A DNA stretch of 64,000 nucleotides from Candidatus Hydrogenedentota bacterium. Lineage in GTDB: Bacteria; Hydrogenedentota; Hydrogenedentia; Hydrogenedentales; SLHB01. The notes beneath the pieces were generated by a model. It worked only from the letters and a program-made list of their open reading frames with translations, was not told the origin of the DNA and made no database searches. This document shows, one piece after another, positions 1 to 64,000 of this stretch. Numbering within the stretch: the stretch's first letter is position 1; the number at the start of each line of letters is the position of its first letter. Position numbers and translations under genes: made by a program. The DNA lies in contig CAXXTH010000017.1 of NCBI GenBank assembly GCA_963668025.2, positions 704,001-768,000 of the forward strand, written 5' to 3'.

Positions 1-128
1 AACCGGCTTTCATCTTGTTCGCCATCATTCAAAAATATATACGCTATTTGATCCGGCTGATGGAGCACCCGCTCGCGCAATAATTCGACAAGCGTACGGT
101 ATCCGACCTGCCGCCGAGAATCCATCAT
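1..128 (-). CDS. 5' end of a fatty acyl-AMP ligase / adenylation-domain protein (runs off the window)
   Basis: Not in the ORF track. AGGAG RBS, then MMDSRRQVGYRTLVELLRERVLHQPDQIAYIFLNDGEQDESR, matching the FAAL N-terminal pattern TLvelLrxRAxxqPdxxAyxFLxdGe. Confidence 0.8.
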   Translation of the reverse strand, partial: MMDSRRQVGYRTLVELLRERVLHQPDQIAYIFLNDGEQDESR

Positions 129-356
129 CGGCGCTATTCTCCTGTTTGGATGTGTTCACCCGCTGGCATGCAGACGGGCATTTTACCATTTTCAGGCATG
201 GAATTCACTAAAAACGCGCAAGCTGCCATATTGGACAACTTGATCCGACCCGGCCATAAATCAATACAAACTAGAATACAATTCGAGTGGCTTTCGGTTA
301 CAGGCTTGATACAAAAAAAGGTTTTAGTTATACTCCCTCGCATTATGCGAGATGAA

Positions 357-869
357 ATGACATTATCGATACCGGTATGGGCGGATGCGCATGAGCGGAG
401 CGTTGTGTCCGCTGTAATGGAATCGATTGCGGTGGCGGGCGCAATGGCGCTGGCCGCACGGGTTCAGTTTTCGCTGATGCCATTTTCCCCAGCGCCACTC
501 ACGTTGCAGACGTTTGTGGTGTTGTTGGCGGGATATATGGTAGGCCCTCGGCGCGCATCGGCGGGCCTGATGGCGTTCGCGGTCCTTGGCGCGTTTGGCG
601 CGCCCATCCTTGCCGCGCCGCTCGGCGTGACGCTGGGTTATCTGGCGGCGTTTTTAGCCGTGCCATGGGTGGCCACCCGGTTCCGCAACACCGTCGTAGG
701 CGTGGCGGCCGGGACGCTCCTGATTTATGTCCTCGGTGCAGCCTGGATGGCCCTCTACACCCATTCGCTTCAAACAGCTATCGTTGCGGGCGTATTACCT
801 TTCTTGCCCGGTGACGCCCTGAAAGCAGCCGCAGCCGCAAAACTGGCGGAGCGCTATCGCCGCGACTAA
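357..869 (+). CDS. bioY: BioY biotin transporter substrate-binding component
   Basis: PxTLQTF motif, hydrophobic helices and GVLPFLPGDALK C-terminus. Start moved to ATG 357. Confidence 0.88.
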   Translation: MTLSIPVWADAHERSVVSAVMESIAVAGAMALAARVQFSLMPFSPAPLTLQTFVVLLAGYMVGPRRASAGLMAFAVLGAFGAPILAAPLGVTLGYLAAFLAVPWVATRFRNTVVGVAAGTLLIYVLGAAWMALYTHSLQTAIVAGVLPFLPGDALKAAAAAKLAERYRRD

Positions 870-1550
870 CCAACACATGGGACTACAGCTACCGGTATGG
901 CGGTAAATTCTATGGGTTTACATCAAGCACAGGAAGCGACACGGTGTATGATTATTGCGGAGACGGGACGCGATGGAAGCGCTCTGTGGATGGAACGGTG
1001 ACGAATGTGTATTATTGGGATGAGAACTATACAGTCGTGAATGAGGAGATAGGCGTACGTGGGTTTATGCATGTAGGCAGGACGCTGGCGTATCGGGATT
1101 TTGATGCGGGAGCGCAAACCACCACGTGGATATATTACTACGGCGACCAGCTTGGTTCCACGCGGCGGCTTAGAGATAGCGCGAAGAATTCCATGGCCCA
1201 GTTTGAGTTCGATCCATACGGTCTTTTTTATGCACAGTCGGAAACGATCAACGCCACCACCCACCTCTATGCCGGCCTTGACTATGACTCCGTGGCCGCG
1301 TTCCATTTTGCGCCTTACAGAATTTGCGCCTTACAGGACTTACAAAGCTCACTGGGGCCGATGGTTCTCTCGTGATCCGCTCGGTATGGTCGATGGGCCA
1401 AATGTATATGCGTATGTGAAAGGAGCATCTTTGAATAGACGCGATTTTACAGGGCTTTATCGCAAGGCAATTGCCCTGAAATGCCCCTTTTTAGGCCGTT
1501 GGGGGCTCTGTAGACGTTCCACGAGGGGTTCCGTAATTTGGACAGGCTAA
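869..1550 (+). pseudogene. Orphan Rhs/YD-repeat core fragment, frameshifted, with degraded C-terminal tip
   Basis: YDYxGDGxR, YYYGDQLGSTR and FDPYG in one frame. GRWFSRDPLGMVDGPNVYAYV...DFTGL in the next frame. No start codon; frameshift at 1307-1336. Confidence 0.85.
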
Positions 1551-1708
1551 CGCGCCGCTCGGTAGACCTCATCCTGAAAATCAGGAAAACGGACCGAAAA
1601 CCTGTCCAAAAGACTAACGAATTCAACTATACAGGTCCGATGGCGGCGCTAATTTGGATAGCAGTGTCATCGGGCGAATGCTCGGAGAAATAAAGCGAGA
1701 AAAGCGGA

Positions 1709-2467
1709 GTGCAGTGTATGTTTCCTTGTGGAACTGATTTGGCTAACGGAACTAGTGTCTTGAGGTGGGCTGCGGTATGGATCATAATTTTGTTGTTGGG
1801 GTTTGGTAAGAGGAATGGAATTTGTTGGATTGTCGGAGTTTCCATATGCCTCATTTCTACGTGGTTTTTTGACGAGATCATAAATGACATATTATTCTAT
1901 ATTGATGGTGAACGACAAACGCCTAATGTAGGATCTACAGTGTTGTATGCTTTTCCATTGGCAATAGCATTAGTAATACTTGTTTCGCCATATATTTTTC
2001 TGGTAAGACAATTTTTTGGCAATCGTTTTATTGTACCAGCGCTACAATATTTCTTTTTACTATCTATTGACTTTTCTTATACAGCTTTGTTGGTGCCAAA
2101 ATCTATTCCACTTTCCAGTGTTTTTAGGTTATTAGTAGATTTTAGGTTCTACTGCATACCTGCTCTTGTATTGGTTTCTTTCTACTTATACGCGAAAAGA
2201 ACGATACCTTCCAATACTACGATTCTGAAAAGAGCTAAGCCTCTTGCTATACTTCTGTCAATACCAATAGGGCAGTTGGTTTTGCTGGTTTGTTCGGGGG
2301 TTTTGTGTTCGGTTTTTGCAGATGGTATATTTTATGCGTGTGTCGTAGGGTTACAATTGGCATTATTAGTTTGTGTTTTTCATGCAGCAATCTTGCTCGT
2401 GCCATATTGTATTTGGAACATCTTCAATGTAGGTTTGCTAGAGAGGTTTAGAGCTATCTACTCATAA
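1709..2467 (+). CDS. AT-rich multi-pass membrane protein, possible Rhs immunity protein
   Basis: 252-aa hydrophobic ORF, visibly lower GC than its flanks, directly after the Rhs tip. Start uncertain. Confidence 0.55.
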   Translation: MQCMFPCGTDLANGTSVLRWAAVWIIILLLGFGKRNGICWIVGVSICLISTWFFDEIINDILFYIDGERQTPNVGSTVLYAFPLAIALVILVSPYIFLVRQFFGNRFIVPALQYFFLLSIDFSYTALLVPKSIPLSSVFRLLVDFRFYCIPALVLVSFYLYAKRTIPSNTTILKRAKPLAILLSIPIGQLVLLVCSGVLCSVFADGIFYACVVGLQLALLVCVFHAAILLVPYCIWNIFNVGLLERFRAIYS

Positions 2468-2742
2468 TTGCAGACGGACATCCGCCTGTCTCGGCGAAAT
2501 TCAACATGAAGATATGCGGTCGCTTCTATCAGTAAATCTACGTGTGCTTTTCCTATGACCTGGAATCATAGGGCCGTGTTCCGGCACATATCCTGTTATA
2601 GAAGGCGTTGCCAGGATGTTGGGTACCGGGATATTGGGTATTTCAGCGGTGAAGAACCGCTTTTTTTCGCGTAGAAGCAGTTGAATGAGTTGAGGATGCG
2701 CCGGTGCGGGGAGTTTTTTCTTCGCATCGGCGCTTTTTTTTG

Positions 2743-2778
2743 TTGACTTCTGGTACGGAAGTATATATACTTCCGTAC
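2743..2778 (+). promoter_or_regulatory. Sigma70 promoter of the IS overlapped by a 26-bp perfect palindrome
   Basis: TTGACT (2743-2748), 17 bp, TATACT (2766-2771). Palindrome GTACGGAAGTATATATACTTCCGTAC at 2753-2778. Confidence 0.75.
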
Positions 2779-3126
2779 ATGGAAGGGAAACCTGTCACGA
2801 ACTCGGCGGGACGCAAGGTCCAGGCGCGCCTGGCGCGTCTGGGGCCCTTTCTTCCCGCCACGCTCACCATCACCCGCAGCCGCTGCGGGAACCCGCGCTG
2901 CCGGTGCGTCCAGGAAGGGCCGATCCATGAAACGGCCCTGCTGACGTGGAAGGAGGGCGGGAAGACCCGCACCCTCCACGTGCCCCGTGAATTGCGCCGC
3001 GAAGTGGCGCAATGGATTGAGGAATGGAAAAAGCTCAAGAAGCTCGTCGAGGCCATGGGCGCGGCCCAACGGCAGTTCCTGCAAACCCGCAAGAAGAGCA
3101 TCCGGAAATCATCCGGGCCTTCTTGA
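2779..3126 (+). CDS. Small Cys-rich IS-associated protein (DUF6788-like)
   Basis: RCGNPRCRC...GPIH...LTWKEGGKTRTLHVP followed by a coiled coil; directly upstream of the transposase. Confidence 0.75.
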   Translation: MEGKPVTNSAGRKVQARLARLGPFLPATLTITRSRCGNPRCRCVQEGPIHETALLTWKEGGKTRTLHVPRELRREVAQWIEEWKKLKKLVEAMGAAQRQFLQTRKKSIRKSSGPS

Positions 3127-4460
3127 GGACGTTCACCCACTTCTTTGGCCCGGTGCGCAAGCGCTTTGCGGGCTTGCCCGATCCCCGCAAACCCGAGCAA
3201 GCCGGCGACGTGGACTACAGTGTCGCGTCGCTGGTGTTCTTGGGAGTGCTGATGTTCGCATGCCGGCTCGGGGCGCGCCGGCAAGTCCGCCTGCAGTTGT
3301 ACACGACGTTCATGGTCCATCTGTACAAGGTCTTGTTTGACGTGGACAGCGTGCCGCATGGCGATACGATGAACGGGGTATTTCGCGGTTTGCCGTTCGA
3401 GGCGGTCCAGGAACTCGTTTCCGGCATGACGCAGACGCTCATCGACAAGAAGGTGTTGTACCCCCACCGCCTGTTCGGGCGCTACTACGTGGCGGCCATC
3501 GACGCCACGGGGACACGCAGTTATGATCATCGCCACTGCGCCCATTGCCTCACGCGCAAGCACAAGAGCGGCAAGATCACCTACTACCATCCCGTGCTGG
3601 AGTCCAAGATCGTCACGCCAAACGGGTGGGTCTTTTCGCTCATGACGGAGTTCATTGAGAATCTAGAGGAAGACCTGGCGAAAAGCGAGCAACAACGCAA
3701 GCAGGATTGCGAGACCAAAGCCTTCTACCGGCTGGCCCCACGCCTGCATGCCCGATTCCCCCGCTTGCCGCTGCTGTTGGCGATGGACGGCCTGTACGCC
3801 ACGGGACCGGTGTTTCGGCTGTGCCAGCAATATGGCTGGAAGTTCATGATTACGCTCACGGACGGCCAATTGGCCACCGTGAACGAAGAATTCGAGAGCC
3901 TCGCGGCCGCGACGCCCGAAAACCAGCTTACGTGGCGTTGCGGCAACAAGAAGGAAATCCACCAGCAGTTTCGCTGGGTCAACGACATCCCCTACCGCGA
4001 TTCCGAGCGGCGTGAACACATCCTGTCCGTGCTCGAATGCGTGGACACCCGCCCGGACGCGGAAGGCATGATAAAGAAAACCAAGTTCAAATGGGTGACC
4101 AACGTATCCGTATCCGCGCACAATGCGGCCGCCTTGGCCAATGAAGGAGGACGCTTACGCTGGAAGATTGAAAATGAAGCATTCAACGTGCAGAAAAACG
4201 GCGGCTACAACCTCGAACACGCCTATACCCAAAACGAACAGGCCAGTAAGATCTACTACCTCTTGATGCAGATAGCCCATCTGCTCATGCAACTCCTGGA
4301 GGATGGCAGCCTTCTGGCCGCCCACTTTCCAAAAGGATTCGGCTCCGCCAGAAACCTTGCCCATCGCCTCCTCGAAGCCCTGCGCAACGCCACCCTGTCC
4401 CGCGAACAATATGACGCCCTCTGCACCGAGGCCATCCAGATCCGCTTCAGTTCCGCGTAG
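3024..4460 (+). CDS. DDE transposase (ISAs1/IS4-superfamily-like)
   Basis: AIDAT, MDGLY and RWKIENEAFNVQK motifs. Confidence 0.9.
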   Translation: MEKAQEARRGHGRGPTAVPANPQEEHPEIIRAFLRTFTHFFGPVRKRFAGLPDPRKPEQAGDVDYSVASLVFLGVLMFACRLGARRQVRLQLYTTFMVHLYKVLFDVDSVPHGDTMNGVFRGLPFEAVQELVSGMTQTLIDKKVLYPHRLFGRYYVAAIDATGTRSYDHRHCAHCLTRKHKSGKITYYHPVLESKIVTPNGWVFSLMTEFIENLEEDLAKSEQQRKQDCETKAFYRLAPRLHARFPRLPLLLAMDGLYATGPVFRLCQQYGWKFMITLTDGQLATVNEEFESLAAATPENQLTWRCGNKKEIHQQFRWVNDIPYRDSERREHILSVLECVDTRPDAEGMIKKTKFKWVTNVSVSAHNAAALANEGGRLRWKIENEAFNVQKNGGYNLEHAYTQNEQASKIYYLLMQIAHLLMQLLEDGSLLAAHFPKGFGSARNLAHRLLEALRNATLSREQYDALCTEAIQIRFSSA

Positions 4461-4675
4461 AGAGCCCGCGAGTTCCCGGTTGCGCCGCCCACCCTGCACG
4501 TCACGCCCCCCGTTCACCGGCTTCTACGCATAGCCCACGCTACTCCTATTGCCCGTCGGCCTCGCCACCCCCCGTCTAACCCGCATCACCTCAACGCCTG
4601 ACCCTGGGGCGCCGCTATTCTTCACCGCTGTGCGCTAAGGCATTGTTATGTTTGTCCTCTATATGATTAAATACT

Positions 4676-4697
4676 GTAGGGTGGGGCTTGCCCCACC
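4676..4697 (+). repeat. REP-like palindrome GTAGGGTGGGGCTTGCCCCACC
   Basis: GTAG plus hairpin; exact reverse-complement copy at 15071-15092. Confidence 0.8.
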
Positions 4698-4848
4698 GGA
4701 CTGCGGAGCGCTCACATTAAAGGGTCTTCGTATTACTATCTGGCATAATGTTGTTTTCTTGCGAAGATTCTCGATGCAAATCCAGCCACATCACGTAGTT
4801 GCATATCTCGGCTCTTTACAGGGCGTTTTGCTTGAGCCTTACTCATCA

Positions 4849-4871
4849 CATGGGCGAGACGCCCATGCTAC
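4849..4871 (-). repeat. REP-like palindrome CATGGGCGAGACGCCCATGCTAC
   Basis: Exact copy at 30757-30779; variants at 11047-11094 and near 61730-61752. Confidence 0.8.
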
Positions 4872-5087
4872 GGAAGCCAAAGCATCAAGTGATGATTTAT
4901 TGGCGTTCATTTGCGGCCATACCGCGTTAAGATATCTATGCTCTCTCATATGTATTACTCAAAATACATATAACCTGCATTGCCTTATCTTCCGCCGAAA
5001 CAAATATCGGCGGAAGATAAGGCTCACAGAGCAGATACGAATCCTATGGACGAGACGGGATTTGTCTTTTCGGATTCTCGTCCTCCT

Positions 5088-7448
5088 TTATTGAACGGTC
5101 TTTGCGCATTCCTCAAAAAGCGCTTTCGCGGCCCCTGCCTTGCCGACAAAATATACCGGTGAACTGGTGAGGCGAACACTGGGTCCCTTCACGGTACGGC
5201 CCATAATGTCGAGGCAAGCCGCTCCTTCCGGCACATTTACGGTTGCTGTTTCATCCGGATCCCACAGCACGAGGACGGACTGGCTTCCGGTCTCAAAAGC
5301 GAAAACAAGGCCCCCTTCAGTCTTATCCGCCACATGCTTCGGACTGGTCCCCATGAGTTCCGTGAACACGGCCACGGCAGGGAATACCTTGCGCACGGCG
5401 CCATCGGCAAACATGCAGCTTTCCGTGCCCGGTTTATTGACCGATCCGGTGCTTCCCGAATGCAGGAAGATGCGTTCTCCACCACGGCCAAGGAAGATCG
5501 TGCAATAGCGGACGGTATAACCCGCGACATCTTTTTCACTGAGGAACTTGTCTTCAGACCATAAGCCGGGAATGGGTATGAATGGATCGCGAGGCAGGTC
5601 GTCGGAGCCGAAATAGGAGAACTCCGTCATCCACATGGGCTTGGGGCCGCCGTACTCCTTCATGACCGCCAGCAGTTCGTCGTATGGGGCGATCCGCTCT
5701 TCGGGCTTGGCCTTGACGGGATAGTCATGAACGCCGTAGATATCGACCAAATCCAACACTCCGGCTTTTAACATCAAGGTAGTGTATTCACCCGTGGAAG
5801 CCATTCCAGGGCCGCCCATGATGCGGGCTTTGGGATTGGCGGAGCGAATAGCGGGTGCGGCCTCCTTGAGCAGTGTCAGGTAATCATCCACCGTGTGGCC
5901 TTTGATCGTCTCGCTACTCAAGGTATTTGCATCCGGTAGCGAGTAGGAAGTGTAGAGAGGTTCGTTCAAGAACTCCCACACTTGAATCTGCTTCTGATAT
6001 CGGCTGACGACGGTGGAGACAAAACCCGACAATTCCTTCACATCCCGGGGCATCCATGCCCAGCGCGCCCGAAGGAGCAGTTCGCGCTCATCGCCTTTGC
6101 CCCCGCTTTTATAGCGCGGCGATTGGGCCATGAGGGTATCGAGAGCCGGAGCGGTCGAGTTCCATTCCGCCGAGGGAAAAGGAATCATGGCCATCAGGTT
6201 CACATCCTGGTCGGCAATGCGATTCATCTGCGGGTCGCTGATTTGCCATTGATAGTTTCCCGGCTCCGGCTCGATGTGCTGCCATTTGAGCGACCAGTCG
6301 CGGTACCAGCTCACACCGGCTTTTTTCGCTATCGAGATCAAGAATGCCGTGGGATACGCGTGGTTCACTCCGATGACCGTATCACGGGTGGTGCGAGGAG
6401 GCACAATCGCCACACGCAACAGGTGCTTCTCCTCCGCTTCGCCACTTTTACACAATGCCACGACCCGGTAAAAACCTTGCCATTCCGCAGGCAAGGGCAT
6501 CTGTTTCTCGCTTACGGACCCTGCCGGAACCTCCAAAGAAACGGCGGGTAGCTCGACAGGCTCATCAAAGAAATCGGCCACTTGAAAACGAATGTCCGCC
6601 CGCGCTGGCGCAGCACTGTTGTTATAGGCCGTAATCGTGAGGCCCGCTTCACCTGTGGTGAATACCCCGGCGGGAGCAGATGGAACAACGCCTATTTCCA
6701 ACTCACTGCGAGGTGCAAAGCTGGTGGCTGTGGCGCCTTTTTCGAGCTGGATGGCGTCCACATCCACCAAGACATCTTCCTCAAACGTCAGGTCTGGCCC
6801 AGCCAATACAAAAAGAAAGGGATACTTGGGCACGAAGGAGTGCGTGTACCGTTTCCACTCCGTGGTAAGGAGCACCTTCGTGAGAATCTCCTCTTGCGCG
6901 CCATTCCAGCCTTGGCCCGCGTCTTCACTCTGCACGCCAAAAGATGCAGGTACTCCATCACGCGACGCACGCATATCGACGGAGATCACGTAGGGCTGGC
7001 CTGGCGCCACCTCGATCCATCCGAGATTCGCGGCCAGTGGCCGAAGCTCCCGGTGAACAACCGGCTGGAAATAATCGTAATTGAAAACAGGGGTATTCTC
7101 ACCTCCCAAGGGTATGCGCAAAAAGGCCCCGCCATGAGAACCACCGAATTTCTCGACTGCGCCATGCAGGGATGCAAAATTACCCCAGTTGTGAACGAGG
7201 CACGCCCAAAGATTTTGATAGCCGACACCATGCCCCAGAGATGACCAATCCGCTTGGCCCAATTCAAAGGAACCGTTGGGCACTAGGTTTTTGCCTCCTA
7301 ACGCGGGAACCGTATCGGTGAAACGCACCATTTCCGTCGTTTCGCCTCCCCATGAAGTGCCTGCACCGCAGTAAATCAAGAGCGTACACAGAAAAAACGC
7401 AGTGGCAAGACAAGGTTTTTTTTGAGCTTGGCGCATGGTTATTTCCAT
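5088..7448 (-). CDS. Secreted clan GH-A glycoside hydrolase (GH39/GH5-like) with N-terminal CBM-like domain
   Basis: Signal peptide, NLVPNGSFE (CBM4/9-like), acid/base WEFLNEP, nucleophile PMWMTEF. Confidence 0.75.
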   Translation of the reverse strand: MEITMRQAQKKPCLATAFFLCTLLIYCGAGTSWGGETTEMVRFTDTVPALGGKNLVPNGSFELGQADWSSLGHGVGYQNLWACLVHNWGNFASLHGAVEKFGGSHGGAFLRIPLGGENTPVFNYDYFQPVVHRELRPLAANLGWIEVAPGQPYVISVDMRASRDGVPASFGVQSEDAGQGWNGAQEEILTKVLLTTEWKRYTHSFVPKYPFLFVLAGPDLTFEEDVLVDVDAIQLEKGATATSFAPRSELEIGVVPSAPAGVFTTGEAGLTITAYNNSAAPARADIRFQVADFFDEPVELPAVSLEVPAGSVSEKQMPLPAEWQGFYRVVALCKSGEAEEKHLLRVAIVPPRTTRDTVIGVNHAYPTAFLISIAKKAGVSWYRDWSLKWQHIEPEPGNYQWQISDPQMNRIADQDVNLMAMIPFPSAEWNSTAPALDTLMAQSPRYKSGGKGDERELLLRARWAWMPRDVKELSGFVSTVVSRYQKQIQVWEFLNEPLYTSYSLPDANTLSSETIKGHTVDDYLTLLKEAAPAIRSANPKARIMGGPGMASTGEYTTLMLKAGVLDLVDIYGVHDYPVKAKPEERIAPYDELLAVMKEYGGPKPMWMTEFSYFGSDDLPRDPFIPIPGLWSEDKFLSEKDVAGYTVRYCTIFLGRGGERIFLHSGSTGSVNKPGTESCMFADGAVRKVFPAVAVFTELMGTSPKHVADKTEGGLVFAFETGSQSVLVLWDPDETATVNVPEGAACLDIMGRTVKGPSVRLTSSPVYFVGKAGAAKALFEECAKTVQ

Positions 7449-7712
7449 CCCCTTTTGTTCAAATCAGGTAATCCTCTCAAATATACTCCTAGAAAACGCC
7501 GATAAATACCCGGAAGTCAGGTGCTTTTTTTAACCAAAAGAGAATAGATCAGCACATTTGAGATGTCAAAAAATCGCGGTGGTTCTGAGTCACAAGAGAA
7601 AAAAGAACGCTAGTGGAAGGGCCAGTCTTCTGAAACGGCTCACGAAAGAGTCCATCATGTGGAATATTCAGTTTTGCGCAGCCGTAGCATAGGTAGAATA
7701 GAATAAAAACGC

Positions 7713-9290
7713 TCAAAGTCCTTGCGCGTCCCCCGGCGGAGGAGCCAATTGAAGCGCCATCGCGAAAATCGTCATCCCCCCTCCATCCGGTTCGAGTTCG
7801 AGCTTGCCGTTATGGGCGCGGATGATCTCGCGGGCAAGGCTGAGGCCGAGGCCCATGCCGTCCACGGCGCGATTATGGGCCTTATCGCCGCGATAGAATC
7901 GTTCGAATACCCGCTCGCGGTCCTCTGTCGGAATACCCGGGCCGGTATTGCCAATCCGGAAAAAGGCATGCTGGTTCGCCTTGCGCAGTTCAAGGGCCAC
8001 CTTGCCATCAGGATGGTTATATTTGATGGCGTTACTGGCGAGATTCTGAAGCACTTGGTTGAGCAGATCCGGGTCCGCCATGACGAAGACATCCGGCTCA
8101 AGACTCGCCTTTAGGGTCAAGCCCGGTGCAAGAATCTGGATATCATCAACCATGGACTCGATCGCTTCGCTTATATTGACCGGTTCGAGGTGCAGCCGCA
8201 ATTGCCCGGTGTCGGCCAGCGACAGCAAGAGGAGTTTGCGGCTAATGGACTTGAGCCGCTGGACTTCTCCCAGAAGCTGCGAATAGCGCTGTTGATGCGG
8301 CGAGCCGGCCTTCGCCGCTTGCAGCGCCTGTTCGAGTTCGCCTTGCAAGATGGTAAGGGGCGTCTTGAGTTCGTGCGCTGCGTCCGCGCTGAACCGCGTG
8401 GCTTGATGGAAGCTTTTTTCAAGCCGGTCCATCATTTCATTGAACACGGTAATCAGCCGCATGAATTCGGGGTCCGCGTGCTCGAGGGGGATGCGCTGGC
8501 TAAGGCCTTTGGCGGTGATGCCTTCCACGGTCATGCTGAGCGTTTGCACGGGGCGCAGTGCGCGCTGCGATAGCAGCCATCCGCCGCCCGCGATTAGAAA
8601 CAGCGCCGCGCCGAATGCAATGCCGAAAGACAAGCGCAAGTAGCGTGCTCGGGCCATGTACTCTTTCAGATTGAGGCCGAGCACAAGCGTGATGTCTGAA
8701 TTGCCCAGAACGGCTATGCGCCAAGACTGGCCATTGGCTTCGCGGGTCAGGAATCCCGGCGGCGAGGGTGGAAGCATTACCGGCGGGCCCATGCGTTCGC
8801 CTGGCGGGCCGCCAGGCCCCTGGCGCATGCGGACACCGCCCTCGTCACCCCCAAATGGCCCCTGGTCTCGAGGGCCTTCAGGCGGCCCAGCAAACATCGG
8901 CGCATCCGGCGGTTCTGGCATTTCGAACTTCGATGGGACTAATGCTTCCGGAGTGAGGCTTTCAGGCCAATTGGGAGATTGATATAACGTTTTGCCATCT
9001 CGATCTCGCACATAAAGGATGAACGCGTCATTCTCGCCTTCTCCATAAAGGAATTGAAGGGATTGCCCCATGCGTGACCAATATTCCGTCGAGCGCCGTA
9101 TTTCAATATGGCGTCCTGCTATGTGTTGGATATCTCCATCGACGCGGGTAAGCTCCATGCGTAGGATAATCGCCAGCGCCCACCCGCCAAACGCCGCCAG
9201 CACGACTCCCGAAAGCGCCATGGACAACAGCGCAATCCGGAGCTTGAAGCTCAAGCGGGGAAGATGAAAGGTTTGCATGATGTTCCGCAT
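7713..9290 (-). CDS. Membrane sensor histidine kinase (HAMP-HisKA-HATPase, CusS/CzcS-like)
   Basis: Two TM helices, AHELKTPLT H-box, NLASNAIKY N-box, GMGLGL G2-box. Confidence 0.92.
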   Translation of the reverse strand: MRNIMQTFHLPRLSFKLRIALLSMALSGVVLAAFGGWALAIILRMELTRVDGDIQHIAGRHIEIRRSTEYWSRMGQSLQFLYGEGENDAFILYVRDRDGKTLYQSPNWPESLTPEALVPSKFEMPEPPDAPMFAGPPEGPRDQGPFGGDEGGVRMRQGPGGPPGERMGPPVMLPPSPPGFLTREANGQSWRIAVLGNSDITLVLGLNLKEYMARARYLRLSFGIAFGAALFLIAGGGWLLSQRALRPVQTLSMTVEGITAKGLSQRIPLEHADPEFMRLITVFNEMMDRLEKSFHQATRFSADAAHELKTPLTILQGELEQALQAAKAGSPHQQRYSQLLGEVQRLKSISRKLLLLSLADTGQLRLHLEPVNISEAIESMVDDIQILAPGLTLKASLEPDVFVMADPDLLNQVLQNLASNAIKYNHPDGKVALELRKANQHAFFRIGNTGPGIPTEDRERVFERFYRGDKAHNRAVDGMGLGLSLAREIIRAHNGKLELEPDGGGMTIFAMALQLAPPPGDAQGL

Positions 9291-9539
9291 TGGCGAACGC
9301 GCATCCTCTTGTGCCTGTAATCATAGTAGCTGCACGCAGGTGGAGAATTACAGCCTGGATTCTATAAATAAGTGTGATTAATGACTGGCGAGGGCGCAGA
9401 CATATGGAATATCGATTATTGCACTCCGTGAGCCGTTGCGATAAAAACAAGCGTATGCTTCAGAAAAACAGCATATAGGTTGCCCTTATCTGGCGCGGTT
9501 TGTTATCGTGCCGTGCGGCAACGCTGGAGGAGTATCCCG

Positions 9540-10460
9540 ATGCGAATCGACATAGCGGCGCAGAGCGATGTAGGACGGCGTAAAAAAAACAACGAGGATA
9601 GCTATGGCGTGGTCCGCGAAGGCGCGCCAGGCGTTCAATTGTTTCAAGAAGGCGCATTTTTATGCGTCGCCGACGGCCTTGGCGGGCATATTGGCGGGGA
9701 GATCGCGAGCAAGCTCGCGGTGACGCTCGTGCGTGAAGCCTTGAAAGAGCCTTGCCCGCCGCCTCCGCCGGATGCGGAAGAACTCGATGAGCAAGGCCCG
9801 ATTCCCGTGCTCCGGGATGCGTGCGGGCGGGCCAATGAGAATATCTACCGGACCAATCAAGATCTGATCACCAAAGGGCGGCCCATGGGCACCACGCTGC
9901 TCGCCGCAGTCGTGATGCCGAAGAAAGCCTATCTCGCCAATGCGGGCGATTCCCGGGCGTACCATATCCGCGAAAGCGGCATCATCGCCCGCACGGAAGA
10001 TCACTCGTGGGTCGATGAACAAGTGAAACAAGGCCTGATGTCGAAAGATGAGGCGGAAAAAGACGCACGAAAAAATGTCGTGACCCGCTGCATTGGCACC
10101 CATCCCCAGGTCGAGATCGATACCTACACCTGGCATATCGTGCCAGGCGACATGCTGCTGCTCTGCACCGACGGGCTGGTGAACATGGTGCGCGACACCG
10201 AGATTTCCGCCGAGTTCCGCAAAGGCGGCAGCCCCGCCGAAATCGCACACCGCCTGGTGGCGCTGGCGAATGAGAATGGCGGCAAGGACAATATCACGGT
10301 GGTGGTGGCGGATATCGAACCGAGCCCGCTGACGGTGTTCATGCGCCGCTTCAAAGCGTTTCTTCGCGGGCCGGGAGCAAAACTGTTTTGGGTGCTTGCG
10401 GCCCTCCTGTACGGAGGATTATGGTTCCTCGGGGGCCTGCTCACGGGGCGTTCATTATAA
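9540..10460 (+). CDS. PP2C-family Ser/Thr phosphatase (Stp1/PrpC-like) with C-terminal TM helix
   Basis: GRRKKNNED, VADGLGGH, AGDSRAY, LCTDGL and GGKDNIT motifs. Confidence 0.93.
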   Translation: MRIDIAAQSDVGRRKKNNEDSYGVVREGAPGVQLFQEGAFLCVADGLGGHIGGEIASKLAVTLVREALKEPCPPPPPDAEELDEQGPIPVLRDACGRANENIYRTNQDLITKGRPMGTTLLAAVVMPKKAYLANAGDSRAYHIRESGIIARTEDHSWVDEQVKQGLMSKDEAEKDARKNVVTRCIGTHPQVEIDTYTWHIVPGDMLLLCTDGLVNMVRDTEISAEFRKGGSPAEIAHRLVALANENGGKDNITVVVADIEPSPLTVFMRRFKAFLRGPGAKLFWVLAALLYGGLWFLGGLLTGRSL

Positions 10461-10495
10461 ATAGATAGAATAGTAAGCCGTTTTTGGAGGCATGC

Positions 10496-10999
10496 ATGAT
10501 CAATCGGGAATATTTGAATGTCATTTCATGGGAGCAGGTGCATGCGGACGTGTATACGCTGGCGGAGCGCATCACCAGTTCCGGTTATACGCCCGATGTG
10601 ATTGTGGGCATCGGGTATGGCGGCATTATTCCCGCGACGCTGCTCTATTTCGCCCTGCCCGAAGTGCGGTTCCGCATTGCCTATCCCACGGCAAGCCAGC
10701 ATGGCGTGATTGAGCCCCTCGAGGGCATCGAAGGCAAAAAAGTATTGCTTGCGGACGACCTGGCGATCTCGGGCGACAGCCTGATGGAAATCCGTGCGGA
10801 AATTCAACGTCGCGGCGCAAGCGAGATCGCGGCGGCCTGCCTGTATTGTTCAGAAGATTACCATGGCTTGGAGCATTATGTGCGGCGGCTCCTCCCTGGA
10901 GAATTGATGGTTTTTCCCTGGTATGCCCGGGCCGGCGGCGGCGGCGTCAAGGTGTTCAAATACAAGAACCGGTTTGGCAAGCACGAGCCGATGCTCTAG
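10496..10999 (+). CDS. Type I phosphoribosyltransferase (purine PRT-like)
   Basis: VLLADDLAISGDSL PRPP loop, GIGYGG, VFPW; GGAGG RBS. Confidence 0.85.
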   Translation: MINREYLNVISWEQVHADVYTLAERITSSGYTPDVIVGIGYGGIIPATLLYFALPEVRFRIAYPTASQHGVIEPLEGIEGKKVLLADDLAISGDSLMEIRAEIQRRGASEIAAACLYCSEDYHGLEHYVRRLLPGELMVFPWYARAGGGGVKVFKYKNRFGKHEPML

Positions 11000-11046
11000 A
11001 ACGATTCAAGATTGAGTATAGCAAAGCGAATGAATTCACCTCTCCC

Positions 11047-11094
11047 GTGGCATGGACGTCCCGGCCATGCGCATGAGCGGGGACGCCATGCCAC
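11047..11094. repeat. Paired degenerate REP-like palindromes (GTGGCATGG...CCATGCCAC)
   Basis: Self-complementary ends; related to the CATGGGCGAGACGCCCATG family. Confidence 0.6.
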
Positions 11095-11208
11095 GACATT
11101 TAAAACCGGCTTGGATTTGATAGTGCGATGGGTGCCGCATCGTTGCAAATAATGTAGATCCGATCGAGGTATAAAATTCGCTGTAATATGTAAACAGTGA
11201 GGAGAAGC

Positions 11209-11838
11209 ATGGACATGCCGGAGCGCCCCGTATATCCGCTTACGCTGTACTTCATGCGGCATGCCCATTCCGTTTCACAAGAAGATCGAAGCATCGTCAT
11301 CGGCCGGGCTGCATCGCGCCCCTTGAGCGCCGAGGGCCGCAGGCAGGCCGAATCCGCCGCGAAATCCGCGCACCTATTGGGAGCCACGCGCGTATATGCC
11401 TCCACGTGCGTCCGGGCGCTGCAAACGGCAAGCTTCATGGGCCGCGCCTTCCAGATGCCTGTCATCGTAGATGAATTGCTCATCGAACGCTCGCACGGCG
11501 AACTCGATGGCCGCAAAAAAACGGAAGCATATACGCCCGAGCTAGTGGCGGAAATCCATGCGGATCAATTGCATTGGCGACCAGCAGGCGGCGAGTCCTT
11601 GGCGGATGTGGAAGAGCGAATCAAGCGCTTCCTATCCAAAATCGCAGTATCTCCGCCAGAAGGCCCTTGCCTTATCGTCACGCACCTGATGGTGTTGTGG
11701 GCCTTATTCCATCTATGCACCCAATGCAGCCATGCCATTTTGCCTTTCTTGCATGTGGATAATGCCGGTTTGGTGGAAGTGGAAATGCACAGCCTCGATT
11801 CGCTGCGCTTGATTCGCTGGAACAGGCCGTTTATATGA
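11209..11838 (+). CDS. Histidine phosphatase (phosphoglycerate mutase family)
   Basis: MRHA catalytic motif, RALQTA, GGES, IVTH. Confidence 0.88.
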   Translation: MDMPERPVYPLTLYFMRHAHSVSQEDRSIVIGRAASRPLSAEGRRQAESAAKSAHLLGATRVYASTCVRALQTASFMGRAFQMPVIVDELLIERSHGELDGRKKTEAYTPELVAEIHADQLHWRPAGGESLADVEERIKRFLSKIAVSPPEGPCLIVTHLMVLWALFHLCTQCSHAILPFLHVDNAGLVEVEMHSLDSLRLIRWNRPFI

Positions 11839-12224
11839 TATGCATACGCTTTTTACGGCGCGCCCCGGTATAGGGGAGGAGAGGGAGGGGCCAAACGGCG
11901 CGAATAACCGAACACTCCGGGCATAGCATCCGATTATGGGAGCCTTAGGTGCGCGGTCCGGCCCCTACCCTCTGGTGGTGGCATTGCAAACAGGCTGGCC
12001 AGCCCAGTATACCGGCGCTGGCGGCGTCTTCCGGCCACGACTCTTTTCGCAGGAATACCCACAAAAACCAGCCATGCCACTCCAAGGCGGAAAAATGACT
12101 CTTCCCTGGCCTTGGGCGTCAAAACCCATTCATGGGCGCTCTATTCTTCTGCTCCTATGTGTGCTCGCTTGCCGCGGTTCTCATGTAGCCGGATTACTCA
12201 TTCAGCCTAACGGCATATCATTAA

Positions 12225-12239
12225 GCAGATCTTATGCCA
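12225..12239 (-). promoter_or_regulatory. Sigma54 -24/-12 promoter
   Basis: TGGCAT-AAGAT-CTGC on the minus strand with correct GG/GC spacing. Confidence 0.6.
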
Positions 12240-12600
12240 GCATTGGCCTCAAGCGGTTTTATTGCGTAAATACTTATAGTTAAATAACTTACAAGCATAT
12301 ATCGCCTGCGCGCCCATGCATCTCGGGCAATGCCTGCTACCAAATTGTATTATTTACAAGCATAAAAAACGGATATGTAGCCTCGCCGAAGTAACTGCTA
12401 TATCAATCGCGTCCTACCTGCAGAAGGTTTCTCTTTGGACGGTTAAATTGTTACAGAGGTGAGAAAATGACTCAATACAGGCGGCTTGCCTCAAATGAGG
12501 AGAAACTTCAGGCGGCACAGGGGCCGCATATACGCTATCATTTTGTGTAAATATATGTAAATAGGCAACATAGGAGTTGATTGCAGCAGCCAGAGAGAAT

Positions 12601-12615
12601 TGGCACGGACCATGC
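12601..12615 (+). promoter_or_regulatory. Sigma54 -24/-12 promoter
   Basis: TGGCAC-GGACC-ATGC upstream of the 12755 gene. Confidence 0.65.
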
Positions 12616-12754
12616 TCTTATTCATGGCATGCGGCGTTAGGAATGTAGATGCCTACCGCCGCGGGAGCGAGAAGGCGCCGCTTGCGTAGTGTGTGTGCTA
12701 CGGGGGCGTGAAGCGCTTTGGTCCTGTCCAACAGCAAATCGAAAGGGTAGTAAG

Positions 12755-13180
12755 ATGAAGAAGACTGTATTGGCGCTAGGTCTGGCAATCGCATTGTGCA
12801 TGGTTACTATGGCTGGCGCGTATGCCCAAGCCGCAGCACCGGCTCCGGAAGCGAAAGCTCCTGCCGCAGCGGCTGCAAAAGAGATCAATGTAACGATCAC
12901 GGGCAAAATCGAAGTCAAGACGGAAACCAAGGACGGCAAAGAAGTGAAGACGGTTTCGGTCGTCGTAGCGGATGCAAAAGGCGCGGACGGCAAAGAAGTG
13001 GCTTCGCTTAAAGGCAAGACCTTGACCGTAGTCGGCGCGAAGTGCGCGGATGTCGAGAAAGTTGCCGGCAAAGACGCTTCTATCGTTGGCAAGATGAAGG
13101 AAGGCTCGACGGAACTGCAAGCGGTTAGTTGCATTGAAAAGCCGGTTGAAACTCCTGCGGCTGCTCCTGCTGCGAAGTAA
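12755..13180 (+). CDS. Small secreted Ala/Lys-rich hypothetical protein
   Basis: MKK signal peptide with AYA cleavage site, Ala/Pro linkers and a beta-rich core; followed by a hairpin. Confidence 0.8.
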   Translation: MKKTVLALGLAIALCMVTMAGAYAQAAAPAPEAKAPAAAAAKEINVTITGKIEVKTETKDGKEVKTVSVVVADAKGADGKEVASLKGKTLTVVGAKCADVEKVAGKDASIVGKMKEGSTELQAVSCIEKPVETPAAAPAAK

Positions 13181-13218
13181 GTAGAACCCAGTTTTTGCGC
13201 CAAACGGCAGTAAATATA

Positions 13219-13262
13219 ATGCCCGTGGAAGATGGATGTCTTCCACGGGCATCTATGTTTTT
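13219..13262 (+). terminator. Intrinsic terminator-like hairpin
   Basis: ATGCCCGTGGAAGA-loop-TCTTCCACGGGCAT, with a T-run shortly after. Confidence 0.7.
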
Positions 13263-13368
13263 GGGCGACATTTGTAACACTTTAGCCCAGTAGCGAAGAA
13301 TGACCGGCGAGGGCGCCGGTCCCACACATGGCATAGTAGAAAAAATGTGGGACCGACGCCCACATCGA

Positions 13369-13446
13369 TCGATATATGGAATATAATGTATCGACCTCGC
13401 TGCGGCGCAATACACAAGGCTAAAAACCAACAGATACTGCTTTACT
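13369..13446 (+). repeat. About 78-bp intergenic direct repeat, copy 1
   Basis: Near-identical to 17513-17590. Confidence 0.85.
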
Positions 13447-13651
13447 TTGCTACAATGTTAAAGAATAGTTATGAATGTCAAATAGAAATGAAGGATAGCC
13501 TCTCTGCGAAATTCTGCGTTCTTAGCGCTTCTGCGTTGAACTGGTTTTCGAATGCTTGCATGCCTGAATAGGAGGCCGTACACTGGCGGCAAGATGTGCA
13601 TATTTTTGCGTTTGATGGCAATTCAATATTGAGCTAGGAGCTGCGCCGCGG

Positions 13652-14941
13652 ATGCAAGAAGAACCAATCGAGGCGGAGCTGCGTTCCCCATTTCGCCGCC
13701 GGGCGGCGGCGATGTTTCCTGCCCTGCGCCACCGGAACTACCAGCTCTTTTTCTTCGGCCAAGGCGTATCTCTCATCGGCACCTGGATGCAACTGATCGC
13801 CTTGAGCTGGCTAGTCTACCGGCTCACCGGTTCGGGATTCATGCTGGGCGTCGTGAATTTCACGGGCCGGGTGTTCACCTTTATCATCGCCCCCTTCGCC
13901 GGAACTATCGCCGACCGGGTCGAACGCCGCCGCCTGCTCATTGCCATTCAATCGCTGGCCATGCTGCAAGCCTTCATGATGGCCGCCCTGGTGCTGGGCG
14001 GCGTGATCACCGTCTGGCAGATTATTCTGCTTAGCATCATGCTGGGCATCGTCAGCGCCGTGGATGTCCCCGTCCGGCAGTCGTTCATGATGGAGATGGT
14101 GGAAAGCCGCGCCGAGCTGCCCAGCGCCATCGCCCTCAATTCTTTTTTGGTGAATGGGGCCAAGCTCGTGGGCCCAGCCATGGCGGGTGTCATCGTGGGA
14201 ATAGTGGGTGAAGGCGTCTGCTTTTTACTCAACGGCCTCAGCTTCATCACGGTGATTGCCGCCCTGCTCTACATGAAAATACCTGCTATCCCCCGCCAGA
14301 CTTCCCAAGAACGGGTGTTGGAAAACCTAAAAGAAGGCGTCGCCTACGCATTCCACCATAAACCCATCCGCGCCCTGCTCATTCTGCTGGTCATGATTAA
14401 CCTCATTGGCACGCCCAATGTGATAGTCCTCCTCCCCATCTTCGCACGGGACATTCTCGGCGGCCACGCGGATACAATGGGATTTCTGATGGCCGCCGCA
14501 GGTGCGGGGGCCGTATTGGGGGCGCTATTTTTGGCGTTGCGGAAGTCCGTGCTCGGCCTTGAACGCATGCTGGTGCTGGCCACCATCCTGCTGGGGCTGT
14601 CCATGGTCGTATTCGCATGGTCAACGAGCCTGATGCTGTCGCTGGCCATGCAGATGCTCATCGGATTCGCCACCATGTCCGTAATGGCCTCCTGCAACAC
14701 CCTGCTCCAAACCTTATCGGATGACGATAAACGGGGCCGCATCATGGGATTTTACACCGTGGCCTTCATGGGCATGGCCCCCTTCGGAAGCCTGCTCGCG
14801 GGGGTGTTCTCGTCGCGGTTAGGCGCACCCTGGGCGGTCGTGTTGGGCGGCATGGGCTGCCTGCTCGCCGCACTCGTGTTCGCCCGGCAACTGAGCGTGT
14901 TCAAACCCGCCAACACGAAAGAATCGGAGATGCCGGTGTAA
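13652..14941 (+). CDS. MFS transporter (MFS_3/DHA3-like)
   Basis: About 12 TM helices, GTIADRVERRR motif A, ALRHRNYQLFFFGQ N-terminus. Confidence 0.92.
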   Translation: MQEEPIEAELRSPFRRRAAAMFPALRHRNYQLFFFGQGVSLIGTWMQLIALSWLVYRLTGSGFMLGVVNFTGRVFTFIIAPFAGTIADRVERRRLLIAIQSLAMLQAFMMAALVLGGVITVWQIILLSIMLGIVSAVDVPVRQSFMMEMVESRAELPSAIALNSFLVNGAKLVGPAMAGVIVGIVGEGVCFLLNGLSFITVIAALLYMKIPAIPRQTSQERVLENLKEGVAYAFHHKPIRALLILLVMINLIGTPNVIVLLPIFARDILGGHADTMGFLMAAAGAGAVLGALFLALRKSVLGLERMLVLATILLGLSMVVFAWSTSLMLSLAMQMLIGFATMSVMASCNTLLQTLSDDDKRGRIMGFYTVAFMGMAPFGSLLAGVFSSRLGAPWAVVLGGMGCLLAALVFARQLSVFKPANTKESEMPV

Positions 14942-15048
14942 GGCGCATCCATGCAATTATCCGTCAAATGCCGTTTTTCTGGCGAAGCTTTTGCATAGAA
15001 CTCATATCATATCAAATAGTTACGGTATTCGCCCTTTCGTGTGCCGTT

Positions 15049-15092
15049 GTAGGGGCGAACCGCCCTGATCGGTGGGGCAAGCCCCACCCTAC
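15049..15092. repeat. Two inverted GTAG-type REP-like units
   Basis: GTAGGGGCGAACCGCCC followed by GGTGGGGCAAGCCCCACCCTAC; IHF-consensus TATCAAATAGTTA at 15010-15022. Confidence 0.7.
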
Positions 15093-15132
15093 TGTTCGTC
15101 TCGATCCATCTTAACCTGAACGGCTTTAAATG

Positions 15133-15167
15133 AAGAACCCGCCCAAGCGCATTGGGCGGGTTCTTTT
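15133..15167. terminator. Terminator hairpin between convergent MFS gene and glnA
   Basis: AAGAACCCGCCCAA-GCGCA-TTGGGCGGGTTCTT. Confidence 0.8.
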
Positions 15168-15192
15168 CTGGCATATCGGTGTTTGAGTTTGC

Positions 15193-16617
15193 TTAGATAT
15201 CGTAATACAGCATGAACTCATACGGATGGGGCCGGATCGCAACTTGCTCGACTTCTTCTTTGGTCTTGTACTCGATCCAGGTGTCCAGCACGTCTTTCGT
15301 GAACACATCGCCTTTGAGCAGGTAATCGTGGTCGTTTTCCAGATTCTTCAAGGCTTCCGCAAGGCTGCCCGGAGTTTGTTCGATGGTGGCTTTGATCTCG
15401 GGGGGCAAATCGTAGAGATTCTTGTCCATGGGCTCGCCGGGATCAATTTTGTTCTGGATGCCATCAAGGCCCGCCATCAACATGGCCGAGAAGGCGAGAT
15501 ACGGATTGCAGCTCGGATCCGGCACGCGGAATTCAACACGCTTGGCTTTCGGGCTGGGTGAATACATCGGGATGCGGCAGCACGCGCTGCGGTTGCGGCT
15601 GGAATACGCCAAGTTCACCGGGGCTTCATAACCCGGCACGAGGCGCTTGTAGGAGTTGGTCGTGGGGTTCGTGAAGGCCACGAGGGACTTGGCGTGTTTG
15701 AGCAAGCCGCCGATGTACCAAATGGCTTCCTGGCTCAGACCGGCGTATTTGTCGCCCGCGAAGAGCGGCTTGCCGCTCTTCCACAAGCTCTGGTGGCAAT
15801 GCATGCCGGAACCGTTATCCTGGAAGAGGGGCTTGGGCATGAAGGTGACGGTCTTGCCAGCGGCCTTGGCGGTGTTTTTGATGATATATTTGTACAGGGT
15901 GAGCTGGTCGGCCATCTTGGTCATGGGCGAAAAGCGCAGGTCGATCTCCGCCTGGCCTGCCGTGGCCACTTCATGGTGGTGGCACTCGACATCCAGCCCG
16001 CACTCGAGCATGGTGGCGACCATCTTGCTGCGGAGATTCTGTTGCGAATCCGCAGGAGGAACGGGGAAATAGCCTTCCTTGAAGCGAAGCTTGTAACCCA
16101 GGTTGGGCATTTCGTCGCGGCCGCTGTTCCAGATGCCTTCCACGCTGTCTACTTCGTAGTAGCCGCTATAGGGAGTCTGGTCATACCGCACGTCATCAAA
16201 GATGAAGAATTCCGCTTCCGGCCCGAAATAACACAGGTCGGCGATCCCGGTCGAGATCAGGTAATTTTCCGCTTTTTGCGAGATATTCCGAGGGCAGCGC
16301 GAATAACGCTCCTTGGTGATGGGGTCGAGAATGTTCGAATACAGAATCATGGTGGGGATGTCCGTGAACGGATCGAGCGTAGCCGTTGTCGGGTCGGGCA
16401 TGACTAGCATGTCGCTTTCATTGATGGCCTGCCAGCCACGCATGCTGGAGCCGTCAAAGCCCAGTCCGTCTTCGAACATGTCTTCCGACAATTCCGATAC
16501 GGGCACCGTGAAGTGCTGCATCAAGCCGGGGAAGTCCATGAACCGGAAGTCCACGAACTGAACCGCATGTTCTTTAGCGAATTGAACGACGTCTTTTGGG
16601 GTGAAATCCTTGTGCAT
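15193..16617 (-). CDS. glnA: Type I glutamine synthetase
   Basis: [29 protein letters not shown]; adenylylation-site motif NLYDLP. Confidence 0.98.
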
Positions 16618-16759
16618 TGCAACCTCCGTGCCTCACGCAGTCTTCGTGTCGTATATGTGCCGCGGAAACAACCCGCACTGGCGGGCCGCCCGCATGCTCC
16701 CAACCGGCTGTGGCGCATCACATTGCGCCGCGAAACCACCGGCATGCTGTAACTTGGCC

Positions 16760-17223
<464 letters not shown>

Positions 17224-17512
17224 ATAAAATCCCCCACACCGGCGGAAGACCCTCATCGGACGTAACACCTTGTCTTAGAGCATATTATGCGCCACGGCAC
17301 TTTTTCGGGCGCATGACTTTCCTTTTATACAAACAACATTTGTGTGTATTTTATTTTTCGATTCCTACCAAATGGTATCCCGTGGATGGAGCTGGGCTTA
17401 TCCCATCACGAGCGCCACGTTATGAAAATCGGTAATACTTTAGCCGACTGAAGTAGCATCTTGTATTTGGCTGCTTTGTTTATTTCTTTTCTCCGGCCTT
17501 GAATTGAGTCGG

Positions 17513-17590
17513 TCGATACATGGAATATAATGTATCGGTCTCGCTGCGGCGCAATACACAAGGTAAAAAACCATCAGATACTGCTTCACT
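17513..17590 (+). repeat. About 78-bp intergenic direct repeat, copy 2
   Basis: Near-identical to 13369-13446. Confidence 0.85.
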
Positions 17591-17593
17591 GGG

Positions 17594-18121
17594 CTAAAGT
17601 GTTACGAAAATTTTGTACAGCCAGGCGGCAGCGATACCTATCGCGCCCAATCGCCAAAACCACCGTATAAATGCCGCCGAATCAAATATTCGCCACCACC
17701 ATCCGGCCAGCGAAGAGGCGAAAAGCCCAGCCATGAAAAGAGCGGTTCCAAACGCCAGAAGCGCGCCTGCGGGCTGGGCGATGAAAGCGGCCCGCACTTG
17801 TCCGTGCGCCATGCAGGCAAAGGCGGTAGTCATGCCGCAAAACGGACAGGGAATCCCCAGCAGCGATTGTGTCATGCAGGGAGGCAGGAAGAACTGCTCA
17901 TGCGTGCCATATCCCCGAGGATCCGGATGAAGCCAGTATGCGGCGATGAAAAGAACTAGCAACCCACACGCCGCACCGAGCGCCATACGCCGCTCGATTG
18001 TATCCAAGCGCCGCCAGGCGCGATGGGAGATTGGAAGCCTGGCTTCCTTGCTTGCGGGTGGGCATGCCGGCATTTTAGCTATTCCTTCCCCCTTGGGGAG
18101 GCGGCTGTTCGGCGTTACCAC
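17594..18121 (-). CDS. DUF2752-family membrane protein
   Basis: PPC...GIPCPFCGMTTA motif and TM helices. Start uncertain. Confidence 0.8.
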   Translation of the reverse strand: MVTPNSRLPKGEGIAKMPACPPASKEARLPISHRAWRRLDTIERRMALGAACGLLVLFIAAYWLHPDPRGYGTHEQFFLPPCMTQSLLGIPCPFCGMTTAFACMAHGQVRAAFIAQPAGALLAFGTALFMAGLFASSLAGWWWRIFDSAAFIRWFWRLGAIGIAAAWLYKIFVTL

Positions 18122-19176
18122 TTGGCGTTACGCCGGGCTTGTACAATCGCCGTGCGCGTATGCAGATCCACGTCACTCAGGAAATGGAATCGCGGCGCTA
18201 AACCTTCCCGCCCGATGCCTGCATCGCCCCGCGCGCAATCCTCCCGCACGATAGTGAATCCCGTCTGCCGCATGAGGCGGATATGGACGCTATGCGGCTG
18301 GCGGTTCAGCAAATACGGCCGGTTGCCCGAGATGCAGCGCCACACCAGGTCGCCATATCCCCAGTGTCCATTCCAGGTATTGGCGAGATTATGGCATTTA
18401 TAGTCAATATGGTGTGAGGCGATGCATCCCGGCTTGAGCGCCCGGTGGATGGTTTCATATGCATGCGGCAATTCGGTCACATGCTCCATGACGTTATGCG
18501 AGAATAAGAATTCCACTTGGCCTTCTGGGAAATCCTTCGTGTCATACCATGGCGCGCAATAGCGCACCATGATGCCGTCCGCAGGCTTGCCCGGATTCGA
18601 CAACGCGGCGCGAATGGCTTGCAGGCGGGCGGGCGCCAGCGCCGCAACCAAATTCGGCTCCGCGAGGATGGAGCTAGGAAATGCATACCCAGGCAGCTCG
18701 GGCAGCAAAATGGGATCTTGAAATTCGTTGGGAATCGGAGCGCGCGCATCGAAAAGGGCATGAATTTCGTCGAAATAGGCGAGGTTGCGTTCCGTATCGC
18801 TGAAGGCTACGGCGTCAAAGGCATGGTATTCGCGCGCGCCGGAAAACAACGCCGCGATGCCAGCCCCCAATGAATCGCCCGGCCCGAGTTCAGCGACAAC
18901 CGAGGGCATCGCCTGGAGCCCGCGTTCATGGGCAAGCGTTAGGTGGCGCATCCATATGGAATAGCATCGCCGGGCTGAGGTGCGCCCTCCTGCGGTATTG
19001 CGTTTAAACCAGGGCTTGATGATGCGCCATCCTGGCAAAAATGTGGCAAGTCCTGTGGCGCAACGGTATAGAGTCAGCCGATCCACGCAGTGCCGCCTTT
19101 CTGGTCCGGAAGGGATTGAATTCATTCCATGCACGGGCGGGATCGTATGCCATACGCCACGTGGAATCAACCGCAT
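18115..19176 (-). CDS. Class I SAM-dependent methyltransferase
   Basis: VAELGPGDSLG motif I, FSHNVMEHV, LKPG. Start may be ATG 19128. Confidence 0.8.
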   Translation of the reverse strand: MRLIPRGVWHTIPPVHGMNSIPSGPERRHCVDRLTLYRCATGLATFLPGWRIIKPWFKRNTAGGRTSARRCYSIWMRHLTLAHERGLQAMPSVVAELGPGDSLGAGIAALFSGAREYHAFDAVAFSDTERNLAYFDEIHALFDARAPIPNEFQDPILLPELPGYAFPSSILAEPNLVAALAPARLQAIRAALSNPGKPADGIMVRYCAPWYDTKDFPEGQVEFLFSHNVMEHVTELPHAYETIHRALKPGCIASHHIDYKCHNLANTWNGHWGYGDLVWRCISGNRPYLLNRQPHSVHIRLMRQTGFTIVREDCARGDAGIGREGLAPRFHFLSDVDLHTRTAIVQARRNAKW

Positions 19177-19638
19177 GCCCCGTGCGTTGAATGAAATTCA
19201 ACGGTTCATTCCTGAACGAGGGGATTTCCAAAAATGGAGCAAGTAAGCCAAAACAAGAAAATCCCAGTGAAATACGCCGAAGAGAACAAGAAAGCGGCAG
19301 CAATGGCGTGAAAAGAATGACTTTTGGGATGCCCATACAGGGCATTTCGGGGGAGCATTTGTACCCAGGGGCTCCCTTGCCCTTCGGGCGGCGGTCGGCC
19401 CTGGGCTGTGCTGGGATGTCCCTTCGGGACACGCTTACATTACCGGCATGATTCAACATATATACCCGCATGATTTGGCATACACGAAAATGAAATGAAC
19501 CAGTAGTAGGGGCAAGAAACCAACAGAAAATACTGCATTGACAGTTTTCCAGAGGAGAAGTAGAATTAAGCAGTATTCTTATTTTATCCGAATGGGGTGG
19601 CTTGTCGATTTCTTGAACTGGAGCAAGGAGGACGGGGC

Positions 19639-22230
19639 ATGTACAGGCTGCTTGCGTCTGGATGGTTGATATTGGCGGTTTCGTTCGGCGCGTACGCGGT
19701 GACGGGGAGCGGTGATTCGGGCACAAGTCCGCTGGAGACCGTGCCGCCGATGTTGCAATCCGTTTCGGCGGTGACGGAGCGGAGCTTATCCGTGACGTTC
19801 AGTGAGGCGATGGGAACGCCAAGCATCACCACGCCGGGGAATTACGCGGTATTCGGTGACGGCTCAGGCAGTCTTTCACCGAATCCGGACAGCATCTCCG
19901 GCAACGGTCCGTATGTGTTGACTTGGTCCGCAGGCGAAATGCGCCATGGAGAGACCGTCACCCTTGTCGCGGACGTGCAGGACGCGGTGGGCAATCCCAT
20001 CGATCCCTTCAATAGCAGCGCCTCGACTTCCGGAATCGGCGTGGCTCCGGTCTTTGATAACTTGGTGGTAAATCCAGCCCAAGCTTCCATCGGCGGTGTT
20101 GTCGACATTTCATTCTCCTCCTCCGAAGCGCTAAACGGTAATCCGAACGTTACCGTGAACGGCCATGCGGCGACGCTCGCCAACACCGGTAAATCTGTTA
20201 ATTTCACCTATGAGTACACGGTCCAGGAAGAGGACGCACCCGGCGCAGCCAGTATTCTTATCAGCGGAATTGACGAGGCGGGCAACTCCGGTTCTCTGGA
20301 AAACACCACTCTTCTCGATATTGTGGAAGGAGAACTAGAGCTACCCTTACGCTGGTTTCCATCCGCCCTTGTGCTGGCGTTAGCAATCATCGCCGCACTA
20401 GCATTCCGCCGGCGCAAAGGGGTGGGCCTGCTGGTTCTGCTCGTTCTTGCCGCGCCTATGGCGCTGGGCCAAGCGCCGACGGTCTCCAACGTGGAATTCG
20501 TGCAGCAGGACAATGGCGAAGGGGGTACGGAAGTCGTTATCACCTATGATCTCGACGCGCCAAATGCTCCTTGTGATATCACCGTTGCCCTGTCGAAAGA
20601 CGGCGGCGCGGACGGCTTCATTTATCCAGTAACGAGCGTTACGGGCGGCCTTGCCGGTGTGGCCACTGGCGCGGGCCACACCATTACTTGGGATATCGCC
20701 AGCGATTACTCCAACGAGGAAATTCCGAATGCGCGGATTCGCGTGACAGCGGATGACGGACTCGAGCTCTACACTCTTGTCTATACCGCAAGCGCCGGAG
20801 GAAGCATCCGGGGCGATTCGCCGCAATATGTGGCGGAGGGGAACGACGGCGCGGAAGTGACCGCCGAGGCGGATGCAAACTACCACTTCGTAAGCTGGTC
20901 GGACGGCATATTGACGGCGACGCGGCAGGATTTGGACGTGGACGCGGATATCAACGTAACGGCCAACTTCGTATCCGATTTTCTGACGGAAATCACATCG
21001 TTTGCAATCAACACCGGCTCGGTAACGACAATGGCGCTGGGGGTGACGCTCGACAACACGGCGACGAACAGCCCAACCGAGTACATGGCGAGCGAATCTT
21101 CCGACTTCAGCGATGCGTCGTGGACCGCTTACAATACCGCGCCGTCATTCGCACTTTCTTTCGGCGTCGGAACGCGCACCGTGTACTTCAAGGTGCGCAA
21201 TGCGAGCAGCGAATCGGGGGTAATAAGCGACACTATCTTTATTGTACCAGACACGATCTCGATATCAGCGGGAACGTTCGAGATGGGGCGGACCTTGCTG
21301 GGCGACGATGCGAACGGCTACAGCGATGAATTACCGGTGCATTCGGTCGAGTTGTCCGCATACCAGATCGGCAGATATGAAGTGACGAGCAAGGAGTATT
21401 GCGACGTATTGGGCTGGGCGCTCGCGCGGGGCTACCTGATGGACAGCGAGGGCGGGGAATGGCTGAATTCTGGGGACAGCATTTATGCGGGCGGCCCTTC
21501 GGCGCGATATCGAATCGTCGTGAATGATTCAACGGATTGTAATATCCAGTATGCGGGAGAAGGCGTGTTCACGCCCAGGAAGAGGGTGGGTTTGCCGGGC
21601 ACGACCAAATACTTGATGTCCACACATCCGATGGACATGGAATCGTGGTATGGTGCGGTGGCGTTCTGTAACTGGCTCAGCGAGATGCAAGGCTTGACAC
21701 CCTGTTACGACATGACGGCTGAAAACTGGCCGTTGATAGTAGCGCCGCCCACATCGGGCGGATATCGATTACCCACCGAAGCGGAATGGGAACGGGCAGC
21801 CGCTTGGGACGGCGAGAAACACTGGATTTATGGCTTCACGAGCGATTTGATCTCCTCAAATTGCTGCAACTACAAAGGTTCGACTTGGACGAATCCGTTG
21901 GGCCTGACCACGACACCCTACACCTCGCCGCGCGCCTGGTTTGACGGCGTGAACGTCAGCCCGAACGGGAACGTGACGACAGTGAACAGCGCCAGCCCGG
22001 TGGGCGCTTACGATATGAGTGGGAACGTATGGGAATGGTGTCATGACTGGTACTCGTCGACGTATTACCGTGGCGGCTCGATGACGAATCCAACAGGACC
22101 AGATTCCGGTGAGCAACGCGTAATACGGGGCGGCGGTTGGTACGACGGCAGTTGCCGTTCCGCGCACCGCGGCATCACCAGCCCATCGAGCACGTTCAAC
22201 AGCATTGGCTTCCGCATCGCCAAGTCTTAA
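19639..22230 (+). CDS. Secreted modular protein: Ig-like domains, internal TM/signal segment, InlB-B-repeat-like domain, C-terminal FGE-sulfatase (CLec) domain
   Basis: AGGAGG RBS, AYA signal peptide, GTFEMG, YRLPTEAEWERAA, DMSGNVWEWC, RVIRGGGW, GFR. Confidence 0.9.
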   Translation: MYRLLASGWLILAVSFGAYAVTGSGDSGTSPLETVPPMLQSVSAVTERSLSVTFSEAMGTPSITTPGNYAVFGDGSGSLSPNPDSISGNGPYVLTWSAGEMRHGETVTLVADVQDAVGNPIDPFNSSASTSGIGVAPVFDNLVVNPAQASIGGVVDISFSSSEALNGNPNVTVNGHAATLANTGKSVNFTYEYTVQEEDAPGAASILISGIDEAGNSGSLENTTLLDIVEGELELPLRWFPSALVLALAIIAALAFRRRKGVGLLVLLVLAAPMALGQAPTVSNVEFVQQDNGEGGTEVVITYDLDAPNAPCDITVALSKDGGADGFIYPVTSVTGGLAGVATGAGHTITWDIASDYSNEEIPNARIRVTADDGLELYTLVYTASAGGSIRGDSPQYVAEGNDGAEVTAEADANYHFVSWSDGILTATRQDLDVDADINVTANFVSDFLTEITSFAINTGSVTTMALGVTLDNTATNSPTEYMASESSDFSDASWTAYNTAPSFALSFGVGTRTVYFKVRNASSESGVISDTIFIVPDTISISAGTFEMGRTLLGDDANGYSDELPVHSVELSAYQIGRYEVTSKEYCDVLGWALARGYLMDSEGGEWLNSGDSIYAGGPSARYRIVVNDSTDCNIQYAGEGVFTPRKRVGLPGTTKYLMSTHPMDMESWYGAVAFCNWLSEMQGLTPCYDMTAENWPLIVAPPTSGGYRLPTEAEWERAAAWDGEKHWIYGFTSDLISSNCCNYKGSTWTNPLGLTTTPYTSPRAWFDGVNVSPNGNVTTVNSASPVGAYDMSGNVWEWCHDWYSSTYYRGGSMTNPTGPDSGEQRVIRGGGWYDGSCRSAHRGITSPSSTFNSIGFRIAKS

Positions 22231-22265
22231 TATATGCCGTCTGCATTGCTGGAACGGTTGCGTGT

Positions 22266-23636
22266 TCAATTACGCTCGGGGGCCGGGATCACGCCCGCCA
22301 TGCGCCCCATCCAATACGGGAGAAACACATCGATACCGGGATACTCGAAGGGGATATCGCTGTTCCCATACAATATGCATGGGCTGCGCTGCCAGAGAAA
22401 ATCAGAAGGCACGCGCTCGCTGGGCAACAACGCGAATCGTGCGAAGCGTCCATGCAAATACAGATGGTCCGGATCGCCCCGGTGATCCACCCAATGCCTA
22501 AATTTGGGTGGTTCGGGATAATCCAGCAGCAAACCCTGCACGCATGCACGCGCCGCCAGGCTGTTCGTGCAGCCCGTAGCGGCTAGGTATAGGGCAGCAA
22601 AATGGGCATTTAGGTGGGGCTCGGTCTTGCGCTGCATACGGTCGAATGTACGGCGCAGCAGCGCTTTACGCTCGGGGGCATCTTCCAGCGCGTACATGCT
22701 GAACACCCGGGCGTACGATAGGTTGTTGGCGTAGTATTGGAAATCCCACCGGCCATGGAGGAGAAACCAGCTATTCGGCAGCCAGCGGCAATCCCGCACG
22801 TAGGATGCTTCGAACGAGGCGTATTTCACCGGATTCACGGAAAGGCATAGGCGGCGCACGGCCATGCGGAGCGTACGCCCGCAGCGCCAAGCGCTTCCTT
22901 TGCCATCCATGATGCGGAAGCCATCGGCCAATAACCGGTCAGCGATGCATTCAGCAAGCAAGCGGACTCGTTCACGCACTTCAGCATCGTCCACATACGC
23001 CCATGCGGCAGCCAAACCAAAAACGACACCGGAATAGGTGTCGGGCGAACTGCCGCCCAGCCAGACCCAATCGGCATATTTGCCTTCGCCCCGGTGTGCG
23101 CGGCGGCCAAAACCAGGCCGTTTGGGGTCCGCGCCGTAAAATTGCACATATGTCGCATGATAGGCGGGATCATCAGCCAGCCCCGCATACCGGGGCATGT
23201 ATCCCACCCGCCCGCTCACTCGGGACAAGTCATCAAAGGCGTCCAGCACATCGAATATGCGTCCGCGAACAGCGGATTCACCCGTGGCGCGGTATTGGCA
23301 CGCCAGGGCGGCAAGGTAATGGCCCGTCCATAGGGCGCTATCGGCGAGGCCCGATAAGCGCCGTATACTCGAGCGTTCATAATCATTCCACCAGACATCG
23401 ACGGCCATGCCTTGCGGCATATGATGCCGCTCGAGTAAATCCTGGTACGCCGCTGCTTTCTGGTATATGGCATCCGCTTGCGCGGGGGTGATTTCCGGCC
23501 AGTCGAACGGCGCACGGCGGGCGATGGCGCGCAGTGCGTCACGCTGTGGAGCGGAAAGCCCGGTTTCGGCATTTGATGTGGCGCAAAACACCAGCGCCAG
23601 ACATACCAGCGGCATTCGGAGATGGAAATTAATCAT
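22266..23636 (-). CDS. Secreted hypothetical protein, possibly an alpha/alpha-barrel glycosidase
   Basis: Signal peptide; DSALWTGHYLAA and SPDTYSG motifs; overlaps the fetB stop. Confidence 0.65.
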   Translation of the reverse strand: MINFHLRMPLVCLALVFCATSNAETGLSAPQRDALRAIARRAPFDWPEITPAQADAIYQKAAAYQDLLERHHMPQGMAVDVWWNDYERSSIRRLSGLADSALWTGHYLAALACQYRATGESAVRGRIFDVLDAFDDLSRVSGRVGYMPRYAGLADDPAYHATYVQFYGADPKRPGFGRRAHRGEGKYADWVWLGGSSPDTYSGVVFGLAAAWAYVDDAEVRERVRLLAECIADRLLADGFRIMDGKGSAWRCGRTLRMAVRRLCLSVNPVKYASFEASYVRDCRWLPNSWFLLHGRWDFQYYANNLSYARVFSMYALEDAPERKALLRRTFDRMQRKTEPHLNAHFAALYLAATGCTNSLAARACVQGLLLDYPEPPKFRHWVDHRGDPDHLYLHGRFARFALLPSERVPSDFLWQRSPCILYGNSDIPFEYPGIDVFLPYWMGRMAGVIPAPERN

Positions 23637-24450
23637 GCATTTTCCTTGCTACAATAAATCCGCTCTTGAGCTGGTGCTTTGTATTGAAACATTGATGGAA
23701 GACCAGCAAGGCCATAAGCATGCAGCCCAGCGAGGTGGCGGCGGCTATCATGAACATCACGACAATCTGGTATTTGACCGCGACCAGGGGATCATCGCTG
23801 GCTAAAATCTGGCCAGTCATCATACCGGGCAGCGATACGATGCCGACAACCATCATCGAATTGATGATGGGCACCATGCCTTTCCGGACGCCATCCGCCA
23901 GCGGGCCGCGCGCCGCTTCCCACCGGGAGGCCCCGTGGGCCAGTTCCATCTCGACTTCCGCCCGCCGCTCGGCAAAAGACTCGAGAATCTGGTCGAGGCA
24001 AAGCGAGATGCCCGTAAGGCCATTGCCCAGAATCATGCCCAGGAGGGGAATGGCGTATTGCGGGCGATACCAAGGCTCGACGCGGATAATCGCGCCAGTC
24101 ACTAAAAAAGTGACGAAAAAACCGCTGGCCACGAGTGTGATGAACGACATCAAATGCACGCCAGGAAAAGTGCGGATTGAACGCCCGACGGCGGCTCGTC
24201 CGGCGATCACCACCATGGACGCCATGAGCAACAGCACCAGCAGCGGCGAATCGAGCGCGAATACGAACTGAAGCACATAACCGACGGCGAAGAGCTGGAT
24301 TACCGTGCGCACGGCGGCGATGGCCAGGCGGCGTTCGAGCCGGAGCCCCAGGCCCAGGCTAACCCCGCCCGCCATCAGAATCAGCGCCGCGGCAATGGAC
24401 ATATCCATGAGATCAAGAGGTATAACGCCGCTCGATACGGGCTCAGCCAT
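23629..24450 (-). CDS. fetB: ABC permease FetB/YbbM (UPF0014)
   Basis: RTVIQL, AIPLLGMILGN, GIVSLPGMMTGQIL, AVKYQ. True start ATG 24450. Confidence 0.9.
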   Translation of the reverse strand: MAEPVSSGVIPLDLMDMSIAAALILMAGGVSLGLGLRLERRLAIAAVRTVIQLFAVGYVLQFVFALDSPLLVLLLMASMVVIAGRAAVGRSIRTFPGVHLMSFITLVASGFFVTFLVTGAIIRVEPWYRPQYAIPLLGMILGNGLTGISLCLDQILESFAERRAEVEMELAHGASRWEAARGPLADGVRKGMVPIINSMMVVGIVSLPGMMTGQILASDDPLVAVKYQIVVMFMIAAATSLGCMLMALLVFHQCFNTKHQLKSGFIVARKMHD

Positions 24451-25123
24451 GGGCTTCTTCCTTCCCGGCAGGGGCTGCCGCATACGGCGCAAGGTCCAGC
24501 ACACGAGGCCCCCACCGTTCCGCCAGCGCCCGGTCATGCGTGGCGACAAGAACCGCCAAGCCATGCGTGGCGGCTTCCATTCGTAAAAAATCAGCCACTC
24601 GCTCGGCGGAGGCTTCATCCAACGCGCTGGTGGGCTCGTCAAGAAATAAGAGGCCGGGTTCGAGAAGCAGCGCGCGCGCGAGGCACACCCGCAATTGCTG
24701 GCCCACGGATAGGGAACGGGCGGCCTGCTCCATACGGTGCGCCCCCACGCCGAGGGCTTCCAGCACGGTTTTGGCTTTTTCTGGGTCGAATGCGGCGGCA
24801 GCGGTGCGATAGCGAAACGGGCGGGCCAGATTTTCCGCCACGGTCGTATCAAACACCACGGGGCGTTGTTCCACCAAGATGGCAGTGCGCCGGTATCGGG
24901 GCCAGCCCATCGCCTCAGGAAAGACGCCCTTGAATCGGAACATGCCCTCGGCAGGGTCAATTAGGCCCGACAAGGTGCGCAACAGGGTCGTTTTGCCGCA
25001 GCCGGACGGCCCCGCCAAGGCCATAATCTCGCCTGCTTCGAGGCGAAAATCGAGACCGTGCAGAAGCCGGACGCCGTTCGAGGCTACTGACAAGCCGATG
25101 ATTTCCAGGAGCGTTTCCGCCAT
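24443..25123 (-). CDS. fetA: ABC ATP-binding protein FetA/YbbL-like
   Basis: GPSGCGKT, LSVGQ, FLDEPTSALD; translationally coupled to fetB. Confidence 0.85.
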   Translation of the reverse strand: MAETLLEIIGLSVASNGVRLLHGLDFRLEAGEIMALAGPSGCGKTTLLRTLSGLIDPAEGMFRFKGVFPEAMGWPRYRRTAILVEQRPVVFDTTVAENLARPFRYRTAAAAFDPEKAKTVLEALGVGAHRMEQAARSLSVGQQLRVCLARALLLEPGLLFLDEPTSALDEASAERVADFLRMEAATHGLAVLVATHDRALAERWGPRVLDLAPYAAAPAGKEEAHG

Positions 25124-25368
25124 GCCCACGCCTTTCTCATGCCGTATGCGAAGCGCATCACGACATGCGGTCCGCCGGCCCATTTAGTATGCCGGATTCC
25201 CTTCGAGAATTAACAGAAAGGAAAAGCCCGTTCTTCCACATATGGTTTCAGTTTCATACTGGAGGCACACACGTTGCGTTTTTGAAAAAGGAGAGGTAGT
25301 ATTGTTGTGAAAGGGTGGTCCCACCCGGAAATGATGCCCACGAAAAATAAGTGACCTCGAGGGATGCC

Positions 25369-25815
25369 ATGAAAACAGACAAACCGCAAGTGCTGGCGTC
25401 ATGCGCTCGATGCAACCGCTTATTTACTAGAATAAACTACGCGGTTTGTCCGACCTGCCAGGAAGTGGAACGGGCCGATTTTGATAAAATCAGGGACATC
25501 CTGGCGCAAAACCCGGGATTGACCTTGGAGCAGCTCGCGGAACAAGCGGGCGTGTCCGCAGCTTGCGTGATGCGCATGATAGAAACCGGCATCGCCCGCA
25601 TGGAAACGATCAACGAACTAGATCCCCCCATCTGCGGCATGTGCGGCGCACCGGCCATCAGTTATTCAAAGCGCATCTGCGAGTCGTGCCTAAACCGGCT
25701 CGACTCGCAGGTGGCTTCCATTTTATGTAACACCCGGCTGGGGAAAAAGAAACCATTCAAATCCACCATATCGGGCGTGCATGCGGCCGTACGGAAAAAA
25801 CGCAAGGGAGAGTAG
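25369..25815 (+). CDS. YvyF-like zinc-ribbon/HTH protein
   Basis: CxxC..CxxC, HTH-like TLEQLAEQAGVS, second CxxC..CxxC. Confidence 0.7.
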   Translation: MKTDKPQVLASCARCNRLFTRINYAVCPTCQEVERADFDKIRDILAQNPGLTLEQLAEQAGVSAACVMRMIETGIARMETINELDPPICGMCGAPAISYSKRICESCLNRLDSQVASILCNTRLGKKKPFKSTISGVHAAVRKKRKGE

Positions 25816-25837
25816 CATCTCCTCCCCAAGCGTTTCA

Positions 25838-26770
25838 TTACCGGTCCGTTCTGCGGCGGTCATAGAAAATGGCGCTCTTGCTGTCCGGCTGGGCCATCTG
25901 GCGCACTTGGGCCAGCACTTCAAACATTCGCTTCGCGCTTTTAAATTGCCGGTACTGATTGTTGGCGACGCCGATGGACAATGCCATCAGCGGATGGCGA
26001 ACCAGATTACCCGAACGGTCTTTGCATTTCACGCGGCCTTTTTGGGCGTCCTCGGGATTGTAGAGCTGCTTCACGTTGGCGTCGAAAGATTGCATTAATG
26101 CATTACAAAAGCGTTCGGAATCCTCTAGATTTAAAATCACGACAAAATGTTCGCCGCCCAAATGGGAGATAAAGCTCTCGTAAATGCCCATATTCCGGAT
26201 AAGTTGCCGGAGAAGCTGCGCAATGTACTGCAACGCGCGATGCTGGCCTTCCCGCCCGTATGCGGAGCAATACGGTTTGAAACCGGCCATATCCATGTAA
26301 CAAACGCTGATAGGCGCATTCCGGGCGAGACGATGGTTCAACTCCCGTTTAACCGCTTCCGTGCCGGGCAAGTCTGTTATCGAATGTTTCTCCCGGACCG
26401 CTTGTAATAATGATTGCAGCCCCGCTACTTTTTCCATCAGATGCTCAAGCTTGAATGGCTTCGCCAGGTAGTCGTCGGCCCCTTGTTCGAGACCATGAAG
26501 CATCTCCGGTTCTTCACCCAGTGCGGTAAGTAGTAAGATAGCGACAGGATATAGCTCTGGGTCTTTGCGGAGGCGCCTGCAGATTTGGTAGCCCGTAACG
26601 CCAGGAAGCATGATATCTAATAGAATAATGTCTGGTTTGATTTGTTTTGCGGCTTCGAAAGCTCCTTCCCCCGAGTGTATCGAAAAGACTTCATGTCTTT
26701 CCGCCACCAGTTTCATTTTGATAAGTTCCGCCAGATCGGCATCGTCGTCAACTACTAATATTTTACTCAT
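25838..26770 (-). CDS. Response regulator with degenerate GGDEF domain
   Basis: REC domain (VVDDD, LLDIMLP, AKPF); GGEHF replaces GGDEF. Confidence 0.88.
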   Translation of the reverse strand: MSKILVVDDDADLAELIKMKLVAERHEVFSIHSGEGAFEAAKQIKPDIILLDIMLPGVTGYQICRRLRKDPELYPVAILLLTALGEEPEMLHGLEQGADDYLAKPFKLEHLMEKVAGLQSLLQAVREKHSITDLPGTEAVKRELNHRLARNAPISVCYMDMAGFKPYCSAYGREGQHRALQYIAQLLRQLIRNMGIYESFISHLGGEHFVVILNLEDSERFCNALMQSFDANVKQLYNPEDAQKGRVKCKDRSGNLVRHPLMALSIGVANNQYRQFKSAKRMFEVLAQVRQMAQPDSKSAIFYDRRRTDR

Positions 26771-27132
26771 GGTTCTCCTCGCGCCACAGGCCCTTCCCGC
26801 AGCGTTCTACTGTTTTGATAATTATACCCGGAAATGTCTTCTTCCTGCATCAATCAGGGCAATCGCACTAAAAACAACCCCGAAGAGGCCTCAAGAGGCA
26901 CAAAAGACGCGAGAATCAGTTCATTTTTGCGTCTTTTGCGTCTTTTGTGGCCCATTCTCTGGAAATGTGGGGAGTGGATTTTCAGATATGTTTGGACAAA
27001 CAAACACCAATACTCTGATGAGAGGAAAGAGCACCGCTTTTTTAATGCGATTGCCGTGCTGCATCAATTGGCGCGCCGCGTGGTGAGGCTGGTATACTGT
27101 CTACCTGAATAGTGCCGCGTTAGCGAAGAGGA

Positions 27133-28506
27133 GTGAATCCCTTGCATAAGCATTTGGTATTGCTGCTGCCGCTGCTGGGTGTGCTGGCGGCGGGGTGCAT
27201 GACTGTGGGCCCAGCTTCCGAGCGGGCTGTCATTCAGGCGAAAGATAAAGTCGCCCCCGCATTGGTCCATATCCGCCCCGTAAAAGAAGTATACGCCGGA
27301 GGAAAGCGCGAAGAAATTGTCGTCGAGGGAAGCGGCTTCATCATCTCGCCGGATGGCTATGTGGTGACCAATGAGCATGTGGCGGGCGAAAGCCGGGTAG
27401 TGCGGTGCGTCCTGTTTGCTAAAGAAGAGATGGACGCCAAAGTCGTGGGTGTAGATGGGCTCACCGATATCGCGGTGATCAAGCTCGATACCGCCCGGAA
27501 GGATTTGCCTTATGTGAAGCTGGGGCGTTCAGACAATTTGGTGGCGGGGCAAACCGTTCTGGCGCTCGGCAGCCCCCACGGGCTGGCGCGCTCCGTATCG
27601 CAAGGCATCGTCAGCGTGCCGGATCGTTTTTTGGATGATGGGGGCGGCATGACATCGCCGTATAACAACTGGATCCAGACCGACGCCGCTATCAATCCGG
27701 GCAATAGTGGAGGCCCGCTGGTTAATCTGAAGGGCGAGGTCATCGGCGTGAATGCCCGCCGGTTGAACGGAGCGGATAATGTAGGTTTCGCCATTCCCGT
27801 GGATGTGGCCAAACAAGTCGTTGAAGCCATCATCCGCGACGGGCGCGTGCGCCGGAGCTGGGCCGGGGTGTCCCTGCAAGAAATGATGAGCAAGACGGAT
27901 GACCCCTCCATCAAGGGCGTCGTGATTGGCAATGTGGATCCGCTGTCACCAGCCGCGGAGGCGGGCGTCAAGCCGGGCGATACGCTCCTGGCCGTGAATG
28001 GCGCGCCCGTGGATGCGCGATATGCGGAGGATCTTCCCGCCGTACGCCGGCTCATCGCCAGCCTGCCCGTGGGGGAAGAAGCCGTATTCCAGATTTCCCG
28101 GGGCGGGGAAACCACGGAACTGAAGGTGAAGACCGAGGAAGAAGCGGAGCTTCAAGGCGCTGAAGTAGAATTCAAGGATTGGGGTTTCACGGCCACGGAT
28201 TTGACTCCTGAGATTATGCGCCGCGCCCAGTTGCCATCGAGAAATGGCGTCATGATTACCGGCACGCAAGACGGCGAATTGGCCCAAAACGCCGGGCTTG
28301 GCCAATCGGATATTATCCTTGGCTTTGATGGGCAGGAAATCACGAATATGGCCGCGTTTAAACGGCTGGTGGAAGAGGCAGTGGCCTCGAAGAAACCGTT
28401 GGTGCTGCTGGATGTGAAGCGGGGCGCATTGACGCGCTACGTGCTGCTCAAGCAGGATGGCGAGGAGATGACAAATGAAGGCGAGGCCGACGATGCGGGC
28501 CTGTAA
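27133..28506 (+). CDS. HtrA/DegP-like serine protease with two PDZ domains, lipoprotein
   Basis: LAAGC lipobox; TNEHV, DIAV and GNSGGP catalytic triad motifs. Confidence 0.93.
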   Translation: MNPLHKHLVLLLPLLGVLAAGCMTVGPASERAVIQAKDKVAPALVHIRPVKEVYAGGKREEIVVEGSGFIISPDGYVVTNEHVAGESRVVRCVLFAKEEMDAKVVGVDGLTDIAVIKLDTARKDLPYVKLGRSDNLVAGQTVLALGSPHGLARSVSQGIVSVPDRFLDDGGGMTSPYNNWIQTDAAINPGNSGGPLVNLKGEVIGVNARRLNGADNVGFAIPVDVAKQVVEAIIRDGRVRRSWAGVSLQEMMSKTDDPSIKGVVIGNVDPLSPAAEAGVKPGDTLLAVNGAPVDARYAEDLPAVRRLIASLPVGEEAVFQISRGGETTELKVKTEEEAELQGAEVEFKDWGFTATDLTPEIMRRAQLPSRNGVMITGTQDGELAQNAGLGQSDIILGFDGQEITNMAAFKRLVEEAVASKKPLVLLDVKRGALTRYVLLKQDGEEMTNEGEADDAGL

Positions 28507-29899
28507 TCCTATCGGAATCGGCGTATGCCTGGCCTTGGCGGCGGGGCTGGCGGCGGGGCGCGCCTACGCGGATAGTCTGCCGCAGTCCGTTATCGACGCC
28601 CAATATGCGCGCATCTCCCCCGCATTATGTATCGTTTCGTATGCCTCCGAGATCACGAACGAACGCACCGGCGACACCAATAAACGCCAAACACGCGCCA
28701 TGGGCGTCATCGTTTCACCGGAAGGACTCGTGATTGGGCCCGGCCATATGCAGCTTGATTACAGCAAACCGCTCAACGTGCGGATAAGCGTGGGCCAGGG
28801 CGATGCGGAGAAAGAGTATCCGGCGGAAGTCCTGACGAAGCCTGAAGACGTGAATTTATGTTTCATGCGCATCAAACCCGAGACGCCCGAAAAATTTCCA
28901 TATGTCCGCTTTGCTCCAAACGCCCGGCTGTCTATCGGCGAGCCTCTTATGGTATTGGGTCTCTTCGGAGAAAATCTGGATTTTGCACACGCGGCGCAAT
29001 TTCGCTCCATCGGGGCGATCCTGGAAAAACCACGCACGACATATTGCCTGGATGAACCCGTTCCGCTGGGATTTGTCGCGGGCCCAGTAGTCAACGCCCA
29101 GGGCGAGGCGGTTGGGGTCATCGGCCTTGACTTGTCTCCGCAAGAAGGCGGGGAACTATATACGCACGGCGGGCATCCGCTGGTGTATCAAACCAGCCTG
29201 TTTCAACACTATATCGAGCAGCCTCCCGGTTTGCAGGAAGAACAGACCAACGCCTGGATCGGCGTATTCTCGCAGCCTCTTTCGGATGACCTTGCGGAAT
29301 ATTGGGGCCTTCCAAAAGAAGGCGGTGTGGTGGTGAGCACGGTCGTGCCCGATGCGCCCGCCGCGAAAGCGGGGATCCAACGCGGCGACATCATCATTGA
29401 ATTCAATAACACCCCCATTCATTCCAAACTCGACCGGGATATCGCCGGATTCACCAAGCTCGTACGGGAATGCCAGCCTGGACAGGAGATTTCCATCCGC
29501 CTGCTGCGTAATGAAACGCCCATGGATGTGAAAGCCACCTTGACGGAACTGCCCAAGAGCGGCAAGGAAGCGGGCGAATATGAAGATTCCGTGTTCGGAT
29601 TCACCGTGCAAGAACTCACGCGCGATCTGCGCATCCGGCTGAATTTGGATGAAGACCTCCAGGGCGTCATCGTATTCCGCGTCAAATCGGGCAGCGACGC
29701 CCAATTGGCGGGATTCCGGCCCGGCGTCATCATCCTGCGATTCGGCGAACATCCCATCGCAAGTATTGATGATTTTAAAGCAGCGGTTGAAAAAGTCGCC
29801 GCGGACAAGCCTGGCGAAATTCCTATTTTCTGCCGCGTGGGGCCGCGCACCGGATTCTTCCGGCTCATTCCCAACTGGAACCGGGGCGAGGAGGGTTGA
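28493..29899 (+). CDS. HtrA-like PDZ protein with degenerate protease domain
   Basis: Same architecture as the upstream gene, but GFVAGP replaces GNSGGP; signal peptide. Confidence 0.85.
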   Translation: MRACNPIGIGVCLALAAGLAAGRAYADSLPQSVIDAQYARISPALCIVSYASEITNERTGDTNKRQTRAMGVIVSPEGLVIGPGHMQLDYSKPLNVRISVGQGDAEKEYPAEVLTKPEDVNLCFMRIKPETPEKFPYVRFAPNARLSIGEPLMVLGLFGENLDFAHAAQFRSIGAILEKPRTTYCLDEPVPLGFVAGPVVNAQGEAVGVIGLDLSPQEGGELYTHGGHPLVYQTSLFQHYIEQPPGLQEEQTNAWIGVFSQPLSDDLAEYWGLPKEGGVVVSTVVPDAPAAKAGIQRGDIIIEFNNTPIHSKLDRDIAGFTKLVRECQPGQEISIRLLRNETPMDVKATLTELPKSGKEAGEYEDSVFGFTVQELTRDLRIRLNLDEDLQGVIVFRVKSGSDAQLAGFRPGVIILRFGEHPIASIDDFKAAVEKVAADKPGEIPIFCRVGPRTGFFRLIPNWNRGEEG

Positions 29900-29900
29900 C

Positions 29901-30512
29901 GTGCGCGGGTGGATAAGCGCGGGATTCGCGTTAGTAGCGGTGTGTGCGTGCGCCGGGTGTCCGAGTCCGGCTCCCGTCGACAAACGCTTCGAGCAAGCGG
30001 AATACCTGTTGCTCGAACAGCGATATGTGGAAGCGCGGACGCTCCTCAAGGAGTTTTTGCTTGATAATCCCACCCACTCGGGCGCGCACTATTATTTGGG
30101 CCGCAGTTACCTGGGTTCGGAAGATTTTTCGCTGGCCATTGCGGAAGGCGAGATCGTCACCGGACTCGATTTCTTTTTACAGCAAGACAAGCATAGCGCC
30201 ATTTCCCGGTTTCCGGATGGATATTTTGAATTGATTTGCCATGTGGATATTACGCGAATCAAATGCCTGCAAGCGCGGGTGGTCATTGAGAAAAATTTGC
30301 CTCCGGCTCTCGCGCGTGCATGCATTACCGAGGCGGAGGAAGCCGTCGCACACGCACGCGCAGTGAGTCCGGACGCGGGAGAAACAGCGGCGGCACAGGC
30401 CGAATTAGAACATACGAAAGCGCTTCTCGCGCAGTACCTGCATATGCCTGCGGTTCCTTCCGTTCCCGATGCGCCCGAGCATCCCGCATCCTCCCCCTCT
30501 ACGATGGTTTGA
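29901..30512 (+). CDS. TPR-like lipoprotein
   Basis: CAGC lipobox; AHYYLGRSYL TPR-like helix; GTG start right after the previous stop. Confidence 0.7.
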   Translation: MRGWISAGFALVAVCACAGCPSPAPVDKRFEQAEYLLLEQRYVEARTLLKEFLLDNPTHSGAHYYLGRSYLGSEDFSLAIAEGEIVTGLDFFLQQDKHSAISRFPDGYFELICHVDITRIKCLQARVVIEKNLPPALARACITEAEEAVAHARAVSPDAGETAAAQAELEHTKALLAQYLHMPAVPSVPDAPEHPASSPSTMV

Positions 30513-30699
30513 TCCGTAATCCCATTTGAGGGGATTACCGCAAATGACCATCGAGGACGCATGTCCCTTAATTAGGCACTGGCAAACGCGTTAAGCCCCG
30601 CCCCCAGTTCTCCCCTTTTCTCTATTGGAAGTGAGTGATGGATCCGTACTATTTGGCAAAGCGTTGTTTTCTTGCGAATATCTGGAGCAAATAGTTTCG

Positions 30700-30864
30700 G
30701 GATATGCTTTCATGTGCCGTTGTAGGGGCGTGTTGCACGCGCCCTCCCCTTTCCCGCATGGGCGAGACGCCCATGCTACGGGAGTTGCATGAATAGTGTA
30801 GAGGATATATTCGCGTTCATTCGCGTCCATTCGCGGTAAAAAACGAAACACTTTGGTTGCGGCC
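30700..30864 (+). repeat. About 165-bp composite repeat (MITE/BIME-like), copy 1
   Basis: Inverted near-copy at 61645-61811. Confidence 0.88.
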
Positions 30865-30933
30865 AAGCAGCGTTATGCCTATTCATAGTCAAAAAAAATA
30901 CGCGGGGAGAAAAAGCTCCTCCCCGCGCAATGA

Positions 30934-32226
30934 TTACTTCTCCAACGGATGCTTGAATGGTTCTACTTTCTTCGGTTCTTCCTTGGGTGCTTTCTTGGCT
31001 TCATCCGCCGGAGATTGTTCTTCTTTCTTTTCCTCTACGATATTCAGCGAACGCAACGCCCGATCGGGAAACGGCGGGAATGGATTCGTGGGCAGCAACT
31101 GGTACCAGTAGGCCGTTGCGCAGACATCATCCGAGCGCTCGTGCAATCCGCTGAATTTGATGCGATCCCATTCGCCGCGCTTGTAAAATTCATAGTACGG
31201 ATTGCCCTCTTCCGGGATCGCGCCATTTAATAAATCATAACCCATCTGCTGGATGGTGACCTTGATGTTCTCGTGGAAATACACCGGATCGAGGCAATGA
31301 TACCGGTACATGGACATGTATTTAGTCGTATTGGAGTCGAGCAGCGAGCCGGAGTATTGGTTTTGCCACACGCCCAATCCCCATGCGGAAAGGACGTAAT
31401 CTTCCGCCCCGGTGCCGCAGATCGTGGGGAAGTCCTTGTCTCCGTCAATATACATTTTGACTTCGCCCTCTCCCCACCACTGCCGAATACCATTGAACCG
31501 GTCGATAACGCCGATATTCGCGCCCATATAGCGCCCCTTGCCCTTGGTCTCTAAGATCACAAAATCTTCCCGGAGCTTGGTCACGGCCGTGCGGCGAAAT
31601 TGGGAGTGGAAATAGGGCGTGTTTTCATCGACTTTGTCGCCAAGGGTGTAGTCAAATTGGAAAAATACCGCACCGATGTCTTCACCCACGTCGTTACAAA
31701 TCTCGACGCGCGCTTTTTTGGCGAACGGCATCGGGAAAAAGCAGTTGAATCCGCGCGCCTCGGGCACCGCAAAAAATGCGCACTCGTATGCGACGCCATG
31801 TCCATGCGACATGCCGAAGAAATCACCAAACGGAGCTTCCACTGACGGAATTTTCTGGTCATCCCAGTAAAACCGTATAATCAGGTTGCGCAGGACCAGC
31901 GGATCATGCCGCCGCGCGATGGTGAACCAAATATGGCGGATGCACCCCGGGCCTTCGATTTCCGCGACCGTCCGCACCTCATCTTTTACCAGGTTGTAGA
32001 TGGCGGCGCTGCCTTTGCGTCCGCCTTGGGCTTGGCCGCCCTGCCCTTTCGCACCTGTTTGGTTTTCCATGGAAATGGCCCGGCTCTGCAACTGAGGTGA
32101 ATACAGCGGCATCCCGCCCAGCGACATGTCCGATGCTCCCGTATCTGCCGCTGCGGAAACGTCCAGCATCATCATGCCAGCACCCAACAGCAACATGACA
32201 AACCACATGCTTTTTTTCATCATCAT
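30934..32226 (-). CDS. Secreted DUF2961 / GH172-family protein
   Basis: RAISMEN, GPGCIRHIWFT, WWGEGE, GTGAEDY motifs; signal peptide. Confidence 0.88.
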   Translation of the reverse strand: MMMKKSMWFVMLLLGAGMMMLDVSAAADTGASDMSLGGMPLYSPQLQSRAISMENQTGAKGQGGQAQGGRKGSAAIYNLVKDEVRTVAEIEGPGCIRHIWFTIARRHDPLVLRNLIIRFYWDDQKIPSVEAPFGDFFGMSHGHGVAYECAFFAVPEARGFNCFFPMPFAKKARVEICNDVGEDIGAVFFQFDYTLGDKVDENTPYFHSQFRRTAVTKLREDFVILETKGKGRYMGANIGVIDRFNGIRQWWGEGEVKMYIDGDKDFPTICGTGAEDYVLSAWGLGVWQNQYSGSLLDSNTTKYMSMYRYHCLDPVYFHENIKVTIQQMGYDLLNGAIPEEGNPYYEFYKRGEWDRIKFSGLHERSDDVCATAYWYQLLPTNPFPPFPDRALRSLNIVEEKKEEQSPADEAKKAPKEEPKKVEPFKHPLEK

Positions 32227-32660
32227 CCTCTCCCTTGTGTGTGGATAGGTTCTTGTATGAGAACCATCCAATGCTCATTTTTTACAAGCAAATTCTATAA
32301 CCCCTGTGCAGTATCTTTAAGTTCTCATGCGCAAAAACGTGATGCCTGATAAACGCAATAGACCTTTCGTTATGATATGAAGGATGGGAAAATACCGCTA
32401 GAACCAAAAATGGGATAATTTGTATGATTTACCGATCAGGCGGATTCCATATCTGAAGGTAAATACCCAGAAATTCAGTTTATTGAAGAGCATGAGAGGA
32501 AAGCCTCACTGTGTTCTTTATGGCCAAACCATAATTAACAAAAAACACATCTTGCGGGAACTGTTTCACTTGCATGGTAAGCGCTGCTGCTGCTAAGGTG
32601 TTGGCGCAGGTACGGGAAGGGTTGTTATTCGTACAAGGGGATGGATCGCCATTACGCCCT

Positions 32661-34658
32661 ATGAAGAACGTCTATCAGATACGCGAAGTCTCAACGCTCT
32701 CCTTTAACGAGCGCGTGTTGCAAGAGGCGGAAGACGGCCGCAACCCACTTCTCGAGCGCCTGAAATTTCTCGGCATTTTCTCCTCCAACATGGATGAATT
32801 TTTCAAGGTGCGCGTCGCAAGCATGCACCGGCGCATCGAGTTGGGCAAAAAAGGCATGATCGAGGTGCTCGAGATCATCGCCGATAAAGCGCGCGATCTG
32901 GATGAGCGCTCCCAAGCGGCATACACGGATATCGTTTCGGCTCTCGAAGCGGAAGGCGTGAAAATCCTGGATGACCAAGATATCCGTGACCATGCCGAGA
33001 TCGCCGAGTGGCTGCATGATTATTTCCGCACGAACGTATTGCCGAGCTTGGTGCCGGTGATTGTGGGCAAGAAAATCCCCTTCCCCCAGCTCACGGACGG
33101 GGCGCTATATTTCGCCATCAAGATGTGGGCGGATAATCCCATGTACGCCATCCTCGAGATTCCGCCCGAACTGCCCCGCTTCGTCACCGTTCCAAACGGA
33201 AACATCATGTATATTGATGATGTGATCCGCCATTTCCTCAATGACATTTTCTACATATTCCACTACGAGCGCATCGCGGCGTATGAATTCAAGATTTCGA
33301 GGGATGCGGAGCTCGATATTGATAATGATTTCTCGGAAGGCTATGTCCGCAAGATGGAAAAAGTCTTGCAGCAACGAAAAGGCGGGCGGCCGACACGGAT
33401 CGTGTGCGACAATGAAATGCCCACCGGCCTCCGGCAGCTTATACAAAAAGGCCTTATGATTTCCGAAGACGACACCGTCATTAGCGGCGGGCGCTACCAC
33501 AACATGAAAGACTTAATGCGGTTTCCCGCCAACCGTCCGGATTTGTGCTTTAAGAAGCTCGAATCGGTGGAGCACCCCGTACTGGATTTCGAGCAGCTTC
33601 CCATGCTTGACACCATTCAGCAGCGGGATATCCTCATTACCTATCCGTACCAAGCTTTTGACCATTTAATCCGCCTGCTGCGCGAAGCCGCCATCGATCC
33701 GAGCGTACAGGAAATCAAAATGACGCTGTACCGCGCGGCGGCCCGCTCCCAGGTGGTGAACGCCTTATTCAACGCGGCGCGCAACGGCAAGAAGGTCTTC
33801 GTCAGCATCGAACTGCAAGCGCGGTTCGATGAACGGAACAACATCAAGATCGCCGAATTCCTCGCGGAACAAGGCGTCAATGTCGTGTATGGCGTACCGC
33901 CCATGAAAACCCATGGCAAGCTGCTTCTGATTCAACGCGAAGGCAGCCTATACGCGGGATTATCCACGGGCAACTTCAACGAAGTGACCGGGCGCTTATA
34001 TGTCGATAGCCTGTTGCTTACCGCGGACAAACGGCTCACCAATGAAGTGGCCACGGTCTTCCAATTTCTGGATGAAGCCTCGCGCATGCGTACGCTAACG
34101 CCGCCTAAGTTCAAGCATTTGCTGGTCTCTCCATTCAACTCGCGCAAGACCATCATGAAATTGCTGGCGCGCGAGATGGCGAAAAAGAAAAAAGGCTACG
34201 TCCTCATCAAGGTGAACCATCTCACGGATGAGAAGATCATCACCCGCATCCGGGAAGCGGCCAGCGCGGGAGTGCGGATGGATCTGATTGTCCGCACCAC
34301 CTACGCCATGCTGCCCCACAAAAATATCCGGGCCATCTCGATACTCGACCGCTATCTCGAGCATCAGCGGATCTATATTTTCGGGCGGGACGACGACCGC
34401 GTCGTGCTGATGAGTTCGGCGGATCTGATGGAACGCAATCTCGACTGGCGTGTTGAAGTGGCCTTCCCCATTTTTAACCGGGATTTACAGGATGAAGTCG
34501 TCCACATGATGGAGCTTCAAGTGGCGGACCAGTATAAAGCGCGCATTCTCGACGAAACGCAGTGCAATCAATATGCCGGCGAGGGTAAGGGCGAAATGGG
34601 CGCGCAAAACGCCACCTACCTGTTCTTCAAGGAAATGGCCGCCTCCATGGAATCCTGA
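32661..34658 (+). CDS. ppk1: Polyphosphate kinase 1
   Basis: FNERVLQEA, SSNMDEFF.VRVA, ELQARFDE, STGNFN, RYLEH, SADLMERNL. Confidence 0.96.
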   Translation: MKNVYQIREVSTLSFNERVLQEAEDGRNPLLERLKFLGIFSSNMDEFFKVRVASMHRRIELGKKGMIEVLEIIADKARDLDERSQAAYTDIVSALEAEGVKILDDQDIRDHAEIAEWLHDYFRTNVLPSLVPVIVGKKIPFPQLTDGALYFAIKMWADNPMYAILEIPPELPRFVTVPNGNIMYIDDVIRHFLNDIFYIFHYERIAAYEFKISRDAELDIDNDFSEGYVRKMEKVLQQRKGGRPTRIVCDNEMPTGLRQLIQKGLMISEDDTVISGGRYHNMKDLMRFPANRPDLCFKKLESVEHPVLDFEQLPMLDTIQQRDILITYPYQAFDHLIRLLREAAIDPSVQEIKMTLYRAAARSQVVNALFNAARNGKKVFVSIELQARFDERNNIKIAEFLAEQGVNVVYGVPPMKTHGKLLLIQREGSLYAGLSTGNFNEVTGRLYVDSLLLTADKRLTNEVATVFQFLDEASRMRTLTPPKFKHLLVSPFNSRKTIMKLLAREMAKKKKGYVLIKVNHLTDEKIITRIREAASAGVRMDLIVRTTYAMLPHKNIRAISILDRYLEHQRIYIFGRDDDRVVLMSSADLMERNLDWRVEVAFPIFNRDLQDEVVHMMELQVADQYKARILDETQCNQYAGEGKGEMGAQNATYLFFKEMAASMES

Positions 34659-34683
34659 GTGCCAGCAAAGCCCTATTTTCATA

Positions 34684-36066
34684 TCAATAGGTCAAAAAGG
34701 CGTAGCGCAGGATCAGCGCCAAAGCGATCACATACATGATCGGATGTACTTCCCGGGGCCGGCCCGATAAAGGCTTAATGACCGCAAATGAAATGCATCC
34801 CATGGCTATGCCTTCGGTGATGGCATATCCAAAAGCCATCATCACGACAGTCAGGAAGGCTGGCAAGCTTTCCGTGAAGTCATCCCATTGCACCCGGCGC
34901 AACGGGGCCATCATGAGGTAGCCCACGACGATGAGCGCGGGAGCCACGGCGGGATACATGGCCACGAAAACGCCTGAATCAGGCCCGTAAAAAGCAGGCC
35001 CAATATCCTGGCCCACAATATGGACGATGGGGCGAAACAACAGCGCGCCTAAAAAGCATAAGCCGGTGACTATCGAAGCGAGGCCTGTCCGCGCACCCGC
35101 CGCCACGCCTGCGGCGCTCTCGATAAATGAAGTCACCGTGGAGGTGCCAAACAACGCACCCACGCACGTCGCCATGGCATCTGAAAAGAACGCCTTGCCA
35201 GACCTCGGCAAACGGCCATCTTCACCAATAAAACCCGCCTGTTTGCCCACTCCCACAAGTGTGCCAACCGTGTCAAAAAAAACAAGAAAGAAGAAGAGGC
35301 CAATCGCAATTAAAGCATTCTGCCAATTCGCAACCAGCTCCGAAAAATTGAGCGCGAAAAAGGTCTCGCCAGACCACTGGACCGGTTCGGAAGTGGCCGG
35401 GAGTATGCCCGTGAGCACGCCCAGTCCTGATGAGAACAGGATGCCAAACAAAATAGCGCCTCGGAATCGGAAAGAAAGCAGCGCCGATATGAGCAAGACG
35501 CCAATGAGCGTGATCAGGGGCGCACCCTTATGCAGGCTGCCAATCTTGACCATGGTCGAACTGCTATGCACTACAATGCCGCCCCATTGAAGCCCGATGA
35601 AGGCGATGAACAGGCCAATGCCTGGGCCGATGGCGTTTTTGAGGCATTCCGGCATCACATCAAGCAGCCGCTCCCGCGCGCCAATGAGGGTGATTAAAAC
35701 GAATAGAACCCCCGAGATGAACACGATGGCCAAACCGGCTTGCCAGGAGAAGCCCATCCCTCCCATTGCCGCCGTTCCGCAAACGGTGAACGCAAAGAGA
35801 AAATTCTCGCCCATGCCCGGCGCAAGGGCGAATGGATATCGCGATAATAATCCCATCAAAAAACAGGCGAACGCGGATGATAAGCAAGTAGCCAGCAAGA
35901 CGGAGCCAAAAGGCATGCCTGCCGCAGCCAGGATCGTCGGCTGGACAAAAACGATGTAGCTCATGGTGGCGAATGTGGTGAGGCCGCCAACGACTTCCCG
36001 GCGTATGGTCGAGCCTGATCGGCTGATCCCAAAATAGGCATCAATCCGGTGCAACACTTGAGACAT
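34684..36066 (-). CDS. NCS2/AzgA-family purine permease
   Basis: GGLTTFATMSYI, LAPGMG, FDTVGT, ESAAGV.AG.RTG. Confidence 0.93.
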   Translation of the reverse strand: MSQVLHRIDAYFGISRSGSTIRREVVGGLTTFATMSYIVFVQPTILAAAGMPFGSVLLATCLSSAFACFLMGLLSRYPFALAPGMGENFLFAFTVCGTAAMGGMGFSWQAGLAIVFISGVLFVLITLIGARERLLDVMPECLKNAIGPGIGLFIAFIGLQWGGIVVHSSSTMVKIGSLHKGAPLITLIGVLLISALLSFRFRGAILFGILFSSGLGVLTGILPATSEPVQWSGETFFALNFSELVANWQNALIAIGLFFFLVFFDTVGTLVGVGKQAGFIGEDGRLPRSGKAFFSDAMATCVGALFGTSTVTSFIESAAGVAAGARTGLASIVTGLCFLGALLFRPIVHIVGQDIGPAFYGPDSGVFVAMYPAVAPALIVVGYLMMAPLRRVQWDDFTESLPAFLTVVMMAFGYAITEGIAMGCISFAVIKPLSGRPREVHPIMYVIALALILRYAFLTY

Positions 36067-36299
36067 GGATTTCCCCTAAGCAAAACCGCTTTTGACGGAT
36101 ACGTGAACATAACACAATAAAGTATAGCGTTCATTACCGGATTATGTCCAAGCAACGCGCAGTATTTTTAAATTTCCATGGCTCCATTTGCTTTCAGTGG
36201 TTCAGGCCTATACTATCGTACAGGTAGAGCATGCTTTGGGGAAAAATGAATGCTTCGCCTGGCGTACGGTTCAATACCCGTATGAATGGAGGTTTCGCG

Positions 36300-37265
36300 G
36301 TGGGAGCGGATGTACAATACTTGCAAGATATGCTGGCGCGGGCGCGCACGGAAACGGCCAAAGTGATCATTGGCCAGGATGCCGTGGTGAATATGGCGCT
36401 CACGGCTATCATGGCGAACCATCACGCCTTGATCGAGGGCGTTCCAGGCGTCGCCAAGACGTTACTGGTGCGGACGCTTGCCCATGTGCTGGGCTGCGAA
36501 TTCGCCCGCATCCAATTCACGCCCGATCTCATGCCCGCGGATATCACCGGCACTAACGTATTTAATATGCAACAAAATGCCTTTACGCTGGTGAAAGGAC
36601 CGATATTCACCACCTTTCTGCTTGCGGATGAGATCAACCGCGCACCCGCTAAAACCCAGTCGGCCCTCTTGCAGGCCATGCAGGAGCGGCAAGTCTCGAT
36701 TGATCGGGAGAGCCATCCGCTCTCGCCCAATTTTACGGTCTTCGCAACCCAGAATCCTATTGAATATGAAGGCACCTATCCCCTGCCGGAAGCGCAAAAA
36801 GACCGGTTCATGCTTAAAGTGATTATGGAATGTCCTGAACGTGAGGAAGAATTGGGCTTGGCGCGGCGGATGCTGGGAAATGATTCACCGGAGGAAGTAC
36901 TGGCCAGCGGCGCGGTGAGCGCCGTGCTTGGACCAAATGAACTGGCGGGATTGCGGCGGACCCTCCTCGAAGTGTCCGTGCGCGATGAATTGCTCGGGTA
37001 TATTGTGGATTTGGTTCGGATGACCCGCCAGGACGACCGGGTGATGGTGGGCGCTGGCCCTCGGGCCACGCAGGCGCTTGTCGCCAGTTCGCGCGTCGCG
37101 GCCATATTGGAAGGGCGGGATTTCGTCACGCCTGATGATGTGAAAGGAATGGCCGCGCCTGTGCTGGGCCACCGCCTTATACTCAGGCCCGAATACGAAA
37201 TCGAAGGGCTGGGCATAGGCGAAGTCGTGGACCATATCTTACAGGCCGTTGCCGTGCCTAGATAA
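36300..37265 (+). CDS. MoxR-family AAA+ ATPase
   Basis: GVPGVAKT, RIQFTPDLMP, DEINRAPAKTQSALL; GTG start after GGAGG. Confidence 0.95.
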   Translation: MGADVQYLQDMLARARTETAKVIIGQDAVVNMALTAIMANHHALIEGVPGVAKTLLVRTLAHVLGCEFARIQFTPDLMPADITGTNVFNMQQNAFTLVKGPIFTTFLLADEINRAPAKTQSALLQAMQERQVSIDRESHPLSPNFTVFATQNPIEYEGTYPLPEAQKDRFMLKVIMECPEREEELGLARRMLGNDSPEEVLASGAVSAVLGPNELAGLRRTLLEVSVRDELLGYIVDLVRMTRQDDRVMVGAGPRATQALVASSRVAAILEGRDFVTPDDVKGMAAPVLGHRLILRPEYEIEGLGIGEVVDHILQAVAVPR

Positions 37266-37305
37266 TTGCCTTTGGCGAAGTGATGAGGTGCATCAGCGAA
37301 TACGC

Positions 37306-38655
37306 ATGAAACGTTCTTTGACGCCTTCAAATCGGTTACTGGCCATGGCTGCCATAGCGGGCATTCCGCTTGCGGGGATAGCAGGAGCGCTCCCTGGATG
37401 GGGAGCCCTTGCAAGCGCATTTGGAGTGGGGCTACTTTTTGCGATTATCATGGATGCGTTGCTTTCCCGAAATCAGCTCGAGCATGTCCAAGCATTCCTT
37501 CCCAAAATCATTCACTTAACTAAGGATAGAGAAAGCGGAATTGCGATCCACCTTCGCCATTCTCCTTCCAAAACAGTGAGGATTCAGCTTGGCCTCGACA
37601 TGCCTGTACCATTTGAAACGCTCCAAGAAGAGATTTCCGTGTCGTTTCCCGCCAATACCGAACATCTGATCGTGGAGTGGATTTGTACGCCTCGAAGCCG
37701 TGGGCGTTTTGAGCTGAACGCCGTTTATCTGGAAGCCGCGTCCTTATTTGGATTCTGGACCATACGCGCCACGAAACCCGTGGAAGCAGAGCTTCGCGTG
37801 TATCCGAATTTGTTTCAAGACCGGCAAAAACTCGCGGGATTGTTTTTGAATCGAGGTCATTTTGGTATTCATGCCCAGAGGCAAATAGGAAAAGGGCGCG
37901 AGTTTGAACAACTGCGGGATTACATCCCAGGCGATAGCTATGAAGAGATTAGCTGGAAAGCCACCGCAAAACGAGGACGGCCCATCACTAAAGTGTTCCA
38001 AATCGAACGCACGCAAGAGATCTATGTCATTATCGATGCTTCCCGGTTAAGCGCGCGAAATGCGCCCGATGCCACTTCTCTGCGGCCCTCCAGCCAATTG
38101 GAGCGCTTTCTTACTGCTGCATTAATTCTCGGATTGGCCACGGAACAACAGGGAGACTTATTTGGATTGGTAGTCTTCTCTGACTGTATCCAGCAATTTG
38201 TACGGGCGCGCACGGGCAAAACCCATTTCGGCCTTTGCCGCGACGCCTTATATCAGCTAGAGCCCGGGAAGGCCAGTCCGGATTACGGAGAATTGGCTTC
38301 TTTTCTCCGAACAAGGCTGCGGAGAAGATCCTTGCTGCTATTTCTAGCTAATCTGGACGACCCCATAGCCGCGGAAGATTTCACGCGTGTGGCGCCGTTG
38401 CTTACTCGGCAACATTTAGTGTTAGTGGATATGCCCGCACCCGCAACTATCCAGCCCCTATTCAGCCATGGCGGCGTGAAAGAGGAAGAGGACGTGTATA
38501 GCGCGCTTTCGGGGCATATGCAATGGCATGCCCTAAAACAACTGGAGCAGATTTTGCACCGGGAAGGCGCAAGCTTTTTTCTAGTCAATAACGAGAACCT
38601 GTCTGTACAGCTCGTGACGCAATATATGAATATTAAACGGAGACAATCGTTGTGA
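37306..38655 (+). CDS. DUF58 (vWA-like) protein
   Basis: EFEQLRDYIPGD..ISWKATA; typical MoxR partner. Confidence 0.92.
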   Translation: MKRSLTPSNRLLAMAAIAGIPLAGIAGALPGWGALASAFGVGLLFAIIMDALLSRNQLEHVQAFLPKIIHLTKDRESGIAIHLRHSPSKTVRIQLGLDMPVPFETLQEEISVSFPANTEHLIVEWICTPRSRGRFELNAVYLEAASLFGFWTIRATKPVEAELRVYPNLFQDRQKLAGLFLNRGHFGIHAQRQIGKGREFEQLRDYIPGDSYEEISWKATAKRGRPITKVFQIERTQEIYVIIDASRLSARNAPDATSLRPSSQLERFLTAALILGLATEQQGDLFGLVVFSDCIQQFVRARTGKTHFGLCRDALYQLEPGKASPDYGELASFLRTRLRRRSLLLFLANLDDPIAAEDFTRVAPLLTRQHLVLVDMPAPATIQPLFSHGGVKEEEDVYSALSGHMQWHALKQLEQILHREGASFFLVNNENLSVQLVTQYMNIKRRQSL

Positions 38656-39653
38656 TCATCGATCTGGAACGATTCATCCAAGCCGAACGGCCATGCTGGC
38701 AAGAGCTTGAACGCATACTTGAACGGCTTGAGGGTGATCCGGGCGCGGCGCTGGAGATGGCTGAACTTCGGCGATTCCACTACTTATATCAGCGGGCCGC
38801 CAGCGATCTTGCCCGCGCGCAAACATTCGCTTCCGAGCCAGAGCTTCAGCATTATCTGGAAGCCTTGTCCGCGCGCGCATACGGGGAAGCCCATGATGCC
38901 AGGCGGCGTGGGCATCGATTCCGTCCCATACACTGGTTTTTCCATCTGTTTCCGCAAACTTTCCGAAGACGAAAAATCGCCTTTGCCGTTTCTTTGGTGG
39001 TGACGCTTGCGGGCGTGGTATTTGGATGCGCCGCGCTGGCGCTCGATCCGGAATCGAAAGACGCACTAATCCGTATGCAGCATCTGCAAGGAAAGCCTTC
39101 AGAACGGGTGGCTCACGAGGAATCTGAAATAGACGAGAGAAATGCTGGGGAGATGTCCGCATTTAGTAGTTATCTAATCACAAACAATATTAAAGTATCG
39201 ATTCTTACCATGGGATTAGGCGTTACGTTTGGGATTGGCAGCATCATTGTTTTATTTTCGAATGGAGTCATGCTTGGCGCGGTGGCGATGGATTATCTAC
39301 TCGATGGCCAAGCCCGCTTCATGCTGGGCTGGTTGTTGCCACATGGCTCCATCGAGATCCCGGCGATAGTGCTCGCAGGCCAGGCAGGTTTTGTGATAGC
39401 AGGAGCTATGATAGGCTGGGGAGATCAGGAAAGCATGAAAGCACGCTTGCGCAAAGCAGCTCCTGATACGGTGTCTATCATCGGCGGGGTGGCCGTCATG
39501 CTGGTTTGGGCGGGAATTGTTGAAGGTTTTTTATCGCAGTACCATGAGCCCTATTTTCCATATCTGGTCAAGATCGCTTTTGGAGCAGCCGAGTTCATGT
39601 TATTGTGGATGTTTCTTGGCGTATCTGGCAGGAATAAAGAAGTAAAAGAATAG
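38652..39653 (+). CDS. SpoIIM/DUF95-family membrane protein
   Basis: NNIKV, NG.MLG, LLPHGSIE, AGIVEG. Confidence 0.9.
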   Translation: MIIDLERFIQAERPCWQELERILERLEGDPGAALEMAELRRFHYLYQRAASDLARAQTFASEPELQHYLEALSARAYGEAHDARRRGHRFRPIHWFFHLFPQTFRRRKIAFAVSLVVTLAGVVFGCAALALDPESKDALIRMQHLQGKPSERVAHEESEIDERNAGEMSAFSSYLITNNIKVSILTMGLGVTFGIGSIIVLFSNGVMLGAVAMDYLLDGQARFMLGWLLPHGSIEIPAIVLAGQAGFVIAGAMIGWGDQESMKARLRKAAPDTVSIIGGVAVMLVWAGIVEGFLSQYHEPYFPYLVKIAFGAAEFMLLWMFLGVSGRNKEVKE

Positions 39654-39688
39654 CGAAGCAGAATAATTAAAAAATGGGAGAAGCAGAA

Positions 39689-40471
39689 ATGAAGCGGTGG
39701 AATGGAAAGATAATTCTATTGGTGTTGCTTTTGGCCGTATGCGCGGGTTGCCTGCCATTTGGACAAGGAAAGTTATATCAATATTCAACTATCAATGCCT
39801 TGATGGTGGGGGTGTATGAAGGAAGCCTATCCGTGCGCGAGGCGAAAATGCGCGGCGATTTCGGCCTTGGCACCTTCAATCACCTGGATGGAGAAATGGT
39901 CCTATTGGATGGCATGATGTATCAAGTGCCTTTCGATGGAAAAGTAAAGATTATGGAAGATGGGCAATGCATTCCATTCACTGCCGTCTCTTTTTTCGAC
40001 GCCGATCAGGAAATACCCATAGCAGCAGGATTATCGTACGTGGAATTCCAAAAAGCTATTGTTGAGAGCTTTCCTTCGAAGAATGTGATTTACGCCATTC
40101 GCCTCGATGGCGTTTTCACCACCATGCACACGCGCAGCGTACCTCGCCAAGATCCCCCATATAGGCCATTATCGGAGGTTGTAAAAGAACAAAGCGAATT
40201 CACCTTTGAAAACGTACAAGGAACATTGGTGGGGTATTGGCTGCCCGCATATGTGGAAGGTATTAACGTTCCGGGGTATCATCTCCACTTTTTGACCGCG
40301 GACAGAACCGCGGGTGGGCATGTATTGGATTTTACCACCAGCGCGGGAACAGTCAAAGTAGATGCTTTATACAGCGTGGATATGGAATTGCCCAATGATC
40401 AAGCATTCTTGAATGCCGATCTGATGGGTGATACGTCGGACGATCTTGAGGATGTGGAAAAGCCGAAGTGA
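39689..40471 (+). CDS. budA: Alpha-acetolactate decarboxylase with lipoprotein signal
   Basis: YQYSTINAL, GDFGLGTF..LDGE, GYHLHF..GGH zinc site; N-terminal CAGC lipobox. Confidence 0.9.
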   Translation: MKRWNGKIILLVLLLAVCAGCLPFGQGKLYQYSTINALMVGVYEGSLSVREAKMRGDFGLGTFNHLDGEMVLLDGMMYQVPFDGKVKIMEDGQCIPFTAVSFFDADQEIPIAAGLSYVEFQKAIVESFPSKNVIYAIRLDGVFTTMHTRSVPRQDPPYRPLSEVVKEQSEFTFENVQGTLVGYWLPAYVEGINVPGYHLHFLTADRTAGGHVLDFTTSAGTVKVDALYSVDMELPNDQAFLNADLMGDTSDDLEDVEKPK

Positions 40472-40490
40472 GAATGCGAGGGAAAATGGC

Positions 40491-41273
40491 ATGGCGGCCC
40501 TAACCAAACAGTTACGCATAAGCACTCCTGAAGGCGTGGAATTCAGCTTTCTGCTGGCAGGGTCGCTTTCCAGATTCATTGCTTGGGGGATAGACATAGC
40601 AATGATTCTGTTATTGTTGTCCATTTTAAGCAAGATTATACAGTTGGTCGGCCAATTTTCTGGCGGCCTGGCAATGGCTTTCAGTATTTTGGCTGGTTTT
40701 ATCATTCGAATAGGCTACGCCATTGCATTCGAGTGGATGTGGCGGGGCCAGACAGTAGGAAAACGGCTATTAAAACTCCGAGTGATTGACGAATCCGGAT
40801 TGCGGCTGCAATTCAGCCAAATAGTATTGCGCAATTTGATGAGGTTTATTGATGGCATTCCCGTATTGGGATTCGCCGGAGGTGTCGCCTGTTTCTTTTC
40901 CGCTAAGGGGCAGCGTATGGGAGATTACGCGGCAAATACCGTAGTCATTCGAGAGCCTATCATACAGGAACCCGATTTAGAGGCTTTATTCGCGGATAAA
41001 TACAATTCTTTTCGAGAACATCCCCATTTGTGCGCCCGTTTTCGACAGGTTATACCCATTTCTTTAGCCAGGATAGCCTTGCAAGCCTTAATGCGGCGGG
41101 AAGAACTGGAACCGCCCGCTAGGATAGAAGTGTTTAAGAGCATTGTAAACCAACTAGAAACCCATAGAGTATTTCCTGAGCATCTGTTAGCCACGCTTAC
41201 GGATGAGCAATACATCAGAAATTCAGTGGATGTGTTATATCGAGGCGTTGTAAGTCCAATGAAAAAGGATTAA
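40491..41273 (+). CDS. RDD-family membrane protein
   Basis: TPEGV, R..A..ID, GQTVGKR, QRMGD.AA.TVV. Confidence 0.9.
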   Translation: MAALTKQLRISTPEGVEFSFLLAGSLSRFIAWGIDIAMILLLLSILSKIIQLVGQFSGGLAMAFSILAGFIIRIGYAIAFEWMWRGQTVGKRLLKLRVIDESGLRLQFSQIVLRNLMRFIDGIPVLGFAGGVACFFSAKGQRMGDYAANTVVIREPIIQEPDLEALFADKYNSFREHPHLCARFRQVIPISLARIALQALMRREELEPPARIEVFKSIVNQLETHRVFPEHLLATLTDEQYIRNSVDVLYRGVVSPMKKD

Positions 41274-41288
41274 GGGAGAAAAAGCAGA

Positions 41289-41759
41289 ATGGGCAAGGAA
41301 ATTGAGCGGAAATTTTTGGTGCGTCATGATGGATGGATGGAAAGTGTAGAGAAATCATTTAAGATTACTCAAGGATATTTATGTTTTGGCCCACCTGCTT
41401 CTGTTCGTATTCGTATAAAGGATGAAAAAGCGAATTTGAACATCAAGCAATCCATTGTGGATATCGAACGCAGTGAATTTGAGTATTCGATACCATTAGA
41501 AGAAGCAAAGGAGTTAATGGGATTATGCGCGGGTGTAATAATAGAAAAGACACGCCATGAGGTGTTTTTCGAGAAAATGAAGTGGGAAATCGATGTCTTC
41601 GAAGGTAAAAATCAAGGATTAGTGCTCGCAGAGGTTGAGATGGACACAAAAGAGACAGAAATTGGCATTCCAGAATGGGCAGGAAACGAAGTTTCGGGAG
41701 ATATACGATTTTTCAATACCTACTTAGCCCAGAATCCTTATGTAAATTGGAATAAATAA
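41289..41759 (+). CDS. CYTH-domain protein
   Basis: EIERKFLV, QGYL, WEID.F.G.N.GL..AEVE. Confidence 0.93.
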   Translation: MGKEIERKFLVRHDGWMESVEKSFKITQGYLCFGPPASVRIRIKDEKANLNIKQSIVDIERSEFEYSIPLEEAKELMGLCAGVIIEKTRHEVFFEKMKWEIDVFEGKNQGLVLAEVEMDTKETEIGIPEWAGNEVSGDIRFFNTYLAQNPYVNWNK

Positions 41760-41761
41760 TA

Positions 41762-41777
41762 TGTTCCACGTGGAACA
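41762..41777. promoter_or_regulatory. parS centromere-like site 1
   Basis: Perfect palindrome TGTTCCACGTGGAACA matching the bacterial parS consensus. Confidence 0.92.
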
Positions 41778-41778
41778 A

Positions 41779-42468
41779 TCAATTCGAATCCTGGTTCTGA
41801 ATAATCGATAACCTGCCTCGCCGAAGATGTGTCTCCGTCCATCTATCCACTATATGTTCCACGTGGAACATATGGTGATCCCAACATACGGCCTCTCCTG
41901 TCTGGCACAAAAATGTGGCTCCATTCTGTATGCAAGGTTTTACGTGCTTCATAACTTTCTTTGGCTCTTCCACCGCCCTGGCCGTGATAACATTACAATT
42001 CCTTCTACATAAATCGGAAGTAAACTCTCCCTGAATGATTTCTATTCCTTTCAAGCCCAGATTGCCTGCCACTTTCCTTAAAAATCCGGTTTTTTTAAAT
42101 GATCGCTCCACACATACCACTTCCAGTTCGGGTAACGCTACCTTAATAGGGATAACTGGGAATCCTCCCCCACTCCCAATGTCCACCCATAGCGTTTTTT
42201 CCTTTACGGATTCTTTCACGTAATTTGCCAGGCTTAGAGCGTCAATAACGTGTTTCCTTACCATTTCCTTCAGGTCATTTTCTGATACCGTAGCAACCAC
42301 GGAATGCCATTCCTGTATCAAGCGTAAATGTGCCGCTATTAGCGTCTCTTCCTTTTCACTCACCATTATTCCTTCTGTACCTAAAATCTTCTTACATTCG
42401 TTCCATTCTTCCGAGTGCATTTCTTCTCTAATTACGTTTTCACACATATTCTCTTGTTCTCTTTCCAT
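41779..42468 (-). CDS. rsmG: 16S rRNA m7G527 methyltransferase
   Basis: H.IDAL, VDIGSGGGFP, TARAV. Confidence 0.9.
   Translation of the reverse strand: MEREQENMCENVIREEMHSEEWNECKKILGTEGIMVSEKEETLIAAHLRLIQEWHSVVATVSENDLKEMVRKHVIDALSLANYVKESVKEKTLWVDIGSGGGFPVIPIKVALPELEVVCVERSFKKTGFLRKVAGNLGLKGIEIIQGEFTSDLCRRNCNVITARAVEEPKKVMKHVKPCIQNGATFLCQTGEAVCWDHHMFHVEHIVDRWTETHLRRGRLSIIQNQDSN
41855..41870. promoter_or_regulatory. parS site 2, inside rsmG
   Basis: TGTTCCACGTGGAACA; encodes MFHVEH in RsmG. Confidence 0.92.
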
Positions 42469-42595
42469 ATCTTTTGCTATTCTCTCCCTTAAATTAACCT
42501 ATTTACCATTATTTTTTCATATTCCACTCTCTTTTACTGATTTCTTTTTTTTAAGTGCGCATACTAACAGGTAATCAAAAAAAGGAGAATACATT

Positions 42596-44179
42596 TTGTC
42601 CTCTTCTGTTGAAATATATGATGTCACTCTTCGTGATGGCGCTCAAGGTCCACGCATCAAATTTTCTTCTGACAACCAGATCCGTATTGTCCGGGAGTTG
42701 GATGCGCTTGGAATTTCATATATTGAAGGGGGACAACCTGGTTCGAATCCTAAAGCCGCCGAATTGTTTTCCCGTGCTAAGGATATGCAACTCAAACATG
42801 CCAAAATGACTTCTTTTGGCAGCACCCGCCATCCAAAACAAGCGGTCGAGGATGATCCTAACCTCAAAGCGCTGCTCGCCTCGGGCACCGAGGTTATTAC
42901 CATTTTCGCCAAGTCTTCCGCCACCCATGCCATGGAGGTGCTTCGCGTTTCCCTTGATGACAATCTTAAGCTCATTCAAGAATCCGTATCCTATCTTCGC
43001 GCCCAAAACCGTCGTGTTTTCTTTGATGCGGAACATTTTTTTGACGGGTATAAAGAAGATCCCTCGTATGCTTTGCTTACCCTTTCTACCGCATACGAAT
43101 CTGGCTCGGAAGTGCTCGTATTGTGTGACACCAATGGCGGTTGTTTGCCTTGGGAAATCGCTGAAATAACCCATGCAGTCCGTTTACATCTTCCACATGT
43201 CCAATTGGGTATTCACGCGCATAACGACTCTGGCTGTGCAGTAGCGAACACTATTTCTTCTGTTCATTCCGGAGCATCCCAAATACAAGGCACTATCAAT
43301 GGATATGGCGAACGCACCGGAAACGCAAACCTTATTTCCGTTATAGCGGATTTACAACTTAAAATGAATATTCCCGTTATCGATGAGGTCCAGCTTTCCC
43401 GTCTCACGCATTTGAGCCACATCGTTGCGGAATATGCCAATATATCCCCCCGTGATTCGGATCCTTATGTTGGCCGTGACGCCTTCACCCATAAAGGCGG
43501 CATGCATGCGGACGCCGTGAATAAATATAAAGCAAGTTATGAACATATTTGTCCTGAACTTGTGGGTAATCACACTACTATATCTGTAAGCGAAATGTCC
43601 GGCCGCTCGAGCTTACTTCAAAAAGCGGCTGAACTTGGCGTGCTTTTGGAACGGGATGATCCGGCGACTCTTCTTGTTTTATCCCGCGTTAAGGAACTAG
43701 AGAATGAAGGTTATGAATTTGAAGCCGCTGATGCTTCCCTTCATTTGCTCATGCTTCGCGCCCAGGGAAAGCATCATTCTTTTTTCTCGCTCTGCGATTT
43801 TCGCGTCTCGGTTACTTCCCATCCCAATAGCTCTGGTCTTAGTGAAGCGACGGTTAAAGTGCTGCTCCCTGATACTTCACTCATGCATACCGTGGCGGAA
43901 GGCCATGGCCCTGTCGATGCGCTGAATGCCGCTTTGCGCAAAGCGCTTGAACCGACTTATCCAGAAGTCGCTTCCATTCACCTGGAAGATTACAAAGTAC
44001 GTATCTTGGATACCCAGGCAGCCACTGCTGCCAAAACACGTGTATTGATTGAATCCAGCGATTCTGAAGCTACTTGGGACACCATTGGCGTGAGCGAAAA
44101 TATCATCACCGCTTCGTATCTGGCTCTTGTAGACAGTATTGAATATAAGCTCTACCGCACAAAAGGGCTTATCTCATAA
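42596..44179 (+). CDS. cimA: Citramalate synthase (LeuA/CimA family)
   Basis: YDVTLRDGAQ, FFDAEHFFDGY, HAHND, GYGERTGNA, AFTHKGGMH; TTG start. Confidence 0.9.
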   Translation: MSSSVEIYDVTLRDGAQGPRIKFSSDNQIRIVRELDALGISYIEGGQPGSNPKAAELFSRAKDMQLKHAKMTSFGSTRHPKQAVEDDPNLKALLASGTEVITIFAKSSATHAMEVLRVSLDDNLKLIQESVSYLRAQNRRVFFDAEHFFDGYKEDPSYALLTLSTAYESGSEVLVLCDTNGGCLPWEIAEITHAVRLHLPHVQLGIHAHNDSGCAVANTISSVHSGASQIQGTINGYGERTGNANLISVIADLQLKMNIPVIDEVQLSRLTHLSHIVAEYANISPRDSDPYVGRDAFTHKGGMHADAVNKYKASYEHICPELVGNHTTISVSEMSGRSSLLQKAAELGVLLERDDPATLLVLSRVKELENEGYEFEAADASLHLLMLRAQGKHHSFFSLCDFRVSVTSHPNSSGLSEATVKVLLPDTSLMHTVAEGHGPVDALNAALRKALEPTYPEVASIHLEDYKVRILDTQAATAAKTRVLIESSDSEATWDTIGVSENIITASYLALVDSIEYKLYRTKGLIS

Positions 44180-44268
44180 GTGGCGGGGTGTCTTTAGCTG
44201 TACCTTAGAAATGCCTGCGTCTCTTTAACTCGTTTTGTTTTAATGCATTCCTTAGGTATTTTGTTGAG

Positions 44269-44475
44269 TTATCCACAACCTTCTTCATTCTATCCACATT
44301 TTTTCAAACGGGTAAAAAGAGCTTTTTTTGTGCTTCTTCTTCTTTTTTTTATTTTTTATAAAGCGTTACCATATAACGCTTTATATGGTAATGCCTATTT
44401 CAATAACACTTTTCAAACCATCACGTTTTATTTTTATTCCACACTTACTAAAAAGTTATCCACATGTTTTCCACA
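44269..44475. other. DnaA-box cluster downstream of dnaN
   Basis: TTATCCACA at 44269 and 44456, TTTTCCACA at 44467, near-matches at 44290 and 44435, in very AT-rich DNA. Confidence 0.8.
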
Positions 44476-44543
44476 TACGCTATATCTAAACTTTTTTCCT
44501 CATTGCTCCCCCACATATAGCGCATCACTTTTTCTTCTATCCT

Positions 44544-45653
44544 CTAAATCCGAATAGGCATCACTACATTAATGTAATTTTCCTCTTCACTATTTTCTTT
44601 TCCTGGCCGTATCATTCCAGGACTCATAGCATCTTTTAACTGCAAACACACCTTTTCACCTTCAATATGACGCAACACATCAGCTACAAAGTCCGGATTA
44701 AAAGCAATCTCAATTCTCTCTCCATCGTACTCGATAGGAATTTCTTCTTCGTATTCGCCCACTTCCGGCGTAACTACTCGCAAGGTCATGACATTATTAT
44801 CGAGTAAAAACCGTACGGAGTTAAATTTATCATTGGTCATGGTGCGTGTTCGCCGCACGGACTCCATGAAACTCGCTGTGGAAGCATATGCTTCCTTGTC
44901 ATGCTTTTTTGGCACGACCATATCATAATTGGGAAACGTTCCTTCTATTAACGATGTCACCATATGCAGTGCGCCAAACTTGAACCCAGCTTGGGTCTCA
45001 TCGATAAAAATCTCGACGTTCTCATCTTCTCCCAGAAGACGCTCCAGCTCATTCACCATCTTTCCTGGAATGATCACGCGCACGTCACCGGAATACGTGG
45101 TTTCTTGCTTGCGTTGGTATAGGCTCATTCTACGGCCATCCGTAGCCACCGTGGTAATCTTTCCTTCGGCTATTTCAAACAAAAGCCCCGTCAGGTTATA
45201 TCGTGCTTGATCATTGCAAATAGCAAAGGAAGTCTTCGAAAACATCTTCTTCATTAATCCTTGCTTTAAGATCAATGGTTCGATGTTTTCAAATTGGCGT
45301 ATCGGAGGAAACTCATCCGCGGACATACTGAATAAACGGGTTTCAATTTTTCCACATTTGAGCAGAATTACCTTATTCTCTTTCATTTCAAGCGTAATAT
45401 CCGCTTCAGGCAATTCTGAAAGAATACTGGCGATTCGCTGGGCGGCCACGGTCATCGTACCCGGTTCTTCCACGTCGCAGTCCACCGTGTATTCGATGCT
45501 TACTTTTAGATCCGTCGCCGCTAACCTCAACTGATTATCTTTTGCTTCAATCAGTATATGGGACAATATAGGGAGAGCAGACTTCAGTGACACGACCGTT
45601 TTTACTTTGCTGACCGCATCAAGCATTTCCTGCTTTGGAATAGTGATCTTCAT
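44544..45653 (-). CDS. dnaN: DNA polymerase III beta sliding clamp
   Basis: ATDL, VATDGRRM, LIEGTFPNY, IAFNP, C-terminal VMPIRI. Confidence 0.98.
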   Translation of the reverse strand: MKITIPKQEMLDAVSKVKTVVSLKSALPILSHILIEAKDNQLRLAATDLKVSIEYTVDCDVEEPGTMTVAAQRIASILSELPEADITLEMKENKVILLKCGKIETRLFSMSADEFPPIRQFENIEPLILKQGLMKKMFSKTSFAICNDQARYNLTGLLFEIAEGKITTVATDGRRMSLYQRKQETTYSGDVRVIIPGKMVNELERLLGEDENVEIFIDETQAGFKFGALHMVTSLIEGTFPNYDMVVPKKHDKEAYASTASFMESVRRTRTMTNDKFNSVRFLLDNNVMTLRVVTPEVGEYEEEIPIEYDGERIEIAFNPDFVADVLRHIEGEKVCLQLKDAMSPGMIRPGKENSEEENYINVVMPIRI

Positions 45654-45679
45654 TACTCTTTCTCCCGGTTGCCCTTGTG

Positions 45680-46254
45680 TGTATGTTTTTTTAGATTCTA
45701 TATCAATCTATATAGTAAAAAACAAGTAGTAATAGTCGTCGAGCCTGTGGATATGTGGAAAGTCCTCGCAAGTGCTTCTGGCATATAGCTATCGCCTGTG
45801 GATAAGGGTTGGGATATTCTGTGCATGTAATGCACATTTTATACACATCCGCTTTACCTTACGGTTGGCTTTGCATGATCCATCGCTTTTTTGTGGATAA
45901 AGCAGCGAGGTTTTCCACTAAGTTTCCAAAGTTATCCACAGCACCGCTCCACTACGAAATCCCCCAATCTCGAAACTTATCCACAAGTCTTTTCCCACTG
46001 AAACTAAAGGCGTTAGGCCATATTCCCGCCGACATATCCACAACCAGGATAATGTATTTTGTTAAGGATATCCAAAAATTATCTCGCGTTGCATTTCCTT
46101 TATTTTCAAACACTTACGAATATTGCGAATAAAAGATGTAAACAAAATCTCTATCGATAACTCATGTATTTCTAACAACTTGAATACCATAACCCCCATT
46201 TTTGGGATAATGGAGAAGCGTACGCCTCGACAGGTTTTCCACAACTTATCCACA
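45680..46254. other. Probable oriC: DnaA boxes, DnaA-trios and AT-rich unwinding element
   Basis: Consensus boxes at 45797, 45839, 45892, 45932, 45977, 46235 and 46246; near-matches at 45746, 45754 and 46034. Trios AAG TAG TAA TAG TCG TCG at 45724-45741. AT tract at about 45685-45722. Confidence 0.88.
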
Positions 46255-46299
46255 GTCGTTAAGTTGATATTCATATTCCCGCATTCGCTACCTGAAATG

Positions 46300-48249
46300 T
46301 CAAGTTCGATGAATGCGTAAAAAATCCTCGGGTGATATAAGACCTTGACGGAGTTTAACTCGGCAGCGGTCTGCAATAGTCTTTATATTAGCTGCTTCCG
46401 AAAAGCGTTCAGGAGTTTCCTCGGTCGAAATCAAGCGGCGCACTTCTGGCGTCACTTCCAAGATCTCGAAAACACCGGTTCTTCCCCGATTGCCCGTGTG
46501 ATAACAAGCATCACATCCCATTCCGCGATGCAAGGTCTTTACGGTTTCCGGCAGCCCTAACGATTGTAACAAGGCTTTATTTGGACGAAAGGCTTTTTTA
46601 CACTCAGGACAAATGGTCCTTACCAGCCGTTGGGCGATTACGGCGGTAAGTGCGCTGGTAAGTAAATAAGATGGCACGCCCATATTGCGCAAGATGGTAA
46701 TAGCCTCTGGCGCATCATTCGTATGCATCGTGGAAAATACCAAGTGCCCCGTCATCGCGGCGCGTATGGCGATTTTGGCCGTTTCCGGATCTCGGATCTC
46801 ACCGACCAGCAACACATCGATATCTTGCCGCAACGCCGCACGCAACGTATTGGCGAAGGTCACGCCAATGTCGGGATCAATTTGAACCTGATTAATACCC
46901 GATAATTGGTATTCGACCGGGTCTTCTAGCGTCACAATGCTTTCTTCAAGCACATTTTTTTGGTTCAATGCCGCATACAGCGTCGTGGTCTTCCCGCTTC
47001 CGGTTGGTCCGGTTACCAAAATCATTCCGTACGGTTGATGAATGAGGCGCAGAAGCGTTTTTTCATCTTCCGCCTCGAGTCCTAGATCCTTGATCCCGGC
47101 TAAAACAGAGCTTTGGTCCAACAAGCGCAACACAATGCGTTCGCCCAAATAGGTGGGCAATGTGGCGACGCGTATATCGTATTCCTTTTTACCCGCTTGA
47201 ACTTGTATATGCCCATCCTGGGGATGGCGTGTTTCCGTAATGTCGATATCCGCCATAAGCTTGATCCGGGAAATCACAGCGGACTGAATGCTTTCATTAA
47301 CGCTCATGACATCATGGAGAATGCCGTCGATGCGATATCGCACGCGCATCTCGGGATCTTGGGGGTCAAGATGTATATCCGTCGCGCCGGCGTTGATGGC
47401 GCCTTCTATAATGGTCTGCACCAGCCGGATCACGGGCATTCCAGATGTCTGCTCGGCAATATCTCCTAGATGGACTCGAGGACTGGGATTCACTTGCCGG
47501 TTTTCGTTTCCATCCGGTTCGTTTTTCTGGTGACGTGTTTCTGTTGATTTAGACGGATGGATATCGTTCGGTTTGAGATTTTGTACGACGGGGTTGTCGT
47601 TTTGACTTTTGATGGAGCTGGATTCGTATCGAGAGCGGATCTCCTGCCGCATATCATTCACGGAGGTCAATTTGGCCTGGATTCGGAATCCCAACAATAC
47701 TTCCGTATCTTTTAGGGCGTTTCGCGCCTGGGGATCCGCGAGCAGCACGATAAGCACATCACGCTCTTTTTTGTGGGGAATGAATTGATTGCGCAAGGCG
47801 ATGGACTCGGGAACGAGGGAAAGCACTTCCGCGTCGCTCGGAGCGTCCTCCAAAGGTACGAATTCCATACCGTGCTGGCGTGCGAGGGCTACAGCCATGG
47901 TGTGCTGGTCTATAAGGCCCCGCTCCAGGAGAATTCTTCCCAGCAGCCTTCCGCTTCGCTCCTGCTCCTCGAGGGCCTCCTCGAGGTCGGCTTCGCTGAT
48001 GGCTTTCATTTCCACCAGGGCTCTTCCCAGGTTCTGGTGCTCGATACGGCGGGAACGCGGATGAAATTCGTAACGCAGGCTGTCCTCGAGCATGCTAAAA
48101 CCGATTCGGCCCGCCTGCAACAATTGCCGATACAATGGAAGGCCGCTGGTTTTCTCCACTTCCCTCGCCGCATCGAGTTCTTCGCGGGTAAGCACTTCCC
48201 TTTTAATTAAGGTCTCGCCGAAATCGTTTCCTCTTAATTCATCGGCCAT
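46300..48249 (-). CDS. PilB/GspE secretion/pilus ATPase with MshEN-like N-terminus
   Basis: GPTGSGKTT, LEDPVEY, RQD.DV.LVGEIRD, TGHLVFSTMHTN, tetracysteine motif; LGxxLxxxxxI motifs. Confidence 0.93.
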   Translation of the reverse strand: MADELRGNDFGETLIKREVLTREELDAAREVEKTSGLPLYRQLLQAGRIGFSMLEDSLRYEFHPRSRRIEHQNLGRALVEMKAISEADLEEALEEQERSGRLLGRILLERGLIDQHTMAVALARQHGMEFVPLEDAPSDAEVLSLVPESIALRNQFIPHKKERDVLIVLLADPQARNALKDTEVLLGFRIQAKLTSVNDMRQEIRSRYESSSIKSQNDNPVVQNLKPNDIHPSKSTETRHQKNEPDGNENRQVNPSPRVHLGDIAEQTSGMPVIRLVQTIIEGAINAGATDIHLDPQDPEMRVRYRIDGILHDVMSVNESIQSAVISRIKLMADIDITETRHPQDGHIQVQAGKKEYDIRVATLPTYLGERIVLRLLDQSSVLAGIKDLGLEAEDEKTLLRLIHQPYGMILVTGPTGSGKTTTLYAALNQKNVLEESIVTLEDPVEYQLSGINQVQIDPDIGVTFANTLRAALRQDIDVLLVGEIRDPETAKIAIRAAMTGHLVFSTMHTNDAPEAITILRNMGVPSYLLTSALTAVIAQRLVRTICPECKKAFRPNKALLQSLGLPETVKTLHRGMGCDACYHTGNRGRTGVFEILEVTPEVRRLISTEETPERFSEAANIKTIADRCRVKLRQGLISPEDFLRIHRT

Positions 48250-48410
48250 TCGACTGCTGTTCCTTTCCTTCGAGGGAGAAGCTGCCGTTTATGGGCAATT
48301 CATCTGATGGTACTCTACAACCAATCGCGGTCCGCATCCAAATGGCCTATTGCGCCGGTATGGCTTCTTGAGATAGTATTCATAACCGGGTTCAGCATTA
48401 CATAGAGGGC

Positions 48411-49358
48411 ATGGACATGTCAGCACCAACGCTTCTCGGCTCGCAACCTATGCGCGTGGTCAGCCATATCGACGACGCGATCCAACACACGACGCAAATG
48501 ATGTTCCGTCCGTTTAACTTTAGCAAGTGGCTCTTGCTGGGAGTGACCATTTTTCTAGCCAGCCTGGGGAGTGGCGGCGCTGGGTTCGGTTATAAAGGTT
48601 TTTCCAATTTTAATAATCCAAACAGCCCGTTTAAGTTTAGCAAAATTGTCCAAACGTACGACAACGTGAATGCGTGGCTTTCCAGCCATTTTTTGTTTTT
48701 GTTACTAATCGCCTTGCCCGTCATGCTGGTTCTTCTGGCGATTACGTTTCTTCTGCTCTGGCTGCGTTCGCGTGGGGAGATGATGTTCATACGCGCCGTA
48801 TCGCTGAATGACGAGCGTATTGGGGAGAATTAGTCGCACGTGTCCGCGCCCGCCCGGTCGTTACTCTACTTCCGTTTTTGTTTGGCGCTGGTCGGAATGG
48901 TTTCTTTTTTGATATCGCTGATATGGCTCTATTGTATTGCCGGGCCGCTGATACATCAGAGCGTTTTTACCTTTCCAGCCGTGGCGGCCGCCTTGAGCCC
49001 AATAATAGGGTTCTTCTTTTTGACATCACTGGTCATTTCCATTGTGTCGGTGCTACAAACCTGTTTCGTCTCTCCCTTGATGTTGCGTTTTGACCTTCCT
49101 TGCCTGCAAGCCTGGGGCGTATTTATGTCGCTCCTGTCTGGCAATGTCCTAGCGATCATCGGCTTTCTGCTACTGCGCTTTCTGTATTCCGCCTTAGCCG
49201 GGATTGTTATGATGCTTGTAGGCTGCGTCACGTGCTGTATCGGACTCTTACCCGTGATAAGCCAAACGGTTATGTCACCCTATTATGTCTTTGATCGTTC
49301 GATGTCTCTGTATATGCTTCAAGACTTGGGGCCGGAATATACCTTTATCGCACAATGA
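48411..49358 (+). pseudogene. Membrane protein interrupted by a single in-frame TAG
   Basis: ORFs 48411-48833 and 48840-49358 are in the same frame, separated by TAG at 48831-48833. Confidence 0.75.
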
Positions 49359-49711
49359 AGGGGTATCCGGCAGGGCAATCTCGATAACAAACCGACGTGG
49401 GCGTTGCCCACAACCCAATGTAACGACATAGCATTGTTTATTCTCATTGACCTTTGCGTTCTTCGCGGCGTGCGTATAAATAGAATGGGATTACTATTGG
49501 TTTCTATTGGTAGTACGGCGCGCCAGCCTTGCTCATCTATTTCACGCGAAGCTGCGAAGCCGCAAAGAAGGCAACCGTTAAAAGCGAAACATATCTGCAA
49601 TAAAAGAACTTCGTCACAATTCAGTCATCTGGATCAAAATCTGGATCAAAAACAGTGGGCTGATTCTTTAAACCGCGAATAGATGCGAATTCATGGCAAA
49701 CCGCCGTTAAT

Positions 49712-51402
49712 CCTAAAAACGCCAGTTGAATCTTGAGTGTCGAGCAGGAAGTAGTTCAAGATAAAGAACATGGAAACAGAATCGCAACAGCAAGATGCTC
49801 CCCCATTGGGAGAGGAGGAATGGTTGTCTTTGGAGGCGCCGATTTTCGTAGATAGCTACGGGGGCCGGGTGCATGTGGAATGGGACCGGGAGGCGGCAAC
49901 GACGCCGTTTGGCCAGTTGGCGTTCTTTATCGATTTCCTCAAGACGGCGGAGCTTTTTGAAGCGTGGGTGGAGGACTGTCCGCTGGCGTACGCCAGCAAT
50001 AATGCGCCGCGCAAGAGGGATGTGCTGGGCACGCTATTTTTATCAGTGCTGGCGGGCCACACCCGCTATGCGCACATTGACGCGGTCCGTTACGACGCGG
50101 TGAACCCGGGCTTGCTGGGTATGAGCAAGATCATGAGCGCCTCCTCGGCGCGGCGGGCATTTATTCTGGCGGACGGGGAAGCCTGCGCGGGCTGGCTACA
50201 GAAGCACCTGCGCCGCTGTTATGAGCCGTTGCTTTATGAGCCTTGGATTTTGGACGTGGATACAAGCGTGAAGCCCCTGTTCGGCCATCAAGAAGGGGCC
50301 GTGCTGGGCTACAATCCGGCGAAACAGGGCCGTCCTTCTCATGTGCTGCATACCTATTTTATGGCGAACACGCGCTTGGTGCTGGACGTGGAAGTCCGGC
50401 CGGGCAACGAGACGGCGGCGAAATACACCATGCCTGGATTGTGGCATTTTCTCGATGGCTTGCCGCGCGCGGCCTGGCCGGGCATGATTCGCGGCGACTG
50501 CGCCTTCGGCAACGAACGCGACATGAGCGAAGCCGAAGCGCGCGGAGTGCCCTATCTGTTCAAATTGCGGCAGACCAGCAACGTGAAACGGCTTATCCAG
50601 CAGGCCTTTTGTTCTAAGGACTGGACGCCAGCAGGCCAAGGCTGGGAAGGTTTGGAAGACCGTCTGGAGCTTATGGGATGGACGAGCAAACGCCGGATAA
50701 TCGTTCTGCGGCGCAAGCTCAAAGGGAGTATCGTTCTGGAAACGGAGCCGCTATTGCCTGACCCCTCCCCCCAACTACAGCTCATTGAGATCCAAGCGGG
50801 AGCCGTGCAGCAGTATGAATACGCGCTGCTGGCCACTTCGCTGACAGACCCCCTATCGGCCTTGGCCCAGCATTATCGCGACCGGGGCGATGCGGAAAAC
50901 ATCTACGATGAACAGAAAAACCAGTGGGGGTGGGGCGGGTATACCACCCACGATATGAAGCGCTGCCAAATCATGGCGCGAATCATAGCCCTGATTTACA
51001 ATTGGTGGTCTTTGTACGTGCGCTTGGCCATTCCGGAGCGCCACGCCGAAGCGATCACAAGCCGCCCTCTGCTGCTGTATGGTGTGGGACAGCAGACCCG
51101 CCACGGAGGCCAAACCACGCTCACCATCACCCCCGTGCATGCGCAAGGACATGCTATGGAACAAGTTCTGAAATCCGTAAACGCCTTTTTATTGGAGGTG
51201 AAAGCAACTGCGCGGCAGTTGAACTGGAACGAACGATGGCGGACGATCCTCAGCCGGATCTTCGCCAAAATACTCGAGGGAAGGCCGCTGGCCACCCCCA
51301 ACCTGCTGTCGGCGCCAACGTAAAGAGCGGGCCAGGACAGTTATTTCTTTACAAAATTGGGCTGGAAAAATCCCAAAGCAAGTTCCTACTGCCTTTTTTA
51401 GG
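49712..51402 (+). mobile_element. IS1380-family insertion sequence with 5-bp target duplication
   Basis: Imperfect IRs CCTAAAAACGCCAGT / ACTGCCTTTTTTAGG; TTAAT at 49707-49711 and 51403-51407. Confidence 0.9.
49770..51323 (+). CDS. IS1380-family DDE transposase
   Basis: LDVDTS..G.QEGA..GYNP, RGDCAF, YRDRGDAEN.YDE.K. Confidence 0.92.
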   Translation: METESQQQDAPPLGEEEWLSLEAPIFVDSYGGRVHVEWDREAATTPFGQLAFFIDFLKTAELFEAWVEDCPLAYASNNAPRKRDVLGTLFLSVLAGHTRYAHIDAVRYDAVNPGLLGMSKIMSASSARRAFILADGEACAGWLQKHLRRCYEPLLYEPWILDVDTSVKPLFGHQEGAVLGYNPAKQGRPSHVLHTYFMANTRLVLDVEVRPGNETAAKYTMPGLWHFLDGLPRAAWPGMIRGDCAFGNERDMSEAEARGVPYLFKLRQTSNVKRLIQQAFCSKDWTPAGQGWEGLEDRLELMGWTSKRRIIVLRRKLKGSIVLETEPLLPDPSPQLQLIEIQAGAVQQYEYALLATSLTDPLSALAQHYRDRGDAENIYDEQKNQWGWGGYTTHDMKRCQIMARIIALIYNWWSLYVRLAIPERHAEAITSRPLLLYGVGQQTRHGGQTTLTITPVHAQGHAMEQVLKSVNAFLLEVKATARQLNWNERWRTILSRIFAKILEGRPLATPNLLSAPT

Positions 51403-51842
51403 TTAATGGGAGTTTTTTCGACAGGATTTACAAGATTTTTTGAAACACTTTAGCAACTAAAGCAGGTTTAGCTTTATAAAGAATCGTTGCGATCTTGTCT
51501 AATCTTGTGAATCATGTAAATCATGTCAAAAAAAAGCTGCCATTGCTTCAGTCCAGGGTCAGTCAAAGTATTCAGAACTTCTTGTTTTCTTGTTGAAGCT
51601 GGGGCTAAGGCGCTGGCGTGGGCGTTGTCCATACCCCAGATCGTTGAAATAACCGCCGCAATTTTCACCCATTATAAATCATAGCCTATCAAGCTGTTAC
51701 GCAAATCGATTCAAAACTTCTTGTTGTCTTTAAAGAAGTTGGAGTTTAGAAACAGGCCACAAGAGGCGCAGAAGACACAAACAACGATTCTTTTCTGCTG
51801 CCTCTTGTGGCTCTTTTTTAACACGATTGCCCGGTGGTATTT

Positions 51843-54800
51843 TCAGAGGCCTATCGCCGTATCGAAGTGGTCAAGCGTGCTCTCTCCACCGAATTCCTGG
51901 TCGAACAGATATGCGCCTTCGCGCACAAGGCAAACCGTTCCGGCTACATAGAACATCTCCGTGTCACGCGTCATGCGAATGAGTTTCTCTTTTTCTGTAA
52001 CCGAGAGCATACAGGTCTTGTAAATCACGGCATTATCCGCCGCCGCGTTAAGATGGCTGCGCGCCTCGTCCACCAAACGTGTGCGCACCTCCCCATCGGG
52101 GCTGTTATGCGCCGCACTTGCATAGACCATGGCAAGCTGATAATCGCTAAACAGGTGTATCAGCGCCTTGGTCGATTTCGCCATGTTATTTAATCGTTGT
52201 AATTCCACGTTCTCCGGTTTCAGCGCAAGGGCCTTGCCCATCATCTCCTCGCAACGATCTCCAATGGCTTTCTCCTCAGATAAGGTAAAACGTTCGAGCC
52301 ATGGTTTCATGCCGTCCGATGTAAGGGTCTTGAATGCTTCAGGCCGCGGTGCTTGGGGAAACATGAAACCCTGCTGCGCGATACTGGCCAAGGTGGTCTG
52401 CCCGGTTTGGTCTTTACGCAAGCCCGTGCGTTCCAAGTCGTCCATGCTCACCGCCCATGGCTGGCCCACAGCGCCCCAACGGTATAGATCGAAGCTCTCG
52501 TTGGCGTTGGACTTCGTGTCGAGGTGGAAGGCTTCTGTTAACCGGTGCGTGCCCGGCAGGGCTTCATACACATAATCGCCCGCTTCGCGGCCGTATTTGG
52601 CCCGGCACCAATTCCTCATGAACGTAGACGGGTCGAGATCCGGGTGCCACCACGCCACGTCCATACCGGCGACCGGACTTACCGCGCCCACCATACCGCT
52701 GTCAGGAGCCCCATATCGTTTGAGCTTGTCGAGATAAAGCGGCAAAGGCCAGCTTATATGGCTCATGGCGGGCGATATCGGCGCTACAATGCCGGGCCCG
52801 CCGGCCTCATACCAATGGAATAGATAGAGGAGCGAGAGCCCTTGGCCTAAGGCGGTGGAATCGGGGGAAAGCCAGGTCTGGACATCGAATCCAGGCGGCG
52901 TCGTGGCCATGAGCCAGAAACCCTCGATGTCGTTGCCCAATCGTTCTTTTAGCAGACTCATCCCCATGGTGGGCTCGTTCGCCAACGAGCGATCCTCTTC
53001 GGCCATTTTATTGACGGTGCCGCTTCCGAAGAAGAAGAACCGTAATTTAGGATTCACCTCGCGCGCCGTGTTGATGATGAGTTTCGTGTAGTCGATCTCC
53101 CTGTCCAAATAGGAGGACTGCTTGCATCGTTCGCAATTGCACAGCAATTCGCCCCCTTCATCGCTGGTCTGAAGGATGACTACTTCGAGTTCGGGAAATG
53201 CTTCGACCAATTCTCGGAGCATGCGCGTCACCAAGCGGCGAAACTCCGGGTGTGACGGGCACAGGCTAAGCGGGTATTTCGACTCTGGTTGCGCGAGGAT
53301 TCCTGGGTATTCCTCGGAAAGCACCTTGCGCGCGGACTCGAGGCCGATGGGGGCCCATTGAAGGGTGAAGAAATTGTAGAACAGCGTAGGCGCGCTGCCG
53401 TAACGCATCATGTCGGCGAAACGCTCGTGAAGCGCCTGCCGTTGTTTCTCGATCTTGGCGCGGTGGGCCTCTCCGCCCAATTCCGGATAGTCCGGCAAGA
53501 ACAGCAGGCGTGGCCAGAAGGCGCAGTATTCCGGCGACATGTTGTAGCGCCAGCGGCCGCTCACTCCCAGCGGCGTGGGCACCTCGTGGTTATGGATAGG
53601 CCAGCCGCGATAGCGCATGCGTGGCGCGAACGCCTGATCGAGCCGGGGAACGCCCCGACCCGTGGACCGCTCTTCCAACTCATACGCGCCGTACATCGCC
53701 CCCCGGCTCACGGGAGATGCGACAAGCAGTAGATGGCGTTCTCCCGATTCTAGAGGTTTCACCCAGAAACCATCGCCGTTCAAGGCCTCATCCGTCACCT
53801 CGATGCCGGCGGCATTCGCCAGCGAAGCGGCCAGCTTAAAATCCTTGGGCGCGCCCAAGACGATGTAGTATTTCCCCGGCAGGCCTTCCGGCAAAGCGGC
53901 TTGCTCCGGCTCCACCGTGATGATGGGGACTGTGTGCCCCACGATGGACTGCAATGTGCTTTGTAGCGCCTTCGCGCCTATCTGGATGGGTGAATCGGCC
54001 TTCGCCTGAGTGACGATGCCGTCGACTTGCGTGCTCCAGATCGGCTGGTTCATCAGTTCCTCTTCGGTGAAGCGCAGCGCAAACGGCTTTTCTGGCGTTT
54101 CCAGGGGAAGGCCTTTTATGCCGGACATGCGCTCGGAGAAGTCATAGCTGGTGGTTGAAGTTGTCGCGAGATACGCCTTCAGTTCCTTTATCTTGTCCCT
54201 TGTGAACGCGAGGTGGCTGGCGATATCTCCTTCCGTGAGGCTTGTGCGCATATAGCATGGCTGCATCTTCGAGAAGCTGGTGAGCAGATCGCAGAATCGT
54301 TCCTGCGTCTCAATATCTTTCTGGACAAGCTCGCGGTACTTCATTTGTTGCTTGCTGGCGGATTGCTCATCGCCCGCGGCGCGCGCCTTTTCTATCTCTT
54401 TCATCAGAGGATAGGCGCGGATCAAATTGCAGCGCTGCATGCATATCGCGTTGGCGAAGGCGATGGAGGAATGGTTCAACTCCGCATATGCTTTACATGT
54501 CGGGGGCCCATCCGGCCCTTCGTAATAGCAGATGCCGATCCGCTCCTCACTGCTGGCCGCGTCCACGGCCTTCTGCGCGTATTCAGCCGCCTGCGCCAGG
54601 TGGCTGTTCATCAACTCCATCTTGTCCAAGAACTCGGGATTCAGCCCGTCCAGGTTGTAAGGCAGTATCTTTTCCGGAAGTATCGCGGGGGGCAAGCCTC
54701 CGATCTCGGGTCCTATTTTAGCGAAAAACTGGCTTCCGGCCAGCGGAAACGCGGAGGACTGCACGTCGTTCCAGACATCAAAGGCTTTTTTCATCTCCTC

Positions 54801-56405
54801 CCAAGCGCCGCGCATCTCTTTTCCGGCCGGTTCGCCGAACTGCCGCCGCGACAGGCTATCGAGCACGTTCTCGATAGGCTGGTCCGGCTCCCATTCAAAC
54901 TCTTTGGTGATCAAGGCATTGATTGGATTCAATTCCGCCGCGATGCCGAAGATCTCCATCACGTTCTTCACATCCCATGCCTTATACTTTCTTAGGGCAT
55001 CGGCGGCGTGGTAGGGAAACGGCAGGTTTTTCGGGATGGCCTCGAGGCTATTGAATTCGGCCAGCAAGTAAAACGGGACTTCTTTTTCCTTGCATATTTC
55101 CTGTGAAAGGGTGAACTCGATACTGCGCTGCGCGGCGTCGGGAACCATCAGCGTGCGGTCCGAGCCGGTCCAGGAGCTCAACAATCCGTCGAATCCTTCC
55201 GTTGCGTGGAGCATCTTTTCAAACGGCTGGCCGGAGTAATGCACTGCGCCCCAAAACTGAAATTTGAACTCCGGCCTCTCTTCGTGGGCGGCCTCGGCCA
55301 GCAAGCTGACCAGCTTGGCCTGCGTCTCCCACGGGGTGGATGAATCTGGCGGAGAATCCGTGCAGACCTGCTTGCAACGTTCACACAGTTCGGGCGTGCA
55401 AAGCCATGCGCCCCCATCTAGGTTGTAGAAATTGACGCCTTTCACATCTGGATATTCCTGAACGAATTTTCGCATCATACTGCGAAGGTATTCCTGGCCA
55501 AGGGGGCTGCTGACACATAAGGTGGTCGACAGGCCATTCTCGTCGCCGCCCCAGGACCGTTTCACTTTACCGAGCGCCTCTTTCGGATAAAGATCATAAC
55601 TCCCATTGATGGGTTCGATGGTCGGTTCATTCAGGAAAATGTACGCATCGATGCCATATCGGCGAAGGAGCGCCGACATGTCCTTCATTCGTTGCTGGAA
55701 TACCGGGTCGGGGGGCGTCTGAAACGGAAAAACTTCGCTCTTGACGAATTTGCTTAGGTAACCTCCGATTCCTTGATCGGTCATTTGGTTGATGCCCAGC
55801 CTGGACAGATAGATGGCCATCTCTTCGGGAATGGCATCCAACGGAGCGCCAAATCCCACTTTGGTCAAGTACAAGCCCGTGCCCCGTTTCCGGTAATAGG
55901 GAACCTTCTTGATATCCAGTTGTCCCTTTTCCCCCGCGCCGATGAAATCTTCAAACGCATATACGCCATAGAGGACGCCCCGTGTATTCGCTCCGGCGAT
56001 GACGACGTGTTTGCCGATTTGTTTCAGGTGGAATCCATCGTCTTCCGGAGACACGTCCCGGATGTTGATATCTCCTTTATCGCCCAAGGCCCGAATGGCC
56101 CTAAGGTTCGACTCGCGTCCCAGCAGGAATTGTTTTTCCCCGGCGGCTTCGGATTCCGTAACGATGCTGGCGTCGATGGCGGCCTTCGCCAGGAAACGGC
56201 GCGTCATCTGGGCGGCGGTGTCTTCGACGATATCCCGTTCGTCCGCGACCACAATCTGATAGCCTTCTTCAATCCCCAGCGCCTTTAGCCCCGCTTGGAG
56301 CGCTGGCGCGTCGGTGGACGCCGCATCGGCATCAATGGCATAAAAACAAGCGAGAAGCGCCGCCGCGCAAAGCGCCCATGGAAAATAGTTGTGGCTGTTT
56401 TTCAT
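51843..56405 (-). CDS. Large secreted carbohydrate-active-like protein, paralogue C (two tandem modules)
   Basis: Signal peptide; GH67/GH20-type N-domain (DGFHLK...GANTRGVLYGVY) plus a Cys-containing barrel, present twice; GGAGG before ATG 56405. Confidence 0.75.
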   Translation of the reverse strand: MKNSHNYFPWALCAAALLACFYAIDADAASTDAPALQAGLKALGIEEGYQIVVADERDIVEDTAAQMTRRFLAKAAIDASIVTESEAAGEKQFLLGRESNLRAIRALGDKGDINIRDVSPEDDGFHLKQIGKHVVIAGANTRGVLYGVYAFEDFIGAGEKGQLDIKKVPYYRKRGTGLYLTKVGFGAPLDAIPEEMAIYLSRLGINQMTDQGIGGYLSKFVKSEVFPFQTPPDPVFQQRMKDMSALLRRYGIDAYIFLNEPTIEPINGSYDLYPKEALGKVKRSWGGDENGLSTTLCVSSPLGQEYLRSMMRKFVQEYPDVKGVNFYNLDGGAWLCTPELCERCKQVCTDSPPDSSTPWETQAKLVSLLAEAAHEERPEFKFQFWGAVHYSGQPFEKMLHATEGFDGLLSSWTGSDRTLMVPDAAQRSIEFTLSQEICKEKEVPFYLLAEFNSLEAIPKNLPFPYHAADALRKYKAWDVKNVMEIFGIAAELNPINALITKEFEWEPDQPIENVLDSLSRRQFGEPAGKEMRGAWEEMKKAFDVWNDVQSSAFPLAGSQFFAKIGPEIGGLPPAILPEKILPYNLDGLNPEFLDKMELMNSHLAQAAEYAQKAVDAASSEERIGICYYEGPDGPPTCKAYAELNHSSIAFANAICMQRCNLIRAYPLMKEIEKARAAGDEQSASKQQMKYRELVQKDIETQERFCDLLTSFSKMQPCYMRTSLTEGDIASHLAFTRDKIKELKAYLATTSTTSYDFSERMSGIKGLPLETPEKPFALRFTEEELMNQPIWSTQVDGIVTQAKADSPIQIGAKALQSTLQSIVGHTVPIITVEPEQAALPEGLPGKYYIVLGAPKDFKLAASLANAAGIEVTDEALNGDGFWVKPLESGERHLLLVASPVSRGAMYGAYELEERSTGRGVPRLDQAFAPRMRYRGWPIHNHEVPTPLGVSGRWRYNMSPEYCAFWPRLLFLPDYPELGGEAHRAKIEKQRQALHERFADMMRYGSAPTLFYNFFTLQWAPIGLESARKVLSEEYPGILAQPESKYPLSLCPSHPEFRRLVTRMLRELVEAFPELEVVILQTSDEGGELLCNCERCKQSSYLDREIDYTKLIINTAREVNPKLRFFFFGSGTVNKMAEEDRSLANEPTMGMSLLKERLGNDIEGFWLMATTPPGFDVQTWLSPDSTALGQGLSLLYLFHWYEAGGPGIVAPISPAMSHISWPLPLYLDKLKRYGAPDSGMVGAVSPVAGMDVAWWHPDLDPSTFMRNWCRAKYGREAGDYVYEALPGTHRLTEAFHLDTKSNANESFDLYRWGAVGQPWAVSMDDLERTGLRKDQTGQTTLASIAQQGFMFPQAPRPEAFKTLTSDGMKPWLERFTLSEEKAIGDRCEEMMGKALALKPENVELQRLNNMAKSTKALIHLFSDYQLAMVYASAAHNSPDGEVRTRLVDEARSHLNAAADNAVIYKTCMLSVTEKEKLIRMTRDTEMFYVAGTVCLVREGAYLFDQEFGGESTLDHFDTAIGL

Positions 56406-56488
56406 CACTAATCCTCCGGTCCGCGGCATCACATCAAGCCCTGCGGACATTTTCCTCGTTATCTGTGGGTATATTTGCCGCCTTTTGC

Positions 56489-58765
56489 TCAAGACTTTTG
56501 GCTGGAAACGGATGTTTTCGCGAGATACGCCTTCAGTTTTTCTATCTTGTTTTTGGTAAAGGCGAGGTGATCGGCGATTTCCTTTTCCGTAAAGCTTGTA
56601 CGGGTATAGCACGGCTTCATCTTCGAGAAGTCCGTGAGCAGATCGCAGAAACGCTCTTGTAGTTTAATGTCTTGCTTGACAAGTTTGCGGTACTGCGTTT
56701 CCTGTTCGTCCGCCGTTTTCTCATCACCGGCTTCGCGCGCCTTTTCAATCCCCTTCAACAGCGGATAGGCCCGGAGTATGTTGCATCGCTGCGTGCATAA
56801 CGCGTTGGCGATGGCAATGGACGCATAGTTCAACTCGGCGTATTCCTTGCAAGTCGGGCGTCCATTTGGCCCTTCGTAATTGCAAATGCCAATGAAGTCT
56901 TTACTGCTGGCTGCATCCACGGCCTTCTTCGCAAAGCTGGCCGCCTGCCCCAGATGATTGTTCATCGCCACCATTTTGTCCATGAATTCGGGGGTCATTC
57001 CGTCCAAGTTGAAAACAAGGGCTTCCTCCCGAAGTATTGAACAGGGAAGGCCTCCGATGGCTGTTCCCATTTTTACGTAGAATTGGCTTCCAGCCAAAGG
57101 AAATCCGGCGGATTGCATGTCATTCCAAAGGTCAAAGGCTTTCTTCATTTCTCCCCAGGCGGCGCGCATCTGCTTTCCGGCCGGCTCGCCGAATTGCCGC
57201 CGGGATACGTCCGCGAGCACGTCTTCGATGGGCTGCTCAGGATCCCATTCAAACTTCTTGGTGATGATGGTATTGATGGAATTATGCTCCGCCGCGATGC
57301 CGAAGACTTCCATGAGGTTTTTTACGTCCCATTGCTCATATTTCTTCAAAGCGTCAGCCACGTGATAAGGGAACGGCAGGCTTTTCGGGACGGCCTCGAG
57401 GTTGTTGAATTCCGACAGCATATAGAACGGGATTTGTCTCTCTTTACATAACTCTTGCGAGAGGAGGCAGGGGGCCAATCGTTGCGCGGCGTTTGGAACC
57501 ATCAGCGTGCGATCCGCTCCTGTCCAGGAGCTCAGCAGGCCGTTGTATCCCTCCGCTGCGTGAATCAGCTTTTTCAGAGGTTCATCCGCAAAATGCACCG
57601 CCCCCCAAAACAGAAAGTCGAAATCTGGCCTCTCCTCATGCGCGGCTTCGGCCAGCAACGTGACCAGCTTGGCCTGCGTTTCCCACGGGGTGCCAGAATC
57701 CGGCGGTGAATCCGTGCAGACTTGCTTGCATCGTTCACACAATCCGGGCATGCACAGCCATGAATGCACATCCAAGTTATAAAAGTACGCGCCTTTCATA
57801 TCCGGATATTCTCGAACGAATCGGCGCATCATATCGCGAAGATATTCCTGGCCAAGGGGGCTGCTGACGCACAAGGTGGGCGCCAGGCCTTCTCCGCTGG
57901 CGCCCCAATCCAGAGAGCGTTTTGTCAAGCCGAGCGCTTCTTTCGGATAGCTGTCATAACTACCATTGATGGGAATCATTGCCGGTTCGACCACTAATGC
58001 ATACATATCAATGCCATACCGCCGAAAGAGCTTCGACATCGCCTTCACCTGTTTCTGGTATTCCGGATCGGGGGGAGGTAAAAATGGAAAGATATCACTC
58101 TTGACGGACTTGCTCAGGGCGCCGCCGATTCCTTGTTCGGTCATTTGATTAATGCCCAACCGGGACAGGCAGATGGCGGTCTCCTCGGGGATGGGATTCA
58201 GCGGAGCGCCCCAGGCGACATCGATTAAATACAGGCCGGTGCCCCGCTTCCGAAAATAGGGAACCTTCTTGAGGTCTAGCGCTCCCGCCGCCCCACTGTC
58301 GACAAAATCCTCAAATGCATAGACGCCATACAAGACGCCGCGAGGGTTTGCACCGGCGATGATGATTTGCTTGCCGACTTGCTTCAGGTGGAATCCGTCA
58401 TCCTCCGGCGATACGTCCCGAATGCGGATATCCCCCTTGTCGCCCAAGGCCCGAATAGCGGCGGAATTTGCATCTCGTCCCAGCAGGAATTGCTTTTCTC
58501 CCGTTGCCTTGGATTCCGCCACGATGTCTGCTTTGATGGAAGCTTTTGCGAGGAACCGCTGCATCATCTGGGCGGCGGTGTCTTCGACGATATCCCGCTC
58601 ATCCGCCACCACGATCTGGCAGCCGTCCGCGATCCCCAGTTTTGCCAGCCCCGCCTCGAGCCTGGACGCTTCGGCGGACGCTGCACCGGCTTCAATGGCG
58701 CAGAAACAGGCGAGAAGCGCCGCCATACAAAGCGTCCATGGAGAATAGTTATGGTTGTTTTTCAT
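56489..58765 (-). CDS. Secreted carbohydrate-active-like protein, paralogue B
   Basis: Full-length similarity to both neighbours; GGAGG before ATG 58765. Confidence 0.78.
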   Translation of the reverse strand: MKNNHNYSPWTLCMAALLACFCAIEAGAASAEASRLEAGLAKLGIADGCQIVVADERDIVEDTAAQMMQRFLAKASIKADIVAESKATGEKQFLLGRDANSAAIRALGDKGDIRIRDVSPEDDGFHLKQVGKQIIIAGANPRGVLYGVYAFEDFVDSGAAGALDLKKVPYFRKRGTGLYLIDVAWGAPLNPIPEETAICLSRLGINQMTEQGIGGALSKSVKSDIFPFLPPPDPEYQKQVKAMSKLFRRYGIDMYALVVEPAMIPINGSYDSYPKEALGLTKRSLDWGASGEGLAPTLCVSSPLGQEYLRDMMRRFVREYPDMKGAYFYNLDVHSWLCMPGLCERCKQVCTDSPPDSGTPWETQAKLVTLLAEAAHEERPDFDFLFWGAVHFADEPLKKLIHAAEGYNGLLSSWTGADRTLMVPNAAQRLAPCLLSQELCKERQIPFYMLSEFNNLEAVPKSLPFPYHVADALKKYEQWDVKNLMEVFGIAAEHNSINTIITKKFEWDPEQPIEDVLADVSRRQFGEPAGKQMRAAWGEMKKAFDLWNDMQSAGFPLAGSQFYVKMGTAIGGLPCSILREEALVFNLDGMTPEFMDKMVAMNNHLGQAASFAKKAVDAASSKDFIGICNYEGPNGRPTCKEYAELNYASIAIANALCTQRCNILRAYPLLKGIEKAREAGDEKTADEQETQYRKLVKQDIKLQERFCDLLTDFSKMKPCYTRTSFTEKEIADHLAFTKNKIEKLKAYLAKTSVSSQKS

Positions 58766-58848
58766 CAGAGATCCTCCGGTCCGCGGCAAGGCATCAAGCC
58801 CTGCGGGTGTTTTCCTTATTATTTAAAAGTGTATCTTTTGCTCTTTGC

Positions 58849-61128
58849 TCAGGATTTTGGCCCGACAATGGGTGTTTGTTCGAGATACGCCTGCAGTTCC
58901 TTGATCTTGTCCCTTGTGAACGCGAGGTGGCTGGCGATTTCTTCTTCCGTGAGGCTTGTGCGCAAATAACACGGCTTCATATTCGAGAAGCCCGTGAGCA
59001 GATCGCAGAAGCTCTTCTGCGTTTTAATATCTTTTTCGACAAGCTCGCGGTACCGCGTTTCTTGCTCGCTGGCCGATTTTGTATCGCCGGCCGCGCGCGC
59101 CTTTTCGATCCCCTTCAGCAGGGGATAGGCTCGGATTAAATTACAGCGCTGCATGCATATCACATTGGCGAAGGCAATGGAGGAATGGTTCGACTCCGCG
59201 TATTCCTTGCGGGTTGGGGGGCCATCCGGCCCCGTGTAGTAACAGATGCCGATCCGCTCCTCGCCGCTGGCCGTCTCCACGGCCTTCTGTGCGTAGCCGG
59301 CCGCGCGCGCCAGGTGGCTGTTCATCAACTCCATCTTGTCCAGGAACTCGGGACTCAGCCCGTCCAGGTTGTAAGGTAGAATCTTTTCCGGAAGTATCGC
59401 GGGGGGCAAGCCTCCGATGGCGGTGCCTAGTTTCGCGAAAAATTGGCTTCCGGACAGCGGAAACGCGGAGGACTCCACGTCATTCCAGACATCAAAGGCT
59501 TTTTTCATCTCCTTCCAAGCGCCGTACATTTGCTTTCCGGCCGGTTCGCCGAACTGCCGCCGCGACAGGTTCGCGAGCACGTTCTTGATGGGCTGGTCCG
59601 GCTCCCATTCAAACTCCTTGGTGATCAAGGCATTGATTGGATTCAACTCCGCCGCTATGCCGAAGATCTCGACCACGTTCTTCACATCCCATGCCTTATA
59701 CTTCTTCAAGGCATCGGCGGCGTGGTAGGGAAATGGCAGGTTTTTCGGGATGGCCTCGAGGCTATTGAATTCGGCCAGCATGCAAAATGGGACTCCTCTT
59801 TCCTTGCACACCTCCTGTGAAAGGGTGAACCCGATGCTGCGTTTCGCGGCGTCTGGAACCATCAGCGTGCGGTCCCAGCCAGTCCAGGAACTCATCAGGC
59901 CATTGTAGTCCTCCGCCGCGTGAAGCAATTTGTCTAGAGGCGCGCCGTCGTAATGCACCGCTCCCCAAAACCGGAAGTCGAAATCCGGCCTCTCTTCATG
60001 TGCGGCCTTGGCCAGCAAGGTGACCAGCTTGGCTTGCGTTTCCCACGGGTTGTATGCATCCGGCGGCGAGTCCGTGCATACTTGTTTGCAGCGTTCACAT
60101 AGCTGCGGCGTGCATAGCCATGCATTGTTATCCAGGTTATAAAAGTTTATCCCGTCAAGATCAGGATACTCCCGGACCAGTTTTTTCATCATCTCCCGCA
60201 GATATTGCTGGGCCAGTGGACTGCTGACGCACAGCGTCCGGGCACGGCCGTCTTTATCGCCTCCCCATGGCATCCGCACCGTTCCAATCGCCTCCTTCGG
60301 ATAGCTATCAATACGATCCATTTCCACCAATCCAGGTTCAATCAAACATAGGTATGCATCGATCCCGTATTTCTTGCAGGTGGCAAACATCGTTTTCACG
60401 TTGCGTTGAAACTCAGGATCAGGTGGCGTTTGAAATCCGAAAATATCGCTTGTGACAAATCGGCGCAGATGCCCCGAGATTCCAGAGTCCGTCATTTGGT
60501 TGATTCCCAATCGGGAAAGATACTCCGCCTTTTCCTCGGGAAATGCTTCGAGTTTCGCGGTAAACTGCACGGCCCAGTACGAGAGGCCGCTTCCGCGCTT
60601 CTGGAAATAGGGAACCTTTTTAACATCAAGGTTCCCTTTTACTCCCGCGCGGATATAGTCCTCGAAGGCATAAACTCCATACAGGACTCCGCGAGGGTTT
60701 GCTCCGGTGATGACGATCTGCTTGCCGGCTTGCTTCAGGTGGAATCCGTCATCCTCCGGCGATACGTCCCGGATACGGATATCCCCCTTGTCGCCCAAGA
60801 CCCGAATGGCTGTAAGGTTCGCGTCACGTCCTAGCAGGAATTGTTTCTCCCCCGTGGCCTCGGATTCCTTGACGATACTGGCTTTGATGGAAGCCTTTGC
60901 CAAGAATCGCTGCATCATCTGGGCGGCGGTGTCCTCGACGATATCCCGCTCATCCGCCACCACGATCTGGCAGGCCTCTATGATCCCCAGCTTTTCCAGC
61001 CCAGCCTTGAGCCTTGATGCTTCGGCGGAAGCCGCACTCGATGTGTCATCGGCCCCGGCGCTATAGAAACAGGCGCCAAGTGCTACTACGCAAAATACCC
61101 ACAGAATACATTTACATCTGCTTTTCAT
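58849..61128 (-). CDS. Secreted carbohydrate-active-like protein, paralogue A
   Basis: Full-length similarity to B and to the first module of C; GGAGG RBS. Confidence 0.78.
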   Translation of the reverse strand: MKSRCKCILWVFCVVALGACFYSAGADDTSSAASAEASRLKAGLEKLGIIEACQIVVADERDIVEDTAAQMMQRFLAKASIKASIVKESEATGEKQFLLGRDANLTAIRVLGDKGDIRIRDVSPEDDGFHLKQAGKQIVITGANPRGVLYGVYAFEDYIRAGVKGNLDVKKVPYFQKRGSGLSYWAVQFTAKLEAFPEEKAEYLSRLGINQMTDSGISGHLRRFVTSDIFGFQTPPDPEFQRNVKTMFATCKKYGIDAYLCLIEPGLVEMDRIDSYPKEAIGTVRMPWGGDKDGRARTLCVSSPLAQQYLREMMKKLVREYPDLDGINFYNLDNNAWLCTPQLCERCKQVCTDSPPDAYNPWETQAKLVTLLAKAAHEERPDFDFRFWGAVHYDGAPLDKLLHAAEDYNGLMSSWTGWDRTLMVPDAAKRSIGFTLSQEVCKERGVPFCMLAEFNSLEAIPKNLPFPYHAADALKKYKAWDVKNVVEIFGIAAELNPINALITKEFEWEPDQPIKNVLANLSRRQFGEPAGKQMYGAWKEMKKAFDVWNDVESSAFPLSGSQFFAKLGTAIGGLPPAILPEKILPYNLDGLSPEFLDKMELMNSHLARAAGYAQKAVETASGEERIGICYYTGPDGPPTRKEYAESNHSSIAFANVICMQRCNLIRAYPLLKGIEKARAAGDTKSASEQETRYRELVEKDIKTQKSFCDLLTGFSNMKPCYLRTSLTEEEIASHLAFTRDKIKELQAYLEQTPIVGPKS

Positions 61129-61644
61129 AGTATATAACCTCCATATTGTAATACGTTTTTCGATATATACTATTTGGTTCTGTATCTTTTGATATAGCTA
61201 TTTATAGGGCCGATTGTATGGTTCTTGTATTCCCTCGCAATGATCGAAGCAACGCCGCGCGCCTCACATTTATCTCTTGTGTACCGAGTGCCGCGATATT
61301 CCGACGGAAGCTCATTCGCGAGACCACTCGAAAAACGCGCGCAACCATATATAAGCATGCCATGCTGATCCCCCCAGTGCTTGTCATGTAACGGGAATTG
61401 CTTGTATGATTCACCGATTTTTGTATAATAAAGCATTGTTTTGGAGAATGATTCTTTTGCAACAAAGACGGTGGGGGAAGTGTTTTTGCTAGGAGGCGTT
61501 CCGAAAGCTTCTTTCTAAATATGTATTTTGGTTTAGTGCTACTATTGGTCAAATTCTGGGCATCTTGCGATGATTTTCTTTATATTCCAATGTGTAGCTA
61601 TGTGTTAGGATCGTATTTTTACAACGAAGCGGATAGCATAGCGC

Positions 61645-61811
61645 GGCCGCAGCCAAAGTGTTTCGTTTTTTACCGCGCATGGACGCGAATGAACGCGAAT
61701 ATATCTTCTACAATGCTTTTGTTGCTCTCGTGGCATGGGAGTCTCGCCCATGCGAGAAAGGAGAGGGCGCGTGCGACACGCCCCTACAACGGCACATAAA
61801 AAAGCATATCC
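61645..61811 (-). repeat. About 165-bp composite repeat, copy 2
   Basis: Inverted near-copy of 30700-30864. Confidence 0.88.
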
Positions 61812-61829
61812 TGGCTTCGAGCGAGGCGC

Positions 61830-62525
61830 TCATTCTAAAACAGGGCGCGCATGGGCGAGGCCTTCGTGGAGATGCACCCAGGCGTCGGCGCGTTCGGCCA
61901 GCTTTTCATCGTGCGACACCAGCACCAGGGTCACGCCTTCATCGCGGCTCAGTTCCCACAAGAGGCGCATGACGCCCGCACCGGTGCCTTCATCCAGATT
62001 GCCCGTAGGTTCATCTGCAAGGAGCACGGCTGGACGGTTATAGAGCGCGCGGGCGATGGCGACGCGTTGCTGTTCGCCGCCGCTCAGCATGCCGGGCTTG
62101 TGGGTCATGCGTTCGGCGAGATCCACTTTGCGCAACAGCTCCTCCGCCCGCCCCCGGCAGGCCGAGTGTTTTTTGCCTTGGCATAAGGCGGGCATCATGA
62201 CATTTTCCAGCGCCGTGAACTCCGGCAGCAGGTGGTAGAACTGGAACACGAAACCAAGCGCTTCGTTGCGGAACCGGTTGATCTCGGAGCGGCCCATGCG
62301 GCTCACGGGCTTGCCCCGGTAAAACACGCCGCCATCCGTCGGCCGGTCGAGTGCGCCCATGATGTGCAGAAGCGTGCTTTTTCCCGCGCCGGAAGGGCCG
62401 GTGATGGCCATGATCTGCCCTGCGCGCACGTCCAGATTAAGCCCGCGCAGGATGCGCAGCTCCCGGCTGCCGTCATGGTAGGTCTTTACGACGTTCTGGC
62501 ATTGGATGATGAGATCGTTATTCAT
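61830..62525 (-). CDS. lolD: Lipoprotein-releasing ABC ATPase
   Basis: GPSGAGKS, GFVFQFYHLLPEF, LSGGEQQR; coupled to the lolC/E-type gene. Confidence 0.9.
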   Translation of the reverse strand: MNNDLIIQCQNVVKTYHDGSRELRILRGLNLDVRAGQIMAITGPSGAGKSTLLHIMGALDRPTDGGVFYRGKPVSRMGRSEINRFRNEALGFVFQFYHLLPEFTALENVMMPALCQGKKHSACRGRAEELLRKVDLAERMTHKPGMLSGGEQQRVAIARALYNRPAVLLADEPTGNLDEGTGAGVMRLLWELSRDEGVTLVLVSHDEKLAERADAWVHLHEGLAHARPVLE

Positions 62526-63783
62526 TTCGCAGCGCATCCACTGGGTCCACCCGCGCGGCGCTCCACGCGGGATATACGGTTGAGAGAAACGTTAATGCCA
62601 CCGCGGAAATGGTGATCCACATGATATCCGTCCACATGACCGCTACGGGGATGCGGTCGAAATAATAGATCTCGGAGTTGAAGAGGTCCACGCCCAGGAA
62701 CCACGCGACGACCGCGGCGACGGGATTGAGATTATAGGCCAGCAGCGTGCCGAGAATGACGCCCGCCGCCGTGCCGCTCAGGCCGATATACAGCCCCTCG
62801 AGCATGAATAGGCGCAGGACAGCCCCGCTGCTCGTGCCGATGGTGCGCAGAATGCCGATGTCGCGGCGCTTCTCCATGACGATCATGATGAGCGTGCTGG
62901 TGATGTTGAACGCCGCCACGAGGACGATGAACACGAGGATGATGAACATCACCACTTTTTCCTGCTTGAGCGCGTCGAAGAAGGCTTGCTGGCTTTCCTG
63001 CCACGTTACCGTGGCGTAGCCGAGTTTCTTCTCGATGAGCGTGGCCACCTTGTCGGCGAGGAAGGGATCGGTTAGTTTGCAGTGAACTCCATCTACGCCT
63101 TCCTGCCCCTTGAGCATTTGGGCGGTTTCTACATCCACCCAGCCATACAGCGAATCGAAATCGGTCATCTGCGCCTGGGAAATGCCGCTCACGCGCAGCC
63201 AGACTTGCTGTCCCGGCCGAAGGCCGAAGGGCGTTCCCTTGCTGTTGGGCGTAATGACGGCGAGTTCATCGCCCACGGACACCCCGAGTTTGCTGGCCAG
63301 TTGATAGCCCAGCATGATCTCTTTATGGCCCGGCAGCTCGCCATAGCCATTGGTGCGGCCGTTGGCGCTGGTGAGATTTTCCGCGAGCTGGGTGACATGC
63401 GTCTCGCGCTCGATGTCCACGCCCAAGATATACGCGCCTTCATACCGTTGATCCCGCCCGCTGGGCGTCTTGAGGAGGCCCAGCACTTCGACGAAGGGAC
63501 TGGCGGCCACGATATCCGGTGAAGCGCTTTCGATTTCCTTGATGACCCGTCCCGGATCGAGCATGGGCACGCCGCGCGCATCCAGAATCGAGAGATAGGA
63601 GCGGTTGCCGATGATCGTCGAGCGTAAGGCTTCGTCGAAACCGGTCATGACGCTCATTACGACAATCAAGGCGATCACGCCCACGCTCACGCCCGCCACG
63701 GAAATAAACGTGATCAGGCTGACAAAGCGGTTCTTCCGCTTTCCCCGCAGATAGCGGCTCGCTACAAAGGCTTCAAATCGCAC
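62518..63783 (-). CDS. lolE: Lipoprotein-releasing ABC permease LolC/E type
   Basis: RYLR, GV.ALIVVMSVMTGF, VAAFNI.STL.M.VMEK, YPAW.AA.VDP..ALR.E. Confidence 0.9.
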   Translation of the reverse strand: MRFEAFVASRYLRGKRKNRFVSLITFISVAGVSVGVIALIVVMSVMTGFDEALRSTIIGNRSYLSILDARGVPMLDPGRVIKEIESASPDIVAASPFVEVLGLLKTPSGRDQRYEGAYILGVDIERETHVTQLAENLTSANGRTNGYGELPGHKEIMLGYQLASKLGVSVGDELAVITPNSKGTPFGLRPGQQVWLRVSGISQAQMTDFDSLYGWVDVETAQMLKGQEGVDGVHCKLTDPFLADKVATLIEKKLGYATVTWQESQQAFFDALKQEKVVMFIILVFIVLVAAFNITSTLIMIVMEKRRDIGILRTIGTSSGAVLRLFMLEGLYIGLSGTAAGVILGTLLAYNLNPVAAVVAWFLGVDLFNSEIYYFDRIPVAVMWTDIMWITISAVALTFLSTVYPAWSAARVDPVDALRNE

Positions 63784-63798
63784 GGTATTCCCCTAACA

Positions 63799-64000
<202 letters not shown>

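Follow-up and report, generated by a model that had tools for sequence, protein, structure and literature searches.

An internal sorting tag and second signal peptide conserved in a Hydrogenedentota precursor protein, with a predicted donor strand linking its two halves

In chaperone-usher pili an Ig-like domain that lacks strand G is completed by the N-terminal extension of another chain, and Bradyrhizobium FbcH is a bacterial precursor that is cut at an internal signal. Sorting signals in the middle of a protein have also been described. HVO_0405 of Haloferax volcanii, a substrate of archaeosortase A, is a fusion with a central tripartite signal and was shown to be cut there (PMC7157517), and in Myxococcus xanthus a cut has been proposed at the internal MYXO-CTERM of the fusion MXAN_5598 (PMC11980579). 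The excerpted text of these papers describes the former as a fusion specific to a strain and the latter as atypical, and mentions no second signal peptide or re-assembly. NCBIfam additionally holds a family called midcut-by-XrtH (NF033207). In Porphyromonas gingivalis the gingipain polyproteins are cut into fragments that stay non-covalently associated on the surface via ABM1 and ABM2 motifs (PMC10319874); according to the excerpted text they leave the cell by the type IX route, carry their signal at the C-terminus and, unlike the protein considered here, have no internal membrane hairpin. The original prediction had offered the present arrangement as possibly undescribed, which for mid-protein sorting signals as such is not the case. 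In contrast with HVO_0405 and MXAN_5598, however, the layout reported here is conserved across six families, and the combination of internal tag, second signal and donor-strand tether was not found in the literature searched, which was largely that of freely accessible main texts.

The window, by which we mean the whole stretch of 64,000 nucleotides that was analysed, contains an ORF of 863 open codons, and positions 20341-20478 encode L235 to P280, as had been described. In the ORF list of the window the genes on either side are on the opposite strand, and none flanking the ORF encodes a chaperone or an usher. A glutamine synthetase and a PII (GlnB-like) gene were recognised by eye upstream, on the minus strand (15193-17212). 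The features of the precursor are as follows.

19626..19631, plus strand: Shine-Dalgarno-like AGGAGG, with the ATG 7 bases downstream (from the sequence)
19639..22230, plus strand: precursor ORF (P0001), 863 codons open, 863 aa
19639..19698, plus strand: signal peptide 1, residues 1-20, ending A-Y-A; cleavage predicted (sequence and homologues)
19699..19746, plus strand: donor beta-strand, residues 21-36, predicted to be the acceptor's missing G strand (models and variants)
19747..20043, plus strand: Ig-like stalk domain 1 (model)
20044..20334, plus strand: Ig-like stalk domain 2 (model); in relatives followed by the tag and a stop codon
20341..20418, plus strand: internal sorting tag L235-K260 (Pro motif, hydrophobic helix, RRRK), IPTL-CTERM-like
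20407..20469, plus strand: second signal peptide R257-G277, sharing its basic cluster with the tag; predicted signal-peptidase site G277|Q278
20470..20766, plus strand: acceptor beta-sandwich, residues 278-376, strands A to F only
20770..20976, plus strand: InlB B-repeat (Pfam Flg_new_2), residues 378-446 (Pfam)
20986..21243, plus strand: beta-rich spacer domain, residues about 450-535 (sequence)
21244..22224, plus strand: FGE-sulfatase (C-type-lectin-fold) tip, residues 536-862 (Pfam), without the two-cysteine catalytic motif

In homologues A-x-A precedes the same mature start as that of signal peptide 1. Ig-like domain 1 is optional: it is missing from 26 of 83 hairpin proteins, in which domain 2 is the sole stalk domain. 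The spacer matched no family in Pfam and NCBIfam profile searches. Below, helix 1 is the helix of the tag, helix 2 that of the second signal, and the hairpin the two together with their basic loop.

Criteria for tripartite C-terminal sorting signals are given in the excerpted text of a preprint (bioRxiv 10.1101/2023.06.07.544157). The hairpin has the motif, the hydrophobic helix, the basic cluster and many copies in the genome, but it is not C-terminal: 603 residues follow the tag. In the loci of five relatives (L042-L046) Ig-like domain 2 is followed by the tag and then a stop codon. The expectation that such anchors normally end a protein is borne out in this genome, where at least 72 ORFs end in a Pro motif, helix and basic cluster (153 candidates yielded 64 by manual selection, and a profile added 8) and only two credible internal tags were found. 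The C-terminal tags fall into a P-[VA]-x-x-x-x-G sub-type and a P-[LM]-x-W-like sub-type, and there are also five tags of VPEP type. In a search with a profile of 20 W-type C-terminal tags the hairpin ranked second among the non-seed matches (15.5 bits, E 0.025); a broad profile of the 64 tags missed both internal copies, and the window's copy was found only by the W-type sub-profile. A first iterative tag profile did not generalise and was dropped. Judged by its sequence, helix 1 is a real sorting tag.

The tag resembles the midcut-by-XrtH and IPTL-CTERM/exosortase H systems (NF033207, TIGR04174, TIGR04177) in its mid-protein position and in the presence of an XrtH-like exosortase and an XrtH-associated-like gene in the genome. 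Against NF033207, which was compared by profile score and name rather than by its full description, the whole protein scores 13.7 bits and the hairpin region 16.6 (cut-off 45); only 3 of 16 homologues match at all, and none of the 13 matches in the genome is above the cut-off. TIGR04174 (cut-off 20.5 bits) has seven matches in the genome; the hairpin is not among them, and the one that passes is a C-terminal tag. The motif of the window's protein is P-[LV]-x-x-W-P, unlike IPTLxxWG, which we take to be the IPTL-CTERM consensus.

Only two exosortase-family genes were found in the genome. The best family of the first (C18:149901-151406) is XrtH, with 72.4 bits against a cut-off of 86, and the gene adjoining it scores 22.1 bits against a cut-off of 35 for XrtH_assoc. 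The pair lies directly after five tagged genes. In this array (L018:6378-11644 and upstream; G000:C18:149377-162034) the exosortase has a long insertion, the five tagged genes are of beta-helix type and a transposase-like gene lies within. The second exosortase is XrtA-like and is found amid polysaccharide genes on C10. A counterpart of the XrtH-like exosortase is present in 14 of 15 genomes with a hairpin gene, but this says little, since 48 of 61 genomes of the order have a strong match to it.

A profile search with the domain after helix 2, here called the acceptor, found proteins with up to 30 tandem copies among the best 150 of 3848 matches. In these proteins strand F is followed by NxGxxxxSxxFxLDT and then by the next repeat. 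We made a G-strand profile from 203 strands of 36 tandem-repeat proteins (training 5th percentile 9.0). No G strand follows strand F in any of the 83 hairpin proteins (median -16.5, best 2.1), so that the acceptor is a beta-sandwich lacking strand G. Their N-terminal regions, however, have a median of 0.2 on the same profile compared with -11.9 for 64 tagged controls, and a donor motif stands at the mature start of 67 of the 71 hairpin proteins with a first signal compared with 2 of the 64 controls. The donor strand of the window's protein scores -7.0, which is inside the control range (95th percentile -5.5, maximum 0.6); its identity therefore rests on the family, on the form in cis described below and on the models. 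Taken together, the profiles indicate that the acceptor of the hairpin proteins is without its last strand and that the matching strand begins the mature N-terminus.

The acceptor has no credible match in Pfam or NCBIfam and no sequence relative in the PDB (one match, E 0.55), and Foldseek gave only generic Ig/FN3 multi-domain matches, with TM-scores of 0.29 or less among the matches listed. NF058595 (invert_tail) was rejected as its family; it is weak in 8 of 16 sequences, matches all 14 control genomes and passes nowhere here.

In an AlphaFold2 model of residues 21-376 (42 rows) the mean pLDDT is 87.5, with the hairpin below 50. The first 10 mature residues are predicted as strands, with pLDDT 93, when the acceptor is present; in the N-half modelled alone the Ig domains are retained but these residues have pLDDT 67 and form no strand. 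The original prediction had asked for a model of the two-part complex, and the two chains (21-232 and 279-376) gave a score of 0.90 against 0.00 for the best of three controls. The complex-score mark is reached by 116 of 157 solved pairs and 2 of 215 mismatched pairs, counts that are only rough with the alignment used. The runs agree in 100% of contacts, with a partner pLDDT of at least 94. Residues 21-36 are placed antiparallel to strand F and beside strand A, which is the G position, and the closest pairs include D26-R368, G25-V369, S27-I367 and L32-I362. Pairs made by splitting one domain, as here, tend to score well in such models, although no sequence relative of the acceptor was found in the PDB. 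The model supports binding of the strand rather than showing it, and it is in the models and the natural variants that the G slot is filled by the N-terminal extension of the other chain. In the complex strand A begins next to where the donor strand begins, at the end distant from Ig-like domain 1. Because the N-terminus of the acceptor is at the end far from the stalk, a cut at G277 would allow a straight rod, whereas an uncut chain would have to arch back.

We consider it likely that the precursor is cut into an anchored stalk and a tip that re-attaches via donor-strand complementation. Sec would export the N-half, helix 1 would stop transfer with RRRK left inside, and helix 2 would restart export. 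Signal peptidase would then cut after A20 and G277, as the conserved A-x-A suggests. Residues 21-36 are predicted, from the models and the natural variants, to fill the empty G-strand slot of the acceptor, giving a rod in the order membrane, Ig-like domain 2, Ig-like domain 1, completed acceptor, B-repeat, spacer and FGE-fold tip. The last step is the weakest: the tag is probably a substrate of the XrtH-like exosortase, which would cut it and anchor the stalk anew; otherwise the hairpin would hold the stalk. The original prediction was of an anchored subunit and a released subunit from one ORF. An anchored N-half and an exported C-half are supported by the conservation of the fusion, the split forms and the conserved A-x-A, from which cleavage is predicted, but the C-half is predicted to be re-captured by the N-terminal donor strand and not released.

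Helix 2 has what Sec and signal peptidase I require of a signal peptide: a basic n-region, an h-region and small residues at -3 and -1. With the internal cut site picked from four candidate positions, 76 of the 83 hairpins could be parsed and 7 could not; in the 76, Ala is found at -3 in 72 and at -1 in 70. From the last basic residue to the cut site the median is 18 residues, the length of a signal peptide. We take helix 2 to be a real signal peptide, putatively cleaved. These data also bear on the possibility that there is no internal cut, and that a permanent membrane hairpin keeps both halves as one chain outside the inner membrane, with the strand completing the domain in cis. A permanent helix needs no Ala at either position, and in the model the uncut chain would arch back over three domains, with N-halves that range from about 20 to 900 residues among the hairpin proteins. 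In favour of a permanent hairpin, the basic loop of one strain is weaker (HQRK), and one protein (P0130) has an N-half made up of the donor strand and the tag, with the strand a few residues before the tag, from where it could reach the acceptor uncut. We regard a permanent hairpin as unlikely.

Natural variants of the arrangement are informative about the donor strand. L057/P0098 is the unpermuted form, in which a signal is followed by the acceptor, the same strand directly after F and then Ig-like domain 1; in L068 an insert separates F from the strand. Among ten loci with a stand-alone acceptor, the next long gene on the same strand starts with one to three donor-like strands in five (L050, L053, L065, L066 and L067). 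No donor gene was seen at the other five, four of which reach the contig edge; the fifth has one long ORF with only a weak internal candidate. In one protein (P0151) the order is donor, acceptor, FGE, strand, acceptor, FGE, strand, with FGE apparently inserted between strands F and G. The spare N-terminal donor of this protein could capture another chain.

It could be argued that the precursor is cut and the halves part, the fusion securing only synthesis at 1:1, with the tip secreted free and the N-terminal strand a relic. Stand-alone acceptors without a profile-positive G strand in cis are indeed common (30 of 31) and the window's strand diverges from the repeat consensus; since so few have the strand in cis, and half of the ten loci show no donor gene, the acceptor might be stable without G. 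A relic, however, would not be expected to be kept where something else takes the place of the stalk domains (P0043, P0135) or where there are none (P0130), nor to be missing from the start of all five Ig2-tag genes that have no acceptor in the retrieved locus. Together with the large difference in score between the complex model and its controls, this makes free secretion of the tip quite improbable, and re-capture of the tip by the donor strand remains the preferred reading.

The fusion itself is not due to chance; it is a real, conserved feature. Among 40 homologues of residues 130-375 the hairpin is in a single frame in 37, two of the others being garbled at the hairpin and one a stand-alone C-half. 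The named homologues are from Candidatus Hydrogenedentes or Hydrogenedens. A profile of tag, signal and acceptor has matches in 45 of 135 genomes of the phylum, and 49 matches, of which 48 are stop-free, span all three parts in 29 of the 135 genomes from six families, although related genomes in these counts are not independent. Acceptor identity among fused forms goes down to 29%; the fusion is old as well as conserved. Contigs from two sequencing runs in two studies cross the hairpin without indels. One (X3) has no differences and comes from the same study as runs containing the whole gene; the other (X4) has 12 substitutions, two of which change RRRK to the HQRK noted above. No RNA run was listed among those containing the gene, which says nothing for or against its expression. 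A second hairpin gene, with a different N-half, is present in the same genome (L019:3765-5240; G000:C9, P0043). It encodes a signal, donor strand, acidic DxDxDG repeats, tag, signal, acceptor and FGE domain.

The data largely refute the explanation that the ORF is two ordinary genes run together by a misassembly or by the recent loss of a stop codon, or that separate products arise from an internal start, and we give it hardly any weight. Two-gene forms do exist (L050, L053), and one copy is broken near the tag: in L062:6128-7938 (G036:C316) a stop and a change of frame interrupt it between Ig-like domain 1 and the tag, and it is either a broken gene or an assembly error. Homologues are mostly fused, though, where the stop-loss account had them always as two genes; the acceptor gene precedes its partner in the two-gene loci that were inspected, whereas in the fusion it is the acceptor that follows; and a start codon with a ribosome-binding site lies within the hairpin in only 1 of 16 sequences, for which reason an internal translation start was rejected. 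A receptor-like topology, with helix 1 as the only membrane span and the C-half in the cytoplasm, is just as improbable, as we found no point in its support, the hairpin has two hydrophobic segments flanking a basic loop, and the acceptor and C-half occur behind an ordinary N-terminal signal peptide in 31 proteins.

When the tip is aligned with bacterial FGE enzymes it has one Cys and a deletion where the enzymes have LCHDSYC or LCHESYC, whose two cysteines we take to be catalytic. Its best PDB sequence match is TvpA of Treponema denticola (PDB 2y3c, E 6e-19), a target of a diversity-generating retroelement (DGR). For these two reasons the tip probably binds a ligand; it is most likely a ligand-binding module and not an enzyme, and the pipeline annotation of such genes as FGE-type enzymes is probably wrong. 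The original prediction had suggested that the same hairpin be sought before different passengers. The FGE core motif is found in 49 of 83 C-halves and none of the 83 ends in a tag (some records are partial), which suggests a variable cargo that lacks an anchor. Three hairpin proteins (P0037, P0038 and P0039) have non-FGE cargo, and the source record of one gives it as a prepilin-type H-X9-DG protein, so that the tether would carry unrelated cargo.

The precursor resembles TvpA-type DGR targets of the FGE subtype in the best PDB match of its tip and because the acceptor gene of one relative (L065) is itself a DGR target. This gene has a template repeat of 120 bases, 109 of which are identical, with the differences mostly at template adenines. 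In L065:1613-7140 (G059:C24) a small accessory-like ORF, a reverse transcriptase and the template repeat (4409-4528) lie between the target, which encodes signal, acceptor and FGE domain, and a donor gene that starts with three donor-like strands. TvpA is anchored as a lipoprotein, and in this respect it differs from the window's protein, as it does in the absence of a template repeat for the window's gene: a DGR link was rejected when no repeat for the 3' end was found in the genome, which is 93.75% complete. The reverse-transcriptase matches in the genome have 24-29% identity and are mostly multi-copy. These multi-copy genes are found at 18 places on nine contigs and are probably group II introns.

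The precursor would function like a midcut sorting substrate with a donor-strand tether of the pilus kind attached; by the tests run it is a member of neither family. As in chaperone-usher pili there is a G-less domain, a donor extension and, by prediction, an adhesin-like tip on a base. Unlike in pili, donor and acceptor come from one precursor and are on different predicted products, giving a 1:1 pair and not a fibre; the base is a protein with a sorting tag, and subunits do not each carry donor and acceptor and polymerise. We put forward tentatively, as an idea that falls somewhat short of probable, that Hydrogenedentota have an undescribed plug-and-socket display in which lectin-like tips that can be interchanged, and some of which are diversified by DGRs, are captured via the G-less domain by tagged scaffolds bearing between one and three donor strands at the N-terminus. 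The window's gene would be the self-contained polyprotein form, and tips could be swapped between scaffolds, including that of the hairpin gene on C9.

If our reading of the precursor is true, the donor strand (16 residues) and the acceptor domain (99 residues) would be a natural peptide-domain pair, a possible protein tag, and the protein would offer a size-shift reporter for XrtH-type exosortases, as HVO_0405 was for archaeosortase. It would be a conserved secretory polyprotein, forming a surface structure in which two C-termini, an anchor and a binding tip, are re-joined by a split domain. Such a design would permit one protein to have an anchor as well as a binding domain at a C-terminus, and it suggests how anchor-less FGE and C-type-lectin proteins, including DGR targets, may stay on cells.
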